Origin: Candidatus Altimarinota bacterium
GTDB taxonomy: Bacteria; Patescibacteriota; Gracilibacteria; JBDHUY01
Direction: 5' to 3'
Length of the DNA stretch: 64,000 nucleotides
Assembly: GCA_039809385.1 (NCBI GenBank)
Contig: JBDHUY010000001.1
Span: forward strand, 64,001-128,000
Both the position numbers and the translations under genes were made by a program. Positions 1 to 64,000 of this stretch are shown piece after piece; within the stretch, counting starts at the first letter, position 1; the number at the start of each line of letters is the position of its first letter. The notes beneath the pieces were generated by a model that was given only the letters and a program-made list of their open reading frames with translations, ran no database searches and was not told where the DNA came from.

Positions 1-1016
1 GAAGGAAGCTTGTAACGGGGACGCATCGTCAGGAAAAAACCGATCCGCGACCATTCGATCCCGATTTCGTACCAGTCCCGTAATAACCCGATGATTTGAT
101 CGAAGATTCCTTTTATTTGACGGGCATAGAGCAAGAGCATGGTGTAGTCGCCGATCGAAATCTTCCCGTCCAGCACGCTCATGCCGGCAAAAATAGCAGT
201 CAACCAGTCGGGCAGATTCTGAATAAACCATTCCAGCATCCTGCCCTTGTTTTCGTACCGTTTTTCTTCCATCTTAAGCCCAAAATACCGTTTCTGGACG
301 CTCCGGTATTCGCTGACGACGCTATCCTGAGCGCGCATCATCAGGAGTTTATGATAATTGCGTAAGAGCTGGTACCATAAATCGGACATTTTTGTCCGCA
401 CATTTTCGCTGGTGACACGAAACTGGTTTTGGAGTTTCAAACGGCGCCGGGCGTACCAGGCCTGGATCAGGCTGGCGAGCAAAATGACAGCAAAGACCCG
501 CAGATCGAGGAATGCCACAATCGGCAAAATGCCAAAGACCTGGATAAACCGTTTTACCGCATTTACGATAAAATACAGACTCCGGTCGAAAATATATTGA
601 AGACTGAACAGACTGTAATAGATCCGGCGATTGGCGTTATTATCGAGAAATCCGGCGTCAAATGTCTGCAGACGGTCAAACAGGAACTTTTCAGTACCGT
701 TTTGAACATCGTAGCGAAAATGTTCGCGGATATGATCATTGAGAGTTTCCATAATCCTCGACACCATTTCGGAGACGGCCGCCACAACAATAACCAGCAC
801 AAACAAGAACAGCGGGCTTCCGGAAATAATCCCGAGAAACGAGGTGTGCTGCTTTTCCAGCTGATCGATCTGCAGTTTGGTGAAATAGGGTACCAATACG
901 GCCAGAACCGCCTGAAGTACTTCAAACGACAAAATAATCCACAAAGTCGTTTTGTGACGTTTATACATGGTAGCAATGAGAGAGCCCAGATCTTTATGTC
1001 CGGAAAATAGTTTCAT
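1..1016 (-). CDS. ABC transporter permease/ATP-binding protein, N-terminal part (runs off the left edge)
   Basis: Manual minus-strand translation from ATG 1016 (MKLFSGHKDLGSLIATMYKRHKTTLWIILSFEVLQAVLAVLVPYFTKLQIDQL...GKISIGDYTMLLLYARQI) stays open to base 1 and resembles an ABC exporter transmembrane domain; absent from the ORF track because it has no stop in the window. Confidence 0.8.
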   Translation of the reverse strand, partial: MKLFSGHKDLGSLIATMYKRHKTTLWIILSFEVLQAVLAVLVPYFTKLQIDQLEKQHTSFLGIISGSPLFLFVLVIVVAAVSEMVSRIMETLNDHIREHFRYDVQNGTEKFLFDRLQTFDAGFLDNNANRRIYYSLFSLQYIFDRSLYFIVNAVKRFIQVFGILPIVAFLDLRVFAVILLASLIQAWYARRRLKLQNQFRVTSENVRTKMSDLWYQLLRNYHKLLMMRAQDSVVSEYRSVQKRYFGLKMEEKRYENKGRMLEWFIQNLPDWLTAIFAGMSVLDGKISIGDYTMLLLYARQIKGIFDQIIGLLRDWYEIGIEWSRIGFFLTMRPRYKLP

Positions 1017-1178
1017 AAGAACCTAGTGTCAGTGCAATGTAACTCGCCAACATACATTAATACTACATCTGAAACATTAAACTGGGAGCAGGGTTTGCGG
1101 TTTGAATATTGGTATTTCGAATTTATTTAGGATTTTTGTCATCATTACGCTACGTTGTAGAACTAATTTTTCCTAATA

Positions 1179-1892
1179 CTAGTGTGGCTCTTTTACGTTC
1201 AGAATGTCATACGCAACCGGATAGATCAGTTCCTCCCACAACGCATATTCTTTTCCGGAAGGGTGCAGCCCGTCCGCGGCCATCAGATCCGGAGAATCTT
1301 TCATCCCTTGGGTTAGCGCATAGATATCGACCACCGGAATATTTCGTATGTGCGCTTCATCTTTGATAACTTGATTGAAGGAATCAATATCTGCCGGAGT
1401 CGTCGGCCCGGAGTACTGGAATCCGGTCGGAGTAACCGAATAGTCGGGAATAGTAATAACGATAAAATTCTCTTTGCGGGGAAGTTGCGCAAGCACCCGG
1501 TCCATGATCTGAGCCAATCTGGTTCTGAACGTTGTCGCATCGACACCCTGTACATAATCATTGACCCCGATCAGCAACGTGGCAAAAGTAGGGTCAAGAT
1601 CTTCAAACAGGGGTAATTCCCGATCCAGCACGTCCTGCGTGGTCCAACCAGTACGAGACGGGTTGGCCACGAGTTCGATAGCGATATTGTTCTGCTGCAA
1701 ATGTTCGGTTAAGATCACCGGCCAAGATTCTGCAGGAGAGACGCCCTGCCCGATGGTATAGGAGTCGCCCAGCGCGACATACCGGATTGTAGTGAATTGC
1801 GGATTCTGGTACAGCATAGGCTGTTTCTGAGACAGGAAAAATGAAAGCAGGCTACCGATACTAAGCAGGATAATCGCTAATTTGAGAGTCAT
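1179..1892 (-). CDS. SGNH/GDSL hydrolase with N-terminal signal/anchor
   Basis: LGDSYT, GVND and DGLHP blocks. Confidence 0.9.
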   Translation of the reverse strand: MTLKLAIILLSIGSLLSFFLSQKQPMLYQNPQFTTIRYVALGDSYTIGQGVSPAESWPVILTEHLQQNNIAIELVANPSRTGWTTQDVLDRELPLFEDLDPTFATLLIGVNDYVQGVDATTFRTRLAQIMDRVLAQLPRKENFIVITIPDYSVTPTGFQYSGPTTPADIDSFNQVIKDEAHIRNIPVVDIYALTQGMKDSPDLMAADGLHPSGKEYALWEELIYPVAYDILNVKEPH

Positions 1893-2006
1893 GTGAACCA
1901 GGTAAATAATCTTATCAGATACCAGAATAAGTTCAAAATTACCAAATGCAAGTGTGTAATGGTATATTCTGGCCAGACCTCAAGGCAGAGATATGCAAAC
2001 TGAGGT

Positions 2007-2059
2007 TTGACAAATATGAATTATTTTACATATAATTTGTATGTATTATTATGCATACA
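2007..2059 (+). promoter_or_regulatory. sigma70 promoter of the TA operon with palindromic operator candidates
   Basis: TTGACA(2007)-18 nt-TATAAT(2031); TACATA-N7-TATGTA and TGTATG-N10-CATACA overlap the -10/TSS region. Confidence 0.65.
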
Positions 2060-2064
2060 AATCC

Positions 2065-2304
2065 ATGGCTATTCCAAACGAGATACGTCGAAAAAGGCTC
2101 TCTATAACTATTTCACCACAAGGAGAAGAACTGTTAACAGAACTACAGCAAAAGTCAAAAGTCAGTAAAAGCGTACTGGTTGAAGAAGCAATACGATATT
2201 TTGCCTTGGCGCAACTTGACCGTGATACAAAGATACTAAGTACCTTAAACTTCAGCGATCTGCCAACAGAAACCGAATGGCTCCAAGTTCAATCTCAATG
2301 GTAA
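2065..2304 (+). CDS. ribbon-helix-helix (CopG-like) antitoxin
   Basis: KRLSITIS...SKSVLVEEAIRYF RHH pattern, directly upstream of a PemK toxin. Confidence 0.75.
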   Translation: MAIPNEIRRKRLSITISPQGEELLTELQQKSKVSKSVLVEEAIRYFALAQLDRDTKILSTLNFSDLPTETEWLQVQSQW

Positions 2305-2320
2305 ACCCATAGTATAGGAT

Positions 2321-2650
2321 ATGCATCAAGGAGATATATTCTGGGCGGATTTGAATCCGGTAAAAGGGCATGAACAAGCTGGTATTCGTCCAGTCATGGT
2401 GATTCAAAACGACATTCTGAATCAGAACCTGACTACGACGGTGATCGTACCGTTAACCACCAATTTGAAAGCCAAAGGGTTGATGACCACCTACTTCTTA
2501 CCGAAAAGCGTTTCAAGACTCCCGTATGACAGTGTGGCTTTGCTCTATCAGGTACGTACAGTGGATCAAAACCGACTCCAAACAAAAGTCGGCTCTCTCA
2601 AGAAAGAAGAGTTTCATGAGTTAAAAAGGCAGTTCCTATTCGTTTTTTAG
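2321..2650 (+). CDS. mazF: PemK/MazF family toxin
   Basis: QGDIFWADLNPVKGHEQAGIRPVMVIQND...IVPLTT...QVRTVD. Confidence 0.92.
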   Translation: MHQGDIFWADLNPVKGHEQAGIRPVMVIQNDILNQNLTTTVIVPLTTNLKAKGLMTTYFLPKSVSRLPYDSVALLYQVRTVDQNRLQTKVGSLKKEEFHELKRQFLFVF

Positions 2651-4420
2651 TTCCTCGACCACCCGAATCCCCAGCTCTTTGAGCTGCGCATCGGTCACTG
2701 TGCCCGGAGCTCCCAGCATGACATCCTGGGCTTTGCCGTTTTTGGGGAAAGCGATGACTTCGCGGATCGATTGTTCGCCCAAAAAGACCATCAGCATGCG
2801 GTCGATGCCGGGAGCAAAGCCGCCGTGGGGCGGACAGCCGTATTCAAAGGCTTTGATCATGTGTCCGAACTTTTCGTTTACTTCCTCTTTGGTATAACCG
2901 ACGATCTCGAAGGCCTTATACATAATCTCGGGATCGTGATTACGGATAGCTCCGGAAGACAACTCGAGACCGTTCGCCACGATATCGTACTGATAGGCCA
3001 AGATTGAGAGCGGATCTTGCGTATTGAGAGCTTCCAGTCCCCCCTGCGGCATCGAAAAAGGGTTGTGGCAGAAATCGACTTTTTTCTGCTCGTCGTTCCA
3101 TTCGTAAAACGGGAAATCCTTGATCCAGCACCATGCTACTTCATCCGGGGTACGTAGGCCGAGGTGATCGCCCAGAAAGAGTCGGAGCTTCCCCAGACTT
3201 TCGGCCACGATCTTCTCACTGTCGGCGCCGAAAAAGACGACGTCGCCGGTTTGTGCATTCATTTTTTTAGTAATCGCCTCAATTTCTTCGGAAGTCATAA
3301 ATTTGGTCAGCGGCGATTTGATCCCTTCGGCATCATACCAGAAGTAGGCTAATCCCTTGGCTCCCCATTCTTTTACCATCGGTACGAGCTTATTCTCGAT
3401 AAATGAGCGGGGTTGGGAGGCAAAGCCGGGTACATTGATCGCCCTAACCACGCCTTTGTTGCTCACCGTGTCGGCAAATACTTTGAAACCGCTGGTTTTG
3501 ACCAGGTCGGAGATATCGACTATAGGCAACCCGAAGCGCAAATCGGGCCGGTCGGTACCGTACTGTTCCATCGCTTCTTTGTAGGTCAGGCGGGGAAACG
3601 GGGCCGGAAATTTTACTTTTTTATGAGCTACTTGTTCGGTGAGATAGACGAAGAGGGGTTCCATGGTGTTCCAGACATCTTCCTGGGTGACAAAGCTCAT
3701 TTCAAGGTCAAGCTGGTAGAATTCGCCGGGAGAGCGGTCTGCCCGCGGATCTTCGTCGCGAAAACAGGGCGCAATTTGGAAATATTTATCGAATCCTGCC
3801 ACCATGAGTAGCTGTTTGAACTGCTGCGGGGCTTGCGGAAGAGCATAAAATTTACCCTTGTGAATACGGCTCGGCACCAAATAGTCGCGGGCTCCTTCGG
3901 GAGAACTGTTGGCCAGAATGGGAGTAGTGATTTCGACAAAACCGTTCTGGTCCATCCACTTGCGGATAGCCAGGATCATGGTGTGGCGGAAAATGATATG
4001 ATCCTGGATTTTCTTACGCCGAAGGTCGAGAAAGCGGTATTCCAGGCGCAGGTCTTCGTGAACCTTTTCGCCCTGATCTAGCTCGAACGGAAGGGCTTTG
4101 GCTTTTGACAAAAGGGTACAGCTGTCAACCACTACTTCAATCTCACCTGTTTCCAGATTAGGGTTGGTCAAACCTTCACCCCGTTTTCGAACGATACCTT
4201 TTACCGCGACGACAAATTCGCTGCGTAGTTGTTGAGCAAGAGCATGAGCTTCTGCACTATGTTCGGGATCGAACACTACTTGGGTGAGACCGTAACGATC
4301 ACGTAAATCGACAAAGATAACCCCGCCGTGATCGCGGGCGCTGTTGACCCAACCGGCCAGCTGGACGGTTTGACCAACATGTTCTGAACGGAGTTCTCCG
4401 GAGGTGTGCGTGCGGTGCAT
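2636..4420 (-). CDS. aspS: aspartyl-tRNA synthetase (probably non-discriminating)
   Basis: RDHGGVIFVDLRD, PEGARDY, QIAPCFRDED, PPHGGFAPGIDR. Confidence 0.97.
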   Translation of the reverse strand: MHRTHTSGELRSEHVGQTVQLAGWVNSARDHGGVIFVDLRDRYGLTQVVFDPEHSAEAHALAQQLRSEFVVAVKGIVRKRGEGLTNPNLETGEIEVVVDSCTLLSKAKALPFELDQGEKVHEDLRLEYRFLDLRRKKIQDHIIFRHTMILAIRKWMDQNGFVEITTPILANSSPEGARDYLVPSRIHKGKFYALPQAPQQFKQLLMVAGFDKYFQIAPCFRDEDPRADRSPGEFYQLDLEMSFVTQEDVWNTMEPLFVYLTEQVAHKKVKFPAPFPRLTYKEAMEQYGTDRPDLRFGLPIVDISDLVKTSGFKVFADTVSNKGVVRAINVPGFASQPRSFIENKLVPMVKEWGAKGLAYFWYDAEGIKSPLTKFMTSEEIEAITKKMNAQTGDVVFFGADSEKIVAESLGKLRLFLGDHLGLRTPDEVAWCWIKDFPFYEWNDEQKKVDFCHNPFSMPQGGLEALNTQDPLSILAYQYDIVANGLELSSGAIRNHDPEIMYKAFEIVGYTKEEVNEKFGHMIKAFEYGCPPHGGFAPGIDRMLMVFLGEQSIREVIAFPKNGKAQDVMLGAPGTVTDAQLKELGIRVVEELKNE

Positions 4421-4636
4421 AAATGTAATTATGAATTATTTAATGATGGCTAGAGAAATTACTTGATGCTTTACAACTTTATGAACTTTATAGACTTTAT
4501 AACTTTTCAATTAACGCCCCATATTTTACGTATTCCCTTCTTTTTGTGCAAATCTGAATGATTCTGATACTATATTTTATTTTTTTTATTGACTTCTTGA
4601 AAAATGCGAATAAAGTTAGCAAAATCTTAGATTAAG

Positions 4637-5197
4637 GTGAATGTAATGAACATGAAACACACTACTCAAATCCACTCGCACCATATCCTCAACGAGCGGT
4701 CTGAAAATATTGATAATCCATTGGTTCCCGAGGCAGTAAAGATCTTAAATTTGCTTGAGAAAAACAAAGAGCATTTCTCGATGGAATTCATTCTTCGAGT
4801 TCTGGAATTCAAATCGACATGCGAACAAGGTATGGTAAAAAATGAAATCCAACAACAGATTGCTCGTATTCGCGACGAGATTCGAGCAGGAAGGCTGGAT
4901 CTGTCTTCTCAGTTCGGAGTTACACATACAGTATTAACACCTAAAGAACTGCCGGAGACCGAATCACCACTCTCCATGTTACGAAAAGCAGTAACAGAGG
5001 CCATGAAACTCGCTGAAGGAGGAACTATTTATCAAGGAAAAATCCATGAACCATTAGAACTCGGAAAAGAAGGAGAAATACAAAAGATAAAAGACTCTGC
5101 CAAACTGATTGTCTTCAAGTTTTGGGCTAAACGCTATATCAAAAACCTGGAGCATGCCGGAGAAGAAAAGATCCAGGAAGGGAAGCTGACAGTATAA
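4637..5197 (+). CDS. hypothetical protein (start may be 4646 or 4652)
   Basis: 186-aa ORF filling the intergenic space; no recognisable motif. Confidence 0.6.
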   Translation: MNVMNMKHTTQIHSHHILNERSENIDNPLVPEAVKILNLLEKNKEHFSMEFILRVLEFKSTCEQGMVKNEIQQQIARIRDEIRAGRLDLSSQFGVTHTVLTPKELPETESPLSMLRKAVTEAMKLAEGGTIYQGKIHEPLELGKEGEIQKIKDSAKLIVFKFWAKRYIKNLEHAGEEKIQEGKLTV

Positions 5198-5290
5198 AAA
5201 TTTGTAAATTCTGAGAAAATACCCCGTTCCGCAGTTGACCGGACAAGCAATAGCCCTTAGGATGGGGATGTTTTTTTAGCAGAGATCCCT

Positions 5291-6961
5291 ATGAAGCCCC
5301 TTCCCGCCAAAGTCTGGAACATTCGCGATACGACCTCCCTCCCTGTCCACGAGAAACTACTGGCTGGCCGTGGGATATCGTTTGATCAGATGGAGAGTTT
5401 TCTCAAACCGTCGCTGGACGAGCTTAGTTCGCCAGCTATGTTTCGCGATATGTCAAAAAGTATCGAGCGAATAGAGCAAGCGATTAACCAAAAAGAACGC
5501 ATCATCGTATTCGGCGATTACGACGTCGACGGAGTGAGCGGCTCGGCTATTTTGGTCAGAACCTTGCTCAAACTCGGAGCCTACGTTTCTTACCGCCTCC
5601 CCCACCGGGTCAACGACGGCTACGGCCTCAAAAATTATCTCATCGACGAAATCGCCGAAACCGGCGCCACCGTCTTGATTACCGTCGACAACGGCATTTC
5701 CGCCCGGAATGAAATTGCTTATGCGCAAGAACAAGGCATCGACGTCATTATTACCGATCATCACTCGGTTCCGCCCGACCTCCCGCCCGCCTTTGCCATT
5801 TTGCACCCTAAACTGGAGACCGAAACCTACCCGTTCAAAGATCTCTCGGGCAGCGGTGTCGCATTTATGTTTGCCCGCGGACTGCTCGAGCATTTTTTGG
5901 GAGAAGCGGGATCCGTATTTTGGCTACAGATGATCGATCTGGCCTCGTTGGGAACAGTCGCGGACTGCGTGCCGTTGGTCGGAGAGAATCGTATCATCGT
6001 TCACTACGGACTCAAACAACTCGCTCAAACCACGCATATCGGTCTCCAGCATCTGATGAATCTGGCCCAGGTCAATTTGCGCGAAATAGACTCCCATACC
6101 ATCGGATTTTTAATCGGACCAAGGTTAAACGCCGGCGGACGTATGGACACCGCGATCGACTCGTTGCACCTCTTTTTATACGGTGAGGAAAAGAGTCGGG
6201 AAGTAGCCCAAAAACTGCACGACCTGAATATCAAACGCCAGCAGGAGACTGAGAAAATAGTACAGGAAGCCATGCAAAGGCTGGAACACGAAAATACCGA
6301 GCATATCATCGTGCTGGAAGGAGACTGGCACCTGGGCATCATCGGCATCGTGGCAGCCAAACTGGCCGATAAATACCATGTTCCGGCTTTTGTGCTGGGA
6401 CGTAAACGTGACGAATACGTGGCCTCGTGCCGCAACGAAGGCCAAACCAATATCATCGAACTGATCCGGCATTTCAAAGAATACTTCACCCATTTCGGCG
6501 GACACGAGGGCGCGGCGGGATTTAGCATACAAGAGGATAAACTGCCCGATTTTAAAGCCCGCATTCAGGCTTTTGTCGCCGAGAAAAACGCTACTACGAC
6601 CAAAACGATTCCGGTCGAGATCGAAACATTCGTCCTAGGATCGGATCTCTCCTGGGATCTGTATAGTTTCATGGAAAAGCTGGGACCGTTCGGGGAAGGG
6701 AATCCTAAACCTCTACTGGCGCTGGAACAAGCTACGATCAAAGAAATACGTACCGTGGGAAGCAAGAACCAGCATCTGAAACTGGTACTGGAACACGAGC
6801 ACCGCAGCTTTCATGCCATCGGTTTTTCCCTGGGGGAAGTATGGGCACCCGTTTTACAAAAAAACGATTCAATCGACGTCGCCTTTGAGGTCGAGAAAAA
6901 TACGTTTAACGGGAATACCAACCTTTCCCTGGTGGTACGAGACATACGTCGGAAGACCTAA
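5291..6961 (+). CDS. recJ: single-stranded DNA exonuclease RecJ
   Basis: GDYDVDG, TVDNG, TDHH, GTVAD, PRLNAGGR, GGHEGAAG. Confidence 0.96.
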   Translation: MKPLPAKVWNIRDTTSLPVHEKLLAGRGISFDQMESFLKPSLDELSSPAMFRDMSKSIERIEQAINQKERIIVFGDYDVDGVSGSAILVRTLLKLGAYVSYRLPHRVNDGYGLKNYLIDEIAETGATVLITVDNGISARNEIAYAQEQGIDVIITDHHSVPPDLPPAFAILHPKLETETYPFKDLSGSGVAFMFARGLLEHFLGEAGSVFWLQMIDLASLGTVADCVPLVGENRIIVHYGLKQLAQTTHIGLQHLMNLAQVNLREIDSHTIGFLIGPRLNAGGRMDTAIDSLHLFLYGEEKSREVAQKLHDLNIKRQQETEKIVQEAMQRLEHENTEHIIVLEGDWHLGIIGIVAAKLADKYHVPAFVLGRKRDEYVASCRNEGQTNIIELIRHFKEYFTHFGGHEGAAGFSIQEDKLPDFKARIQAFVAEKNATTTKTIPVEIETFVLGSDLSWDLYSFMEKLGPFGEGNPKPLLALEQATIKEIRTVGSKNQHLKLVLEHEHRSFHAIGFSLGEVWAPVLQKNDSIDVAFEVEKNTFNGNTNLSLVVRDIRRKT

Positions 6962-7002
6962 AAGAAAATTTGAACCCCGGGCTGCCCCTTGTCTCATGTA
7001 CC

Positions 7003-7145
7003 TGTCATGCTGGCCCTGCCCAGCATCCGAAAACGCACGAAGCGTATCAATCACGCTCAGTGAGGAATAAGCTATTAAACTGACAGGACAGTGGATTCAT
7101 GCTTGTTCTAACCATATTCGGACTCCGGACAAGCCGGAGTGGCAG
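7003..7145. repeat. REP-doublet-like element (two inverted GTCAT-type hairpins)
   Basis: Left TGTCATGCTGG-ccctgc-CCAGCATCC, right GGACTCCGG-acaag-CCGGAGTGGCA; the reverse complement of the left unit nearly matches 63958-63984. Confidence 0.6.
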
Positions 7146-7216
7146 ACAAGAGTATGACACAATCTCCTTGTTATTGGCGCCCCGGGTGATTAGAATAAAC
7201 CGTGTAACATTTTTCT

Positions 7217-8224
7217 ATGACAAATTCCCCTCAATCACTGCGCCAAGAGTTTCAGGACGAACTGCAACACACGGATTCCGCTCCAGCCTTGCTAGAACTG
7301 GAGAAAAAGTTCCTCGGGCGCAGCGGTAAGATCAACGACCTGTTCGAAATCATGAAAACGTTGCCGGTCGAAGAAAAAAAGACCTTCGGACAGACGATCA
7401 ACGTACTGAAAAAAGAACTCGAAGCAGCTCTCGCCCAAAAAAAATCTTCATTGGGTAGAGAGAGCCGCGAAGCGCTCGACGTTACTTTGTCGATGAAATC
7501 GGAATATACGGGCAATATCCATCCCGTCAGCCTGGTCAATCAGGAGATCGAAGATATTTTCGTCTCGATGGGATTCGAGGTATGGGACGGCCCGGAAGTC
7601 GATACTGAGTACTATAATTTCGAAACGCTGAATGTTCCCAAACACCATCCGGCCCGTGATATGCAGGACACGTTCTACCTGGCCCAGCCTGGCTATGTGC
7701 TGAGAACTCAAACCTCGAATATGCAGAATCGGGTGATGAGAAGCAAAAAACCACCCATACGAGCCATCGTACCGGGCAAAGTTTTCCGCAACGAAGCCAC
7801 CGATGCACGCCATGAACTGGCCTTTCATCAGGTGGAAGGCATTCTGGTCGACAAAAATACCTCGCTGGCCCACATGCGCTATGTGATCGATGCATTTTTA
7901 AAGAAGCTCTTCAAACGCGACGTGGTAACCCGGTTACGTCCCGGTTATTTTCCCTTCGTTGAACCCGGACTGGAGCTTGACTTCTCGTGTCTGGTGTGCG
8001 ATGCCAAAGGCTGCCGGGTTTGCAAACACACCGGCTGGCTCGAATTTATGGGCTGCGGAATGATTCATCCGTATGTGCTCAAAGAAGCCGGCATCGATCC
8101 AGACGAATATTCCGGGTTCGCCTTCGGGTTCGGTCTGACCCGCCTGGTCATGATGCTCTATAAAATCGAAGACGTCCGTCTGTTTCATAGCGGCGACATA
8201 CGATTTCTGGAACAGTTCCGTTAG
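7217..8224 (+). CDS. pheS: phenylalanyl-tRNA synthetase alpha subunit
   Basis: HPARDMQDTFY, LRTQTS, FHQVEG, YFPFVEP, GFAFGFG. Confidence 0.97.
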   Translation: MTNSPQSLRQEFQDELQHTDSAPALLELEKKFLGRSGKINDLFEIMKTLPVEEKKTFGQTINVLKKELEAALAQKKSSLGRESREALDVTLSMKSEYTGNIHPVSLVNQEIEDIFVSMGFEVWDGPEVDTEYYNFETLNVPKHHPARDMQDTFYLAQPGYVLRTQTSNMQNRVMRSKKPPIRAIVPGKVFRNEATDARHELAFHQVEGILVDKNTSLAHMRYVIDAFLKKLFKRDVVTRLRPGYFPFVEPGLELDFSCLVCDAKGCRVCKHTGWLEFMGCGMIHPYVLKEAGIDPDEYSGFAFGFGLTRLVMMLYKIEDVRLFHSGDIRFLEQFR

Positions 8225-8263
8225 TTTTCACCGAAATTAACTGTCGGTAATGCTTCTCTTCCT

Positions 8264-8923
8264 ATGAATTCTGATCCGTACGCCAAGAGAATTCTTTGTT
8301 ACGGCGATTCCAATACCTGGGGGTACGATGCCGAACACGATCGTCGTTTTGGAGCAGACATACGCTGGACCGGAAAACTGCAAATGCTCCTGGGTCAGGA
8401 TTTTGAGATCATCGAGGAAGGATTGAACGGAAGAACTACGGTAGTCCAGCATGATCGCAACAGCTGGAAAACCGGAAAAACCTATCTGCCACCCTGTCTG
8501 GAAACGCATAATCCGCTGGATTTGGTTATTTTCATGCTGGGCACCAACGATCTCGCCCAGAAATACGACCGGACATTGCCACAGGTTGTCCTGGGAATGC
8601 AGGAACTGATTGAGATGACCTATAAATATGCTTACACACGCGCACAAAAAAGCGTCCCCGTCGTCATTATTCCTCCACCGTTGATCGACGATACTCAAAC
8701 CTCAGCTGCCGAGAAGTTTCCTCAGGGAAGCCAACGATCTGAAGATATTAGACCTTTGTATAAAAGACTATGCGAAGAGACACATTGTCTGTTTTTAAAT
8801 ATAAACCCGCCTCTTGTATCCGGCAGCTTTGATGGATATCATTTAGACGAACGCAGTCATGCGCAACTGGCCCAAGCCGTTTTTGATTTTATCCTTCCTC
8901 TTTTTACTCTACCTTCAGTATGA
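8264..8923 (+). CDS. SGNH/GDSL arylesterase-like hydrolase
   Basis: YGDSNTWG, EEGLNGRTT, MLGTND, DGYHL. Confidence 0.9.
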   Translation: MNSDPYAKRILCYGDSNTWGYDAEHDRRFGADIRWTGKLQMLLGQDFEIIEEGLNGRTTVVQHDRNSWKTGKTYLPPCLETHNPLDLVIFMLGTNDLAQKYDRTLPQVVLGMQELIEMTYKYAYTRAQKSVPVVIIPPPLIDDTQTSAAEKFPQGSQRSEDIRPLYKRLCEETHCLFLNINPPLVSGSFDGYHLDERSHAQLAQAVFDFILPLFTLPSV

Positions 8924-9093
8924 ACAACAAAGAACTTGTCCGCGCCCAGGCTCTGGTCTTTTTGGAAGAATATGCCCATACGCTTGAAATGGAAGCCAAG
9001 CGTGAAATAAATCCCGAACGAAAGCAAGGACTCACCGCGAAAACGACCGAAGTCCGTTCTGTCTCCCAGTCTATCAATATGTACTTGCAATAA
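8920..9093 (+). CDS. small hypothetical protein, 57 aa (not in ORF track)
   Basis: ATGA overlap with the upstream stop; MNNKELVRAQALVFLEEYAHTLEMEAKREINPERKQGLTAKTTEVRSVSQSINMYLQ; fills the gap to the convergent gene. Confidence 0.55.
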   Translation: MNNKELVRAQALVFLEEYAHTLEMEAKREINPERKQGLTAKTTEVRSVSQSINMYLQ

Positions 9094-9095
9094 AT

Positions 9096-10914
9096 CTAGT
9101 ACATCGTTTTCAAATAACAGCCTTCGCAGTATACCTTTTCGGAGCGGGACGGAGCATAGGTTGTTTCAAAAGAAACGGAACACCTTTCCGTATGCTGTTG
9201 GTGCTGCGGATCGGTGCAATCGCACTGGCGCGGCCATAACGTACGCGGATTGCGTAAAAGCATGCGATCCCGGTGGCGCTGATCATGATGCTTGCGGGGG
9301 ATGGGCAACCGGTTCTCTCGATAAAATCTGAGTTCGGGTTTGATGATTTTAAATAGTTTTCCACTCACCTCGCAGGTAAGAGCCCAATTCACGATCTCGT
9401 CGGGAATATCGTCAATATTGTCGGGCAATTTTTTCATCTGTTCGGCGGTAATGGCCTTTTCCATAACTGGCAGAGGCGCTTCGTACTCCGACCAGTTGAA
9501 GGGACCGTGTAGAGACGCCCGGCCATGGCGGGGCGTCTCTACGGGATCGACAGATTGAGGTTTTGCTATACCCAAGGCCTCTTCCCGGGTTAACGGAAAA
9601 TATTCCTGCGCTACGGTTTCATTATATCCGTAGGGAGAATAGACATTGGGAAAGAATTGCCCCCATTCCGGCAGTTGCGCATCCGAAGAAGGCCTCTGCA
9701 TGAGTTCGATCAATTTTGGTACCAGCTCTTCGTACTGTTCTTTCGTATATTGTTTGTTAAAAATGCAGTACTGTTTGTTTTTGAGTCCCACGCACGCAAA
9801 ACAATTCGTACAATTCATGCAATGATCCACGTAATAGGAATATTTACAGCCATAACTGATCAGCGTAAAAGCCGAATGGTAGGCTTGTTCTCCCCCGCTG
9901 ACCACTTCGTAGCACAGCTCCATGTTTCCCCAGGCAAAGACCTCCTGACAATCCTTGCTTTGAGCAAACCAGGTACAGTTTTTGCTGTCCTGTACGTCAT
10001 ACGTATCGAAACAGTTTTTACAATTTTTGGTATTCCATAAAAAATCGCCGCTGCTCTCTTCGTTCTTCTCCCCGCTAACGAATTTGCGCGGATATCCGGC
10101 TTTCAAACTCTCGAATCGACGGCGCATAGCCTGAATCTTTTCGTAGGAGCCGGTAAAAAGTCCGGCTTTTACTTTGAGAAATTCTTCTTTGCTCAGCTGT
10201 TTATTCAAAAAACAATATTGCTTCTGACGCAACCCCACGCAAGCGATCGAGTCCGAGACCGAGCGGCAATCGTATAAAAAAGCGCTGTCCCGGCACAGCT
10301 GAGAGCCTTGGGAAAAGAAGAGGTTGTAGCACTGATCGATATCGACACACTCATAGCAGCCGTTCGACTTGAGACAAAAGAAGCAGTCCATACAGCCGTA
10401 CGATTCGTTGGTATAGGCGCTGTAGGAACAGTTCTCGTCATTGATCGCGCCAAAGACCAGATAACAGTTTTTCATATTGCCAGCGCAGTTAACATACACC
10501 GAGTTTTCCAGAGTATCGTCGGAGAAATTGGCAGTATGAGTACGGGGAACCACTTTTTGCAGATCGTACATCTGGTCGAATATCCCCTTATTCCACTCAA
10601 TCCCGCGACCATATACGATCGCGTCGAAATCGTCTTTCCACCATTCGGCATTGGCATAGACCAGGAAACGGGTACCGGGTGGAAACATGCTCACCAGGTC
10701 CTGACCGGTTTTATCGCATTTGCGCGAGTAAATCGTCCGTTCGTTGCGGAACGCGTAGCGTTTTTGCTGGCGACATTGCATGCACAAAGACGGCGGCGGA
10801 ATAGTATAAGGTTTTTCCCTGAAAAACGGGCGATACTTTCTGATAAAAAGCCAGATCTTCGTCCTCCACGAGGAAGACAGAATGACAGACGGCACAATTT
10901 TTGGAGAAAGACAT
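9096..10914 (-). pseudogene. Cys-rich Zn-ribbon/repeat protein of a CPR-common type, split by a +1 frameshift near 10812
   Basis: N-terminus MSFSKNCAVCHSVFLVEDEDLAFYQKVSPVFQGK (frame of ORF 10711-11010) joins YTIPPPSLCMQCRQQKRYAFRNER (frame of ORF 9096-10895). Confidence 0.75.
9509..9542. repeat. GTAG-type REP-like palindrome inside the CDS
   Basis: GTAGAGACGCCC-ggccatggcg-GGGCGTCTCTAC, perfect 12-bp stem. Confidence 0.75.
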
Positions 10915-10920
10915 ATTTAT

Positions 10921-11011
10921 AAAATGAAAAGTTAAAAGTGCAAAATCTAAGAGTGAGGGACATACTGCCATGTTTCGGCAACTTTGAACTTTACACTTTG
11001 CATTTTGCACT
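10921..11011. repeat. inverted pair of degenerate 7-mer tandem arrays
   Basis: aaaatgaaaagttaaaagtgcaaaat ... actttgaactttacactttgcattttgcact. Confidence 0.6.
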
Positions 11012-11139
11012 CTTCTACCAACCAGAATGACACCCTCTCAAGAGATTGTCTATAAACTTTAGAAAGTAAAATAAATAGACTCTTTTTTTTCTTTTATTTA
11101 TAATGAAAGAAGCTGCCGTTATTTTTCCGACAACATACT

Positions 11140-11916
11140 ATGCTTGAACACCTTCTATCGCGACTGGGGTTGGGAATGAAAGAAATACAGGTCTATCTTT
11201 GCATCGTGGAACACGGCAAGATCAGCCATGCCGACATCGGCAAGGCCACGGGAATCAAACGCAGTACGGTTTACGGCCTGGCCGATACTCTGAGAGCTCG
11301 TGGACTGGTGGAGATCGATCAAGGCAACACGCCAGCTTATCTATTTCCTCTGCCGTTCCGGCAGCTTCAGGAAATCGTGAAGAAAGAAGAAGAGCAGCTA
11401 AAAAACAAGAAACTGGTGATCGAGGAAATCGGTAAAACATTGGATACAATGCAGAAAAACAAAAATTATTCGGTGCCGAAAATGCGGTTTATCGACGAGA
11501 AACATTTTCGGGATTTTCTCTTTAACGAAGGAGAGAAATGGCTGACAAATCATGATCCCGAGGGGAAGCACTGGTGGGGTTTTCAGGATCACAGTTTCGT
11601 GGAACACTACGAAGACTGGATCGAATGGACATGGACCGTGATGGATTCCGATACGAAAGCCTATTTGTTTAGTAATGCGTCGAGTATAGAAAAACGTTTG
11701 AAAAAAAAGTACTACGCGTCGCGTCGCAATATATTTTTCTGGCAAAAAAAGACCGACTTTACCGGTTCGCTGTGGGCGATCGGCGACGATATTGCCCTGG
11801 TCATGACTCGGCAACGACCGCATTATATGGTAGTGATCCACGACGAAGTCCTGGCCCATAACGTACGCGAGTTTTTCAAAAACGTCTGGCGCGAGATTGT
11901 CGGCGAAACGGTTTAG
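11140..11916 (+). CDS. TrmB-family transcriptional regulator
   Basis: N-terminal wHTH LGLGMKEIQVY...GIKRSTVY...RGLV plus a C-terminal effector-like domain. Confidence 0.85.
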   Translation: MLEHLLSRLGLGMKEIQVYLCIVEHGKISHADIGKATGIKRSTVYGLADTLRARGLVEIDQGNTPAYLFPLPFRQLQEIVKKEEEQLKNKKLVIEEIGKTLDTMQKNKNYSVPKMRFIDEKHFRDFLFNEGEKWLTNHDPEGKHWWGFQDHSFVEHYEDWIEWTWTVMDSDTKAYLFSNASSIEKRLKKKYYASRRNIFFWQKKTDFTGSLWAIGDDIALVMTRQRPHYMVVIHDEVLAHNVREFFKNVWREIVGETV

Positions 11917-12116
11917 AGAGTGTCTGAAAAGTCTTCAAGCGGCTGAGTTTGTCATCCGCCGCGGCAGATCCGGGTACATTGGTACAATGGTGAACGAGAG
12001 TAATGTTCGCTATATGGGTTACCGGAGAAATGTGACCGTTTCTTCTTGTATCTAGTTACCGTAAAGAGTCTTAGATGATGGACGGGGCATCGATATACAC
12101 TTTTCAGAGGTCTCTC
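11915..12116. mobile_element. possible MITE remnant with imperfect terminal inverted repeats
   Basis: agagagtgTCTGAAAAGT ... ACTTTTCAGAggtctctc; internal tgtcatccgccgcggcaga palindrome; no ORF. Confidence 0.4.
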
Positions 12117-12127
12117 AGAGAGAGGCT

Positions 12128-12601
12128 TTATAAATCAGAAGCAGGCTTGTTTTCCGATTTATTCTTTTCAGCCTCTTCGGCCAGTTCGATATAGATCATC
12201 GGATAGGTTTTTTCTTTGGGATTGTCGGGAGACAAAACCAGCTGTTTGGATTGTTCGTATAAGTGGGGATAGGCGCCCCCAATGTTCGAGTATTCTTTCA
12301 GAAAAAATTCCTGATTTGCAAGAAGTGCTAAATAGCGTTGTAAATATGCAGTATGGCGTTGTAAAAGAACAGAGAATTGATCATTATTTTTCATTATCTG
12401 AGCATCTTCAGTACTCGATCCATAGGCATTATGCAAAGAAGTCATGAAATGACCAGCGATATCCTGAAAAGTAGAACCGGTGCAACAGTATGTTTTCATT
12501 CCGCGATACCAGGAAAGAAAAACAGCATACCATGCTCTCATGGCTTTATCGTATTCTTGCTCGTCCGAATTTGACTGCAGTCCATCCGGATTTAGTACCA
12601 T
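12128..12601 (-). CDS. hypothetical protein
   Basis: 157-aa ORF, no motif recognised. Confidence 0.55.
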   Translation of the reverse strand: MVLNPDGLQSNSDEQEYDKAMRAWYAVFLSWYRGMKTYCCTGSTFQDIAGHFMTSLHNAYGSSTEDAQIMKNNDQFSVLLQRHTAYLQRYLALLANQEFFLKEYSNIGGAYPHLYEQSKQLVLSPDNPKEKTYPMIYIELAEEAEKNKSENKPASDL

Positions 12602-12723
12602 AAAGTTGCTATTTTCAATATTGGCACCATCCTACTCTTACTCGCAAAAAAGAAAAGAGAAAACAACAAAAATAAGTGACAGTATTTGCTATCAATTTCA
12701 AATAAGACAGTACATTTTTGTAT

Positions 12724-12757
12724 TAAAAGAACTCCGAGATACCTTGGAGTTCTTTTA
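12724..12757 (-). terminator. intrinsic (bidirectional-looking) terminator after the MBL gene
   Basis: taaaagaactccgag-atac-cttggagttctttta. Confidence 0.7.
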
Positions 12758-12776
12758 CATGAAATGAAACTATACA

Positions 12777-14174
12777 TTATAATTCAAAACTCTCCCCTCT
12801 CATCGGCATATACACATCCGCGATCCCCAGTTCTTTTTCGATCGAAGCTTTGAGCGGTTCCATCTGGGAGGGTTCGCCGTGGACCAGAAAGACTTTCTTA
12901 ACCCCTTGAACGTGCGACAGCCATTCCAAAATATCGTCTTTGTCGGCATGCGCGCTAAACGAATTCAATACCCGCACTTCGGCTTTCACTTCGTGTTCTA
13001 CCCGAAAAATGCGAACCCGTTGCGCTTTTTCGACCAAATGACGCCCCAGTGTGCCTTCGGCCTGGTAGCCGATGATCAAAATGATATTCCGGGGATCTTC
13101 GATATTATTGGCAATGTGGTGACGGATCCGTCCCGCCTCGCACATACCCGATGACGAGATAATGATGCACGTCCCCTCGCGGCCGTTCAGTCCTTTGGAT
13201 TCATCCGTCGAAGTAACAAATTTGAGCCGTCCGAAACCGAACGGATTATCCTGATGCTGCAGGAAGGTCAGGAACGTTTCCTGATCGTAACTTTCGGGAT
13301 GCATCTTAAATACCTGCGTAATATTCATCGACAGGGGACTATCCACAAAAATCGGAATATCCGGAATTCTGTTTTGATCCCGCAGCGTATGCAGAAGATA
13401 AATGACCTCTTGCGTACGTTCAAGTGAAAACGCCGGAATAATAATCTTACCTTGACGGGCAAAAGCATCATTGACCGCTTTTTCAACATCGGTCATCATG
13501 TTGGGAACCGGGTCGTGGCGACGGTTGCCGTACGTACTCTCGATGATAACGTAATCGGCCTTGTCGATATACGTCGGATCGCGCAGGATCGGCAGATTTT
13601 TGCGTCCCAGATCCCCGGTAAAGAGCAGTTGCCGGTTGGTTCCGTTTTCGTGTACATAGAGAGAAACGATCGCCGATCCCAGGACATGCCCGGCATCGAA
13701 AAAATCGACCGTCACCTGATCGTCGATATGGTGCGGATGGCGATAATTGTAAGAAACGAACCGGTCCATTGTGGCGGGAATATCGTTGACTGTATAGAGC
13801 GGCTCGCCAAACTGTTTTTCCTCCTCGATATCGTGACGACCGGCGTATGTGAAATCGAGTTCCTGAATATGGGCGCTATCCATGAGCATAGCGCTGCACA
13901 GATCGCGGGTAGCCGCCGTCGCATGGATCTCGCCCGCAAAACCGTTTTTGACAAAATAGGGCAGTAATCCGGTATGGTCGATATGCGCGTGCGAGACAAT
14001 AATCTCTTTTATCTGATTGGGAGGAATTAGAAATTCGCGGTTTTTACGTTCAAGCTCGGGACTCTTGTGTCCCTGTCCCAGACCGCAATCGAGCAAATAA
14101 TTCGTACCGCCAACCGTAACAACGTGTTTTGACCCTGTTACTTCCTGCGCCGCCCCCCAGAAGGTAAGTTTCAT
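12777..14174 (-). CDS. beta-CASP metallo-beta-lactamase ribonuclease
   Basis: GAAQEVTGS, SHAHIDH, AGHVLGS, ESTYG, FSAHAD, VHGE. Confidence 0.93.
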   Translation of the reverse strand: MKLTFWGAAQEVTGSKHVVTVGGTNYLLDCGLGQGHKSPELERKNREFLIPPNQIKEIIVSHAHIDHTGLLPYFVKNGFAGEIHATAATRDLCSAMLMDSAHIQELDFTYAGRHDIEEEKQFGEPLYTVNDIPATMDRFVSYNYRHPHHIDDQVTVDFFDAGHVLGSAIVSLYVHENGTNRQLLFTGDLGRKNLPILRDPTYIDKADYVIIESTYGNRRHDPVPNMMTDVEKAVNDAFARQGKIIIPAFSLERTQEVIYLLHTLRDQNRIPDIPIFVDSPLSMNITQVFKMHPESYDQETFLTFLQHQDNPFGFGRLKFVTSTDESKGLNGREGTCIIISSSGMCEAGRIRHHIANNIEDPRNIILIIGYQAEGTLGRHLVEKAQRVRIFRVEHEVKAEVRVLNSFSAHADKDDILEWLSHVQGVKKVFLVHGEPSQMEPLKASIEKELGIADVYMPMRGESFEL

Positions 14175-14298
14175 AGAAGAATTGGATATCTTATATAGTA
14201 TTGTATAAAAAAATTTAATCAGATTAGTATATCATACTCGAAACAAAAATCCTATACTTGCCATTGTCGTAAAGAAAAAATACTATACTACAATCTTT

Positions 14299-14973
14299 TT
14301 GAATCATACCATGATACCGGAAATTCCTCGAGATAACGCGCTTGGTTCTTCTCTGAAGCCTGCAGCTACGCTTAAAGCTACCGCAGGTCAAATTCTCTAC
14401 GCCAAACAGCTCTTATCGGATATCGAACGTTTTTTTCAGGATATTGCACAATCCATCTACGTACTGTTGGCCGAAAAAACTGAAAAAAATATGCCAAGCC
14501 GGGAGGTTCTCCATACGATTATCCAAGAGCTACAGTACATCAGAAAGGAGGCCGAGATTTGTCTGAGATTTCCGGAAGGCACAAAATTGGTGGTTGATCA
14601 GAAGATTATACAAATAAAAAAGAGACTTTCAAAAAATAAGGTATTGGTAAGACTACTAAATGATGAAGATCGGGTGTATCAAGAACGCACATATACCTAC
14701 TGGTACCTCATGCAATTTTCCGTCCCGTATTTTCCTCCGTCGAAATCGAAAGATGCTGCCTTGGCAGATGAAGATTGGCTTTTTTGCATACTGACAGTCG
14801 GAACCAGGATTATTTGGAAAAACCGCGGCTGGAGGATCCTCAGCATCTCGGGAGAGGCGCAAACAGCCAAAATTATGCTGGAAGACACGAGAGCATATAA
14901 AGGAAACAACAACATGGAAATTTCATTCAGAGAATTGAAGCATAACGCGACATTATCGAAAAGACAGGGATAA
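14299..14973 (+). CDS. hypothetical protein (start likely 14311)
   Basis: ORF fills the space; no motif recognised. Confidence 0.6.
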   Translation: MNHTMIPEIPRDNALGSSLKPAATLKATAGQILYAKQLLSDIERFFQDIAQSIYVLLAEKTEKNMPSREVLHTIIQELQYIRKEAEICLRFPEGTKLVVDQKIIQIKKRLSKNKVLVRLLNDEDRVYQERTYTYWYLMQFSVPYFPPSKSKDAALADEDWLFCILTVGTRIIWKNRGWRILSISGEAQTAKIMLEDTRAYKGNNNMEISFRELKHNATLSKRQG

Positions 14974-15094
14974 AAATATATTTTTCTACATTTCTTGATT
15001 TTTTCAAGAAAAGGCTCTTTCCCAAGTGATGTATTTTTGGTATACTTCTTTGATTATCAGGAGAAATATACCCGTAAAAACAAACACCACCGCC

Positions 15095-17755
15095 ATGCGT
15101 CGCCTCATTCAAAAAATAACGATTTTTGGCTTCATATTACAGATATTGGCAGTTTCTATCGGCCCGACAACCGCTCATGCTCTGGACCAGATCCTGGCCA
15201 GTTGCCTGGACAGCGTAGCCGGTTACAGCACGCTCTGCAAAACTTCGATCACCGCGCCCAATACCGAAGTTACATTCAAAGTTACTAAACCCGACGGCAG
15301 TGTACTGCGTTTTCCAGGGATAACCGATGTAGAAGGGGTAGCCAAAACTGATCTAAACTACTTTCATACGAAGACCGCCGGAACATACAAAGTAGGTGCC
15401 TATTTTGCCGGGTACGACGAGCCCGAAGATCTGGAAGAAAGCAGTTTCCGAATTTTCCCAGATACAGTTTCGCCCTCCGCTTCTACCGTTTCAGGCGATA
15501 AACTGACTGCCACCGCTAACAACAGAGACACTATTTATATAAGCGTCCTGCTCAAAGACCAGTACGGGAATCCGATCAAAGATCACAGTGTAGACCTGAT
15601 TTCGAGCCGTCTCGAAGATACCATCGCCCCCGTGGCCACCAGCCTCACCGATGCCGACGGCAAAGTAAGTTTTAAAGTGACCAGCAAGAGCGCGGGCGTT
15701 TCGACTTATATCGCCAAAGACACTACCGTAAGCGGAGTAACTGTACAAGAGCGGGTCAAGATTTCATGGCACGCCGCTACCTCAAGTGCTCCTTCTGTCA
15801 CGACAACTTCAACGTCCAGCAATTTCTTGAAGGCCGATCTGTTGGGAACTCCCGCGGCGTTCGGGGGGCCGGCTTCGACGTTTAACATTACCGTACCCGA
15901 CAAAGTACAGATAAACAGTCCCTTTGACGTGACCGTCCAGGTTTTGGACAGCACCGGCAGTCCGGCTCTGGCCTACCGGGGTACGGTTTTTTTCTCTTCA
16001 CCGACCGACGCCAATGCCGATCTGCCGCTCCCGAACGAAGGCTATGCCTTCAAAGGAACCGACGAGAACGCCTCGCATACCTTTGCCAAAGCCGTCACGT
16101 TCAAACAGAGCGGAACCCAGCGTCTGGTTGTTACGGATGTCGATAATCCTCAACTGGAATCAGAGAAGTTTATAACCGTCGTTAACCAGCTGGACAATAG
16201 TGGTTCGGGAAATAGTAACGGCAATAAAAGTATTACGCTCGTATCGCCTTCGGACGGGAGTACGTACGGCGAAGGGAAAATCGAAATTATCGGCAAAATA
16301 AAGCCCGCCACGATCACTACCTTCAAGGTCTATGACGGACAGGTAGAATTGGGCGAAGACGAAACGGACGAGGAAGGGAATTTTACGTTTGAGGCCAAAG
16401 GATTGTCCGACGGCAAACACAGCTTTAAAGTGGCCGCATTCGACAGCTCCGAGGTAAAGACCGCCGAATCGCCCGAAGTAATCGTGTTCGTCGATACAAA
16501 ATCGGCTATCTTACAAGAATTGGAGTTCGATCCGGCCAATACTATACAGGCCAAATCCGCCGTCAAAGTCCGGCTGGTTTCCGAACCCAAGCTGCGGACC
16601 GTCAGGGTCATCGTGGATGGAGTAGCCAGCGATCTAACCGAAGAGATCAATACGCCCGGGACCTATACCGGCACGATTACGGCCCCGGCCAAAGAAGGAG
16701 AATATCCGGTAAAGGTTTCACTCATCAACGGCTTTGATAAAGAATCTACTCCCAGCACGAACAAAAAACTGGTTATTACCAAAGGAGCAGCTTCGGCAGA
16801 TCTGCGGATCACAAATTTGAAAGCAACGGCAGGATCCAAAGACAACAGTGTGGATCTAACCTGGGACATAAGCGATACCAGCCAGGTCAAAGGCTATACG
16901 ATCGCTTACGATACTAACCCGATCACACTCTCCAAACAGGTAAGTTCGGGCGATACAAGCCCCAAATATAGCGTGGAGAATCTCGAAGCCGGAAAAACCT
17001 ATTATTTTGCGGTTTCCGCAATCGATCAAAACAATGCTGCCGGTCCGCAGAGCGACATTATACCGGGCAGCGTGAAAGCCGCTGCAACCAGCATCGAGAA
17101 CCTGAAGGGTCAGAGCGGCGACGGAAAAGTAACGTTTACCTGGGATAAGGTTAACAATGCAGCCGTAGTCAAATACCGCTTCCAGTACGGACTGCGCAGC
17201 GGCGAATATCTGGAAAGCGTCGTCACCAGGGATAATCAAACCAATTGGTATATTCCGGATCTGATCAACGGCGTAGCGTATTATTTTAAACTCGAAGCAC
17301 TCGACGCCAATAATCAAGTCGTGCTTGCTTCCGAGGAAATAAGCGCGATTCCGGGAAACGGAGATACGCGGCCGTCGGCGCCGACTTGCAGTCCCGCAGA
17401 CGTGGGGAATTTACGCATCCTGACTCGGGGCAAGGAAAGAATTCTAGCTTGGGATAGCCAAGCAAGCGTGACGAATTATCGGGTTTACTCGGGAACGCAG
17501 GAAGAAGTCTTTAATCTGCCGACCCGGGATGTTCAGGAGCCGTTTTTCGTGATCCCGTTTCTGGACAAAAGCGTTCCGAATTACTATTTTGCGGTAAAAG
17601 CGCTCTGCAACACCGGTACCGAGCTTCACGAAAGCGCCAATTTCAGCAATATTCTCAAAGTCCAGAGCGGGCCTGAAGTATGGCTGATTCTGGCACTGTC
17701 GGGAGTAGGCGTGATCCTGTTACGTCGTTTGCGCAAAAAACGCTCCGAGACGTAA
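15095..17755 (+). CDS. large surface protein with Ig-like/invasin and fibronectin-III repeats and a C-terminal anchor
   Basis: Signal peptide; LKDQYGNPI (Big_1-like); LEAGKTYYFAVSAID and LINGVAYYFKLEA (fn3); SGPE followed by TM and basic tail. Confidence 0.85.
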   Translation: MRRLIQKITIFGFILQILAVSIGPTTAHALDQILASCLDSVAGYSTLCKTSITAPNTEVTFKVTKPDGSVLRFPGITDVEGVAKTDLNYFHTKTAGTYKVGAYFAGYDEPEDLEESSFRIFPDTVSPSASTVSGDKLTATANNRDTIYISVLLKDQYGNPIKDHSVDLISSRLEDTIAPVATSLTDADGKVSFKVTSKSAGVSTYIAKDTTVSGVTVQERVKISWHAATSSAPSVTTTSTSSNFLKADLLGTPAAFGGPASTFNITVPDKVQINSPFDVTVQVLDSTGSPALAYRGTVFFSSPTDANADLPLPNEGYAFKGTDENASHTFAKAVTFKQSGTQRLVVTDVDNPQLESEKFITVVNQLDNSGSGNSNGNKSITLVSPSDGSTYGEGKIEIIGKIKPATITTFKVYDGQVELGEDETDEEGNFTFEAKGLSDGKHSFKVAAFDSSEVKTAESPEVIVFVDTKSAILQELEFDPANTIQAKSAVKVRLVSEPKLRTVRVIVDGVASDLTEEINTPGTYTGTITAPAKEGEYPVKVSLINGFDKESTPSTNKKLVITKGAASADLRITNLKATAGSKDNSVDLTWDISDTSQVKGYTIAYDTNPITLSKQVSSGDTSPKYSVENLEAGKTYYFAVSAIDQNNAAGPQSDIIPGSVKAAATSIENLKGQSGDGKVTFTWDKVNNAAVVKYRFQYGLRSGEYLESVVTRDNQTNWYIPDLINGVAYYFKLEALDANNQVVLASEEISAIPGNGDTRPSAPTCSPADVGNLRILTRGKERILAWDSQASVTNYRVYSGTQEEVFNLPTRDVQEPFFVIPFLDKSVPNYYFAVKALCNTGTELHESANFSNILKVQSGPEVWLILALSGVGVILLRRLRKKRSET

Positions 17756-18159
17756 GATACTCATGGATATTCTATAGAAAAGATCGATCGTGCTTTTGTT
17801 TGTTTTTGCGCAATGGGGCAAGGGAGTCGGCTTTGCCAACTTATTGTGATCGTTTTATCGATTGCCCGGTACGCTATGACGATAAAAAAAGACCATCATA
17901 ATTGCCAAAACGACATTTACGACGTCAAGGAAGCATAAAATATGTCTTAGATATCTGTCTGTTCAAAAGTAAGATGTATGACAATATTCATTGTCATATT
18001 CTATTCAAGCGAAATCGATAAAAATAACCATGGGAAGAATATGTTTAAAGAATGGTTTTATAACAATAACAGCAATGCGTTGACTTAAAGAAAGTTTTTT
18101 TGATCTACTTGACTTTTATTCTCAAAGCGGTAGAATGCCAAGTGCATTTTTGCATTTTT

Positions 18160-19398
18160 ATGGATTACTCGGAGCCTCCCCCGGGGGGCGATACCAAACG
18201 GTCGGCGGGATTAAAACGGTCTTATCTGAAAAACGAGCTTTACCGCAAGTTTAGAGATAAATCTCTGCATGTCGGAATCTTAGGGAATATTTATTCTCCA
18301 TCTTCCACCACACTGGTAGAAGGGGATTTAAGCAGTACTACCGAACGGATCAGTCAGACACTCGAAGGGCTGGGATTCAAGACGACCATCTTTGACATGA
18401 ATCGCCGCAACGAAGCGATTCTACAGCTGATGGAAAAACCGGTGGATATCGTATTTAACGTGTGCGAACGTATCAATAACAACAGTTTGCTCGAACCGCA
18501 CAGCGCGGCCCTGCTGGATATTTTGCAAATCCCCTATACCGGCTCCAATCCGCAAACACTGGCCCTGTCGATCGATAAGATCCGGGTTAAGAAATTGCTT
18601 TCATATCATGGCGTTCCGACGCCGGCGTACGATTATTTCTACTCGATGGACGACAAGTTCGAAGTGGAGTTAAAATTTCCGATGATCGTCAAACCGGCCA
18701 ATACCGACAACAGTATCGGTATTACCAACGATTCGGTAGTACGGAATAAAAAGGAGTTGAAAAAACAGATGGAAAAAGTAATTCTGGATTTGAAACGTCC
18801 GGCGCTGGTAGAAGAGTATATCGAAGGGGACGAGATCGATATCTCGATTCTGGGAAACGAAGAGAATCTTACGGTGTTGCCATTGTCGCGTTCCTCGTTT
18901 GATCGTTTGCCTGCAGGGTTGTGGCATATCTTTCCCTTCGAAGCCAAATGGGGAGAAAATACCGACGAGGTGTATCATGGCGATTATGACAAGATCGATG
19001 TAGAGCGTCCGGCCAAACTACCGCAAAAACTGACCGACTATATCAAAAAAGTAGCGGTGCATACGTACAATATTCTGGACTGTCACGACTATGGCCGGAT
19101 CGAGGCCCGTCTGGACAAGGACGGCAATCCGTATATTCTCGAGCTGAACCCGAATCCGTCGATCAATTACGGCTATGCGGTACCAAGTTGCGCCGAACTT
19201 ATGGGAATGAATTACGAACAATTTCTATCGCGGATTCTGGAGCTGGCGATTATCCGCTATATCACCAATCCGCCGTACTACCATCTGCAGGTACCCGATC
19301 CGGGTATCCGCCGCAAAGAAAATCTGATCGAAATGCTGCGCCTGCGTTTTCCGTCGCTGCCCAAGATGCAGCTGAATCAGATGATGAAGCTGGTGTAA
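18160..19398 (+). CDS. D-Ala-D-Ala ligase-like ATP-grasp protein
   Basis: IPYTGS, DKIRVK, PMIVKP, NSIGI, LVEEYIEG, LELNPNP; upstream TTGACT-N16-TAGAAT. Confidence 0.85.
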   Translation: MDYSEPPPGGDTKRSAGLKRSYLKNELYRKFRDKSLHVGILGNIYSPSSTTLVEGDLSSTTERISQTLEGLGFKTTIFDMNRRNEAILQLMEKPVDIVFNVCERINNNSLLEPHSAALLDILQIPYTGSNPQTLALSIDKIRVKKLLSYHGVPTPAYDYFYSMDDKFEVELKFPMIVKPANTDNSIGITNDSVVRNKKELKKQMEKVILDLKRPALVEEYIEGDEIDISILGNEENLTVLPLSRSSFDRLPAGLWHIFPFEAKWGENTDEVYHGDYDKIDVERPAKLPQKLTDYIKKVAVHTYNILDCHDYGRIEARLDKDGNPYILELNPNPSINYGYAVPSCAELMGMNYEQFLSRILELAIIRYITNPPYYHLQVPDPGIRRKENLIEMLRLRFPSLPKMQLNQMMKLV

Positions 19399-19467
19399 GT
19401 AATTTACACGCCCCCTCAACCGCTGTACAATAGCAACAACTTTAGTTGTTATTGTTTTCTTTTTTCT

Positions 19468-22400
19468 ATGCGTCTCTCTTTCCGGATTCGCAACGGATTC
19501 GTTACGCTTTTAGCTTTCTGTATCGGCATTTCGCTATTTTCTTCGGCCAGCGCGGCAGCACCAAAAGTCAGAGTAGCCGCAACCGAAGTACCAGCCATAG
19601 CAGTCACCGAGCAGGATATCGATAAACGTATCGCGCAGGTCGAAGCATTGCTGAAGCTTCAGGAACATAATGCGATTCTGGAAACCGAACTGGCGATGCT
19701 GCGCCATAGGCAAGGAAGTACGACCAACGAAAATAGCGCGGTCGGTTCCGTGAGAAGATCGTTCTCCGCGCTGCAATACGATCAGAATCCCCTTGAAACA
19801 GACTCGCAGCAGGACTTTGCCGGGAGTCTGGAGCTTTTGACCGGCGACAAAGCCATCGACGAGAGTCTGCAGCTGGGTTCGATCGGGATAGAGCGGGACG
19901 ATCCGGATTTGCGACTCCTGGAACAAACAAAAACAGCAATAGAACGTTATAAAACTCTCACGGGAGCATATCCGGGTCAGTTGACGGATTTCGACTATCT
20001 GGAAAACCAGTATGACCGAGAGCTATGGGTAAATGGACAATATCAAAAAATATCGTCTTTGTCTGAGAAGTTTTTATACATCACCGAGCCGGAAGGTTTT
20101 ACAAACTATTGTGCCGAATGGAAATACAAAAACCGAGATCCAAACAAGATGTGCCTCTATGCACCTGACGGTTTCGGGGCATACGATATTCCTGAATCCA
20201 AAGAACTGGGAGACGCTTCGTGCTATCCGGGTGTCGGAAAATATGCAATGTGCATCAATTTGATTATAGATAAGAAGTATGAGAAAGAAGCAAAAAATCT
20301 AATATCTGGACTGATTACCTCCGAAGAGATTACGAAATATAAAATAGAGCTGTCAGACAGCGGAAAAACATTTACCCTTGCCGATATTACCCCCTTGGAA
20401 ATCAAATCGCATCCGTGGGAGAAAATGCTGAGGGACAAAGAAGTGAAAAATTTGGATATTGCTCGACTGGTTCCTAACGATACGCTGTTTCTGCATTTTA
20501 ACCGCTGGCGCGATTTTGACAAACTGGACACGATTTTACGCGAAACGCTGGAGCCGTATAAAAGCATCGTCGGTATCGATACATCACTCTCAATCGGGGA
20601 TGCACTTAAAGAGCGATTCGGTATCGAGAATACTGCGCTGATAGAGCATCAAGAAGTGTCCGTTATCTCAGAAGATTTTGACTTTCTGCACCATAATTCA
20701 ATAGCGCTCATCATCGCACGTCCATCACCGGCAGCACCCAATACATACTCATCCGATTTTGAGACCCGAGTTGCTCCCAACATGAATCAACACAAACTTG
20801 TATCCAGGAATATCGGAGAATATACAGTTATCAGTAATTCCCAAGCGCTCCTCGATAAGATTGAAAAAACCTACGAAAATCGACAAACCAGCCTCTACGA
20901 ATCGAAAGATTTTCAATATACCCTCGCGGTTTTGGAACCCAGGAGAGAAGGTATGATCTACTTCAGCGAAAACCTGATCCGCAAACTCACCGGTCCGCAA
21001 TATCGCATCAATACCGAACGACGCAATACGGTTGTGAATGCGCTCATTCACCTCCAGTATATCGTATTCGCCTATCGTGATATTACGGGTAAATGGCCTG
21101 TATCTTTCAATCAGATTGCCCAAGAGAGATACATGCGACTTGAGGGCATAAAAAACGTCGAACAATATAGTATCTTGGAAAACGGGATGGTCGAAAACGC
21201 TATATGGGGCAGCCTCTATAACCTGAAGCCGGTCGAGAGCGTAGCCATGGGTAGCATTACAAGTTCCGAGAAACATCGCTACGAGAATTTTCGGGACGGC
21301 TACGAACGCTACTGGCGGGAGTTTATCGATCCTGTCGGTATCGGCCTGACACTGGGCGACCAGATCATGCTGCATACGATCATTCTGCCATTAATCGATG
21401 AAAGCCAATATAACTGGATCAAAGACGTTTTCGGCGGAGAACCGATCGAGTTTGATTTCGTAAAGAGCCCCGACCGTAGCGCGGCACTTCAATTTATCGG
21501 AAAATGGGATTTTGATCAGGTGCTTTATTCAATGGAGATCAACAACGAAAAGGTTCGTCATTCTGATCTGAATGATGAGATCAGAATGTCAGACGTAAAC
21601 AGAATACAAGACTTCGTAAGGTATTTTATTAACGCAAACAATAGCATTCCGGCATGTAAGAATCATACTCGGTATTGTACTTTCTCAAATAATGCTGATG
21701 GCATTGAAAATGACGACTATACGAGTCTAAAACTAGAAAAGACTATTCTTGATCCTGAAGATAACCTACCCTATTGGTATGCTCCCTTAGAAGGTACAGA
21801 CTATATAATCTTTGCCCAGAGAAACAGCACAAACAAAGGGGTTTCTATTCATAACGGGTTCATACTGGTCGGAAAAAGTAATGGGAATATGGAAAAGATA
21901 TTTGACTCTTTGAATGTCGTAAAACGCACCCGAAAACTAATAGTAGAGCTTTCTGAAAGCGAAAAACGCGCCAAAATCATTCAGCACTCAAAGGATATGA
22001 TAAAAAAAGAGCTGGGAATCACCGGGGAGAGCGACATTCTGGATTTCATGAACAACGAAATCATGGTCGGGATTGGCGAGAAAAACGAATTTGAAATCGA
22101 AAATATCCAGAATCTGGACCTCTGGATCGGCGTGGAATTGAAAGATACGCAAAAGGCCAAAGATTTCATGACCGCGGTGTGGCGCAAATTCAGTAGTGAG
22201 CGCAGCGGACGGAACGCTTTAGACCCCCTGTCGGCCGTTACACCCCTCTCTCCGTTCAGTTTATTCAGCGTGAATACCGACAGCCCGCTTAAGAATGTGT
22301 ACAACAATACCGAGTATTACATTCTTCCCACGGGTTTCGTGAACCTGTATTACTTCTATCTGAACAACCGCATGTATATCACCCTCAGTCAGGCCACGAT

Positions 22401-23142
22401 GAACCGGATCATCGACGACAGTGTAACCGGGAAAAATGCCTCTTTCCCGGTACCATTGCGCCGTTCGCTGGACTATGTCGGAGACAAACACAACATCATG
22501 GCTCTGGCCGACCTGTCCAATTTACAATTATGGACTGAGCAGTTTCTGTCTGAAAGCGACTACTGGCTGTATGAACGTTTCATGAACCATAAAGCTTATT
22601 TTAACGAAGTTCTGACGCTGGCAAAGATACTGCCCGGGTCAGCAGGAAATGCAGAGAATACCGCAACATACTTCAAACATATTCCTACCGCGCTGCTTTC
22701 GGGAACGTACGAAATCAAAGATGATCAGGTTTCTCTCTCTACAGAAGGAAAAAGTTATCCAATCGATACCATACGTCCTTTGCGTTCCTACTACCACACC
22801 CAGCCAGTACCGCCAGGAAGCGATATCGATTTCGACGAGATCGCCGACTCACTCAAAAAGAATTATCGTCCTGGTGAGCAGCTTCAAAAACTCGGCACGT
22901 TCGCGGTCGGATTCGGATTTTTGGAAGACGGATTGAATATCCGCCTCGCCCTGAGTAATCCAGAGCAAACCGAAGCGGATCAGCGTTTTGGCGCGGGAAA
23001 TACGGGTACCTCCAACCCGATCGTTTCGGCGGCTACCTCCATGAATATTACCCAAAAGATCGGGATCGTTCTGATCGTACTGGTATTAGCGCTAATCGTG
23101 GTGATCGTGCTCAGGAAGTACCAGTATCGGGAGAAGAAGTAA
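19468..23142 (+). CDS. large secreted, membrane-anchored hypothetical protein with pilin-like internal segments
   Basis: 1224 aa, N-terminal signal, C-terminal TM plus basic tail. Confidence 0.8.
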   Translation: MRLSFRIRNGFVTLLAFCIGISLFSSASAAAPKVRVAATEVPAIAVTEQDIDKRIAQVEALLKLQEHNAILETELAMLRHRQGSTTNENSAVGSVRRSFSALQYDQNPLETDSQQDFAGSLELLTGDKAIDESLQLGSIGIERDDPDLRLLEQTKTAIERYKTLTGAYPGQLTDFDYLENQYDRELWVNGQYQKISSLSEKFLYITEPEGFTNYCAEWKYKNRDPNKMCLYAPDGFGAYDIPESKELGDASCYPGVGKYAMCINLIIDKKYEKEAKNLISGLITSEEITKYKIELSDSGKTFTLADITPLEIKSHPWEKMLRDKEVKNLDIARLVPNDTLFLHFNRWRDFDKLDTILRETLEPYKSIVGIDTSLSIGDALKERFGIENTALIEHQEVSVISEDFDFLHHNSIALIIARPSPAAPNTYSSDFETRVAPNMNQHKLVSRNIGEYTVISNSQALLDKIEKTYENRQTSLYESKDFQYTLAVLEPRREGMIYFSENLIRKLTGPQYRINTERRNTVVNALIHLQYIVFAYRDITGKWPVSFNQIAQERYMRLEGIKNVEQYSILENGMVENAIWGSLYNLKPVESVAMGSITSSEKHRYENFRDGYERYWREFIDPVGIGLTLGDQIMLHTIILPLIDESQYNWIKDVFGGEPIEFDFVKSPDRSAALQFIGKWDFDQVLYSMEINNEKVRHSDLNDEIRMSDVNRIQDFVRYFINANNSIPACKNHTRYCTFSNNADGIENDDYTSLKLEKTILDPEDNLPYWYAPLEGTDYIIFAQRNSTNKGVSIHNGFILVGKSNGNMEKIFDSLNVVKRTRKLIVELSESEKRAKIIQHSKDMIKKELGITGESDILDFMNNEIMVGIGEKNEFEIENIQNLDLWIGVELKDTQKAKDFMTAVWRKFSSERSGRNALDPLSAVTPLSPFSLFSVNTDSPLKNVYNNTEYYILPTGFVNLYYFYLNNRMYITLSQATMNRIIDDSVTGKNASFPVPLRRSLDYVGDKHNIMALADLSNLQLWTEQFLSESDYWLYERFMNHKAYFNEVLTLAKILPGSAGNAENTATYFKHIPTALLSGTYEIKDDQVSLSTEGKSYPIDTIRPLRSYYHTQPVPPGSDIDFDEIADSLKKNYRPGEQLQKLGTFAVGFGFLEDGLNIRLALSNPEQTEADQRFGAGNTGTSNPIVSAATSMNITQKIGIVLIVLVLALIVVIVLRKYQYREKK

Positions 23143-23157
23143 TAGAACTATCCAGAG

Positions 23158-24585
23158 TTATGCCTGCAATAATTTCAACAAAATTTCATTCACCACGCCC
23201 GGATTCACCTTGCCACCGGATTTTTTCATAACCGCGCCGACCAGCGCACCGAAGACCTTGGTTTTCCCAGCGCGGTAGTCGGCCACGACGCTTTCGTTTT
23301 CGGCCAGAACCTCCCGGCATACAACCTCGATCGCTCCGGTATCGTTCACCTGCTTCACTCCCAAACGAGTGACGACCTCCCCCACCGTGCCTCCATGCAG
23401 GTACAGTTCTTCCAGCACGGTTTTCAAAGCGCTCATCGACAAATCGCCGGCATTGACCAACCGGATCAATTCGGCGATCTGTTCGGGTGAAATCGAGATA
23501 TCCGCAATAGTTTTATGGTCTTTGTTTACATGAGCCAATAGAGCGCTCAAGATCACATTGGCAGCTTTCGCGGCATCGTTCGTCACTGCCACCACTTGCT
23601 CGAAGAAATCGGACAACGCCATATCGGCCGTCAGAGTACGGGCATCGTCTTCTTTGAGCCCCAACTCCGACACATAGCGCTGTCGTTTGGCAGTAGGAAG
23701 CTCGGGGAGTTCGCGCCTGATCTGTTCGATCATATCCGGTGTTACCGTAATGGGCGGTAAGTCCGGCTCGGGAAAATAGCGATAATCGTGCGCTTCCTCT
23801 TTGCTGCGCTGGGAAACCGAGATCCCCTGATCGTCGTCCCAGCCGCGCGTTTCTTGTACGATTTTTTCTCCGTCGCGCAATCGTTCGGCCTGCCGTTTCA
23901 TTTCATAGGAGATCGCCCGTTCGACCGCCGAAAAAGAGTTCATGTTCTTCAATTCGACCTTCGTCCCGAATTCGGCCTGTCCGACGGGACGCAGCGAAAT
24001 ATTCACATCGCAGCGCATTTCGCCTTTCTCCATATCGGCATTCCCGGCTCCTACGTAGCGGGCAATCTGCTGGAATTCTTTCAGAAACGCCGAAACTTCT
24101 TCTTTGGAACGAAAATCGGGCTCGGTTACCATTTCGGCCAGCGGCGCGCCGGCACGGTTTAGATCGACGAATGTTTTTCCGTGTTCGTGTACAAGTTTCC
24201 CGGCGTCTTCTTCCAAATGCAACCGATGAATACGAATAGCTTTCGATTTCCCATCGATGACGAGATTTACCAATCCGCCCAAGGAAATCGGCTGATCATA
24301 CTGAGAGATCTGATACCCTTTGGGCAAATCGGGATAGAAATAATTTTTTCGGTCGAATTTGCTGAACGGCTGAATCGTTCCGCCCAGTGCCAGCGAAAGG
24401 CGTATACCGGCACGAATGGCGGCGGCGTTTACCACCGGCAACGTACCGGGAAATCCCATACATACGGGACAGACTGCCATGTTCGGTTCGGCACCAAATA
24501 CCTGGTTATCGCACGCGCAAAACATTTTGCTCGCGGTTTTTAATTTGAGATGAATTTCCAGACCGATCACCGTTTCGAAGTCCAT
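23158..24585 (-). CDS. gatB: Asp/Glu-tRNA amidotransferase subunit B
   Basis: IGLEIH, FDRKNYFYPDLPKGYQISQ, HLEEDAGK, YRYFPEPDL. Confidence 0.97.
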   Translation of the reverse strand: MDFETVIGLEIHLKLKTASKMFCACDNQVFGAEPNMAVCPVCMGFPGTLPVVNAAAIRAGIRLSLALGGTIQPFSKFDRKNYFYPDLPKGYQISQYDQPISLGGLVNLVIDGKSKAIRIHRLHLEEDAGKLVHEHGKTFVDLNRAGAPLAEMVTEPDFRSKEEVSAFLKEFQQIARYVGAGNADMEKGEMRCDVNISLRPVGQAEFGTKVELKNMNSFSAVERAISYEMKRQAERLRDGEKIVQETRGWDDDQGISVSQRSKEEAHDYRYFPEPDLPPITVTPDMIEQIRRELPELPTAKRQRYVSELGLKEDDARTLTADMALSDFFEQVVAVTNDAAKAANVILSALLAHVNKDHKTIADISISPEQIAELIRLVNAGDLSMSALKTVLEELYLHGGTVGEVVTRLGVKQVNDTGAIEVVCREVLAENESVVADYRAGKTKVFGALVGAVMKKSGGKVNPGVVNEILLKLLQA

Positions 24586-24807
24586 AAAATATTCGTTACT
24601 GAATATGAGGAATATTAATATTTTCTATGCCAATGAAATGCAGCTTCCCAAAACTCAAAATCGACATACCAAAGTTCAAACGATCTTGCTCACAAAAGGA
24701 TTGTAGAAGAGTTTTTCTCAAAATTAAAGATTATTTTAGGTTTGGGTCTTGTTTTCAAAATAACCAGAGGTTATGATCGAGCCATACAATATTCAATCAC
24801 AGCATCT

Positions 24808-25047
24808 ATGACTACCGAAAAAGAAAGGTTCGAAGTTTTAATGGAGCAGGTAATGGATATGTTCAAGGCCTTGGCTGAAGGACAAGATGCTATGAGTGAT
24901 CGGCTGGAGCGAGTTGAACAAAGACTCGAAAGATTGGAAAAAATCTATACCAAGATCTTACCTATGGAGTTGACCATTCAAGAACATTCGCACATCTTGA
25001 TTGACCATAGGAAAAAACTGAGATTTCTTGAGAAAAAAGCAGTCTAA
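24808..25047 (+). CDS. small coiled-coil hypothetical protein
   Basis: MTTEKERFEVLMEQV...RLERVEQRLERLEK. Confidence 0.6.
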   Translation: MTTEKERFEVLMEQVMDMFKALAEGQDAMSDRLERVEQRLERLEKIYTKILPMELTIQEHSHILIDHRKKLRFLEKKAV

Positions 25048-25454
25048 ATTGGAATCCCCATTTCCCGTAAAAAGCGCTCTGTCATATTGCGAATTTTCCG
25101 CGACTCGTCGACAGAAACCATGGCATTGATTTCATGGGCAATCTGGTTCCGTTTTTTATGGATAAACCACAGATCGTCGACCGCGAGTCGTTTTTCGCGC
25201 GCTAATTTCTTCGTTTTTACCGCAAAATTGCCCTTGTAGCCGGAGCGGCTCAAGACCTGATCGATCAGTTTATCCATTTCCAGCACCTGCAAGCGGAAGT
25301 CATCCATTGCCGTGATCTGCTTCCAGGATTTTTGCACAAAATCGACCAGTACCCGTTTTTTGTTCCTCGTATAACGCCAGATGGCCACCAGAAGAACAAT
25401 GTCGAAAAGAACGAATCCGACGATCGCCACAATAACAATGACGGACCAATTCAT
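25044..25454 (-). CDS. membrane-anchored hypothetical protein
   Basis: N-terminal TM; EMDKLIDQVL...KKRNQIAHE. Confidence 0.75.
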   Translation of the reverse strand: MNWSVIVIVAIVGFVLFDIVLLVAIWRYTRNKKRVLVDFVQKSWKQITAMDDFRLQVLEMDKLIDQVLSRSGYKGNFAVKTKKLAREKRLAVDDLWFIHKKRNQIAHEINAMVSVDESRKIRNMTERFLREMGIPI

Positions 25455-25542
25455 AAAAAGATAGGAGACGAAATGATCAGCTATGTATTACAACAAGTTT
25501 CTACTAATTTCCATAAGTCTCAATAAGTATAGAATCTTCTCC

Positions 25543-26142
25543 CTACTCATCCACCGGCACCGACACGCCATGTTTTTCAATATGCCGCTTGATAATACCG
25601 GTCAGAATATCTTTGAGGGCTTCCTCATCCTGAAATTTCTGCGACGAATTCAGCTTTTCCTGAATCGTGGCAATATCGCTGGCGGCCTGTTTAGGATTGA
25701 CAATGCTCACGATACTATCAACGCCTCCGGCCTGCTGAATGTGTAACGTTCCATAATTGAGCAGGGACTGAAAAACACCGTTATACGAATGACTCACCTG
25801 TTCGATACGGGCATACTCGCTGCGCTGGGCGGAACGTTTGAAAAAACCGTCCCAGCGGATATCCAGGATCGCCATATTGGTCAATATCCACACATCCAGA
25901 TACCAGTTGAAAAAAGCGTAAAAGAATTTGGCCACCGCGTAGAGAGCGAAAAGGAAGAAAAGCCCAAAAATGAATGGATACGGAAATACAAAATAGACTG
26001 TACCCGGAATAATCACAAAGAAAAAAAGAATTCTCAGAGAACGCTTTAGGATCGCCATCCAGTGGCGATGAATCGTAGTAATGATTTCCTCCCCTTCTTC
26101 CAGGTACCCCCGGAAAAAGCGCTGTGATATCTTTTGAAGCAT
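25543..26142 (-). CDS. membrane protein with bacterial PH (bPH_2-like) domain
   Basis: HRHW, 2 TM, WYLDVWILTN, LLNYGTLHIQ. Confidence 0.8.
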   Translation of the reverse strand: MLQKISQRFFRGYLEEGEEIITTIHRHWMAILKRSLRILFFFVIIPGTVYFVFPYPFIFGLFFLFALYAVAKFFYAFFNWYLDVWILTNMAILDIRWDGFFKRSAQRSEYARIEQVSHSYNGVFQSLLNYGTLHIQQAGGVDSIVSIVNPKQAASDIATIQEKLNSSQKFQDEEALKDILTGIIKRHIEKHGVSVPVDE

Positions 26143-26199
26143 AAAAAAACATTGCGTCTTCAGCATAGGGAAGAGCATGAGGTTGTGCAAGATGAATCA

Positions 26200-26290
26200 C
26201 AAAGTTCAAATGCCAAAGCACAAAACCAAAACGATTCTCAAAAATCTGTGCTACAAGATTTGATATTTGGATTTTGAACTTTGATATTTT
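26200..26290. repeat. inverted pair of 7-mer tandem arrays
   Basis: caaagttcaaatgccaaagcacaaaaccaaa ... atttgatatttggattttgaactttgatatttt. Confidence 0.6.
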
Positions 26291-26317
26291 GTTTTATACC
26301 CTTTGGAATGTCGCATT

Positions 26318-27424
26318 TCAAAGGACACATTCTTTCAGCGACTTCGGCGTCTTGCACAGAGATATCGCGCCCTTATCCGTAACAAGACACGTATCTTCGA
26401 TCCGAAATCCGATTTTTCCCGGATAGTAGATGCCCGGTTCTACCGTAACGATCATATTGGGTTGCCAAATATCCCGATTTTTTGTTGAAAGAAACGGCAG
26501 CTCGTGAACATCCAGACCGACGCCATGCCCCAAGGAATGCATCAGATTTTTCAAAGGAAACCGCGTCGCGTACAATGCCTCGAATTCGCGCATCGTCTCG
26601 TCAATGCTCCTCCCTGGCTGAATCATTTTTATTGTTCTCCGTTGAATGTGCAATAATTGCTCATACATGATCTGCCACTCGGGACGAGGTTTACCGAAAA
26701 ATAGAACTCGGGTCATATCGCTCTGATATCCGTCATACTCCACCCCGATATCAAACAGGATCACATCACCTGTTTGCAACTTCCGCGATCCGGTCAGCAT
26801 ATAGTGAGGATAGGAAGCTCCGTCGTTCAGGGCGATAATGGGATCGAACGAAAGTTTTAAAACACCTTTGCGCGCGGCTAGGGTGCGAAACAAACGCTGC
26901 AGATCAAGCTCGGTCATACCCCCAGTTATTTCTTCCTTCATCTGCTCGAATATCCGGTCAGTTAGCGCACAGGCTTTTTTTATTTTTACGATTTCGTCAC
27001 GCGACTTGATCAGACGACTTTGTTCGGCAAAACCCGCCAGGGGTACAAATTCTCTTTTTTGACTTCCTTTGAGCGTTGAAAGATTCTTTTTAAGAACCGT
27101 CAGAACAGGATTGTCGATATGCGCCGCTTCGAAGCCAATACGACTTGCTTTCTGCTGGTCGAGCATTGTAGAAATTTCCGCAAAACCGGGACCGAACGGT
27201 CGGACCAGAAGATTCCGCATGCGTTTCTTAGCTAGTTCGATATAACGCCCGTCCAGAAACAGACAGGTAGCTTTGGGCGTGATCAAAAAAATGCCTTCGG
27301 ACGAATCAAATCCGGTCAGATAAAAACGGTTCTTCTGAGCGCGGATCAGCACCGCATCGAGTTTTTTTTCACGCAGCATTTTGCGCAAAAAAGCCAATTT
27401 AGTGCTTATATCAGCTATTTTCAT
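26318..27424 (-). CDS. Xaa-Pro aminopeptidase (M24B)
   Basis: DIGVEYDGYQSDMTR, HSLGHGVGLDVHE, TVEPGIY, RIED. Confidence 0.93.
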   Translation of the reverse strand: MKIADISTKLAFLRKMLREKKLDAVLIRAQKNRFYLTGFDSSEGIFLITPKATCLFLDGRYIELAKKRMRNLLVRPFGPGFAEISTMLDQQKASRIGFEAAHIDNPVLTVLKKNLSTLKGSQKREFVPLAGFAEQSRLIKSRDEIVKIKKACALTDRIFEQMKEEITGGMTELDLQRLFRTLAARKGVLKLSFDPIIALNDGASYPHYMLTGSRKLQTGDVILFDIGVEYDGYQSDMTRVLFFGKPRPEWQIMYEQLLHIQRRTIKMIQPGRSIDETMREFEALYATRFPLKNLMHSLGHGVGLDVHELPFLSTKNRDIWQPNMIVTVEPGIYYPGKIGFRIEDTCLVTDKGAISLCKTPKSLKECVL

Positions 27425-27630
27425 ACTAAGAATAAGTAAGGGGAATGAAAAATGGAAGGAATCTAAATCGGTTTGTATCCTCACGCCGTATAGAACTAAC
27501 GGTATAATGAAACGCAAAAAGATTATCCTTCCTTCTTATATTGTTTTTGATTTTTGTCCTTCACCCTCCGATTGCATTCATGCTTCGTCATTGGTACTTC
27601 GCACCTCCTCGTCCGTGTCTTCGAGGCTCA

Positions 27631-27673
27631 CACCCCGTCTCGCTCTGCAATCCACCCCTCTCAAGAGGGGATT
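27631..27673. repeat. REP-like palindrome
   Basis: caccccgtctcgctctgcaatccaCCCCTCTcaAGAGGGGatt; partial copy caccctctcaagag at about 11031. Confidence 0.5.
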
Positions 27674-27685
27674 TACCTAGATTCT

Positions 27686-28126
<441 letters not shown>

Positions 28127-28191
28127 AGAAAGAAATAGCAAATATCACATGGTTCTCTTTGTAGTGAAATTTGGTTATAAAACGTATGTAC

Positions 28192-28340
28192 GAGACTCTT
28201 CCTCTTCGCTATCGCTCAGAGTCAGAGTGACCGCAGAAGGACAACCAATTTCCATAAATTTCTAAGAATTTCCCTATCTCCCTGATTGCTGGCCACTGTT
28301 CGCTGACCGCCAACAGGCAGACACGTAGGTCTGCCTCTAC
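28192..28340 (-). repeat. composite repeat stack (GTAG REP, CAGC 7-mers, GAAATT 9-mers, GTCAC REP)
   Basis: Reverse complement aligns with 63445-63607. Confidence 0.75.
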
Positions 28341-30097
28341 GAGCGACTTCCCTCTTCCTCCACCGCGCTCTGCTGACGCCATAAGGCGTAATAGAGACCG
28401 CGTTGCTCCAGAAGCGCGTCATGGTTGCCCTGTTCGATAAGTTTGCCTTTTTCCAGCACAAAAATCTTCTGGGCATGAACCACGGTTGACAAACGGTGTG
28501 CTACCATAACAGTCATGAGCTGGGGGTGCATTTTATTGATTTCCCGGATAGTTTGAGTGATATCCCTTTCCGTCAGAGAATCCAGACTGCTGGTCGCTTC
28601 GTCGAAGATGATCAGCTCGGGCTGGCGTAGCAAAGCGCGGGCAATCGCCAGACGCTGGCGTTCACCGCCAGATATTTTGATCCCGCCTTCTCCGATCTTC
28701 GTATCCAATCCTTTCCCACCACGTTCGATGATCGGCAAAGCGGAAGCGGCTTTCAGCACTTTCAAACAATCTTCGTCACTCGCATCGGGTCGTACGAAAA
28801 GCAGGTTTTCGCGGATGGTCCCGGCAAACAACTGAGTCTCTTGCGAGACAAACCCTATTTTTTTGCGAAAATCGGCATAATCGATTTCAAGACTGTCGAT
28901 ATCATTTACGGCCAATTTCCCGGCCGTAGGCTGATACAAACCGACCAGCAATTTGACCAGCGTGGTTTTTCCGCTTCCGCTGGGTCCGACAAAGGCAACG
29001 GTTTCGCCTCCTTTAATTGCCAGAGTAATTCCCGAAACCGCCGGACGTTCGATTCCCTCGTAAGAGAAGTCTACATTTTGAAACGTAATCTCGGAAAGAG
29101 TCTCGATTTTTTTGGCATTCACGGGCAGCTTCTCTGGTTCAATGGAGAGAATCTTGTCTAACTGTTCGAGACTGGCGCGGGTTTCCTGATACTGATTGGC
29201 AATATTTCCAAATTCGGATAGCGGAGTAAAAATAAAGAAGGAATACACATAGAGACTGAAAAATTCTCCAAATGTAATAGATCCCTGAAAAATCAGCCAG
29301 AGCATCAATAAGAGTAACAGTGACCGCATCGCGTTGATCGTGGTACCCTGGATAAAACTCAAAATCCGGATCATGCGCAGTTTTTTCAGCTCCAGAGACA
29401 GAATTTTTTCATTCACGTCGTTCAGATGGTTGATCTCTTGTTTTTCGAGTCCCAGACTTTTTACCAGTTCAACGTTACGCAAGGTTTCGGTAGTCGATCC
29501 GGCCAATTCGGCCGTCTGTACCACGATCGTGCGCTGGGCCGCTTTAATCCGGCGACTGATCATAAAGGTACTGACACCCAGAATCGGAATGATCAGAGTA
29601 TAGACCAGGCCCACAATCCAGTTCACCAGAAATGCATAAACGAGCACAAACAGTATTCCAACCAGTGACAGAAAGATGCTGTTGACGAAGTTGGAGATCA
29701 GCATCTGCGAATCGTTGCGGGCTTTCTGCAGTTTTTGCAAAAGTTCTCCGGAACGCTGGTCTTCGAACACGCTATAGGAAAGAGAGAAGGCGTGTTTGAT
29801 ACTGTCCTGATAGAGCTGGGCGCCGACCCGCTGGCTCATACTATTGACGAAATAGTCTTGAAAATTCTTGGCGACGCGAGAGACGAAGGCTACGCCCACC
29901 GAAGCCAGGAGCAACAGCAAAATGCCGGTCAGGTACTCCTGCTGGGTCAGCTGGTCGAACCGGCTGGCATAATTGTCGACGATGATCCGGAAGATCTGCG
30001 GATCGAGCAAGGAAAAGACCTGATTGATCGCAGCCAAAATCAATGCCCCGACGAGCATCCCTCTGTGTCGTTTGATGTAGCCCAGTAACAATTGCAT
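28337..30097 (-). CDS. ABC exporter, fused permease/ATPase
   Basis: TMD plus GPSGSGKTT, ISGGERQR, DEATS, AHRLST. Confidence 0.95.
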   Translation of the reverse strand: MQLLLGYIKRHRGMLVGALILAAINQVFSLLDPQIFRIIVDNYASRFDQLTQQEYLTGILLLLLASVGVAFVSRVAKNFQDYFVNSMSQRVGAQLYQDSIKHAFSLSYSVFEDQRSGELLQKLQKARNDSQMLISNFVNSIFLSLVGILFVLVYAFLVNWIVGLVYTLIIPILGVSTFMISRRIKAAQRTIVVQTAELAGSTTETLRNVELVKSLGLEKQEINHLNDVNEKILSLELKKLRMIRILSFIQGTTINAMRSLLLLLMLWLIFQGSITFGEFFSLYVYSFFIFTPLSEFGNIANQYQETRASLEQLDKILSIEPEKLPVNAKKIETLSEITFQNVDFSYEGIERPAVSGITLAIKGGETVAFVGPSGSGKTTLVKLLVGLYQPTAGKLAVNDIDSLEIDYADFRKKIGFVSQETQLFAGTIRENLLFVRPDASDEDCLKVLKAASALPIIERGGKGLDTKIGEGGIKISGGERQRLAIARALLRQPELIIFDEATSSLDSLTERDITQTIREINKMHPQLMTVMVAHRLSTVVHAQKIFVLEKGKLIEQGNHDALLEQRGLYYALWRQQSAVEEEGSRS

Positions 30098-30220
30098 AGG
30101 ATAAATGTAAAAAGAAAAATAAGAGCAACGCACACGATTATACTCGATCCAAAGGGGGGCGACAATGCCGAACTTTTTTCGGCTTGATTTCACCAAAATT
30201 CAGTATACAATACGTGCCTG

Positions 30221-31228
30221 TTGTTTTTATGCATTCTCCTTATGTCTCCAGAAGATAGTATCAAAATGGACAAAACGGATTCGAGGTTAAATAAAGAACA
30301 GCTCACAGAAAATCCAGAACAAATCGCTGCTATAGAAAGATTGACACAATATTTACAAACACAGTTTTTTATAACGGTTGATCTGGCAGAAGTTGACCCG
30401 GAAGATCTCAATTTGGAGAGAAATAACCTGCCGGATCGGGTCCGGGATATGATGCATATCATTAGTTTTAACCGTACAGAAATTATAGATTGGGTGACAA
30501 CCGGTCATAATTTTGAAAGCGCCAAGATAAGGGAAGAGAGAGAGAATCCCGATTCGTTGGATAAAACCGCAGCGATAAGGAACCTTTTATCGAAGGAAGA
30601 TAAGCTGTTGCTACTAAGGGTGCTACAAGATTGCATCAAAGCTACCGAAACGCTATGGGGACATCTTAAACATGTCTACGAGAATACGCTTGATCCTGAC
30701 GATGAAGCGGAAGGAGAAGTACACAATCCGTCGACGATGAGGTGGCATCGCGTATGGCAGGAAATTGTCCTTAGAGGGTCGCACTGCGCACAGCTCAGTA
30801 AAGATCTTGCTGCAGCTTTCGAATCCAAGAAAGACCTGCTAGAATCTCCGGAAGAGTCCAAAGAATTCCTCATCAATTATTCGCGTAAATACACCAAGAA
30901 TCGGGAGCTGAAAGATCCTCGCTTTCTGGGAGGCATGTTTCTGTATTTATATGGGACCGAAGAGTTCTACGAGATGTTGAAAAACTCCAAGGTATCTACC
31001 GAAGAAGCGGTAAAATTCTTCCGTTCTTTCCTGAGCGCCGCCTTGTACGAAGGAAGCACGTTGGTAAGTATCCATGTCCGCGAAACGAACAAAGAGATCA
31101 ATTTCGATCCTCTGAAAGACCGGCTCTATAAAATCGACCATCTGCATGAAGCACTCTACACGCTGAGCTTCACACTCATGAAATTCATCGCCATTATCGA
31201 GCTGATCAAAGACGAGAATAAGGATTAA
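30221..31228 (+). CDS. hypothetical protein (start likely 30242)
   Basis: 335-aa acidic helical ORF. Confidence 0.7.
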   Translation: MFLCILLMSPEDSIKMDKTDSRLNKEQLTENPEQIAAIERLTQYLQTQFFITVDLAEVDPEDLNLERNNLPDRVRDMMHIISFNRTEIIDWVTTGHNFESAKIREERENPDSLDKTAAIRNLLSKEDKLLLLRVLQDCIKATETLWGHLKHVYENTLDPDDEAEGEVHNPSTMRWHRVWQEIVLRGSHCAQLSKDLAAAFESKKDLLESPEESKEFLINYSRKYTKNRELKDPRFLGGMFLYLYGTEEFYEMLKNSKVSTEEAVKFFRSFLSAALYEGSTLVSIHVRETNKEINFDPLKDRLYKIDHLHEALYTLSFTLMKFIAIIELIKDENKD

Positions 31229-31311
31229 TTTTAGACAAAAATCTATACAAAAACAGGAGTAAGTTAGCAAAAACTTATTCCTGTATTATCGTAATTGGTA
31301 GTTACGAAAGA

Positions 31312-31542
31312 CTAGGCAGCTAGCTTATCTTGTCTATGCTCCCCTGTATTGTTAAGGGGGAATTTATATTTAGCCTGCATAGCATGTAGTGTAGCAGATA
31401 CAGCCTCTTCTCCGACAACACCTTTATCTGTTTCCATTCCAGGCTTCTGGATGTCGGTTTTGCCGCTATTTTGAAATATTTCCTGTTCTGGTATGCCTTC
31501 AAAAGGTCCCTGTCCTTCTTCCAAGTCGAGAAATGTTGCCAT
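31312..31542 (-). CDS. small hypothetical protein
   Basis: 76-aa ATG ORF with AT-rich upstream region. Confidence 0.45.
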   Translation of the reverse strand: MATFLDLEEGQGPFEGIPEQEIFQNSGKTDIQKPGMETDKGVVGEEAVSATLHAMQAKYKFPLNNTGEHRQDKLAA

Positions 31543-31781
31543 AGTTTTATAGATAGATAGTGAATAAGTTCAATTTCATTTTAGCCCCAACGAGGCAATT
31601 GTCAATTTATCTTCATTTACAAGAAAAAAGACATTTCATCCACAAATCATCATTCCCGTCCGTACCGGCACGGGCGGACATAATCCGTCATTCATAAATT
31701 CATGCATTCCCGATTGTTTCTCGCAACAAAGCATGCTATGATCCGACACGATATTTTATTTCACCCTCTCCCCGCATCCCC

Positions 31782-34118
31782 ATGCATTTTCTCAAACGCG
31801 TCGTCTGTTTGTCCCTGCTCTTGACGATGGGAAATTCCCTTCTCGCCCCTGCTGCTCTGGCATTTACCCCTTCCCAGCAGCTGATCGGCAGTATCGTGAA
31901 GATCTACGGACAAGTATACGACCCCGAAACCGACACATACGAAGATACGGTTTTTGGCTCGGGTTTTTTCGTCGAAAACACCAACGACCGGATCGTGACC
32001 AACGGCCACGTCGTTCTCACCGACTCGTATGAACCGTTCGACCGCTACGTCATCTGCCAGAGTTTCAGCGCCGCCGACACTCCCAAATGTCTCTATACTG
32101 CCGAAGTGGAAATCGCCGACTATGACAACGATCTGGCCCTGCTCAGACTCAACCGGACAAATCCGGAAGGAGAAACAGTTCCCCTGCCAACCGTGACTCC
32201 TCCGCATTTCGGCAATTCGGACAACCTGCAGCTGGGCGGCGAAATCAACGTGCTGGGATACCCGGATGTAGGCAAAGAGACCATTACCCAGACCAAAGGC
32301 AGCATCAGCGGTTTTTTAAGCGAAAATATCAACGGAACTCCAACCAAAGTATGGATAAAAAGCGATGCAAAGATCAACCCGGGCAATTCGGGCGGAGCCG
32401 CCTTCGATGCTGACGGAAACCTGATCGGGATCCCAACCCAGGTCGAATTCGGATTCGACGCACTGGGATATATCCGCCCCAGCAATTTCATAAGCGCCTG
32501 GATCAAAAATGCCAACAATCTGATTCGTAACAGCACGGAACTGCCGATTGTGGAAAAAGAGATCCCCTCAAGTCTGGACGATGTGTTTACCGAAGCCGGA
32601 GACCGTGAAATCACCCTCTCCTGGCCGGAATCCTATTCTACCGCCGGTATAAAACACTATGAAATCACCTACGATACAAAATCGTTCGATCCCAATCGCT
32701 GGACCAAGCCAGTTAGCGAACTACCCCACTACCAGACTACCGGGGAAACCAGCCTGACCATCACGGGGCTGGAAAACGGCACGACCTACTATTTTTACGT
32801 CCGCGCCGTATCCGAAAACAACAAACCAGCCGAATACTGGAGCTACGAAGCCAGCGATACTCCCACGGACGAAGTCTTGAGCGACGAAGTTTTTCTCGAC
32901 GTTCCCAATACACACGAAGCTTATCTTGCTCTAACCTATTTAAAAAATAACGAGGTAATCAGCGGCTATCCCGACGGTACGTTCCGCCCCGGGGAAACGA
33001 TCAACCGGGCCGAGCTTATGAAAATCGTGGTAACCGGACAGGGAATCCGACCCGATCCGGTCAAATATAGAAATTGCTTCCCGGACGTCATGGAAACCTG
33101 GTATTCTCCGTATGTCTGCTACGGTCTGGAGAAAGGCTGGATCCAGGGGTATCCCGACGGCATGTTCAAACCGAGCGATACGGCCAACAAAGCCGAAGTC
33201 ATTAAGATATTGCTGAACGCTTATGATGCTCCCGATTTTTCTGCGGTCCAAACCCAGTTTGGGGATATACACCCCGAACAGTGGTTTTACCGCTTCGTCT
33301 CGACGGCCGAACAAATGCAACTCCTGCCGGAACGGGACAATTTTGAGCCAGGTCAAGCGGCTAAACGAGGCATAACTGCCGAATACCTGTACCGGCTCAA
33401 CCTGATCAAAAAGAACGAGATGCTGCCCGCTGCTTCGCCAACCTGGCAGACTCCGAGCGGGGAAGAAGTGACCGTATCAGACTTTTTGGCGGTACAGGAT
33501 GGGAAAGAATGGGATTTTGTCTCAGATCAAAACCTAAATGACAACGGCAATACGGCCCCGGACAATATTATTACTGCTACGGAGTGTGAAACAGAAAGCG
33601 AGTGTTTCGATCTGCGCTACGACGATCACTATACCAGTCAGATTTTCCCGGAAGATCCGGAAGTTTTAATCAAGAAACTGACACTTCACGAAGGTACCGG
33701 AAATGACAAAGAAGTCGCTTACGAAGAACCCGAAACACTCTTCTCTACTCGTAACCGTATCAACTATTTTAGGCTTGCCGAAGGCACCCCGGTACGGGCT
33801 GACGACGGGTCGACGATTACGCTATACGACGGCACGAACAGTCTGGAATTCGACGGGTTCGAAACAGTGGAAACCCCGGCTACCGGCCAGGTTAGCGCGC
33901 TCAAAGTAAAAATAACCGATCTGGTACATATCAATACCACCAAACCGATGTACGAAAACGATATAAGCCACGAAGCTTTTGTCTTGAGTACCGGTACCAG
34001 ATACTATGCCTCTGGAGTCGGTCTGATCAAAAGCGAAACCAGGACCACCCTGCTCTACAACGGACAGACCTACGAACTCTCGGCCGGGACGAATGTGCTG
34101 AAATCCTACAAGAACTGA
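31782..34118 (+). CDS. secreted trypsin-like serine protease with fn3 and SLH domains
   Basis: GSGF, TNGHV, DLALL, GNSGG; fn3 GLENGTTYYF; SLH GYPDGTFRP...NRAE. Confidence 0.9.
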   Translation: MHFLKRVVCLSLLLTMGNSLLAPAALAFTPSQQLIGSIVKIYGQVYDPETDTYEDTVFGSGFFVENTNDRIVTNGHVVLTDSYEPFDRYVICQSFSAADTPKCLYTAEVEIADYDNDLALLRLNRTNPEGETVPLPTVTPPHFGNSDNLQLGGEINVLGYPDVGKETITQTKGSISGFLSENINGTPTKVWIKSDAKINPGNSGGAAFDADGNLIGIPTQVEFGFDALGYIRPSNFISAWIKNANNLIRNSTELPIVEKEIPSSLDDVFTEAGDREITLSWPESYSTAGIKHYEITYDTKSFDPNRWTKPVSELPHYQTTGETSLTITGLENGTTYYFYVRAVSENNKPAEYWSYEASDTPTDEVLSDEVFLDVPNTHEAYLALTYLKNNEVISGYPDGTFRPGETINRAELMKIVVTGQGIRPDPVKYRNCFPDVMETWYSPYVCYGLEKGWIQGYPDGMFKPSDTANKAEVIKILLNAYDAPDFSAVQTQFGDIHPEQWFYRFVSTAEQMQLLPERDNFEPGQAAKRGITAEYLYRLNLIKKNEMLPAASPTWQTPSGEEVTVSDFLAVQDGKEWDFVSDQNLNDNGNTAPDNIITATECETESECFDLRYDDHYTSQIFPEDPEVLIKKLTLHEGTGNDKEVAYEEPETLFSTRNRINYFRLAEGTPVRADDGSTITLYDGTNSLEFDGFETVETPATGQVSALKVKITDLVHINTTKPMYENDISHEAFVLSTGTRYYASGVGLIKSETRTTLLYNGQTYELSAGTNVLKSYKN

Positions 34119-35812
34119 ACCAGCTTTTTGTTTAAGACGTCGCGGGTAGTCTGGCCGACCCGGCCGGCTCCCGTGGCTTGAGCTGAAGGAACCACGGCAT
34201 GATCTTGTTGGAATTGTAATAAGGCCTCTTTGGTCTTAGCGGCAAATTTGCCGGTAACGTCTTGTTTGAAATAGCCGAGCTTAGAGAGAATACTCTGTAA
34301 TTTGGCCACTTCGATCCCCTGGGTGCCGGGATCGAGTTCGGTGGTGATCTTTTGTTGTCGGTACTTGGAAAGAACATAGGCCAATTTCTCGCGAGTTTTG
34401 GGGCCATAGAGACTGGCACCGGGACTCTGGGGGGAACCGGCCAGCTTGAACTGCATTTGAAAAGAGAGTACCGCGGCAGAGGTTTTTGGACCGTAATACC
34501 CGGTAGGCGTGGCATCGAGATAGCCGAGTTCAAACAAAGTTTGCTGCAATGCCCGGACTTCGTCCCCGCTGTCTTTGGATTTGAGAATTTGAGATATCTG
34601 GCTCGAGACAGACGTCGTAGCACTTTTTGACGGAGTATTGGGGGGCACAGCGCCCGGGGCTGGGTTGGCAGATGAAGCGACAACGGCGGTTTTGGTACTC
34701 TGTCCGGCCTGAAAGAGATCTTCAACCAGATATAGACGGGTCTGATTGCCAAAATAACCGGCACCCCGGTCGGTATCTTTCAATATGATTCCTTTCTGTT
34801 TCTGGAAAGAGAGTACGGCTGCATAGGTGTTGCTATCATATTTTCCGGTTTCAGAAACCGCAAATCCCAGACGGTTGAGGGCCTGCTGCAAAGTGAGAAT
34901 ATCTCCTTTTTGACCCGATCCTTTGCCCAGTCCGACCGGAAAAGAAGAAAGCATCTTCTGTTTTTCGGTTTTTTGCGCGGCCAGAGAGCGGCGATCCTGT
35001 TCTTTTTTTTCGTAAAATTTCTGTTCCAGGACTTTACGGGTTTTCTGCCCGGTATACCCGGCACCGCTCTCCTGGTCGCCTTTGACGATTCCGTTATCAA
35101 CCTGAAAACGATACACCGCATCGACGGTTTTGACATCGTAGCTTTGGGCATCGGGGGTTTCCATATACCCCAGTTCGGTCAGCACTTCGTGGAGCTTTTG
35201 GACATCGCTGCCCTTATCGCCTTTACCTAAGTTGCGGGAAAAAAGCGTGGTTGAATTGGTGGCATTTTGCGGCCATTTGACTTTGGCGATGGCTAAATCT
35301 TCGACCTGGATCGTATCATTCAGTTCGGTACCGGACGGGTAAACATACCCTTCAACCTTACGGATGCCCCAGCTCAGAGCCCGCTTGAGCCCCTCTTCGC
35401 CATAGCCCATCCACAGATCGAGGCGATCATAGGAGTGCCCCCGTTCTCCGGCTACGACAATGGCGCCGCCGCGGTCTTCCACGGTTCCGATGCCCAGTCC
35501 TTCCAGCTTGATCTTGGTACCGAACGCATAGGTTTTAGGCGCGGCGATCATGCCGTCGTGCACTCCTTTGCCCGAGGCGCCCCGGATGCCTTGTCCGTTC
35601 AATTTTTTCTCGTCTTCCACATTTCCTCTCAAATAAAACGACTGCCCTTCCTGGGGAGAATAATACCCGGTCACCAGAAAGGTCCTCTTTTCGGGTTGAG
35701 GCGTTTCGGCCAGTGCCGTATCAACAGAACCGGGAAACAGAAAGGCTGTTTCGGCCAGGGAAAGAGACAGCACGAACAGAAGTATTTTTGGTATGTTTTT
35801 GTATATTTTCAT
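34106..35812 (-). CDS. 3D-domain protein with multiple peptidoglycan-binding repeats
   Basis: IAAPKTYAFGTKI...VEDRGGAI...LDLWMG; four LQxxLxxLGY...G.YG..T..AV..FQ repeats. Confidence 0.88.
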   Translation of the reverse strand: MKIYKNIPKILLFVLSLSLAETAFLFPGSVDTALAETPQPEKRTFLVTGYYSPQEGQSFYLRGNVEDEKKLNGQGIRGASGKGVHDGMIAAPKTYAFGTKIKLEGLGIGTVEDRGGAIVVAGERGHSYDRLDLWMGYGEEGLKRALSWGIRKVEGYVYPSGTELNDTIQVEDLAIAKVKWPQNATNSTTLFSRNLGKGDKGSDVQKLHEVLTELGYMETPDAQSYDVKTVDAVYRFQVDNGIVKGDQESGAGYTGQKTRKVLEQKFYEKKEQDRRSLAAQKTEKQKMLSSFPVGLGKGSGQKGDILTLQQALNRLGFAVSETGKYDSNTYAAVLSFQKQKGIILKDTDRGAGYFGNQTRLYLVEDLFQAGQSTKTAVVASSANPAPGAVPPNTPSKSATTSVSSQISQILKSKDSGDEVRALQQTLFELGYLDATPTGYYGPKTSAAVLSFQMQFKLAGSPQSPGASLYGPKTREKLAYVLSKYRQQKITTELDPGTQGIEVAKLQSILSKLGYFKQDVTGKFAAKTKEALLQFQQDHAVVPSAQATGAGRVGQTTRDVLNKKLVQFL

Positions 35813-36031
35813 GAGAGTTTAGTTCTCTTCATAATACCACAAAATACTGCGCCCTCCCCGCAAAACTCCTTGCCCGATGCTTAAAATTGTCGGATAGATA
35901 GTTTTGAAGGATTCGACAAAAAACCGAATACGCTAAGGAATTTCCGGCAGGTTAAGGTTTTGCCGTCTTCTTGATGGAATCCTACTTGCTTTTAGAAAAG
36001 GCGATATCTCAGCAGTTAAGAAAACAAAAGA

Positions 36032-36052
36032 AGCATGTTTTGAAAACATGCT
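36032..36052. repeat. palindrome AGCATGTTTT-G-AAAACATGCT, second copy at about 60473-60499
   Basis: Direct sequence match of the ATGTTTTGAAAACATG core and its flanks. Confidence 0.7.
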
Positions 36053-36099
36053 CACTTCGGTATAACTTCTACATGATTTATTTTATCTACTCCCTAATC

Positions 36100-37737
36100 T
36101 CAAAAATGCATCGGAGGAAGGTCCTGCCGGTGAATACTGTATAAAAGCAGAGCGAGCTCTCCCCGGGTAATATTATGAGCAGCATCAATCACCACTCCGT
36201 TCAATAATGCCTTTGTCATACCGGTCTGTATATATTTCTCATACCAGGGAGAGTCATTGGCGGCAACGAGCTCAATACTAAGTGTTCCGAATACGATTTT
36301 GAGTGCCTCAGCCAAGTTTACTTCCCGTTCGGGATGAAAAAGTCCATCAGGATATCCCCTGACTATGCCGATAGTCTTTGCATAACAGATGTACGGAGCG
36401 AACCACTCCCGTGTGACATCGTGAAAACAATTTTCGCCTTTTGGATTTTTTGTGATAATTCCAATAATGATTTTCGTAAATTCTGCCCGATTGATCTTTT
36501 TTTCGGGACCAAAGGTACCGTCGCTATACCCCGTGATAATTTCTCTTTCTCTCAAAAAATTTACGGCATCGAAATATCGACTGTCTTGAGAGATATCTCG
36601 AAACGATGGAGTGGCGCTCGCATTCTGCAATCCGGATGATTTGATGTACCACATTCCATTCTCTTTATATGGAAATGCCCAACTATTCCCGCGGGCTTGC
36701 GGGATCCCCACAGCTTCGAAAGGGCCGTACTGTTGGCCATTTATGACCGTGTAAATGTTTTTGGCCGTTATAGCAGAACTACTGCCGGGATAATCTGTCG
36801 CATAGGTAAACAGCCAATTCGAATCGCTGATAGCAAGACTATCGGGCAGACAAAACGTATCGGTGTTCCATACCGTTTTTTGGTCGATTACTACATTACA
36901 GGAACGATCGACATACCCTGAACGCAGAGGGGAAACTGATATGTCGGCCAGTTCGTCATTGAAACTTCCATAATGTTCTTTGTCGGTAAGAACTGAATAT
37001 TTTCCTCCGGGCGGGTTGTCATACGTTGCCAGTATCCAGCGTTCGCCGGATATTTTAAATTGCCCGGTATAGAGATATCCCGGATACGAATTACCGTCCA
37101 GCATAATCATGATTTGGGAACTTTGTGTATCCCTGTAAAAGAATCCCCAGTGTTGATTTGATACAGCCAGATTCGCAACGGACAGATATGGACCATAGCT
37201 TTTGCCATTCATAAGCACATATGATTTTCCTTCCTGGAAATACGCAACAGCCCAATTTGTATCGGACACAGCCAGAGATCCCGGTAAGACTTGGTACGGA
37301 CCATATTCCTGATTATCCAGAGACAGGTATTGTTGTCCGTTCTTGAGATATTGAACAAGCATACGGTTATTGGAGACCCTTACTTCGGGATAGGTATCGT
37401 AGACTTGACTCGTGCCATTCTTTGACTGTATGTAGTATTGACCGTTTTTCTCAAACGGATAGGCCCAATTTTGATCCGCGATACTCAGTACGCCACTCGG
37501 CAAACTGAGAGCAAGACCGAATCCGATCGGATCGGACACCGTTCCATTGACGAAAGTATAATTTTTACCATTTTTGCGGAACGAATATCCCCAGTTATTC
37601 TGGGAGATTTGAAGGTCTGTTACGGTCTCGAATGGCCCGGAAGTCGATATTTCCGGCTGCTCCGTAGCTGTACCTTCTACGGGAAGCACCGATAGACTCA
37701 TCATAAACAAGAGAACGAAAATCGAGTACCTTTTCAT
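36100..37737 (-). CDS. S-layer homology domain protein with N-terminal beta-repeat region
   Basis: Signal peptide; repeated NGxxYGPY/NWA units; GYSDGTFGPEKKINRAEF. Confidence 0.85.
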   Translation of the reverse strand: MKRYSIFVLLFMMSLSVLPVEGTATEQPEISTSGPFETVTDLQISQNNWGYSFRKNGKNYTFVNGTVSDPIGFGLALSLPSGVLSIADQNWAYPFEKNGQYYIQSKNGTSQVYDTYPEVRVSNNRMLVQYLKNGQQYLSLDNQEYGPYQVLPGSLAVSDTNWAVAYFQEGKSYVLMNGKSYGPYLSVANLAVSNQHWGFFYRDTQSSQIMIMLDGNSYPGYLYTGQFKISGERWILATYDNPPGGKYSVLTDKEHYGSFNDELADISVSPLRSGYVDRSCNVVIDQKTVWNTDTFCLPDSLAISDSNWLFTYATDYPGSSSAITAKNIYTVINGQQYGPFEAVGIPQARGNSWAFPYKENGMWYIKSSGLQNASATPSFRDISQDSRYFDAVNFLREREIITGYSDGTFGPEKKINRAEFTKIIIGIITKNPKGENCFHDVTREWFAPYICYAKTIGIVRGYPDGLFHPEREVNLAEALKIVFGTLSIELVAANDSPWYEKYIQTGMTKALLNGVVIDAAHNITRGELALLLYSIHRQDLPPMHF

Positions 37738-38034
37738 GCGGACGTATGTATTGGGAATATAAATTACCGTCGTATACTACCAGCACCATACGGAATGTCA
37801 AAAATCTATCGTTGGCATATTATTCGAGAATATTTCGCAAAAAATTTAAGAATACCTTTGCGTTCTGTTCAGAAGCGACTTGTGCGATGCTTGATACTTC
37901 CTTTAAGAAAACCTAACTCTGCCGTTTCTTGATCGAATCGAAAAACAACCACGCAAGAGCAAGCAGTGTGACAGTCAAGAAACCAAAAATAAGGGAGGTA
38001 ACCGCGAGATATCGGAAATATTTCCTCAAAACTT

Positions 38035-38063
38035 TTGACTTAAACGAGCCAAAAAGCTAGAAT
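38035..38063 (+). promoter_or_regulatory. sigma70 promoter of the rpmH operon
   Basis: TTGACT-N17-TAGAAT. Confidence 0.7.
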
Positions 38064-38098
38064 GAGCCTTGCTTTTTATCTACGCTTACCAAAGAGAT

Positions 38099-38230
38099 AT
38101 GCAAGGAAAACTCAAGCAGCGAAAGCGGAAAAACAATCACGGCTTTCTGACCCGCAGCCGAACTACCAACGGTTCCAAACTGATCGCGCGACGCCGGGCC
38201 AAAGGAAGAGCCAGATTGTCGGTCGAGTAA
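38099..38230 (+). CDS. rpmH: 50S ribosomal protein L34 (not in ORF track)
   Basis: [43 protein letters not shown], upstream of rnpA. Confidence 0.93.
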
Positions 38231-38241
38231 ATTGTCCGTCC

Positions 38242-38574
38242 ATGTTCAGAAAAAAAGAAAGACTCACCAGCAGCGATTTTTCCCGCATCTGGAAAGAGGC
38301 GTCCTTCTCGCGTTCCTCCCGCCGGTTTGTTCTCAAATGCAGACACAATAGTTTGGGCCTTAGCCGTTTCGGTGTGGTCGTCACGTCCAAATTTTCCAAA
38401 AGCGCGGTGAAACGAAACCGCAAACGAAGACAGATCTATGCCTGTTTACGAGAGATCCAGACGCGTTCCCCGCTCCCTTCCATGGATTGCATTGTGTTTC
38501 TCAAGAATACTCCGCTTCCCCCTGCCGCCTATACCGAGCTCTGTACCGACCTGACCTTTTTGTTTTCCTCCTAA
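38242..38574 (+). CDS. rnpA: RNase P protein component
   Basis: KKERL...SRFGVVVTSKFSKSAVKRNRKRR. Confidence 0.92.
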   Translation: MFRKKERLTSSDFSRIWKEASFSRSSRRFVLKCRHNSLGLSRFGVVVTSKFSKSAVKRNRKRRQIYACLREIQTRSPLPSMDCIVFLKNTPLPPAAYTELCTDLTFLFSS

Positions 38575-38584
38575 TCCATTTTCG

Positions 38585-39778
38585 ATGAACCGCCAACGTA
38601 TTTACGGATATTTGCTGCTGTTGCTGGGTGTCTATTTACTGCTTTTTGTCATCAACCCGGCCAAACCTGCCGACCAACCCGCCGCCCCGACCAATCAGAT
38701 TCGCCTCGTCCCTACCAAATCGAGCTTTGGCTTCGGCGAAGCGGTACACGTCAATCTAGAGAACGGCCTGTCGGAAGACATTACGCTCCTGTCACGCTGC
38801 CCCGCCCCCCCCCTGGATATCTATAAAAACGGAGAGAAGATCAGCACGGATACACAATATACATGCCCTACCGATAACGAGATCATCAAGCCGAATGAGA
38901 AACGATCCATTTCGTTTGACCCGTGGAACAACGATCTATTTAAGGACGCGGGCGAGTACCGAATCGAATACACGACTACGGTAGGAGGCGAGGAAAAAAA
39001 GGCCGAGTCAACCATTCGGATAACCGAACCGAACTGGCTGGGATATGTATGGGATCTCATTCTCTACCGGCCGATTTATAATACCCTGATCTTCTTGACC
39101 AGCATTCTGCCGGGCCATGATCTGGGACTAGCGATCATCGTTCTGACCATCTTGATGCGCGTCATCCTGCTGATCCCGAATCAAAAAGCGCTGGAACAGC
39201 AAAAACAGATGCAGAAACTCCAGCCCAAGATCGCTGAAATTCAGAAAAAATACGAAGGAAATCAGCAAAAGATCGGCGAAGAGACTCTGAAACTCTGGAA
39301 AGAATACAAAGTGAACCCGGCGGGTAGCTGTCTGCCCATCCTGATTCAGCTGCCTATCCTGATAGCACTCTATAATGCCATAGCCAACGGACTGCAAGTC
39401 AGCAGTACCTATTTTCTGTATCCCCCGCTCAAGGGCTTCAGCATCGACCAGATCAATTCCTTCTTTTTGGGAATCCTCGACCTGTCGAAACCCAATCTGT
39501 ATATATTGCCAATACTGCTAGCAGTATTGCAGTACATTCAAATGAGACTCTCGTTTGCCAACGCTGCCAAGAAACAGGCCAAAAATACTCCCCCAAAAGC
39601 CAAGGGAGATATGCCCGATGCGGGCGCGGTGACCAGCAAAGTCATGACCTATATTTTTCCGCTGCTCATTGCGCTGATGTCGATTGGCTTTCCGGCAGGG
39701 ATCGCGGTGTACTGGGGTGTTTCGACCCTTTTTGGCATCGGACAACAGCTTTGGGTAAATCGCGAAAAGGGTGTATAA
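38585..39778 (+). CDS. yidC: membrane protein insertase YidC
   Basis: LQPKIAEIQKKY, VNPAGSCLPILIQLPI, YWGVSTLFGIGQQ. Confidence 0.93.
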   Translation: MNRQRIYGYLLLLLGVYLLLFVINPAKPADQPAAPTNQIRLVPTKSSFGFGEAVHVNLENGLSEDITLLSRCPAPPLDIYKNGEKISTDTQYTCPTDNEIIKPNEKRSISFDPWNNDLFKDAGEYRIEYTTTVGGEEKKAESTIRITEPNWLGYVWDLILYRPIYNTLIFLTSILPGHDLGLAIIVLTILMRVILLIPNQKALEQQKQMQKLQPKIAEIQKKYEGNQQKIGEETLKLWKEYKVNPAGSCLPILIQLPILIALYNAIANGLQVSSTYFLYPPLKGFSIDQINSFFLGILDLSKPNLYILPILLAVLQYIQMRLSFANAAKKQAKNTPPKAKGDMPDAGAVTSKVMTYIFPLLIALMSIGFPAGIAVYWGVSTLFGIGQQLWVNREKGV

Positions 39779-39842
39779 TAAAGACCGTTCTGTGGGAAGA
39801 GTTTTTTATCCCTGCTTTTTACTTTTTTATCCGCCAGCACTC

Positions 39843-40319
39843 ATGGACGAAATAGCTGTAAAAATCCAAACCCTCACCGAAGAATTCCTGCGCCGGATGG
39901 GTATCGCGTTTGACAAGGTATTGGTATCGCCCCGGGACGCCAGTACGTTACGGGTTAATATTTTATCACAAGACGCCAGTTTACTGATCGGCCACTTCGG
40001 CGATACGCTTAAAGCCATGCAATATTTGCTCAAATCGGCGATCAGTACGATGGATCTGACCGACGCGCCGCTGTTTCTCATCCTCGATGTGGAAGGCTAC
40101 AAAGAACGCCAGGAAGAGAAAGTGATCGAAATGGCCGAAAAAGCGGTAACTAGTCTCTTATCAGGAAAAAGCGAGGAAGAACATCTCCTGCCCATGTCGC
40201 CCTATTTTCGCAAAGTCGTCCACATGCATCTGATGGAAAAACACGGTTCGTCCGGCATCCTCACGAAGAGCGAAGGCGAGGGCGAGGACCGGCATATCGT
40301 GGTACGGGTAGGAAGCTAG
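39843..40319 (+). CDS. jag: Jag/EloR-like KH+R3H RNA-binding protein (no Jag_N domain)
   Basis: LLIGHFGDTLKAMQ, PMSPYFRKVVH, SEGEGEDR; operon position. Confidence 0.85.
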   Translation: MDEIAVKIQTLTEEFLRRMGIAFDKVLVSPRDASTLRVNILSQDASLLIGHFGDTLKAMQYLLKSAISTMDLTDAPLFLILDVEGYKERQEEKVIEMAEKAVTSLLSGKSEEEHLLPMSPYFRKVVHMHLMEKHGSSGILTKSEGEGEDRHIVVRVGS

Positions 40320-40579
40320 TCAGCCGAATGTACGTAGCGTGTCAAAGAGGCTCTTCTTCGTTTTTTCGAGACTTTTGACTCGGTACTAAAGACTATGTAC
40401 GTTGTCCCCAAGCGCTAATTACTAACTGAATATACTTACTATCCTGAACCCCTTTTATCCCCTTTATTAGGTGGAACGGAAGCACCGTTTAATTCTCAGC
40501 TTTTGACTACGTACTAGGTACTTTGTACTGTTGCATTGAATACTGACCACTGGACGCTGAAGGCTGACAGCTGGCGCCC

Positions 40580-40924
40580 CTACCCCACCTCGCCTGCCGG
40601 GTTCGACATTTTCCCTGCCAGCAAGTGCAGATGTACATGCATTACTACCTGTCCGCCTTCCGGACCAACATTTAACGAAAGTTTATAGCCGGGGATATCT
40701 AATTCCTCGGCTATTTTTTTGGCGGCAAACAAGAGATGCCCCATCAGCGGACGATCGGTTTCCTGCATATCCGAGATTTTTTCCAGATGTTGTTTGGGAA
40801 TGATCAGAATGTGCGTCTCGGCCGCAGGGTGAATGTCGTCAAAGGCGACCACCTGATCGTCTTCGTAGCGAAACGAAGTCGGAAAGGCGCGGGTAGCAAT
40901 TTTACAGAAAATACAGTCGGACAT
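40580..40924 (-). CDS. HIT family nucleotide-binding protein
   Basis: CIFCKI, GGQVVMHVHLHLL. Confidence 0.93.
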   Translation of the reverse strand: MSDCIFCKIATRAFPTSFRYEDDQVVAFDDIHPAAETHILIIPKQHLEKISDMQETDRPLMGHLLFAAKKIAEELDIPGYKLSLNVGPEGGQVVMHVHLHLLAGKMSNPAGEVG

Positions 40925-41060
40925 GGGGGAGAAGTATTAGGTATAAAGTATCTGGTATGAGGTATGAAAACAGGGGTCAAAGAAGAATAAGGCGATTTCT
41001 GGAAGGACAAGATGTCCTACACATTATACTTCATACCAAATACTTTATACATGCCTCCCC

Positions 41061-42737
41061 CTACCCACCGCCCAACCGCTGAACAATCGTAACGGTACGT
41101 GGATTGGGGGAGATCGTAGTACCAAATTTGTCCCGAATATTGCCAAGCGTGAGTTTATAATGCTCTTCGGGCTGCTCGGTGACGCCGGCGAGATGAATGG
41201 TAAGGCCGCGATCTCCGCACTCGACGTCAACGACCCGGATCTGATCGGTACGGGGATCTTTGACATCAGCATCGATCAGATGGTAATTATCCGCAACCGC
41301 GCAACTTTTGATATCTATATCTTCGTTGAAATGAAGTTCTACTACCTGAAGCTCCTTAAATATCTGAAATGTCACCCGGGGCGGAATACGATCGGGATTG
41401 ATCCGCAAGGCCAGGTCGAGATCTTGATCGAGAGACGCTGTATACATAGCTAAATTATCGCGAAAATCCCAGACTTTCCCGTCCAGCACAAAATCCGCGG
41501 GAGCATGAAAACTGATTGTATACTGATCGTTCGTACCAGACTGCTTCAAGACAGTAAGTCGGTATTGCCCATCCCGCACAATCGAGTCGGGTAATACATA
41601 TGTAAATTCGATTATTGCCGAACTGCCGGGTTCGATCTGGATTTTTTTCCCGAGAAATTTATAACCGGATTCTTCCCCCTGTACGATTTCCGGATCGTTC
41701 CCGACCATCACACTGTTCTTGGGAACCAGAATTCGCACAAAGCCTTTGTACGTAAAACTGAGCGGCTCGTTATAGTCGCCGCGATGGGTCATAGCAATGG
41801 TAACGTGGGCAGTGGCTTTGTCGCCGGTATAATCAACGTCATAAGCCACTTGTCGCTGTATATAGCGGTCGGATTTCATGCCGGCCAGATTCGCCTCGAC
41901 TACCGCCAGAAAATCGCGATCCGGAGCAGTCAACGGAATCGTGGCACTCCAACCTCGGCGCTCCATCGCGTTATGTACCAGAGCGTCGGAAAAGTAGAGC
42001 TGGATATCCTTTTGATTCAGAGACTGAACGATCAACCGGGTCATTTGATGATACAGAATCGGTGAAAAAATGATTTTTTTCAGCAACGCCTGGTAGAAAT
42101 CTTTCAAAATTTCTTTGCGGTTTTTCAAATCTTCGATATTATGCCGGTCGATATTCGATACTTCGTGTTCAAGACTGGAAAAGAGCGTATGCCGATCAAA
42201 TTCCACCTCTCCGGCCCGGACCGGTCCCAGAATATCGAGCAGTTCTTCTACAACCCGAAAGTTGACCGCAATGACACCATCGATATGCTGATCCGGAAAT
42301 TTTTTCTGATAAAACCAGATCATTTGTTTGGCATTTTGGGGAAAATCAGCATACCAGTTGGCATCCTGAAACGCCCAGCCGTGGTAAAAAGGACCTTTCA
42401 GGAGGTCTTCCATCGGATAGGGCGGCTGGATATATGGGCTATTTTCGGTAGAGAGCGAAAATACATCGTTGATCTCAAAGCCGACTGGAAAACCATGCGC
42501 CATCCGTAACAGACCATACGCAGTGGTGAATCCGCCCCCGGGTCTCAGTTCGGCGTCATTTTGCAGGACGATGAGGTATTGCTTGCTGGCAAAGGGAAAT
42601 CCGGCAATCCAAGGATAATAGGGCACGAAAATACGCAAAGAATCCAGCACGAAAAAGAACCATATGAACAGGCCCAGCAATGCTCCCGCAATCACGATAA
42701 GTATTTTCGGTGTGTTCCAGAAACGTTTTTTGACCAT
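41061..42737 (-). CDS. DUF4012-like membrane-anchored protein
   Basis: YLIVLQNDAELRPGGGF, DANWYADFP, EANLAGMKSD. Confidence 0.8.
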   Translation of the reverse strand: MVKKRFWNTPKILIVIAGALLGLFIWFFFVLDSLRIFVPYYPWIAGFPFASKQYLIVLQNDAELRPGGGFTTAYGLLRMAHGFPVGFEINDVFSLSTENSPYIQPPYPMEDLLKGPFYHGWAFQDANWYADFPQNAKQMIWFYQKKFPDQHIDGVIAVNFRVVEELLDILGPVRAGEVEFDRHTLFSSLEHEVSNIDRHNIEDLKNRKEILKDFYQALLKKIIFSPILYHQMTRLIVQSLNQKDIQLYFSDALVHNAMERRGWSATIPLTAPDRDFLAVVEANLAGMKSDRYIQRQVAYDVDYTGDKATAHVTIAMTHRGDYNEPLSFTYKGFVRILVPKNSVMVGNDPEIVQGEESGYKFLGKKIQIEPGSSAIIEFTYVLPDSIVRDGQYRLTVLKQSGTNDQYTISFHAPADFVLDGKVWDFRDNLAMYTASLDQDLDLALRINPDRIPPRVTFQIFKELQVVELHFNEDIDIKSCAVADNYHLIDADVKDPRTDQIRVVDVECGDRGLTIHLAGVTEQPEEHYKLTLGNIRDKFGTTISPNPRTVTIVQRLGGG

Positions 42738-42753
42738 AGGAGAGGAAATGTCA

Positions 42754-42866
42754 TCCGCCACGGCGGACAAATGTCAAAAGAATATCAAATACTAAAATCC
42801 AAATCTAAAAGGTAATTATTTTTTTGAGCTTTGAACTTGATTTGATATTTGTCCGCCGCGGCGGAT
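42754..42866. mobile_element. MITE-like hairpin with about 25-bp inverted ends
   Basis: tccgccacggcggacaaatgtcaaa ... tttgatatttgtccgccgcggcgga (2 mismatches). Confidence 0.6.
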
Positions 42867-42934
42867 TGAACTTTGGGGGTTTGAGTTCGTAGAAATCCAA
42901 AACATACGTTACGAGCTCTCCACAAAGTGCCCGC

Positions 42935-43948
42935 TTACTGCAAGTATTTAACTTTATTTCGCTCGTGTTCCTGCAGATCCTTGGCATAATGGATCTGGCG
43001 CTCAGCATCGTGAAGATAGTACCAATACGGCGATTCCTCGGGATAAACCGAGGCTTTCAGGCTTTCAAGTCCGGGGTTAGCGATGGGGGTCGGCGGTAAG
43101 CCGTGCTTGAGACGGGTATTGTACGGATTGTTCTGATCTTTAAGATCTTGGTAGGTCAGCGGATTATACCAGTCATCTTTATAATAATGCAGCGTCGCAT
43201 CAACTCCCAAGTACCAGCGATTATCCAGGCGCTTCCACAAAATCCCGGAAACGATGGAACGTTCTTCGGCACTGACAGTTTCCCGTTCGATCAGAGAGGC
43301 CATATTGACAATATCGGCCACTGAACGGTTCTTTATATCGGCTTTCATGGGAGAAAAACGCTGCTGAAAGGTTGACAAAAGGCGGTCAATGAAGGATTGG
43401 GGCGTAAACGTGACCGGATCGACGAAATACGTACTGGGAAAAAGATAGCCTTCCAGATTACGATCCTCCCCCTGGGGTAAAAAATCGTAGTCGAACGGGC
43501 AGTTTTTTAAACAATCCAGAAATTCGTTTCCCTCTACCAATTCCAACTCTTTGAGCAAAGCATCGATCTTTTTGACCGTGTAGCCTTCCGGAATACGTAC
43601 CGATACCTGGCGTACGGTTTTACCCGTCAAGACATCGACCAGCGCCGGGATGGTATCGTTGCGATTGAGCACGAACGATCCCGATTTGAGAGCCTGGTCG
43701 GCATTCTTTTCTTTGATATAGCGCAGAAATACCCAGTCGGCCACGACCACGCGGTTAGTCACCAGCCGTTCGGCGATCTGCTTAGCAGATTCGCCTTTTT
43801 TGATCACGAAAGAGACCGGTTCGCTTTCATCGGAAACGCTTTGAGATAACATCTCTTTATACTGGGCCTCGCTTCTATACCAGTAGGTCCCGACACCAGC
43901 CACTACGAGGATGACGATAATACCAGCAAATAACAGTGATTTTTTCAT
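42935..43948 (-). CDS. mltG: endolytic transglycosylase MltG
   Basis: IPEG, LEGYLFPSTY, ASLIERE, PYNTR...GLPPTPIANPG. Confidence 0.93.
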   Translation of the reverse strand: MKKSLLFAGIIVILVVAGVGTYWYRSEAQYKEMLSQSVSDESEPVSFVIKKGESAKQIAERLVTNRVVVADWVFLRYIKEKNADQALKSGSFVLNRNDTIPALVDVLTGKTVRQVSVRIPEGYTVKKIDALLKELELVEGNEFLDCLKNCPFDYDFLPQGEDRNLEGYLFPSTYFVDPVTFTPQSFIDRLLSTFQQRFSPMKADIKNRSVADIVNMASLIERETVSAEERSIVSGILWKRLDNRWYLGVDATLHYYKDDWYNPLTYQDLKDQNNPYNTRLKHGLPPTPIANPGLESLKASVYPEESPYWYYLHDAERQIHYAKDLQEHERNKVKYLQ

Positions 43949-44077
43949 AGAATACTCCAGGGATAGAAACCTTCTTACTGTCTTTATTTATCAAGCATGC
44001 AGAAGGGTGCTATCACGAGCAACCTGTATGCTGTATGCTTTATGACTTTATAAACTTTACGGACTTTCAACTCATCT

Positions 44078-44374
44078 CTACATCCCCGGAAATCCAAGAT
44101 CCCCCATCACACCTTTCATCTCTTCCGCGGCAATTTTCTGGGCTTTTTCGATGGCACGGTTCAGCGAATCTTTGATAGCCGAGGTAAGCCGGCCTTCATG
44201 CTGCATCAAAGATTTATCGACAATCTCGATCGAGACCACTTTCATCTCTCCGTCCACCACGACCTTGACCCCGCCATGTTCGGATTCAATATGCGTTTGT
44301 TGCAATTTTTTCTTGGCCTCGCGAGCCTGTTTTTGAAGCTTGTACATATCCCCCATTTTTCCTAAGAACGACAT
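44078..44374 (-). CDS. ybaB: YbaB/EbfC nucleoid-associated protein
   Basis: GGVKVVVDGEMKVVSIEI...NRAIEKAQ. Confidence 0.85.
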   Translation of the reverse strand: MSFLGKMGDMYKLQKQAREAKKKLQQTHIESEHGGVKVVVDGEMKVVSIEIVDKSLMQHEGRLTSAIKDSLNRAIEKAQKIAAEEMKGVMGDLGFPGM

Positions 44375-44439
44375 ACGAACAATAATTTATAAGCTAAAAG
44401 AAGCAGACCTATTGTAAAGAAGAGACCGCGAAAGGTCAA

Positions 44440-44883
44440 CTAACCGTTTTTGACCCTTTCCAGTACCAGACAGGCAAACATGATTTGTAGCTCGGTTTGC
44501 TTACGGAGTTTTCTGATTTGCTCGCGCCCATCCTGAAATTGCTTGATATCTAGAAGCAGGCGTTGTTTTTCCATTTGAAGATCCTCATGAGTAATACCGG
44601 TTTCCCGGTAACAACGTTTTGAATCATTTTGATATTTGGCGTAAATAATATCGATAATTTTTATTTTATCTTGATAACGCAGGATTTCTCCTTCGTAACT
44701 GGTACATTCCTCTTCGTCCAGGATCCGCTCCAGTCGCTCATTCTGAAGATTATACAAATACCGGTTCAGATAAAACCAAACCATATACCGCCATTGATCT
44801 TTTGCGGCAGGGAATTTCCACATTTTCTTGAATGCCCGCGGAGAATCAACAAAAACAGATGGTAATTCAGAGCGGGGATACAT
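44440..44883 (-). CDS. hypothetical protein
   Basis: 147-aa ORF abutting the upstream gene. Confidence 0.6.
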   Translation of the reverse strand: MYPRSELPSVFVDSPRAFKKMWKFPAAKDQWRYMVWFYLNRYLYNLQNERLERILDEEECTSYEGEILRYQDKIKIIDIIYAKYQNDSKRCYRETGITHEDLQMEKQRLLLDIKQFQDGREQIRKLRKQTELQIMFACLVLERVKNG

Positions 44884-44885
44884 AG

Positions 44886-46301
44886 TTACTGGAGTGAATT
44901 AAACCCAATATCTAGAGACTCAAATGTAATTTCTGAAGCAAGTTTTTCAAGATCTTGAGGTGTAGTACTCAGCAAATCAAGCATAATAATACTATGCGGG
45001 TCGTCAGATGAACTAAAGAGACTACTATAACGATTTTCCCCAACCTGATCGGGATTCTCAAACAGGATTAGTTCGGGAAATCGTTTGACCAGTAACGTCT
45101 CAAAGATCTCTTCAAACTGTTGCCGATCAACATCGGAATCAAATACAAACGCCACAACCATCAAGGATTCCTGGCCACGTTCCAAAAGTTGTACCCGACC
45201 TCCATCCCATCCCTCTGCCACCCTATGGGCATCTTCTCCAGGGATAAATTGCTCCAACCAGGTTCGCAATTCAAATTCGCCCAAGGAAAATGATATTTTG
45301 GTCTTCCAATCGGGCAAACCTGAAACATCGATCATTATATTTTGAGGAATGTCCTTCGCATACTTTTCCGGATGCAGGATCTGTTCGGTTGACAGCGGCG
45401 GATTGGCAAACAGTTCTTCGATCCTGGAAAAACCCGAACGAAGCTGGAAGAATTGCGTAAATGCCAGCCCCTCTTCATAGGGAAACAACAACGTTTTTTG
45501 CAGGTAGGGCGGCGAGCTGTTCAAAACGTCGGAGCTGCCGAAAAAAGACCGCGCCGTGGAAGTAATCCCGGCATCCAGCAAGGTAAAAGGATGCCGCAGA
45601 CCGTAGTGAACCATTACTAACGTAGCATCGCCTTCGGCCAAGGCTTTGACCGCCGAAGCGACATCGTCAAGTCCTCTATCGGCGAAATCTCCCATGCGGG
45701 TAAATAAATCCGGCTGATATTGGTCGCGAAGCGCGTGCGTCAGTTCGTGGGCAATGATAATATCTTTTTCGGCCTCGGTCATTTTGTTCTGTCCTTCGAT
45801 GACAAACATAGTTTTCTTTTCTGTATCGTACAACCCGGCCACCTGCTCGGTCAGAAGCTGTTGAACGCTCTGTTTGAAATCAAACCCTTGCGGGAGTAAG
45901 CCGAGACGCTGATATACCTGCTGATACAACATAAATTTCTCGTCGCTCATATCTTTAGAAAGTTCCTCATCGAGAAAGACCTGTAATTCGGTCTGCGTCA
46001 TGACCCGAAAAGGTACGTCGCTTTTGAATTTCAACCCAGTGATCTCTTCCACTTCGCGTTTGAGTGCCTCCTGACGTTTGGTATCCTGTTCCAGAGGCAG
46101 GACGGGTGGCTGCGATAACTGATCGACCGTCGCTCGAAGTTGCGTATTCTCCTGTTGTACATGATCAAAAGAAACTTGGAGTTGCTTATGTTGTTCCCGT
46201 AAACCGGCATAATCAGCTTTCATTTGAAATAGCAGAACTACAGTCACCAGCTGACTTGAAAGTACGACCAAGGCAAAGAACAGAAGCCACAATCGTTTCA
46301 T
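44886..46301 (-). CDS. membrane-anchored putative zinc metallopeptidase
   Basis: AGLYD, AHELTHALRDQ (HExxH), ALAEGDA, FPYEEG, STEQILHP. Confidence 0.8.
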   Translation of the reverse strand: MKRLWLLFFALVVLSSQLVTVVLLFQMKADYAGLREQHKQLQVSFDHVQQENTQLRATVDQLSQPPVLPLEQDTKRQEALKREVEEITGLKFKSDVPFRVMTQTELQVFLDEELSKDMSDEKFMLYQQVYQRLGLLPQGFDFKQSVQQLLTEQVAGLYDTEKKTMFVIEGQNKMTEAEKDIIIAHELTHALRDQYQPDLFTRMGDFADRGLDDVASAVKALAEGDATLVMVHYGLRHPFTLLDAGITSTARSFFGSSDVLNSSPPYLQKTLLFPYEEGLAFTQFFQLRSGFSRIEELFANPPLSTEQILHPEKYAKDIPQNIMIDVSGLPDWKTKISFSLGEFELRTWLEQFIPGEDAHRVAEGWDGGRVQLLERGQESLMVVAFVFDSDVDRQQFEEIFETLLVKRFPELILFENPDQVGENRYSSLFSSSDDPHSIIMLDLLSTTPQDLEKLASEITFESLDIGFNSLQ

Positions 46302-46552
46302 AAGGGAGCACAGTATTTAGGTATTTAGTATCGAGTATCTGGTAGTATTAGCAATAAATTTCAAGAAATCTCCATACATTACGATAAATATTCACATGAA
46401 CAACCACTAAGTACTTTGTACCAGGTACTACTATCCCCCTCCCGCCAGCATACGATTTCATTTTCCGGAAGTCAAACCGCAAACCGACTTGAAAAAAAGT
46501 CCAAAAAAACGTATGGTCATTTTGGTTTCTGCCTTAATCTTACACCTCTTTT

Positions 46553-46822
46553 ATGCGCTACCAATTTCTCCTCGGTTTGTCAGTATTATTCCTGATAACC
46601 GGCTGCGGTCAGGGCACTAGCCCCCGGAATGCCAATACGCCACTCCCCCTGCCCCAGCAAAACGTCAATACGATATCGTCCGCTACCAACGCCTCAACAC
46701 CGAATAAAGCGTCAACCGAGACCGATATCAAAGATATTCAGGCACTGAGCCAAAAATTGCAAGATGCCTCCCGCCAGGGAGACAGTTTTGATATGGATAC
46801 CGCTCTTTCAGATGAGAATTAA
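46553..46822 (+). CDS. small lipoprotein
   Basis: Lipobox ITGC. Confidence 0.7.
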   Translation: MRYQFLLGLSVLFLITGCGQGTSPRNANTPLPLPQQNVNTISSATNASTPNKASTETDIKDIQALSQKLQDASRQGDSFDMDTALSDEN

Positions 46823-46869
46823 TCTTTGAATTCAGCCTGCCGGCTGCTTATTTTCTTAATTCCGATTAT

Positions 46870-47670
46870 ATGAAAAAAATAGTATCAACATTGCTCCTGC
46901 TTGTGTTCTTCGGGACGTCTTATACCATCAGTTTCGCTCACAGCCACGATACCGTGGCTACGGAAAACAAATCCCGTACCGAGAAAGAGACTGTGGCCTC
47001 ACCGAGCACGACAAGCCATGAGGAAAAGGACAAAATGATGGAAGATGCGCACGAAAAATCCGATAATAAAAACCGGAACGTTGTCTCCCGTCCGACCGTA
47101 GACCCGGAGAATTACGAGGAACTGAAAAGCAGTATCGATCAACGAATTACCAAAGCGATCGGCAAACTTGACCAGGCTATTGCCAAAATCAACAACAATG
47201 CGAAATTATCCCCGGTAACCAAAAACGAACTGATCCAGATCCTTACTGCGGTAAAGAACAAGCTGGTCAGTTATCAGACCCAGCTCGGCGCTACGACGAA
47301 TTTACAGGAACTACAGACGCTCAATCAGACAGTACGGACATATTTAAAAGAAAATAAAGATATTATCCGCGATACGCTGATTCAGGCGATCACGGTAATC
47401 ACAGACGAAGCCACCGCCACTTCGGAAGCACTGAAAATGAAGGTAGAGCAATTGTTGAAAGTGCTGAAAGTAACCTGCCCCAGTCAAAAAGACAATATAG
47501 CGACGCTCGAATCCTTACTGCAATCGCTTTCAGCCGAAACCGAAGAGCTAAAAGAATACCTCAAAGACAAGAATGTATCCGAAGTACGCAGCGTGTTACA
47601 CGAGCTGGCCGATATCTCTATGGCAATCGTTAAAACGGCGACTGAGATCCAACAAGCGTGCCTTAGCTGA
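46870..47670 (+). CDS. secreted helical/coiled-coil protein
   Basis: Signal peptide and heptad-rich body. Confidence 0.75.
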   Translation: MKKIVSTLLLLVFFGTSYTISFAHSHDTVATENKSRTEKETVASPSTTSHEEKDKMMEDAHEKSDNKNRNVVSRPTVDPENYEELKSSIDQRITKAIGKLDQAIAKINNNAKLSPVTKNELIQILTAVKNKLVSYQTQLGATTNLQELQTLNQTVRTYLKENKDIIRDTLIQAITVITDEATATSEALKMKVEQLLKVLKVTCPSQKDNIATLESLLQSLSAETEELKEYLKDKNVSEVRSVLHELADISMAIVKTATEIQQACLS

Positions 47671-47706
47671 CTTTTTACCTTTTCACGTCCTCGCCTTCCT
47701 TTTGCT

Positions 47707-48552
47707 ATGAAAAAAATAAGCCTACTGCCGATAGCGTTTCTGCTGATCCTGTCAGCTTGTTCTACCCCGCCGCCAGAAAACAAGAGTACCAGCCTGGGAG
47801 TGGCACCCGCCACTTTTATGAACGGGAACAGTTCCGAATTTATCCCGATTGTCGAGAATCAAAACAGCTCGACTTCCAACACGAACGGCAGCGACAACAA
47901 TGCAAATGGGAATCCGGACGAAACGACGAATCAAAACGGCAATGGCTCGTCTAATAGCAATGAGACAACGGTCTTAGCCACCCCGAGCAGTATCGATCCG
48001 GTTTTGCTCAATCCGCACGAAACCGCCTTTGATTGTAAAACGCTGTCGGTCTACGAAACGATGGATTTTTACAGCAAATTTCTAGCAAAACTGGAAAGCC
48101 TGCCACGCTACTCGACGCATGATATAAAAATACTGTCTGGGCAAGCGACCACCGACCCAACGGCTCTCAATAAAAAACTGAACGGACGCGAAGACCGCGG
48201 GTTTATTACTTCCGCCTGTCTGGCCAAAGACCAGTCGATCTTTGTAGCGGTCATCAAAGGCGATGACGGGAGCAATTTGGGATTTAAGCTCGTACGCTAT
48301 ATTCTGGCCCGGGATGTCGTGGAAGTGGCGGGACGGGAAGACGAGCGCAACGCCACGCACTGGAAATTCTTTCCCAGCACTTTTGGCAAAAGGACCGGCA
48401 ATAGCTTAAGTCTAAACGCCACCGGACGTGAAGGCGAGACCCGTATTTCGATGATCTATGCGTATAACTACGTGACCAACGATCTGCGCGTCGCGGAGTA
48501 TTGCAAGCAGGTCGGAAGCGGGAAAAAAGAATGTGCTGGGTATCCGTACTAG
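47707..48552 (+). CDS. lipoprotein
   Basis: Lipobox LSAC, N/S-rich linker. Confidence 0.75.
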   Translation: MKKISLLPIAFLLILSACSTPPPENKSTSLGVAPATFMNGNSSEFIPIVENQNSSTSNTNGSDNNANGNPDETTNQNGNGSSNSNETTVLATPSSIDPVLLNPHETAFDCKTLSVYETMDFYSKFLAKLESLPRYSTHDIKILSGQATTDPTALNKKLNGREDRGFITSACLAKDQSIFVAVIKGDDGSNLGFKLVRYILARDVVEVAGREDERNATHWKFFPSTFGKRTGNSLSLNATGREGETRISMIYAYNYVTNDLRVAEYCKQVGSGKKECAGYPY

Positions 48553-48756
48553 ACTCTCTGGAAAAACACAGGAGTCCCTCGTATTATTTAATCATTTTTG
48601 GAAATTGTTTTTATCCCTTCGATAAAATAGATCAACTAAATTTAGATTAAACATAAAATAAAGATAAAATTTAACAATTTATTATATCCTTCGCTTTTCA
48701 AAGAGAGCAACAGGGTGTATTATTAAATCCCCTTTTATGAATTAATAGCTTAATAT

Positions 48757-48972
48757 ATGAATGATGAAGCATTAATCAATAAGGTAAATCAATTGCAAAA
48801 AACAAATTCAAGAATTGCTTCGGCTATGGAAATTTTTAGAAATGCACAAAAAATCTATGAAGAATCAATAGAGACAATCAATCCATACCGAAGAACTATA
48901 GTAAAAGGTAGCTACTCGAGTTCGATATCTACAAAAGATTATCATGCAAATATTTCAACAACTACTCAATGA
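48757..48972 (+). CDS. small hypothetical protein, low GC
   Basis: 71 aa, overlaps the start of the protease gene. Confidence 0.55.
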   Translation: MNDEALINKVNQLQKTNSRIASAMEIFRNAQKIYEESIETINPYRRTIVKGSYSSSISTKDYHANISTTTQ

Positions 48973-49897
48973 GTTAGACCAAAAAGAACCAAGCGAACAA
49001 CTTGAATTCATTCATAAATTTAGGAAACAAGCCATTGCTGATATCGTTAATATTACCCAGCGCGGTCTTATAGTATACGTTTCAGATTTTAAGAAGAATC
49101 TACCTCCACAATTTGGTATTACAAACTCAATAACATGGGAAGACAAAACTTGTTTTGCTGATATAGTGAACGATTTTTCAACCAGAGACATAGACATCTT
49201 TATCCATAGTCCAGGCGGATCGGCAGAAGCAACAGAATTACTTGTATCATTGTTAAGAGCAAAATTCGACAGTGTCCGTTTTATTATTCCGAATATGGCA
49301 AAGAGTGCAGCTACTATGATGGCACTATCCGGAGATGAAATTCTAATGGATGAAAAATCCGAACTGGGACCTATTGATCCTCAGATTCAGATTAATGGCA
49401 ATTTTGTTCCGGCGCAGACTTTAATTGACGGATTTGAAGAAGCAAAAGAAATAATTAGGAGTAGTGGACCTGAAATACTACCGGCATATTTACCAATGCT
49501 CAATAAATATGATCTACATATTCTACAGATTTGTAAAAACGCAAAAACATTATCGGAAACACTAGTAGGTAATTGGTTAAGTGAGTATATGTTTAAAAGT
49601 GAAGAGGATGCTCAAGAGATATCTCAGAGTATCGCAAGAAAGTTGTCTAACCATACCGAATATCTATCTCATGGGAGACCAATTAAGATTCAAGATGCTT
49701 TAAAGCTAGGTCTAAAAATATTAGATTTGAGAGAACAAAATGAACTACGAGATAAAATTTGGAGCTTATATTGTGTAATTGAATTACTATTAGATCGTAC
49801 ACCGGTGATTAAGCTTTACGAAAATAGTGTAGGTGCGTTTCTTATCAAGCAAATTCCTATTCAAATTCCACAGCAAAATACTGGGCAAAAGAATTGA
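48944..49897 (+). CDS. ClpP/crotonase-fold SDH-like serine protease
   Basis: IHSPGGS, AKSAATMMALSGDEI, SELGPIDPQ, SHGRPI. Confidence 0.85.
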   Translation: MQIFQQLLNELDQKEPSEQLEFIHKFRKQAIADIVNITQRGLIVYVSDFKKNLPPQFGITNSITWEDKTCFADIVNDFSTRDIDIFIHSPGGSAEATELLVSLLRAKFDSVRFIIPNMAKSAATMMALSGDEILMDEKSELGPIDPQIQINGNFVPAQTLIDGFEEAKEIIRSSGPEILPAYLPMLNKYDLHILQICKNAKTLSETLVGNWLSEYMFKSEEDAQEISQSIARKLSNHTEYLSHGRPIKIQDALKLGLKILDLREQNELRDKIWSLYCVIELLLDRTPVIKLYENSVGAFLIKQIPIQIPQQNTGQKN

Positions 49898-49941
49898 AAG
49901 AATCTCTTGCTCATTTTTAGATTCATCAGCCATCTCCTTCT

Positions 49942-49971
49942 GAGGCAGTCATTTTGACTGCCTCTTTTTTT
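49942..49971 (+). terminator. intrinsic terminator
   Basis: gaggcagtca-ttt-tgactgcctc followed by T7. Confidence 0.85.
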
Positions 49972-50320
49972 CGTAGCGTCCGTTGATGCAATGAATTTCA
50001 AAGCATTTTTCCATCACAACACATTTTCGGTTTGAAAACCATTAAAAATCAAAGACGAAGATTCATCGTGAATAAGTAACGCTCCAGACAAGATTGTCCT
50101 TTTCGATATTGGAAAGTACGCGAAACTGTTATGGTTTTAATCGAGACAATTGACCCCACGAGCAACTATTTGTCGGAGAGCAAATATTCTTCTTTTCTCT
50201 TCAGCGAAATATAAAAAAATCTGATCAGTATTTTTCTGAATCAGTTGATAAAAATGCATGCGAGACATTTTCTTTCTAATTTAGAAGATTTTTATCTTTT
50301 TATGATATGTTTCTTGACCA

Positions 50321-50386
50321 TGGAGAATATGTTTCAAATGGAAAAATAATCATGCCTACGACGTATCTATCGTCGATTATCATTAA
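50321..50386 (+). pseudogene. higB: C-terminal remnant of a HigB (RelE-like) toxin
   Basis: WRICFKWKNNHAYDVSIVDYH*, preceded in frame by TGA, 15 bp upstream of higA. Confidence 0.8.
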
Positions 50387-50401
50387 AACGCTTGAACGTA
50401 T

Positions 50402-50740
50402 ATGAAAAAAATTACTCCGATCCACCCGGGCGAAATACTTTTGGAAGAGTTTCTGCGCCCTCTTACTCTTACTGCTTATCGTTTGGCCCTCGACATCGGA
50501 GTAACTCCCCGACGTATCGGAGAGATTCTCCAGGGCAAAAGAGCGATAACCGCGGATTCGGCACTACGATTGGTAAAGTACTTCGGTATGTCGGAACAAT
50601 TCTGAATTCACCTTCAGATAAACTACGATCGAGAAATCTTCAGGTTTTCACAGGCAGAAGTATTTGTTTCAAAAATAAATATATACCGGCCAAAAATTCA
50701 AGAAAAAGAACATATACATAATATACGGCAGAAGAATTGA
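50402..50740 (+). pseudogene. higA: HigA antitoxin with an in-frame TGA at the conserved Trp
   Basis: PIHPGEILLEEFL...ALRLVKYFGMSEQF*IHLQINYD (family pattern FW.nLQ..YD). Confidence 0.85.
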
Positions 50741-50758
50741 ACGGACTTCGATGGCAAC

Positions 50759-51370
50759 TTACTCATTCCACGGCACGATCGTCAATTTTGGCCAGATCTT
50801 GATCCAGCGATTCACTTTGGCCTGATAAATATCTGCGGTGATCTTGCGTTTATTGGGACGGACGGTGAGGTTAAAAAGATCCTCCAGCCCAAACGGAGCG
50901 TAAACGACGAAATTGCCCTTCTCGTCATAACGAACTCCCAGCGAGGTAGCAGTCGTCGGCCATTCGTCGATCGCCGCTTCGACGGAAGGGTACGGATTGA
51001 TCTTTTTACCGAATTTGTTTTCGTACCAGAGATGGACGCGCGCCTGATTGCGTATTTCGACCGGAAAACCGATATGGCTAAAAAGCTCATTGGCTTTTTG
51101 AATATACACATCTTCGGCCTCGTACGAGAGATCCGAAGCGTCGTAATAGACCAGATCGGCATCCCGGATCCCGCGAGACAACTCAAAATCGTGCCGAAAA
51201 TTCCACACCGTCTGGGCAATCGAACCAGCCCCGAGATACCAGCTCGACATGCCCAGCAGGGGCGCTTTTTGGAGGATCTCGGTAATCTGTTCGTTTCGAG
51301 CTAAGATCGCTTCAAGTTCGGCTATCTGAGGCAGAGATTCGGAGTGTTTAAGAGGTTTCATACAGAACAA
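50759..51370 (-). CDS. nucleotidyltransferase (DUF925/NTP_transf_6-like)
   Basis: WYLGAGSIAQTVWN, DADLVYYD, NQARVHLW, APFGLEDLF. Confidence 0.85.
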   Translation of the reverse strand: MFCMKPLKHSESLPQIAELEAILARNEQITEILQKAPLLGMSSWYLGAGSIAQTVWNFRHDFELSRGIRDADLVYYDASDLSYEAEDVYIQKANELFSHIGFPVEIRNQARVHLWYENKFGKKINPYPSVEAAIDEWPTTATSLGVRYDEKGNFVVYAPFGLEDLFNLTVRPNKRKITADIYQAKVNRWIKIWPKLTIVPWNE

Positions 51371-51510
51371 AACAAATCAATAATTGATATAGTTAACCTA
51401 TCGGCTGAGAAAAATAAGGTCTGCTTTTTGGATCAATCCGTTAGAAGACATAGGATAGAATCAAGCGCACCCACTGTCAACTTAGATTGTCAAAGATATA
51501 AAGAACTCCT

Positions 51511-52440
51511 CTACTCTGCAAGTTTTCCGGATTCAAGTACCGTTACCCACTGCACGCCTTCGATCCTCCGAAACCAGGTCCCCTGCCGCTTGGCATAATG
51601 TCGCGTATTTTGAGCGATCGAAGCTTTACACTCCCGGAAAGAAATCTCTCCGCGTAAATACGTAAGCACCTCCTTATACCCGATGCCGTTCATGGCGTGG
51701 GCTTTTTGATCATACCCTTTTTCCAAAAGGCTTCTTACTTCTTCCAGCAAACCTTTTTCAAACATTTCTTCCACCCGTTGATCAATTCTTTTATACAAAA
51801 CGTCTCGCGGAATATCGAGGCCGATAAAAAAGCAATCAAAGAGGGGCTTTTCTTTTTTGGCAATTTCGCTTTTACGACTCCCTTTCAATGCTATTTCCAA
51901 AGCTCGAACAAGATAGCGCTTCTGATTGGGATGGATTTTCTGAGCCTCAATTGGGTCCAACTGCCTCAACCTCTCATGCACAAAAAGATTGCCCTTTTCT
52001 TCCAATTCTTTTTCGAGGAGGGCGCGAAGCTCGTAATCGGGCAAGATTTCAGGAATCGTATAGTTGAAAGCTACCGCATTGATATAAAGCCCGGTACCTC
52101 CCACCAGAAACGGAATATGTTTCCTGGTCAAGATCTCATCAATCGTCCCCACAGCCATGTTCTTATACTCAGCCACCGTAAACACCTCGTCGGGATCTTT
52201 AAAACTTAGCAGATGATGCGGAATTCCGTTCATCTCAGCGGGTAAAACCTTATTCGTACCGATATCCATCTCGCGGTAGATCTGCCGGCTGTCGGCATTC
52301 ACGATCTCCCCCTTACATTCCCGGGCCAGCTTCAAAGAGAGCCCCGTTTTGCCAGCACCAGTAGGACCAAGGATAACGATCAGCGGACGGGAAGCAGCTT
52401 GCAAAAAAACGCGGAGATCTGGAAGGAGAGAGGAAAACAC
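51511..52440 (-). CDS. miaA: tRNA dimethylallyltransferase
   Basis: GPTGAGKT, DSRQIY...DIGT, VGGTGLY, IGYKE, YAKRQGTWF. Confidence 0.96.
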   Translation of the reverse strand: MFSSLLPDLRVFLQAASRPLIVILGPTGAGKTGLSLKLARECKGEIVNADSRQIYREMDIGTNKVLPAEMNGIPHHLLSFKDPDEVFTVAEYKNMAVGTIDEILTRKHIPFLVGGTGLYINAVAFNYTIPEILPDYELRALLEKELEEKGNLFVHERLRQLDPIEAQKIHPNQKRYLVRALEIALKGSRKSEIAKKEKPLFDCFFIGLDIPRDVLYKRIDQRVEEMFEKGLLEEVRSLLEKGYDQKAHAMNGIGYKEVLTYLRGEISFRECKASIAQNTRHYAKRQGTWFRRIEGVQWVTVLESGKLAE

Positions 52441-52616
52441 GGCGGGAAAAGAGTATTATGTATGAAGTATAAAGTATTACGTATGAGAGACAATGGATGA
52501 CTTATGAATGATGATTTATAATTGAGAGTAATTTCCACAAACATCCATGAATTTCCAAAGATTTCCCTTTCCCCGCTGATCGCTGACCGCTGTTTGCTGA
52601 AAGCTCCTGCCCCCGC

Positions 52617-53783
52617 CTATCCCATTCTCACCACCATCAGCACCGCCCCCGCCACTACCGGAATCAGCACATTGTCGTCGAGTTCGAATTTTCCAATCTT
52701 TAGATCCATACTCTCGACCAGCATCGCGACCGAGCTGGCCCAAAAAGCATAAGTGAGCGGCACAAAGAGACTAGCTCCCATAGTGGCAAAGAAGATACCC
52801 GAGAGCGTACCTTCCCAATTTTTACGCGGATTGTAGAAAATCTTTTTGCGACCAAAATAACGGCCGATAATATTGGTTACCGAATCGCCGAAGGCCAGTA
52901 CCAAAATACTAGCCGCCGCTATATTTTCACTAAAAAAGACAGTCGCCAGCCACGACCCCAGCAAAAAGCATAGTACGCCGCGAGCCGGGAAACGTTTCAA
53001 ATGTTTTTCGCGTTCAAAAAAAGCCAGTCCTTGATACAAAAAGGCCGGGAATTTGAAATACTTCAGAAATGCCACCAGACCGAAGGCTACGAGTAAGCCT
53101 ACACCCAGCAGTTCCGACGACAGAATATAGACCCTCAGCAGAAACACCAGAAACAGACCAAAGAAGCAATGTAAAACCTGCCGGCGGACTTCCAGATTTT
53201 CTTTCAGCAAAAGATTAAAACGCGAAAATACGCGGTATTTGTTCTCAAACCACAAAAAGAGGGTCGAGACTTCGTAGCCGATAAACGCCCCCAGGATAAC
53301 ATCCGAGAGAAAGTGCACATGCAGGTATACCCGCGCGAAAGCAATAATAAGCGCATACATGAGCCAGAGTCGCGCCGCCCATTTATTCTTGTAGGCAATC
53401 AGCGGCAATAGCGCAAAAACTGCGATAGCATGCTGACTGGGCAAACTGAACGTATATTCCGGAACCAGTACGTCTACGCCGTACTGTACAAAAGGACGCG
53501 GCACGTCGAAGATGTCTTTAAGCTGAATCCCAAGCCAATTAGCGACTCCAAAACTGAGCAAAAAAGGCAAAATAAACTCGGGTCGGTGATGCCATACGAC
53601 CGTTTCGACCGAAACCGCCAACAGGATCACCATAAATATAAAGGAGCACAAATAGGCAAAAAACAAAGCCAGCGTTGGATCGTTTATAAAGGTCATCAGA
53701 TCGAAAACCGCCCGATTGACAAAGTACGAAGCGATAAAAACCGACACCCATATCCCGAGACGATGATAAAAACGAAGTTTCAT
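52617..53783 (-). CDS. PAP2 phosphatase fused to a SEC59/DGK1/VTE5-type CTP-dependent polyprenol kinase
   Basis: KDIFDVPRP / PSQH / ARVYLHVHFLSDV, then EVRRQVLH, GDSVTNIIGRYFG, KNWEG, DDN. Confidence 0.82.
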   Translation of the reverse strand: MKLRFYHRLGIWVSVFIASYFVNRAVFDLMTFINDPTLALFFAYLCSFIFMVILLAVSVETVVWHHRPEFILPFLLSFGVANWLGIQLKDIFDVPRPFVQYGVDVLVPEYTFSLPSQHAIAVFALLPLIAYKNKWAARLWLMYALIIAFARVYLHVHFLSDVILGAFIGYEVSTLFLWFENKYRVFSRFNLLLKENLEVRRQVLHCFFGLFLVFLLRVYILSSELLGVGLLVAFGLVAFLKYFKFPAFLYQGLAFFEREKHLKRFPARGVLCFLLGSWLATVFFSENIAAASILVLAFGDSVTNIIGRYFGRKKIFYNPRKNWEGTLSGIFFATMGASLFVPLTYAFWASSVAMLVESMDLKIGKFELDDNVLIPVVAGAVLMVVRMG

Positions 53784-54073
53784 ACAAAAATGGCGCTAAT
53801 CAGACGCAGGATCAATTGAAACAGCAGTTCGAGACCGAAGAGTACCAGAATCGGGCTCAGATCGATCGGTCCCAGCGGCGGAATAACCCGGCGCACGATC
53901 CGGTACAGCGGATCGACCACCGAACGCAAAAAACGGTGAAACGGACTCGCCGAATGCGGACGAAACCAGGAGTACAGCACCGCCAACAGCACGCACCACT
54001 CAACCAGACCGAACAGCATTTGTAAGAAATAGACCAGGAAGATAGCGATCTGCATAAAAATATCAAATATCAA
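53780..54073 (-). CDS. yggT: YggT family membrane protein
   Basis: YSWF...VVDPLYRIVRRVIPPLGPIDLSPI. Confidence 0.88.
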   Translation of the reverse strand: MIFDIFMQIAIFLVYFLQMLFGLVEWCVLLAVLYSWFRPHSASPFHRFLRSVVDPLYRIVRRVIPPLGPIDLSPILVLFGLELLFQLILRLISAIFV

Positions 54074-54259
54074 AACTCAAATGCCAAAATAAACCCCAAC
54101 AGCAAAGTTCAAAAAGATTCGTAATTATATTTTAGCATTTATGTTTGGTCAGCGATAAGCCGTAGTTCTCAGTCGCAAAAATGCCCGTTCGGAACAATCA
54201 TACATTACAATTCACCTCTGCCACATACGTCATACGTTATACATAATACTTTATACTTT

Positions 54260-55297
54260 TCACTGGCTTTCGAATAACTTCAGGTTCGGATCCGGCAGTA
54301 CATTCCGCCACATAGTATACTCTTGCGGATGATCGCGGTACAAAAAATAGCCAAGGGCCGCGATCATAGCTCCGTTATCGGTCGAATACACGTTTTTTAC
54401 CGGAAATTTTACCGTAAATCCGAGCTCCTGCCCTCGTCGTTCGACCGTTTCCCGATAGAGTACATTGGCCGAGACGCCGCCGGCAATATGGACTTCGGAA
54501 GCATTATATTCACGAGCTGCTTGAAATAGTTTAGCCACCAGGACATCGATCACGGCCATCTGAAACGAAGCCGCCATATCGGCAACAAACTGCCCGGACA
54601 ACGAATCCGATTGGCGCAGTTCTTTTTCCACTACCCGTAACACTTCGGATTTTAGGCCGGAAAAGCTGAAATCATATGTACCGGGCAGCCAGGCCCGCGG
54701 CAAATCAATCGAGACAGCATTTCCCGAGAGCGCGCTTTTACTGATCAGAGGCCCCCCAGGATAACCCAGTCCTAAAATCCGCGCCACTTTGTCAAAAGCC
54801 TCGCCCGCCGCATCGTCGCGGGTTCTACCGATATGTTCGAAGGTCAGGTGACGAGGCATGTAGACCAACTCGTTATGACCTCCGGAAGCGGTAAGGATGA
54901 CCAGAGGAAAACGAATATCGGCATCGAGGCGCTCCAGCCAGTTGGCATAAATATGACCGCCGATATGATGAACCGGAATTATAGGGATATCCAATAACCA
55001 TGCTAAGGTCGATGCCACCAGATCCCCGACGAGCAGAGAACTGACCAGACCAGGACCGCGCGTTACGGCAATGGCATCAATACAGTCAAGAGACACCCCG
55101 GATGTTTCGCACAGATCACGGAGTACTGGCAGAATGCTATTTACGTGTTCACGGGCGGCTAATTCCGGAACTACCCCGCCGGTGAGGTTGTGCATCTCGA
55201 TCTGGGACGCCGTTCTCATACCTACAACTCGGGTTCCATCCTCAACCAATGCCAGGCTCGTATCGTCGCACGAAGTTTCAATGCCGAGAAAAAGCAT
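54260..55297 (-). CDS. tsaD: tRNA N6-adenosine threonylcarbamoyltransferase
   Basis: LGIETSCDDT, GGVVPELAAREH, SGGH, DDAAGEAFDK, TDNGAMIA. Confidence 0.96.
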   Translation of the reverse strand: MLFLGIETSCDDTSLALVEDGTRVVGMRTASQIEMHNLTGGVVPELAAREHVNSILPVLRDLCETSGVSLDCIDAIAVTRGPGLVSSLLVGDLVASTLAWLLDIPIIPVHHIGGHIYANWLERLDADIRFPLVILTASGGHNELVYMPRHLTFEHIGRTRDDAAGEAFDKVARILGLGYPGGPLISKSALSGNAVSIDLPRAWLPGTYDFSFSGLKSEVLRVVEKELRQSDSLSGQFVADMAASFQMAVIDVLVAKLFQAAREYNASEVHIAGGVSANVLYRETVERRGQELGFTVKFPVKNVYSTDNGAMIAALGYFLYRDHPQEYTMWRNVLPDPNLKLFESQ

Positions 55298-55534
55298 GGG
55301 GAAAGGACAAGGAGTATAAAGTATTATGTAGAATGTATGAAGTATGGAACTTTCATTCTCCGAATCATGAAGCATCAATCAAGGAAGAGACTTTTGCCCC
55401 TTAACCGTTAACTATTGACGATCTAATGTATTGATGAATTTTTTGTCAAAAATAAAAGATCATTCGGTAAAGATGGATAGTCTCTTTCTTCTCTAATAAG
55501 CTGTTCGCTGATCGCTGTAAGCTGTTTGCTCTCC

Positions 55535-55609
55535 TGGTGCCCCCGCCGGGAATCGAACCCGGAATTACAGTTTAGGAAACCGTCGTTATATCCATTTAAC
55601 TACGGGGAC
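55535..55609 (-). tRNA. tRNA-Arg (anticodon CCT)
   Basis: GTCCCCG...ACGGT-TTCCTAA-ACTGT...GGTTCGATTCC...CGGGGGC-A-CCA cloverleaf. Confidence 0.95.
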
Positions 55610-55788
55610 GGAGAAGTAGCGAAAGAGAGTATATAAAAAGAAGAGGCGGTTTGAAAGCGTTTTAGAAGAAAGTATAACGTATTAGGTAGAATGTATCACG
55701 TATAGGAAATGTTTTTATGATGTAGAACTTATGATTGATAATCGCTAACTTCCCTAGCTTCTAACTCGTGACCTCTAACCCCTGCTCT

Positions 55789-55909
55789 AGGCAGATACAT
55801 AGGTTTCTTCACTACATTTACAGATACCTGGGGATACCCGTTTTATAGACTTTATGAACTTTATGGACTTTCGGCTGGTTCTGGGGCAGAAACGCGTGTC
55901 TGTCCCTAC
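55789..55909 (-). repeat. two degenerate GTAG REP-like units flanking a 9-mer array
   Basis: rc GTAGGGACAGACACGCGTTTCTGCCCC and GTAGTGAAGAAACCTATGTATCTGCC, similar to 28315-28340. Confidence 0.55.
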
Positions 55910-55969
55910 TTTGCTATTGGCTAACTGATCAAAACCTCTATAATAGGCCTGTTACATCCTCTAGGTACA

Positions 55970-57337
55970 TTGTTCATGCTTCCCAACGAATCACCGCCGG
56001 GATTACCAAACCAACCCCTGAGCGTTACCAAGCAACCCGAAAACGACGAGCAGCGACTACAGGCCGAAGATATAAAAATCAGCTACGTCGAGAACCTGGG
56101 AATTATCAGCTACCTCACCAAAGCGATTGAAGACGCCATGATCAAACGCGTCGGCATTCTGAAATTTCCGCTCCTCCTGATCGATATTCCGCTCATTCTG
56201 GCCGTACTGATCGTCAATCTGGAACGAATCGTCTATACCTACGTGATCGAATATTTGGTAGCCCACATCAAGTTTGACATAGCAATTATCACCAACGGAA
56301 TTAAGAAAGTTTTTAATATCGGACAGAATCCGGTATACAGCGAAGACGACGAAGAGGAAATTTATGAAGAGACACCTTCGGGCAAGGCGTTTCAGACGAT
56401 CCGCTACATTTTGCGATTTCTGTGGGGGGTGCTGATATTGGGGATCTTTTTGCCGGTCTGGCCCTTGATCCTGCTCTACAATATATTTATCGAACTCTTC
56501 CTGATCGGATTCTTGTACTATATTTTCATTACCTACCATTTTCCGGACTGGTGGGGCGGCCTGTTGTCCTATACCATTTTTGCGACAGTAACGTTCATCA
56601 TCGCCAGTATCTCGGTCCCGGCTTTTTTACGCACCTTTACCTACCTGAAATATCTTTTTTCGATCGAACGAAAGAGCTGGCGGGAGATCAACAACGAAGC
56701 AAAGCTGGCGTTTTTGAGTATCTACCTGCGTATCCAAAATAACAAACTCGACGTACTTGGACGACTCGGGTCGCGCTACGAGCCGGTAGAAAAAGTGGAA
56801 GGAGGTCTCTATTATCTGTTCCTGAAAACCATCTACGGGGTCAAGGACCGGGTATTCGATTTACGCAAAAAACGCGTGAAACAATTAATGGGAGATCTCG
56901 ACCAGACGGTCAAATCCGCTCAGGGAGAATTGAGTAACGAGTTGGAAACTTATGAAAAAACAGTTTCGCTGATGACTCCCAGCGAGCTGTTTAAAACGGC
57001 ACTTGCTTTGATTCTCACTTTCGCGTTATCGGCCCTGTTATTACTACGGGGTTCCAGCGGAGAAGGAATTACCGCACCGATTATCTTTTCCTTTCTCGAT
57101 CAAGCACGGGGGCTTAGTATGTGGATCAACTATCAAGGAAGCAACTTGGGTTACTATGAATTTCTGGCACAAAAAGCCGGATTTCTACCAGAGATATTGC
57201 GTTACGCGGCAATCGGACTGGACACGATCCTGCACTATTTTTTCCAAGCCTATTATTATGTTCTTCCGGTATATTTGAAATTTTTTACCGACTATTACCT
57301 GTTCTATTTTAGCAATATCATTGCCAGAATCGTATAA
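55970..57337 (+). CDS. multi-pass membrane hypothetical protein (start likely 55976)
   Basis: Several hydrophobic segments, about 455 aa. Confidence 0.75.
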   Translation: MFMLPNESPPGLPNQPLSVTKQPENDEQRLQAEDIKISYVENLGIISYLTKAIEDAMIKRVGILKFPLLLIDIPLILAVLIVNLERIVYTYVIEYLVAHIKFDIAIITNGIKKVFNIGQNPVYSEDDEEEIYEETPSGKAFQTIRYILRFLWGVLILGIFLPVWPLILLYNIFIELFLIGFLYYIFITYHFPDWWGGLLSYTIFATVTFIIASISVPAFLRTFTYLKYLFSIERKSWREINNEAKLAFLSIYLRIQNNKLDVLGRLGSRYEPVEKVEGGLYYLFLKTIYGVKDRVFDLRKKRVKQLMGDLDQTVKSAQGELSNELETYEKTVSLMTPSELFKTALALILTFALSALLLLRGSSGEGITAPIIFSFLDQARGLSMWINYQGSNLGYYEFLAQKAGFLPEILRYAAIGLDTILHYFFQAYYYVLPVYLKFFTDYYLFYFSNIIARIV

Positions 57338-57345
57338 TTTTCCGC

Positions 57346-57386
57346 TTGACGTCTCGTTTTTAGCACTCTATAATTAAGGGTGCTAA
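57346..57386 (+). promoter_or_regulatory. dnaK promoter with CIRCE (HrcA operator)
   Basis: TTGACG-N17-TATAAT; TTAGCACTC-N9-GGGTGCTAA at 57360-57386 (1 mismatch to consensus). Confidence 0.9.
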
Positions 57387-57477
57387 CTGTATTGAGCAGG
57401 GAAAAGGCTAATACTGAAGTATATAGGACATGCCTCCGCTCGATAATCTCGGTTATTTGTATTTTTTACATAATCTT

Positions 57478-59400
57478 ATGAGTACCGTATTAGGCATAGA
57501 CCTTGGAACAACTTTTTCCTGTATGGCGGTAATGAAAGGCGGCGAGCCAATTGTTATCCCCAATGCGGAAGGCGACCGAACAACTCCGTCGGTCGTGGCC
57601 ATCAAAGACGGCGAGACTCTAGTCGGCGTGATTGCCAAACGTCAGGCCGTGACCAATCCCAGAAACACGATTTATTCGGCCAAGCGCTTTATCGGGCGAC
57701 TGCACGACGAAGTTCAGGAAGAAATTAAATCGGTCCCCTACGAAGTCGTACGGGGCAAAAACGGCGAGGCAATGATTATGCTCGATGAAAAAACCAGACA
57801 GCCTGCCGAAATAGCGGCCATGGTCTTGCAGAAGTTGAAAGCCGACGCCGAAGCCTATCTGGGAGAAAAAATCACCCAGGCCGTCATTACCTGCCCAGCC
57901 TATTTTAACGATTCCCAGCGCCAGGCTACGAAAGACGCCGGAAAAATTGCCGGACTCGAAGTGTTGCGGATTATCAACGAGCCGACCGCTTCGGCCTTAG
58001 CCTACGGCTTGAGCAAGAAAAAAGACGAAAAGATCGCCGTGTACGATTTCGGAGGAGGAACCTTCGATATTTCGATTCTCGAGATCAGCAGCGAAGGAAC
58101 CTTTGAAGTACTGGCTACCAACGGAGACACGCACCTGGGCGGTGACGACTTTGACAAACAGATCATGGACTGGCTGATCGCCGAATTTAAAAAAGACCAG
58201 GGCATTGACTTGTCGCAAGACCAGTTTGCTCTGCAGCGCCTGAAAGAAGAATCGGAAAAAGCCAAGCGCGAACTCTCGGCCAAAGCCGAAGTCGAAATCA
58301 ATATTCCGTTCATTACCGCGGATAAATCGGGACAGCCAAAACATTTAAATCTCAAGCTGTCGCGCGCCAAATTCGAGCAACTGATCGAGGATCTGGTACA
58401 GCGCTCGATTGAGCCGTGCAAAAAAGCGCTTTCTGACGCAAAGTTGTCGGCTTCTGAAGTAGATGAAGTCATCCTGGTCGGAGGTTCTACCCGCGTACCG
58501 CTGGTCCAGCAGAAGGTCAAAGAGATCTTCGGCAAAGACCCCAGCAAGGGCGTGAACCCGGACGAAGCTGTCGGTGTGGGCGCCGCGATCCAGGGAGCCA
58601 TCATTCAGGGAGACGTAAAAGACGTGCTCTTGCTCGACGTTACTCCACTCTCCTTGGGCATAGAAACACTGGGAGGAGTAGCCACCAAAGTTATTCCGAG
58701 AAACACCACGGTTCCCACCAGTAAATCGCAGGTTTTTTCGACCGCGGCCGACAACCAGTCGTCGGTCGAAATTCATATCGTGCAGGGAGAACGCGAAATG
58801 GCTTCGGACAACAAATCGCTCGGTAAATTCATGCTCGACGGCATTCCGCCGGCCCCGCGCGGTATTCCTCAGGTAGAAGTCACTTTTGATATCGATGCCA
58901 ACGGCATTCTGAATGTATCCGCCAAAGACAAAGCCACCAACAAAGAACAGCGCATCACCATCCAGGGATCGAGCGGTATGAGCAAAGATGATATCGAAAA
59001 ACTGGCAAAAGAGGCCGAATTGCACGCCGAAGAAGACAAAAAGAAAAAGGAAAAGATCGAAGCCCGCAACATGGCCGACACTCTTATTTACCAATCAGAA
59101 AAAACGCTGAAAGAATCAGGCGACAAAGTCGACGCTGCTCTGAAAAAAGATGCCGAAGACAAAACCGAAGAATTAAAGAAGATCATTGCCAACGAGCAAT
59201 CGAGCAAAGAAGAGATCGAAAAAGGCACGCAAGTACTGTCCGAATCGATTCAAAAAGTCGGCGCGGCCATGTACCAGCAAGCCCAGAATCAGAATCCGGG
59301 AGATAACGCCTCGGACTCTTCTGGACAGGAAACCGGCAATGACAAAAAAGATGAGGGGAATGTCGTAGAAGGCGAATATACCGATCCGGATAAGAAATAA
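57478..59400 (+). CDS. dnaK: chaperone DnaK
   Basis: [40 protein letters not shown]; start set at MSTVLG. Confidence 0.98.
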
Positions 59401-59608
59401 GCGGATAGGCAGCAGTACATACCGAGTGAAAAATGCAAAATGTAAAGTGAAAAATTGAAGACAATACGTTTGGCAGTTTTCGATCATTTATTGAAAACAG
59501 GAACTTCTATCTTCTGAACCCTTGTTTTACTGTAAGCTGTCTGCTCTTAGCTTCAGCCCTCACTCCATTCTAAAGCTTGCCCCTGCCTTACTGTAAACTG
59601 TCAGCTGT

Positions 59609-60178
59609 ATGTGCTCTGCCTCTCCCGACTCCCCTCTCCGATCTCCTAACTCCCCTCCGGTGCCGCACATTGCGCTTATTCAAGGCAGTCTGAGTCCTAA
59701 CTCGAAAACCAGCCTGGTGATCGAGGAGGCCCGGCAGGTATTGGCAGACAAAAAAATCGACTACACGCTGATCGATCTGAGAAAGATCGACATGCAGTTT
59801 TGCGACGGTCGCGATATCAAAGAATATAATGAGGATATGCAACGCACCTACCGGGAACTGGAGAACTGTAGCGGCTATATTTTCGGTATGCCGGTATACC
59901 AATATTCGGTTGCAGGCCCGTTAAAAAACTTCATCGACATCATGGCCGGAGCGATGGACTACAAAGTCGCCGGCATCCTGTGTAATTCAGGCGGCGTTCG
60001 TTCGTACCTGGCCAGCGCCGATTTGATGAAAAGTCTTTCGTTCGAGTCCTACGTGGTTACGGTACAACCCACGGTCCATACCTGGGCCGAAGATTTCGAA
60101 AACAACAAAATCAAAAATCCCAAAGTCCGCGAAAAAATCAGCGAAATGGTCGATGCGATGATGAAGTTAGTGAAATAA
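59609..60178 (+). CDS. NADPH-dependent FMN reductase (flavodoxin fold)
   Basis: IQGSLSPNSKT, PVYQYSVAGPLKNFID. Confidence 0.88.
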   Translation: MCSASPDSPLRSPNSPPVPHIALIQGSLSPNSKTSLVIEEARQVLADKKIDYTLIDLRKIDMQFCDGRDIKEYNEDMQRTYRELENCSGYIFGMPVYQYSVAGPLKNFIDIMAGAMDYKVAGILCNSGGVRSYLASADLMKSLSFESYVVTVQPTVHTWAEDFENNKIKNPKVREKISEMVDAMMKLVK

Positions 60179-60266
60179 CCGAGATGTAATATTTTTCTTA
60201 CGTTTGGGCGTTGACTTGACTCCCGCAAATTCTGGAATAGTATTGATTCCTAAATTGCTTCTATCT

Positions 60267-60421
60267 ATGGACTTCGGAACGAGCAAGAATGGCTATATTG
60301 CTGAACAATTGATCTCGTTCTGGCAGGGATTAATGCATTGCACCAACGTGTTATACGATTAGAAGATGATATGAGTTTTCTCAAAGAAGCCCTTCACGTG
60401 TTCAGTTTTTCAATAGCCTGA
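60267..60421 (+). pseudogene. frameshifted paralog of the 24808 coiled-coil gene
   Basis: Fragments TSERARMAILL and DLVLAGINALHQRVIRLEDDMSFLKE in different frames; start context tctatg-act shared with 24805. Confidence 0.4.
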
Positions 60422-60731
60422 AACCTCTCGTTTCGTTGATTGAAAGGTATTTTGTGACAGACAAGAAATAAAGGGAGTATGTTTTGAAAACATGATCCCA
60501 CTGCAAAATCATCACATGCTATAAAAGCTTTCTCTTAAAAGAGCAGGTTGATTAGGTCTGTTCTGTTTTAAGACGGTGTTTAAAAAGTCTTCAAGCATGG
60601 GATCCATCATTCCAGCATCAAAAGCAGCCCCTTTGGGCCTTGTCTTAATACTCCACTCTCTCCTCTTGATCTCTCTCTATTACTGTTAGCTGCAGGCTGC
60701 AGCCTGTGAGCTGTAGGCTGTGAGCTGTGAG

Positions 60732-61241
60732 CTAAGGTGATAGCTCTACATAAAACTTGCCCTCCTGCGAAGCCGAGAAGCCCTCTTTGCTGGAGAATCC
60801 CAGGTTAGAAGCATTGCCTTTGGCGGGGTTTTCCATCTTGGCCGCTATCACGAAACCGTTATCCGGAATGTCGTTGGAAGACAGAGAACGGTAATAAAAA
60901 TAGCCCGGCTCGTTACATCCCTCGCCGACGACGTTTTTGCCGTTCGGATCGGCCGGGAAGCGATTGGCGTCCAAATATTTGCCGCTGATCAAAGCCTGTC
61001 CTACTGTTGAATTGGGACTCAGGCATCCGCCGCTGGGGGAAGATGGATAATCCTGATTATCGCTCTTGTACTGGATGAGGGCGGTAACGATATTTTTCAA
61101 TTCGGCTTTGCGGGCATCGTCCGAGGCCCGGCCCAGCGCTCCCAGCAATTTAGGAAATAGGGCTACAGCCAGAATACCGATAATCACGACAACCAGCATA
61201 ATTTCGATCAATGTAAATGCTTTTTTGGTGGAAGAAGTCAT
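60732..61241 (-). CDS. type IV pilin / GspG-like pseudopilin
   Basis: KKAFTLIEIMLVVVIIGIL prepilin motif; ARKAELKNIVTALIQY...YP...DP. Confidence 0.92.
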   Translation of the reverse strand: MTSSTKKAFTLIEIMLVVVIIGILAVALFPKLLGALGRASDDARKAELKNIVTALIQYKSDNQDYPSSPSGGCLSPNSTVGQALISGKYLDANRFPADPNGKNVVGEGCNEPGYFYYRSLSSNDIPDNGFVIAAKMENPAKGNASNLGFSSKEGFSASQEGKFYVELSP

Positions 61242-61336
61242 ATGAAAAAGAGAAAAGTAAAGAGATGGATATTTTATGGCAAAGGCCTAAAGAGTGTACT
61301 TATTCAGATAAGCAAAAGCAAGACCGGTCAGGTCGT

Positions 61337-62200
61337 CTAGTTGCCATATTCGCAACTATTGTTTTCCGTTTCGGGAAATGCCGGAATAACTCCGTTCGCT
61401 CTTTTTATAGTAAGCTCGGCGTCATCAAAGTTCACCATACAATCGCGGTTGGTGTCGGAGAGCGATTCCAGAGTAGCCTGGGTCAAACTGATATCGTCAA
61501 AAACTCCCTGGGTCTGCATGGCGACCAGATAGGCCGGCCAATTCTGAAAATATTTATACATGACGATCGCATAGGCGTCATCACTTGCAATACGCCCGTC
61601 ACGATTAACATCCCCTATGGGGTTTTCGGGATCGACCGCCACTCCCGGGGCATGGGAGGCAGCGGCGCCGGAAGCCGCGGAATTGACAGAACGGGTATTG
61701 ACGGTTAAAGCATTGCTGACCTCCTGCAACCCGTTCTCTCCATCCTGTTTCAACACTCCAAACGTATAACGAGTGTTCGGCTGCAGTTCTGTAGCGATAA
61801 CCCGTTTCGAGTCGTTTACATTTTCGGTGATACCGGTATGGTCCGCATGTATATCTTCAAACAGGTTCCACGATTCGATCATCTGCCGGGTCGTCAGTTC
61901 TCCGGTATAGTATTTGATATCATAACCGACCTGTCCGGTGTAGGATCCCGCCGGCGGTGCGGGTTCGTCCCACAACAGTTCTACATTTCGATTACCCACT
62001 TGGCCCGCCGACAGATTGAGCGTATCTTGCGAAATATTGATGAGATCTGATTTCAAGCGCGAACCGGTATCGTTGACATAGCCGACCACCAGCACCGAGA
62101 CAATGAAGATCCCGGCAGCCAGCAGCAGATTAAGCCGGTGTTCTTGCCAGAAAGAAGCGGGTGGAATCGTATTTTTGGGAATGTTTTGAGACATATCCAT
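61337..62200 (-). CDS. membrane-anchored fn3 plus dockerin-like protein
   Basis: N-terminal TM; ELQPNTRYTFGV; GDVNRDGRIASDD and DTNRDCMVNFDD EF-hand-like pair. Confidence 0.75.
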   Translation of the reverse strand: MDMSQNIPKNTIPPASFWQEHRLNLLLAAGIFIVSVLVVGYVNDTGSRLKSDLINISQDTLNLSAGQVGNRNVELLWDEPAPPAGSYTGQVGYDIKYYTGELTTRQMIESWNLFEDIHADHTGITENVNDSKRVIATELQPNTRYTFGVLKQDGENGLQEVSNALTVNTRSVNSAASGAAASHAPGVAVDPENPIGDVNRDGRIASDDAYAIVMYKYFQNWPAYLVAMQTQGVFDDISLTQATLESLSDTNRDCMVNFDDAELTIKRANGVIPAFPETENNSCEYGN

Positions 62201-62268
62201 TTTGTTTGTTTCTCATTATTATACTCCAAATGCGTCAAATGCGCGAACGATATTTTTTTTGAAAATTA

Positions 62269-62297
62269 TTGCAATTTTTATATTTCAAGAGTAACGT
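62269..62297 (+). promoter_or_regulatory. candidate sigma70 promoter for the leader-kinase transcript
   Basis: TTGCAA-N17-TAACGT. Confidence 0.5.
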
Positions 62298-62316
62298 TTA
62301 AGAGAACATTGAATTT

Positions 62317-62412
62317 ATGAAAAACACATCCCTCCTTTCCGCCAACTTTTTTGGATACTACTTCTACTTCTTTTTTACGAAGAGGGGTTTTTGTTACGCG
62401 GATCAAGGATAG
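62317..62412 (+). CDS. Phe/Tyr-rich attenuator leader peptide (31 aa, not in ORF track)
   Basis: MKNTSLLSANFFGYYFYFFFTKRGFCYADQG*; 9 of 10 consecutive codons are Phe or Tyr. Confidence 0.8.
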   Translation: MKNTSLLSANFFGYYFYFFFTKRGFCYADQG

Positions 62413-62478
62413 ACATTAAAAACATACCGCAACAATAAGAAAAACCTCTCTTCACCACTTACGAAGAGAGGTTTTTTT
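62379..62478 (+). terminator. attenuator: antiterminator (62379-62392 with 62440-62453) versus terminator (62440-62453 with 62463-62476, plus U tract)
   Basis: GAAGAGGGGTTTTT / AAAAACCTCTCTTC / GAAGAGAGGTTTTTTT. Confidence 0.82.
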
Positions 62479-62509
62479 ATACTTTATTTCTGCCATAAAA
62501 ACATATATT

Positions 62510-63442
62510 ATGAAGGTTCTGGGAATAGGCGAAGTCGTCGCCGATAACGTTTACAGGGTCAACGACATGTCGCTCACCGATCAACAGCCCTGCTCACAGC
62601 AGGTACAACACTGCCTGGGCGGTCCGGTTCCGATCGCGCTTATACTTCTGGCCCGTCTGGGAGTGAACTGTACATTACTTGCCAGTATCGGGACAGACGA
62701 ACAGGGCGAAGACCTTAAAAAAGAACTCCGGCACGAACGCGTTCATCTCCTGACACAGCACCAACCCGCTACCAAATCGAATATTATTCTGGTGGATGAA
62801 AAGACGGGAAACCGCAAAAAGATGCGTGGGTCGGTGACCCATGCCCCTTTACGAAACCTGAAAACCGAGTTCCTTCGACAATTCGACGTCATCCTGATTG
62901 ATCGTCATGAGCCGCAAGCTTTGTACGAAGTTCTACAAAAAAAAGCTCCGCACACCCGGCTGGTCATCGACCCTTCAACCGAAATATCCGCCCTGACTCT
63001 GGACATGCTCAAACACGCCGAGTATCCGATTGTACCGATTGAAGGGGTTCTGAAAATAGACGGAGGCTCCACGCTCTTTGAAAAGATCAAGGCACTCTAT
63101 GCCATGAGCCGCAAAGAGATCATCGTTACCGCCGGCAGCCTGGGCACGATTCTCTACGACGGCAAAACTATCGAGATCATTCCCAGCATGGATATCCGTG
63201 CACAGGACACCAACGGGGCCGGCGATGTGTTCCGGGCCGGGGTTATTTACGGTGTTTTACGCAAATGGGATATCCGCAAAAGCATCAAAATGGGCAACGT
63301 GGTAGCCGCCCTGCAATGCTTAAAACCGGGCAACAGTACAGCCATTCCCACCAAACGGGAGATCATCCGCGCTGCAAAAAGCTTACGTCCCAAGCACATC
63401 GAGATTCGTCATCTGGAAGCATACTGTCAGGAGCTGGGATAG
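62510..63442 (+). CDS. PfkB/ribokinase-family carbohydrate kinase
   Basis: GGPVPIALILLARLG, VTAGSLG, DTNGAGDVFRAG. Confidence 0.92.
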   Translation: MKVLGIGEVVADNVYRVNDMSLTDQQPCSQQVQHCLGGPVPIALILLARLGVNCTLLASIGTDEQGEDLKKELRHERVHLLTQHQPATKSNIILVDEKTGNRKKMRGSVTHAPLRNLKTEFLRQFDVILIDRHEPQALYEVLQKKAPHTRLVIDPSTEISALTLDMLKHAEYPIVPIEGVLKIDGGSTLFEKIKALYAMSRKEIIVTAGSLGTILYDGKTIEIIPSMDIRAQDTNGAGDVFRAGVIYGVLRKWDIRKSIKMGNVVAALQCLKPGNSTAIPTKREIIRAAKSLRPKHIEIRHLEAYCQELG

Positions 63443-63444
63443 CA

Positions 63445-63607
63445 AGCTATCAGCAAACAGCGGTCAGCTGACAGCGGGAACAGACAGGGAGCAAGCTATC
63501 GGCGAGCAGCGGTCAGTAGAAACTGTGAAATTGATAGAAACTTATTGAAATTGGTTGCCCTTCCTGCAGTCACTCTGACTCTGAGCGGAGCGAAGAGGAA
63601 GAGTCTC
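63445..63607 (+). repeat. composite repeat stack homologous to 28192-28310 and 52530-52605
   Basis: agctatcagcaaacagcggtcagc...gaaattggttgcccttcctgcagtcactctgactctgagcggagcgaagaggaagagtctc. Confidence 0.75.
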
Positions 63608-63760
63608 ATACGTACTTCATGCATGTAGAACCAGGTAAACGGCACTATTTGAAATTTGGATTTGGACATTTGTCATTCTTTTGATATTTACATTCATGCA
63701 TACCTTTCCTCTATCTTTCTCATTATGGAGTGGCTGAAAAGTCTCCAAGACATTGTATCA

Positions 63761-63984
63761 GTCATTCCGGCCCCGAAGGGGAGCCTTGCTCTTGCCCGCC
63801 TGCCCCGCCTTCTGGCGTGGGGAATCCGGGTACTGGTACTACAGTATGAACAAGAGTGATGTTCACTGTTATTACCTGATAGAGAGGAATGAATCGTGAT
63901 ATTCTCTCCATGGAATTACACTTCAATGAGTGCCTTAAACAAAGCTCTGTGCGTGTACGGATGCTGGGCGGAGCCAGCATGACA
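63761..63984. repeat. REP-doublet-like element
   Basis: Left GTCATTCC...GGAATCC, right GGATGCTGG-gcggag-CCAGCATGACA. Confidence 0.6.
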
Positions 63985-64000
63985 AGAAAAAAACACCAAT

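Follow-up and report, generated by a model that had tools for sequence, protein, structure and literature searches.

Why should a kinase gene be preceded by a short open reading frame (ORF) filled with phenylalanine and tyrosine codons and then by a transcription terminator? The locus that raises this question lies in a window of 64 kb, which is the whole stretch of DNA analysed here, within a genome of 1.87 Mb. A sequence-only reading of the window had described the genome as CPR-like, and the nearest named relatives of its DnaK are indeed Gracilibacteria, Peregrinibacteria, and "Patescibacteria group" bacteria. Cells of the Patescibacteria (CPR) are commonly portrayed as reduced and dependent on a host, and to our knowledge almost nothing is known about their gene regulation. 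On the evidence presented below, the element is very likely a ribosome-mediated (leader-peptide) Phe/Tyr transcription attenuator ahead of a PfkB kinase, and its control probably extends to the Phe/Tyr biosynthesis genes behind the kinase. Identical DNA is found in contigs of four DNA runs from four studies of activated sludge and wastewater; these copies show no differences and so hold no strain variation. The sequencing runs listed as containing the stretch include no RNA run.

Leader ORF and alternative pairings

The intergenic region 62201-62509 separates a minus-strand fn3 and dockerin gene (61337-62200) from the plus-strand PfkB kinase gene (62510-63442). Because the gene before it is on the minus strand, a terminator in this region has no possible plus-strand owner upstream. 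All elements described here are on the plus strand. The leader ORF (62317-62412) consists of 31 codons with a TAG stop (62410-62412) and encodes MKNTSLLSANFFGYYFYFFFTKRGFCYADQG. Its codons 11-20 (62347-62376) specify FFGYYFYFFF, which amounts to six Phe, three Tyr, and one Gly; read from the sequence, they are TTT twice, GGA, TAC twice, TTC, TAC, TTC, and TTT twice. Phe or Tyr is therefore encoded by nine of the ten codons, and Trp is absent from the run of the window copy.

Four RNA segments accompany the ORF. Segment 1 (62360-62370) lies within the Phe/Tyr codons. Segment 2, here called A (62379-62392), is the 5' arm of an antiterminator and a near-copy of segment 4. Segment 3, or B (62440-62453), is common to the antiterminator, which it forms with A, and to the terminator, which it forms with segment 4, or C (62463-62476). 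A U7 tract (62472-62478) overlaps the end of C and completes the intrinsic terminator. All 14 positions of A pair with B, a single G-U among them; the pairing of B with C is likewise complete (14 of 14) and entirely Watson-Crick, giving a 14-bp terminator stem with a 9-base loop. The sequence-only reading had listed the ORF, the FFGYYFYFFF run, A, B, C, and the U7 tract, all of which were confirmed base for base, and both of its claimed pairings were reproduced.

The leader stop lies 17 nt beyond A and 25 nt before B, and the kinase ATG follows the end of the U7 tract after 31 nt, so there is no room for a separate kinase promoter. Moreover, the 18-mer shared by A and C, with one mismatch, occurs at these two sites only in the 1.87 Mb genome. 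The 18-mer has no match on the reverse strand, and the reversed control pattern has no match either.

Candidate promoter and message start

A candidate promoter, TTGCAA-N17-TAACGT (62269-62297, plus strand), had been proposed upstream of the ORF. The two boxes (62269-62274 and 62292-62297, read from the sequence) and the 17 bases between them are present as claimed; the promoter is weak, though, and it was missed by a consensus scan because TAACGT agrees with TATAAT at 3 of 6 positions only. The same scan gave the terminator on the minus strand only, and in our reading the plus-strand terminator was passed over since its 9-base loop exceeds the limit of 8 set in the scan. TTGCAA-N17-TAACGT is the best promoter candidate in the window, though a weak one. 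It would give a 5' UTR of about 12 nt without a Shine-Dalgarno motif.

The wider family gives a clearer picture of the start. Among the 41 related leaders, the usual pattern is a set of canonical boxes, TTGACA and TATAAT, that ends 9-16 nt upstream of the ATG, and none of these 41 leaders has a Shine-Dalgarno-like motif ahead of the ORF. The sequences suggest that the messages of the family have very short or no 5' leaders. Additionally, no Shine-Dalgarno motif was seen before the kinase ATG in 62479-62509.

Folding, ribosome footprint and proposed mechanism

The predicted structure of the region is more stable than expected by chance: its fold has -42.1 kcal/mol, shuffled sequences average -26.65 (z = -4.13), and none of 200 shuffles folds as well. 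This minimum-energy fold holds the B:C terminator together with a hairpin between segment 1 (62360-62370) and A. When A:B pairing is forced, the fold reaches -37.0 kcal/mol and contains an inner antiterminator part (62394-62438), which includes the leader stop and is built from the helices 62394-62396/62436-62438 and 62398-62401/62427-62430. The second of these helices is the inner gcgg/ccgc pairing noted earlier. The earlier account of the structure was correct for A:B and B:C and left the 1:2 hairpin undescribed. With this hairpin added, the complete 1:2, 2:3, and 3:4 set of a classical attenuator is present.

The position of a translating ribosome was modelled with a footprint of 30 nt. With a stall at codons 11-16 all 14 bases of A are free in the model, and 13 are free with a stall at codon 17. 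For stalls at codons 11-17, the transcript before C is predicted to fold with 13-14 A:B pairs, of which 10 remain for a stall at codon 18. A ribosome on codons 19-29 covers A and leaves zero A:B pairs. Accordingly, the modelled ribosome masks segment 1 and spares segment 2 at codons 11-17 and ceases to do so at codons 18-20, where A is increasingly covered. The claim that full translation masks A stands for a ribosome in transit over codons 19-29. It does not stand for a ribosome at the stop codon of the window copy, as all 14 bases of A are then outside the 30-nt footprint and segment 2 is left uncovered. Since the stop is 17 nt past A, the window copy is unlike trpL in that A would be masked in transit and not at termination. 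In several relatives the leader stop abuts A.

From these elements we infer a sequence of events whose stalling, timing, and response to Phe and Tyr would be as follows. Transcription would begin shortly upstream of the leader ATG, and a ribosome would start on the message without delay. Under a shortage of charged Phe-tRNA or Tyr-tRNA, this ribosome would stall on codons 11-17, cover segment 1, and leave A free. The free A would capture B directly upon its synthesis, C would be left without a partner, and the polymerase would continue into the kinase gene. When Phe and Tyr are plentiful, the ribosome would pass over A (codons 19-29) during the synthesis of B and C; with A covered, B would pair with C and transcription would end at the U7 tract. 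A transcript free of ribosomes and extending up to B is predicted to favour A:B, at -26.2 kcal/mol compared with -21.1 kcal/mol just before B is made. Low basal read-through would therefore need a kinetically trapped 1:2 hairpin.

Recurrence in relatives

A search with the kinase at E <= 1e-20 gave 114 relatives, the closest two being 85% and 65% identical and the others at most 53%. Scans of genome and metagenome collections gave about 50 loci with kinases 30-50% identical, most of them titled Patescibacteria, Saccharimonadales, Levyibacteriota, Woesebacteria, Dojkabacteria, or Microgenomates. The one genome of the same family in the genome set has no kinase match, and the best non-self kinase among the genomes of 40 relatives is 24% identical.

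The sequence-only reading had pointed to the DNA upstream of orthologous kinases as the place where F/Y-rich ORFs with covarying stems should recur, and they were found there. An automated scan covered the 44 orthologous kinase loci for which 215 nt or more of upstream DNA was available; four others had too little. Its criteria were an ATG ORF 17-35 codons long, a stretch of 8 residues in it of which 4 or more are aromatic, and a terminator 21-45 nt after the stop. The device combines an ATG-initiated ORF that carries an F/Y/W run with a 1:2 hairpin and a terminator, the 3' arm of which recurs in A. It was found at 39 of the 44 loci, a count that takes in the window locus and one exact duplicate locus. 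A 40th locus (L040) was confirmed by a covariance model. At locus L030, two copies stand in tandem roughly 1 kb upstream, in front of earlier genes, and three of the loci scanned (L103, L037, and L111) have no device.

Across the family, the distance from stop to B is 21-45 nt with a median of 27 nt (25 nt in the window copy), and typical peptides are MNQQTQSYWFYFTSQPGRL..., MKNLLCNQNYFYFFTTTS, and MNNTIIRINFFFYFYPG. The window copy shares the architecture and context, including the aromatic run, the A copied from C, a stop within 21-45 nt of B, and the orthologous PfkB gene next in line. The family also amends one earlier claim. Dual Phe and Tyr sensing had been proposed from the codons of the window copy, which are as described, while the runs of the wider family mix Phe, Tyr, and Trp.

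Two further features of the related loci may be recorded. Two tandem aromatic leaders, each with its own terminator, lie ahead of the kinase or operon at L112, L113, L115, L040, and L030. In many relatives (for example L104:2492-2839), the leader and kinase come after the gene for ribosomal protein L20 (Pfam Ribosomal_L20). This resembles the gene order of Escherichia coli, in which rplT is followed by the pheM leader and pheST; the window leader does not adjoin rplT.

Covariation of the stems

The terminator arms differ by lineage (CCTCCC, CCCCGC, CCGCC, CTTCTC, and CCTCTCTTC in the window), and the copy in A shifts along with them. The duplex of a leader with its own B has a mean energy of -11.7 kcal/mol, compared with -6.9 kcal/mol when the B comes from a different core (864 pairings). 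For 28 of the 41 leaders, B prefers its own leader over every leader of a different core; the converse, in which the own B of a leader beats every B of a different core, holds for only 15 of 41. Furthermore, the structure that RNAalifold predicts for 18 relatives consists of exactly the 1:2 hairpin and the terminator.

A covariance model (R1) was built from the alignment of these 18 relatives. Run on 52 sources, it gave 46 matches at E <= 1, of which two on the minus strand look spurious. The alignment derived from R1 is fitted to 1:2 and 3:4 and not to A:B. In the fitted helices 91.2% of 600 cells pair and 13 of 14 pairs are compensated, in an alignment that is biased to this structure by construction. 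The A:B helix, to which the alignment was not fitted, pairs in 77.6% of 286 cells, compared with 57.5-63.5% when the partner is slid; both partners have changed in 6 of its 7 pairs, and its score is reached by 1 of 500 shuffles.

The window copy itself scores 22.6 bits against R1 (E = 0.5 over 289,010 bases), compared with 21-145 bits for the relatives, and whole-genome runs of R1 do not recover it. Its stems are longer and different. Owing to this weak score, the membership of the window copy rests on architecture and context and not on a significant model score.

Evidence bearing on translation of the leader

The 41 related leaders also bear on whether the ORF is read as codons. The T-rich tract was located in each by its position before A, with the frame ignored. 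The aromatic-richest frame is opened by an ATG ORF in 39 of 41 leaders, compared with 6 of the 82 other frames; in the two leaders that do not agree, the ORFs end before A. The run codons are dominated by TTT (120), TAT (42), TAC (40), TGG (27), and TTC (21), which make up 250 of 268. The bases A and G are placed in the runs just where Tyr or Trp results, a pattern that U-richness alone would not predict.

These counts speak against the reading that the element is an RNA-only or protein-mediated switch in the style of a riboswitch, PyrR, or TRAP, with an ORF that is incidental to T-rich sequence. Alternative hairpins need no translation by themselves, stop codons are rare in T- and C-rich sequence, and a PyrR site is matched weakly (24.3 bits against a gathering score of 54). 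Against this, the aromatic frame is the one opened by ATG, nearly all run codons specify Phe, Tyr, or Trp, and no conserved sequence that could form an aptamer precedes the run. In addition, no Rfam family reaches its gathering score in the window element or at 20 related loci, where a single tRNA was the only hit; a scan of the 16-kb cluster likewise gave one tRNA only. T-box, riboswitch, and PyrR-site candidates accordingly find no support in the Rfam search, and we regard such a switch as very unlikely. For the Rfam family Phe_leader (RF01859), the plus-strand score is 20.9 bits and the gathering score 55, so the window element is not a member of it.

The residues behind the run vary with the RNA stems (TSQPGR, TTLNAG, TRIAG, and TKRG), and only the aromatic run is conserved. 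This bears on another reading, in which the ORF is an independent gene for a small hydrophobic protein that is closed by a terminator of its own and has no part in controlling the kinase. A peptide core of about 16 residues that is aromatic and hydrophobic, and a strong terminator after the ORF, would suit such a gene. However, the later residues of the peptide track the RNA stems, the duplication of C in A would have no role, and the kinase ATG follows the terminator by about 19 nt (family median; 31 nt in the window) with no promoter between. The small-protein reading is hence very improbable. Attenuation of the pheL/trpL type, as proposed from the window sequence, is instead backed by the conservation and covariation at 39 of the 44 loci, by the frame test, and by the downstream genes.

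The kinase and the aromatic gene cluster

The first structural gene past the attenuator (62510-63442, plus strand) encodes a PfkB-family kinase of 310 aa (Pfam PfkB, E = 4.8e-27). The NCBIfam model that it matches best is ribokinase (91 bits; cut-off 300), and it is an equivalog of no named NCBIfam kinase. A sugar kinase had appeared to be an odd target for a Phe/Tyr sensor. The oddness disappears beyond the end of the window, as the kinase is the conserved first gene of aromatic clusters. In relatives, the gene next after the kinase encodes DAHP synthase at 26 of 33 loci, class II aldolase at two, and DHQ synthase at one, and other downstream genes encode DHQ synthase, chorismate mutase-prephenate dehydratase (CM-PDT), and prephenate dehydrogenase (PDH). 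In the genome studied here, the plus strand just beyond the window continues from the kinase to class II fructose-bisphosphate aldolase, DAHP synthase, chorismate mutase with prephenate dehydrogenase (TyrA-like), prephenate dehydratase with ACT (PheA-like), and an aminotransferase. A Phe/Tyr leader thus heads a Phe/Tyr cluster, which makes physiological sense and removes the puzzle of the sugar kinase.

The downstream genes also weigh against sensing of the pyrBI type, by which low UTP would pause the polymerase in a U-rich stretch, so that the ribosome closes the distance and prevents the terminator from forming. U is indeed abundant in the control run, and the PfkB family includes nucleoside kinases, with NCBIfam nucleoside and ribose-1-phosphate kinase models matching at 54-71 bits, far below their cut-offs. 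However, the genes behind the leader belong to aromatic amino acid and not to pyrimidine metabolism, the leader ORF ends 25 nt before B and does not enter the terminator, a dedicated antiterminator is present and covarying, and Tyr and Trp codons break the U runs in frame. Almost no credence is given to NTP sensing here, and the Phe/Tyr attenuator is preferred.

How far the control by this attenuator reaches is a matter of the gaps between the cluster genes, which measure 620, 227, 486, 286, and 216 nt. Given gaps of this size, the attenuator may govern the kinase alone, and polymerases reading through past the kinase would be needed to carry the control further. A scan of the 620-nt gap after the kinase against Rfam gave no match. 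A 40-nt direct repeat (window 63441-63529), 78% identical with its two copies 49 nt apart, starts at the kinase stop and reaches into this gap.

The regulated pathway looks incomplete in this genome. Pfam searches of the 95%-complete genome found no DHQ synthase, chorismate synthase, or shikimate dehydrogenase, and its single EPSP_synthase-family hit may be MurA. Among 22 kinase-bearing genomes (loci L020-L051), nine have chorismate synthase, which was not found in the genome studied here. Many kinase-bearing organisms may hold parts of the pathway only, or their bins may be incomplete. A role of the PfkB kinase as a substitute for shikimate kinase is not favoured, as a canonical shikimate kinase accompanies chorismate synthase in all nine.

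A bolder view is that leader-peptide attenuation from near-leaderless mRNAs is general in Patescibacteria and that the PfkB kinase is an unrecognised feeder step for DAHP synthase; we consider this view rather doubtful. Its first half draws on aromatic leaders seen in several classes, a Met-codon leader in the present genome, and candidates elsewhere that are rich in Trp or Leu. One possibility is that the kinase phosphorylates sedoheptulose 7-phosphate and that the neighbouring class II aldolase frees erythrose 4-phosphate. The order of kinase, aldolase, and DAHP synthase in the present genome fits the idea of a feeder step.

Comparison with known systems

Several described leaders resemble the window element in part. 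In Corynebacterium glutamicum, a Phe-Tyr-Phe leader peptide, aroR, is described ahead of an operon with DAHP synthase (aroF), and stalling on it raises transcription (PMC11802643). By that account, which summarises Neshat et al. 2014, supply of Tyr is without effect. The C. glutamicum and window leaders, as far as the former is described there, both mix Phe and Tyr before a DAHP synthase operon. The C. glutamicum leader, by contrast, has Phe-Tyr-Phe only and belongs to another phylum, whereas the window has a 10-codon run and a PfkB kinase as first gene; the likeness drawn here is one of description.

E. coli pheL-pheA, in the outline given by PMC3082878, shares with the window a short ORF with a Phe run, the 1:2/2:3/3:4 logic, and an intrinsic terminator before a Phe biosynthesis gene. 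Compared with pheL as outlined there, the window leader is longer (31 codons), mixes in Tyr, and has its stop beyond segment 2. The E. coli leaders of pheM-pheST and trpL-trpEDCBA are presented in PMC11802643 as classical attenuators that act by codons of aromatic amino acids; their target genes differ from those of the window, and the likeness is one of architecture. Additionally, leaderless polycysteine short ORFs are reported to act as attenuators in mycobacteria (bioRxiv 10.1101/834739). Like the window leader, these ORFs are placed by that report at or near the mRNA 5' end, lack a Shine-Dalgarno motif, and sense an amino acid for the operon behind them. The mycobacterial system responds to cysteine and belongs to Actinobacteria, while the near-leaderless start of the window message is suggested by promoter-like boxes. 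The sequence-only reading knew of no such attenuator in Patescibacteria, and literature searches likewise found no report of leader-peptide attenuators in Patescibacteria/CPR.

Spread and significance

The reach of the device was surveyed with R1 in two sets of genomes. In the same class, 4 of 151 genomes match at E <= 0.01, and three of these have F/Y ORFs with A copied from C. In a sample of the phylum, 12 of 151 genomes match, six or seven of them with aromatic runs, one with a Trp-rich ORF, and one with a Leu-rich ORF. Judged by these leader codons, the same architecture appears to serve other amino acid operons as well.

The Trp-rich (…YHWWY…) and Leu-rich (…LLLLGL…) leaders are at L190 and L194. 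A second leader of the same design, with Met codons, counts in favour of the attenuator reading and is present in the own genome outside the window (L183:14196-14249, minus strand, which is C1:140196-140249 of the own contig). Its ORF MMMAIMMMMRLLRRQMV has seven Met in the first nine codons and is followed by a terminator, nine bases of whose 3' arm are copied within the ORF. The gene downstream of it encodes 396 aa; its only match is a weak one, 19.5 bits to a SAM hydrolase family whose cut-off is 470.

The evidence supports the recurrence of the Phe/Tyr device in many Patescibacteria as a real phenomenon of a well-known kind. A conserved attenuator of this type would mean that some Patescibacteria make, or partly make, aromatic amino acids and that they tune this synthesis by the charging of tRNA. 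It would also mean that transcription and translation must be closely coupled in such cells. Moreover, it points to a place in aromatic metabolism for a PfkB kinase that is uncharacterised. The RNA model, together with clear rules for the device, offers a handle for finding other amino acid operons that are controlled in this way. The mechanism is that of the textbook, and what is gained is its reach across a little-understood phylum and not a new principle.

Follow-up and report, generated by a model that had tools for sequence, protein, structure and literature searches.

The 64,000-nt stretch of DNA analysed here (the window) carries near its end a gene that raises a simple question: what does a sugar kinase contribute to aromatic amino-acid synthesis, so that it would be the first gene placed behind a leader-peptide attenuator? 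That the gene belongs to the PfkB family, as the preliminary description of the window had it, is borne out. Its product is a true sugar kinase with the ribokinase (PfkB) fold and falls into a separate, YihV-like clade. The Pfam PfkB model (PF00294) matches residues 6-281 (E 4.8e-27) with 95.5 bits against a gathering score of 25.8, and the AlphaFold2 model (pLDDT 92.1) displays the alpha/beta domain and beta-sheet lid typical of this fold. Structural comparison of the model using Foldseek gives TM scores of 0.77-0.83 to ribokinase and YihV structures (0.83 to 1vm7, 0.77 to 7ag6), with ribokinases ranking level with YihV. The key residues are D12, G37-G38-P39, T88-K89, R102, D131-R132-H133-E134, G236-A-G-D239 and R242. 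Among them, the GG dipeptide (G37-G38) and the GXGD motif (G236-A237-G238-D239) are invariant in an alignment of 36 sequences (A1), and K89 is kept in 31 of the 36 family members. Database matches are labelled 'sugar/nucleoside kinase', and a search of the ESM Atlas returned generic PfkB clusters and nothing more specific. The genome itself (1.87 Mb, CPR/Patescibacteria-like) contains this one PfkB gene only.

Coordinates of the features at the kinase locus (window positions)
Feature	Position	Strand	Basis
Leader ORF, 31 codons, ATG start, MKNTSLLSANFFGYYFYFFFTKRGFCYADQG	62317..62412	+	translation
Phe/Tyr codon run (segment 1); pairs with segment 2 in the ribosome-free fold	62347..62376	+	RNAfold MFE of 62300-62485
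Segment 2, within the leader ORF; pairs with 62440-62453 as antiterminator	62375..62392	+	direct repeat D11, RNAfold
Intrinsic terminator: 16-bp stem, 9-nt loop, T7 run	62438..62478	+	RNAfold -21.0 kcal/mol
PfkB-family kinase, 310 aa	62510..63442	+	Pfam, 36-sequence alignment A1, profile match to YihV 7ag6, AlphaFold2 model
Repeat-filled spacer, continuing to window-equivalent 64063	63443..64000		repeat and terminator scans
Class-II ketose-bisphosphate aldolase, next gene after the kinase	L001 4064-4903 = window 64064-64903 (beyond the window)	+	downstream gene calls

The short leader ORF upstream of the kinase reads FFGYYFYFFF at residues 11-20. A six-frame scan of the whole genome found two ten-residue windows with at least nine F/Y/W; the leader is the only ORF with a start codon at this density (at least nine of ten), and the other window, on contig C3, was discarded as a T-tract lacking a start codon. 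Segment 2 of the leader is a near-copy (94%) of the 3' arm of the intrinsic terminator, whose 3' end lies 32 nt upstream of the kinase ATG. According to RNAfold, the resulting antiterminator (14 bp, -26.7 kcal/mol) competes with the terminator and becomes the MFE structure once a ribosome is placed at codons of about 15-16, while a ribosome that covers the leader up to the stop codon leaves the terminator as the sole remaining structure. The locus thus combines an aromatic-codon ORF with a terminator and an antiterminator that exclude each other, which upholds the earlier proposal of an aromatic attenuator in front of the kinase. Under a shortage of Phe- or Tyr-tRNA, the ribosome would stall within the aromatic codons and segment 2 would pair with segment 3, so that the terminator would be absent and the kinase transcribed. 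The arrangement shares with the E. coli pheL-pheA leader attenuators (Rfam RF01859) a short aromatic-codon ORF, alternative 1:2, 2:3 and 3:4 hairpins and an intrinsic terminator; it differs in that the leader codons are mixed F/Y/W and that control falls first on a kinase gene, in place of pheA or a DAHP synthase gene. No Rfam family matched at gathering score in window positions 61000-64000 or in L001 2000-13000, and the only Phe_leader match in that scan (25.2 bits) lies on the wrong strand. A consensus terminator scan reported the attenuator hairpin on the minus strand only, because the 9-nt loop of the plus-strand form is above the limit of the scan.

Past position 64000, the kinase strand continues with genes for a class-II aldolase, a DAHP synthase, a chorismate mutase/prephenate dehydrogenase (CM-PDH), a prephenate dehydratase (PDT-ACT) and an aminotransferase, as had been anticipated for an aromatic operon extending beyond the window. 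The DAHP synthase scores above the NCBIfam DAHPS cut-off (301.1 vs 267.75), and the aldolase, which is the only class-II FBA of the genome, above that of the cbbA 'ketose-bisphosphate aldolase' subfamily (223 vs 215.6). Intergenic gaps in this cluster measure 216-620 nt and are rich in repeats. The 620-nt gap behind the kinase, described earlier as stacks of repeats without a clear terminator, consists of dispersed repeats that occur up to about 10 times in the genome, and terminator scans found no plus-strand terminator-like site between the kinase stop codon and the next gene. A small W/Y-rich ORF in this gap (window 63753-63899) was considered as a second leader and rejected, because it belongs to a repeat element of which another copy follows the aldolase gene. 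The GC content of the cluster genes is 47-55%, compared with 45.7% for the genome, which was judged uninformative on gene transfer.

Comparison with relatives ties the kinase to aromatic synthesis far beyond this one genome. A DAHP synthase (or DAHPS-like) gene adjoins the kinase in 29/29 related Patescibacteria loci with room to look (directly downstream in 26, after an interposed class-II aldolase in two and directly upstream in one), and an aromatic leader ORF precedes the kinase in 28/30 loci (leader plus terminator in 27/30), counts that are not independent, since the genomes are MAGs related to one another and, for the most part, of unknown completeness. Shuffled sequences were positive for such a leader ORF in 21/1500 cases (1.4%). 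Where kinase and DAHP synthase are directly adjacent, their ORFs often overlap or nearly abut, and Pfam annotation of 120 ORFs from 12 loci agrees with the adjacency; kinase identities across these loci range from 29 to 50%. The co-occurrence of kinase orthologs with aromatic genes, which had been put forward as a check, was found throughout. On this comparative evidence, the kinase gene of Patescibacteria comes first after a conserved, predicted leader-peptide attenuator (Phe/Tyr/Trp) and directly adjoins the gene for DAHP synthase. Therefore, judged from adjacency and leader conservation, it is a dedicated, apparently aromatic-starvation-induced member of an aromatic amino-acid operon. The clade is almost wholly restricted to Patescibacteria. 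Database relatives at 85% and 65% identity to the kinase are located on short contigs; a search of 40 genomes of its own class gave a best match of 24% identity and no ortholog, and a metagenome scan with the single kinase protein gave one match only, also 24% identical. Distant Acidobacteriota homologs (24-29% identity) were excluded from the ortholog set; four of them lie near a PDT gene, in contexts that are otherwise unrelated.

In the profile search, E. coli YihV is the nearest relative with a solved structure (7ag6, E 2.9e-36), and a maximum-likelihood tree joins YihV to the operon kinases (96/93 support, long branches) and separates them from RbsK, PfkB, FruK and KdgK; YihV, which had been invoked earlier among the PfkB members that phosphorylate C1 of ketoses, is accordingly the nearest characterised one by profile and tree. 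Both proteins share the PfkB fold with a beta-clasp lid and the GGP motif at about 21-23% identity, and the sugar diol Asp D13 and catalytic Asp D244 of YihV correspond to the invariant D12 and D239. YihV is described as a 6-deoxy-6-sulfofructose 1-kinase with a sulfonate-binding triad K27-N109-R138 (PMC8006165). Of this triad only the Arg is kept: R138 falls on or next to the invariant R132, whereas K27 is replaced by Q26 and N109 by R106. YihV also lacks the T-K pair that the kinase clade has at the TR-motif position, and its sulfoglycolysis neighbours YihS, YihT and YihU are absent near the kinase, where the neighbours are aromatic-pathway genes. YihV feeds a DHAP-releasing aldolase, a likeness to the kinase-aldolase pair proposed below. 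The TR motif, which binds the sugar phosphate in phosphosugar kinases such as E. coli Pfk-2 and FruK (TRQN/TRIN), aligns with T88-K89-x-N91 at 17-19% identity, with Lys in place of Arg; these two enzymes stand on the opposite side of the tree from the kinase clade, and the phosphosugar kinase model TIGR03168 (Pfk-2/FruK/LacC) scores 45.4 bits, below its cut-off of 216.4. NCBIfam matches include ribokinase, KdgK and IolC models, and the ribokinase equivalog TIGR02152 also stays below its cut-off (91.4 vs 299.65 bits). The residues N14, K43 and N46, which we take to bind ribose in E. coli RbsK, are not conserved and align with V10, P39 and I42 (A3), in alignments to characterised PfkB enzymes that rest on 17-23% identity.

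Several functions could be assigned to such a kinase, and three of them find little room at this locus. The preliminary description had proposed that it makes 6-deoxy-5-ketofructose-1-phosphate (DKFP) or a precursor of it for the alternative AroA'/AroB' entry into the shikimate pathway, which would fit a nearest characterised relative that phosphorylates C1 of a 6-deoxy ketohexose. This reading is close to refuted: DHQ synthase II (PF01959) was found in none of the five genomes searched, including the one studied here (a control search was positive in three archaea), and the kinase is followed by a canonical DAHP synthase and, in relatives with the full pathway, by a canonical AroB. No ADH synthase (a class-I, DeoC-family aldolase) was found in the cluster, whose aldolase is of class II, and the genome's only DeoC-family aldolase is encoded on contig C7 with TIM, GAPDH and PfkA. 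According to White and co-workers, the phosphate of DKFP reportedly comes from DHAP, and no kinase is needed. A non-orthologous shikimate kinase could be sought in a genome without a convincing AroK (the best SKI match, at 25.8 bits, is gluconokinase-like). This replacement was rejected and retains a negligible probability, because a normal AroK is encoded within the kinase's own operon in four relatives (L006, L007, L010 and L022); moreover, the genome studied here lacks AroB, AroA, AroD, AroE and AroC, and therefore no shikimate would be available to phosphorylate. Very improbable, too, is a ribose-1-phosphate kinase of the pentose-bisphosphate (RuBisCO) route, which would lead ribose from scavenged nucleosides to 3-PGA and PEP. 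The NCBIfam models for that enzyme do match, but with 70.6 and 56.9 bits they remain far under their cut-offs of 500 and 330, and while a RuBisCO gene precedes the kinase by about 3 kb in one relative (G004), RuBisCO was found in only one of five genomes searched and not in the kinase's own.

The explanation that we tentatively put first, at somewhat below an even chance, is that the dedicated, attenuator-controlled kinase of the aromatic operon is an ATP-dependent ketose-phosphate 1-kinase acting on sedoheptulose-7-phosphate and/or fructose-6-phosphate, and that it supplies precursors for DAHP synthase. Taken together, the evidence suggests that it feeds aromatic synthesis by a route not yet described. 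The enzyme would phosphorylate C1 of either substrate at the expense of ATP, and the bisphosphate would then be cleaved by an FBP/SBP aldolase, here presumably the one encoded between kinase and DAHP synthase. Cleavage would yield DHAP plus erythrose-4-phosphate (E4P), or trioses leading to PEP, E4P and PEP being the two substrates of DAHP synthase. Pfk-2, FruK and tagatose-6-phosphate kinase, each with a class-II aldolase, perform the same chemistry as the one proposed, from ketose phosphate through ketose bisphosphate to the aldolase, and a class-II ketose-bisphosphate aldolase gene adjoins the kinase here and in two Dojkabacteria loci. In genomes with transketolase and without transaldolase, 2 F6P + ATP would give 3 E4P by our own stoichiometry, an irreversible and transaldolase-independent pull towards E4P. 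Transaldolase occurs in only 1/29 kinase genomes, compared with 36/151 genomes of a class-level sample and 7/11 of the DAHPS-positive genomes within it (one of them, G136, unpublished), and transketolase is present in 24/29. In cellulolytic clostridia, PFK and aldolase are reported to take the place of transaldolase (PMC7029132). The kinase genomes offer a background like that of this sedoheptulose-1,7-bisphosphate bypass (PPi-PFK and FBA), nearly all transaldolase-negative and mostly transketolase-positive, in which kinase and aldolase would give E4P; the clostridial kinase is a housekeeping enzyme of the PfkA/PPi family, whereas the candidate here is a PfkB protein under predicted aromatic attenuation. 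A further precedent is a Saccharibacteria TM7x 'ribokinase' beside FBA, predicted to be a pfkB-type PFK (PMC12815258).

Against a ketose-phosphate kinase stands the genome itself, which has neither transaldolase nor, in contrast to the clostridial case, transketolase and, for this reason, no known source of sedoheptulose-7-phosphate; it does encode a phosphoketolase, a possible source of E4P, as well as a PfkA-type PFK. Transketolase is missing from all three genomes whose operon includes the aldolase (G000, G004, G057). Since transketolase or phosphoketolase occurs in 27/29 kinase genomes, E4P would not strictly depend on the kinase. A strong FBA match was found in only 17/29. Most other kinase genomes have additional PfkB paralogs, and in three (G047, G002, G048) one of these lies beside FBA and transketolase and is a rival candidate for the PFK or sedoheptulose-7-phosphate kinase. 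The kinase could instead act directly on a substrate or product of DAHP synthase with no aldolase step, either as a tetrose/tetrulose kinase that makes erythrose-4-phosphate or as a KdgK-like 7-kinase that converts 3-deoxy-arabino-heptulosonate (DAH) to DAHP. This would suit the immediate neighbourhood of kinase and DAHP synthase in 26/29 loci, with an aldolase in between in only two loci and the present one, and the lack of a strong FBA match in 12/29 genomes. The invariant Arg132 would be compatible with a carboxylate ligand no less than with a phosphate, and PfkB kinases of 2-keto-3-deoxy acid sugars do exist, with KdgK and IolC among the matches mentioned above. We nevertheless consider such an activity unlikely: the DAHP synthase at this locus is canonical, even the divergent DAHPS-like proteins keep KSRT (alignment A2) in the place of the KPRT motif, which we take to bind phosphate, so that a phosphorylated aldose substrate is favoured for them, KdgK groups in the tree with the other paralog and not with the kinase clade, and neither free erythrose nor free DAH has a source known to us. 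Somewhat less probable still is an ordinary sugar kinase (a ribokinase, fructokinase, nucleoside kinase or housekeeping PFK) that is merely co-located with aromatic genes. Ribokinases are among the best NCBIfam and Foldseek matches, the labels are generic, and the sole PfkB gene lies beside the only class-II FBA, so that the pair could serve general glycolysis. There is also the case of a C. thermocellum enzyme annotated as PfkB that turned out to be a fructokinase (PMC10339645). Chance co-location is hard to reconcile with adjacency to DAHP synthase in every locus at such low kinase identities and with the conserved place directly behind the aromatic attenuator; the low score of the ribokinase model and the unmatched RbsK residues also speak against an ordinary sugar kinase, and in other genomes the separate paralogs could perform housekeeping functions.

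How organisms whose pentose-phosphate pathway is truncated obtain erythrose-4-phosphate has long been a loose end. A more far-reaching form of the ketose-phosphate proposal, which we regard as rather doubtful, is that the whole clade consists of PfkB-type sedoheptulose-7-phosphate and/or fructose-6-phosphate 1-kinases, which would catalyse the committed, ATP-driven step in supplying E4P and PEP independently of transaldolase and would be wired through the leader to Phe/Tyr/Trp sensing. If true, the shikimate pathway of Patescibacteria would gain a 'step zero'. In the literature covered, which excluded most subscription journals and supplements, no paper was found on a PfkB kinase tied to DAHP synthase, on a PfkB-type sedoheptulose-7-phosphate kinase or on leader-peptide attenuation in Patescibacteria. 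Gene order links one uncharacterised kinase clade to DAHP synthase at each of the loci examined, and a conserved predicted attenuator links it to aromatic starvation; the question of the E4P source thereby becomes a matter for a simple enzyme assay. A positive outcome would set right labels ('sulfofructose kinase', 'ribokinase') that are systematically misapplied across Patescibacteria genomes, and would sharpen the metabolic modelling of these symbionts; half of them appear to retain just the two ends of the aromatic pathway. Here, a bolder corollary concerns the genomes without AroB-AroC, in which the pathway might be shared with a host or an unknown route might lead from DAHP to prephenate. 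About half of the other kinase genomes resemble the present one in lacking AroB and AroC, and such genomes keep the kinase together with DAHP synthase and CM/PDH/PDT.

The PfkB-family kinase behind the Phe/Tyr leader ORF is very probably a dedicated, attenuator-controlled member of an aromatic operon, as its gene neighbourhood in relatives indicates. A protein search returned 138 homologs, of which two metagenome proteins are 85% and 65% identical to the kinase and all others at most 53%; those with taxon names are Patescibacteria. Species-representative genomes yielded 80 loci in a scan. The ortholog set comprises 31 loci (L003-L033, 29-50% identity), almost all from Patescibacteria MAGs, and several of its taxon labels (e.g. 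'Gammaproteobacteria') look like mislabels; more distant homologs (24-29% identity, mostly Acidobacteriota), for which no consistent gene context was found, were left out. At all 29 of the 31 loci with sequence on the relevant side, the kinase is associated with a DAHP synthase (DAHPS) or DAHPS-like gene, which lies directly downstream in 26, downstream past an intervening class-II aldolase in two (L018 and L033, both Dojkabacteria) and directly upstream in one (L012). Pfam calls for 120 ORFs from 12 loci delineate a full operon in L006, L007, L010 and L022, consisting of kinase, DAHPS-like, aroB, aroA, aroK, aroE, aroD, aroC, chorismate mutase (CM), (aminotransferase), a prephenate dehydrogenase-prephenate dehydratase (PDH-PDT) fusion and pheS, and shorter ones elsewhere, e.g. 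in L004 with kinase, DAHPS, CM, aminotransferase, PDH/PDT and tyrS. The TyrA-PheA (PDH + PDT) fusion ORFs are 430-470 aa long (L006 17930-19333, L007 14309-15625, L010 12482-13792, L022 11281-12567). In many loci the DAHPS-like protein measures 300-320 aa and stays under the Pfam and NCBIfam thresholds; the family (alignment A2: L007 7673-8602 and eight homologs) retains GPCS, KSRT and DPSH motifs, and its PDB relatives are I-beta DAHP synthases only.

Upstream of the kinase, the leader region is predicted by folding to be a classical four-segment attenuator. A six-frame scan of the genome detected two 10-residue windows with at least nine F/Y/W, the leader and one other, a T-tract without a start codon that was rejected as a leader. 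The terminator 5' arm can pair with a copy of the 3' arm located inside the leader ORF, forming an antiterminator of -26.7 kcal/mol. In the ribosome-free fold this copy pairs with the Phe/Tyr codons; a ribosome modelled on codons ~15-16 makes the antiterminator the fold of lowest energy, and one modelled at the leader stop codon leaves the terminator alone. Rfam did not recognise the attenuator (top Phe_leader match 25.2 bits, on the wrong strand), and the terminator scan gave the hairpin on the minus strand only, its plus-strand loop being 9 nt long. Two minus-strand genes diverge from the leader, encoding a type-IV-pilin-like protein (N_methyl + T2SSG, window 60732-61241) and a fn3/dockerin-like protein (window 61337-62200). 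Among relatives, a leader, defined as an ATG-started ORF with at least five F/Y/W in eight residues no more than 450 nt 5' of the kinase, is present in 28 of 30 loci (own locus counted), and in 27 of the 30 it is combined with a hairpin/T-run just 5' of the kinase; mononucleotide shuffles yielded such an ORF in 21 of 1500 cases. No leader ORF was found at L012, where DAHPS precedes the kinase, or at L019, and at L016 the script detected a leader but no terminator. Codons 3' of the aromatic run copy the GGGAGG arm of the terminator in many of the leaders; judged from sequence, this is the same logic as at the Altimarinota locus. The aromatic control of the kinase proposed in the preliminary description is thus upheld by its attenuator and by the conservation of the leader.

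The contig extends beyond the window end at 64000 and, as had been anticipated, carries aromatic genes there: the aldolase gene is followed by DAHPS, CM-PDH, PDT-ACT and aminotransferase genes, all on the strand of the kinase and on a putative shared transcript. The observation that only repeats and no clear terminator follow the kinase also holds, since plus-strand scans found no terminator-like site up to the aldolase and the spacer is repeat-filled. Spacers in the cluster measure 216-620 nt and are filled with dispersed repeats of up to ~10 genomic copies. The aldolase gene has a copy of a ~250-nt direct repeat on either side (81-84% identical; L001 3734-3983 and 4939-5157), and an 87-aa ORF (L001 4893-5156) was rejected as a gene because it lies inside this repeat, of which it is a copy. 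Further downstream, two ORFs without family match (602 and 348 aa) separate the aminotransferase gene from an rve-type integrase/transposase gene ~3 kb beyond it (L001 13968-14843, minus strand), and a 910-aa SecD/SecF protein with two PPIC-type rotamase domains is encoded at L001 16847-19579 (plus strand).

Features of the kinase locus and related genes (L001, the own locus running past the window end, is numbered as window position minus 60000; G, genome, with G000 the Altimarinota genome, GCA_039809385.1; C, contig)
Feature	Position	Strand	Details
Leader ORF	window 62317-62412		31 codons, MKNTSLLSANFFGYYFYFFFTKRGFCYADQG
Copy of terminator 3' arm	window 62375-62392		94%, inside leader ORF
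Terminator hairpin	end 32 nt 5' of kinase ATG		16 bp, T7 tail, -21.0 kcal/mol
Kinase ORF	window 62510-63442	+	310 codons, open frame
Repeat-built spacers	L001 3443-4063, 4904-5383, 6140-6625		aromatic cluster
Class-II ketose-bisphosphate aldolase	L001 4064-4903	+	NCBIfam cbbA subfamily, 223 vs 215.6
DAHP synthase, I-beta type	L001 5384-6139	+	TIGR01361, 301.1 vs 267.75
CM-PDH fusion	L001 6626-7762	+	
PDT	L001 8339-9178	+	ACT domain
Class I/II aminotransferase	L001 9395-10576	+	
PfkA	G000 C7:36247-37170		
Phosphoketolase	G000 C13:37679-38896		
Conserved PfkB paralog cluster	L098 (G047:C42), L099 (G002:C18), L100 (G048:C83)		glycerate kinase (DUF4147/MOFRL), split transketolase, FAD-linked oxidase, FBP aldolase (class I or II), second PfkB

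Residues 6-281 of the kinase match Pfam PfkB with 95.5 bits (cut-off 25.8), the only such match in the genome (1.87 Mb, 26 contigs, 95% complete), and none of the 24 NCBIfam models touching it reaches its cut-off, the top one being ribokinase TIGR02152 (91.4 vs 299.65). A confident AlphaFold2 model from 36 homologs (pLDDT 92.1, pTM 0.91) fits ribokinases and E. coli YihV about equally well (TM 0.77-0.83). In the profile comparison YihV is the top match among solved structures (E 2.9e-36); it is described as phosphorylating C1 of 6-deoxy-6-sulfofructose, and its product passes to an aldolase (PMC12890257, PMC8006165). A maximum-likelihood tree of 15 sequences, in which branches are long, unites YihV with the operon kinases and separates them from E. 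coli RbsK, PfkB, FruK and KdgK (96/93). YihV D13, D244 and R138 are described as the sugar diol residue, the catalytic base and a sulfonate-binding residue (PMC8006165). The two aspartates correspond in the alignment to the invariant D12 and D239 of the kinase, and R138 aligns on or beside invariant R132, part of a family-specific DRHE motif; K27 and N109 of YihV are not conserved. In addition, T88-K89-x-N91, with K89 kept in 31 of 36 family members, aligns to the TR(x)N motif of Pfk-2 and FruK, described as phosphate-binding (PMC8006165). These alignments, at ~20% identity, suggest an anionic substrate, probably a phosphorylated ketose.

Several functions could be discarded. A shikimate kinase is excluded by the presence of AroK alongside the kinase in operons of relatives. 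A ribokinase was rejected on the low TIGR02152 score and because V10, P39 and I42 align with RbsK N14, K43 and N46, the sugar-binding residues of the E. coli enzyme. The earlier proposal that the kinase makes DKFP or a precursor for the AroA'/AroB' shikimate entry finds no support: DHQ synthase II was detected in none of five genomes, the cluster aldolase is of class II and the pathway enzymes are canonical. A ribose-1-P kinase feeding RuBisCO was likewise rejected, RuBisCO occurring in one of five genomes searched and not in the Altimarinota genome. A RuBisCO large-subunit gene lies at L033 5723-7042 (G004, Dojkabacteria), ~3 kb 5' of the leader that precedes the kinase.

AroB, AroA, AroK, AroD, AroE and AroC were not detected in the Altimarinota genome, whose sole EPSP-family gene is MurA, nor were transketolase and transaldolase; DAHPS, CM-PDH, PDT, phosphoketolase and PfkA are retained. 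In this genome the aromatic pathway is thus 'gapped' and the pentose-phosphate pathway truncated. Among 29 kinase-bearing genomes, AroC is found in 14 and AroB in 15; neither is found in 14, and G055 has an AroB match and no AroC. All genomes without AroB/AroC nevertheless retain the leader, the kinase, DAHPS(-like) and the enzymes that act after chorismate. The gap may reflect genes on unassembled DNA, a pathway shared with a host, or enzymes that have escaped recognition. Transketolase is present in 24 of the 29, phosphoketolase in 11 and either of them in 27, and strong class-II FBP aldolase (FBA) occurs in eight (12 at E <= 0.001), with class-I FBA in nine further genomes. Transaldolase is present in one of the 29. 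For comparison, among 151 genomes sampled at class level around a genome that bears an ortholog, 11 are DAHPS-positive (G136 is one of the 11), and seven of these 11 have transaldolase, so kinase and transaldolase tend to be mutually exclusive in DAHPS-bearing Patescibacteria, a lead rather than a statistical test, given related genomes whose completeness is unknown. In this sample 36 genomes have transaldolase, and the kinase profile matches two, the ortholog-bearing genome and G203, in which the matching gene does not adjoin the DAHPS gene.

Tentatively, and with slightly less than even confidence, the kinase is proposed to be a ketose-phosphate 1-kinase supplying DAHPS precursors. Where transketolase is present and transaldolase absent, a sedoheptulose-7-P (S7P) 1-kinase and an FBP/SBP aldolase would convert, by our own arithmetic, 2 fructose-6-P (F6P) + ATP to 3 erythrose-4-P (E4P); such an irreversible pull towards E4P, the scarcer DAHPS substrate, would make sense of the co-regulation with DAHPS. 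Similarly, cellulolytic clostridia are described as replacing transaldolase by PFK and aldolase (PMC7029132), although the clostridial kinase is of the PfkA/PPi type (PMC10339645). A full-text literature search, with few subscription journals in its scope, found no paper describing a PfkB kinase-DAHPS link, a PfkB-type S7P kinase or leader-peptide attenuation in Patescibacteria. Against the proposed reading, transketolase was detected neither in the Altimarinota genome nor in the two Dojkabacteria genomes whose operon includes the aldolase, so that S7P has no known source in these three; phosphoketolase, present in the former and in G004, is a possible E4P source. In these three genomes, conversion of F6P via FBP and trioses to PEP would be a simpler role, but the Altimarinota genome already has PfkA. 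Also against the preferred 1-kinase assignment, most other kinase genomes encode further PfkB paralogs, which in G047, G002 and G048 include one clustered with glycerate kinase, transketolase, FAD oxidase and FBA; for TM7x, a similarly placed kinase is described as a predicted PFK (PMC12815258). This paralog is 23% identical to the kinase, groups with KdgK in the tree and has a ribokinase-like Asn-Glu where the kinase has Arg-His, and a division of labour between the two is possible.
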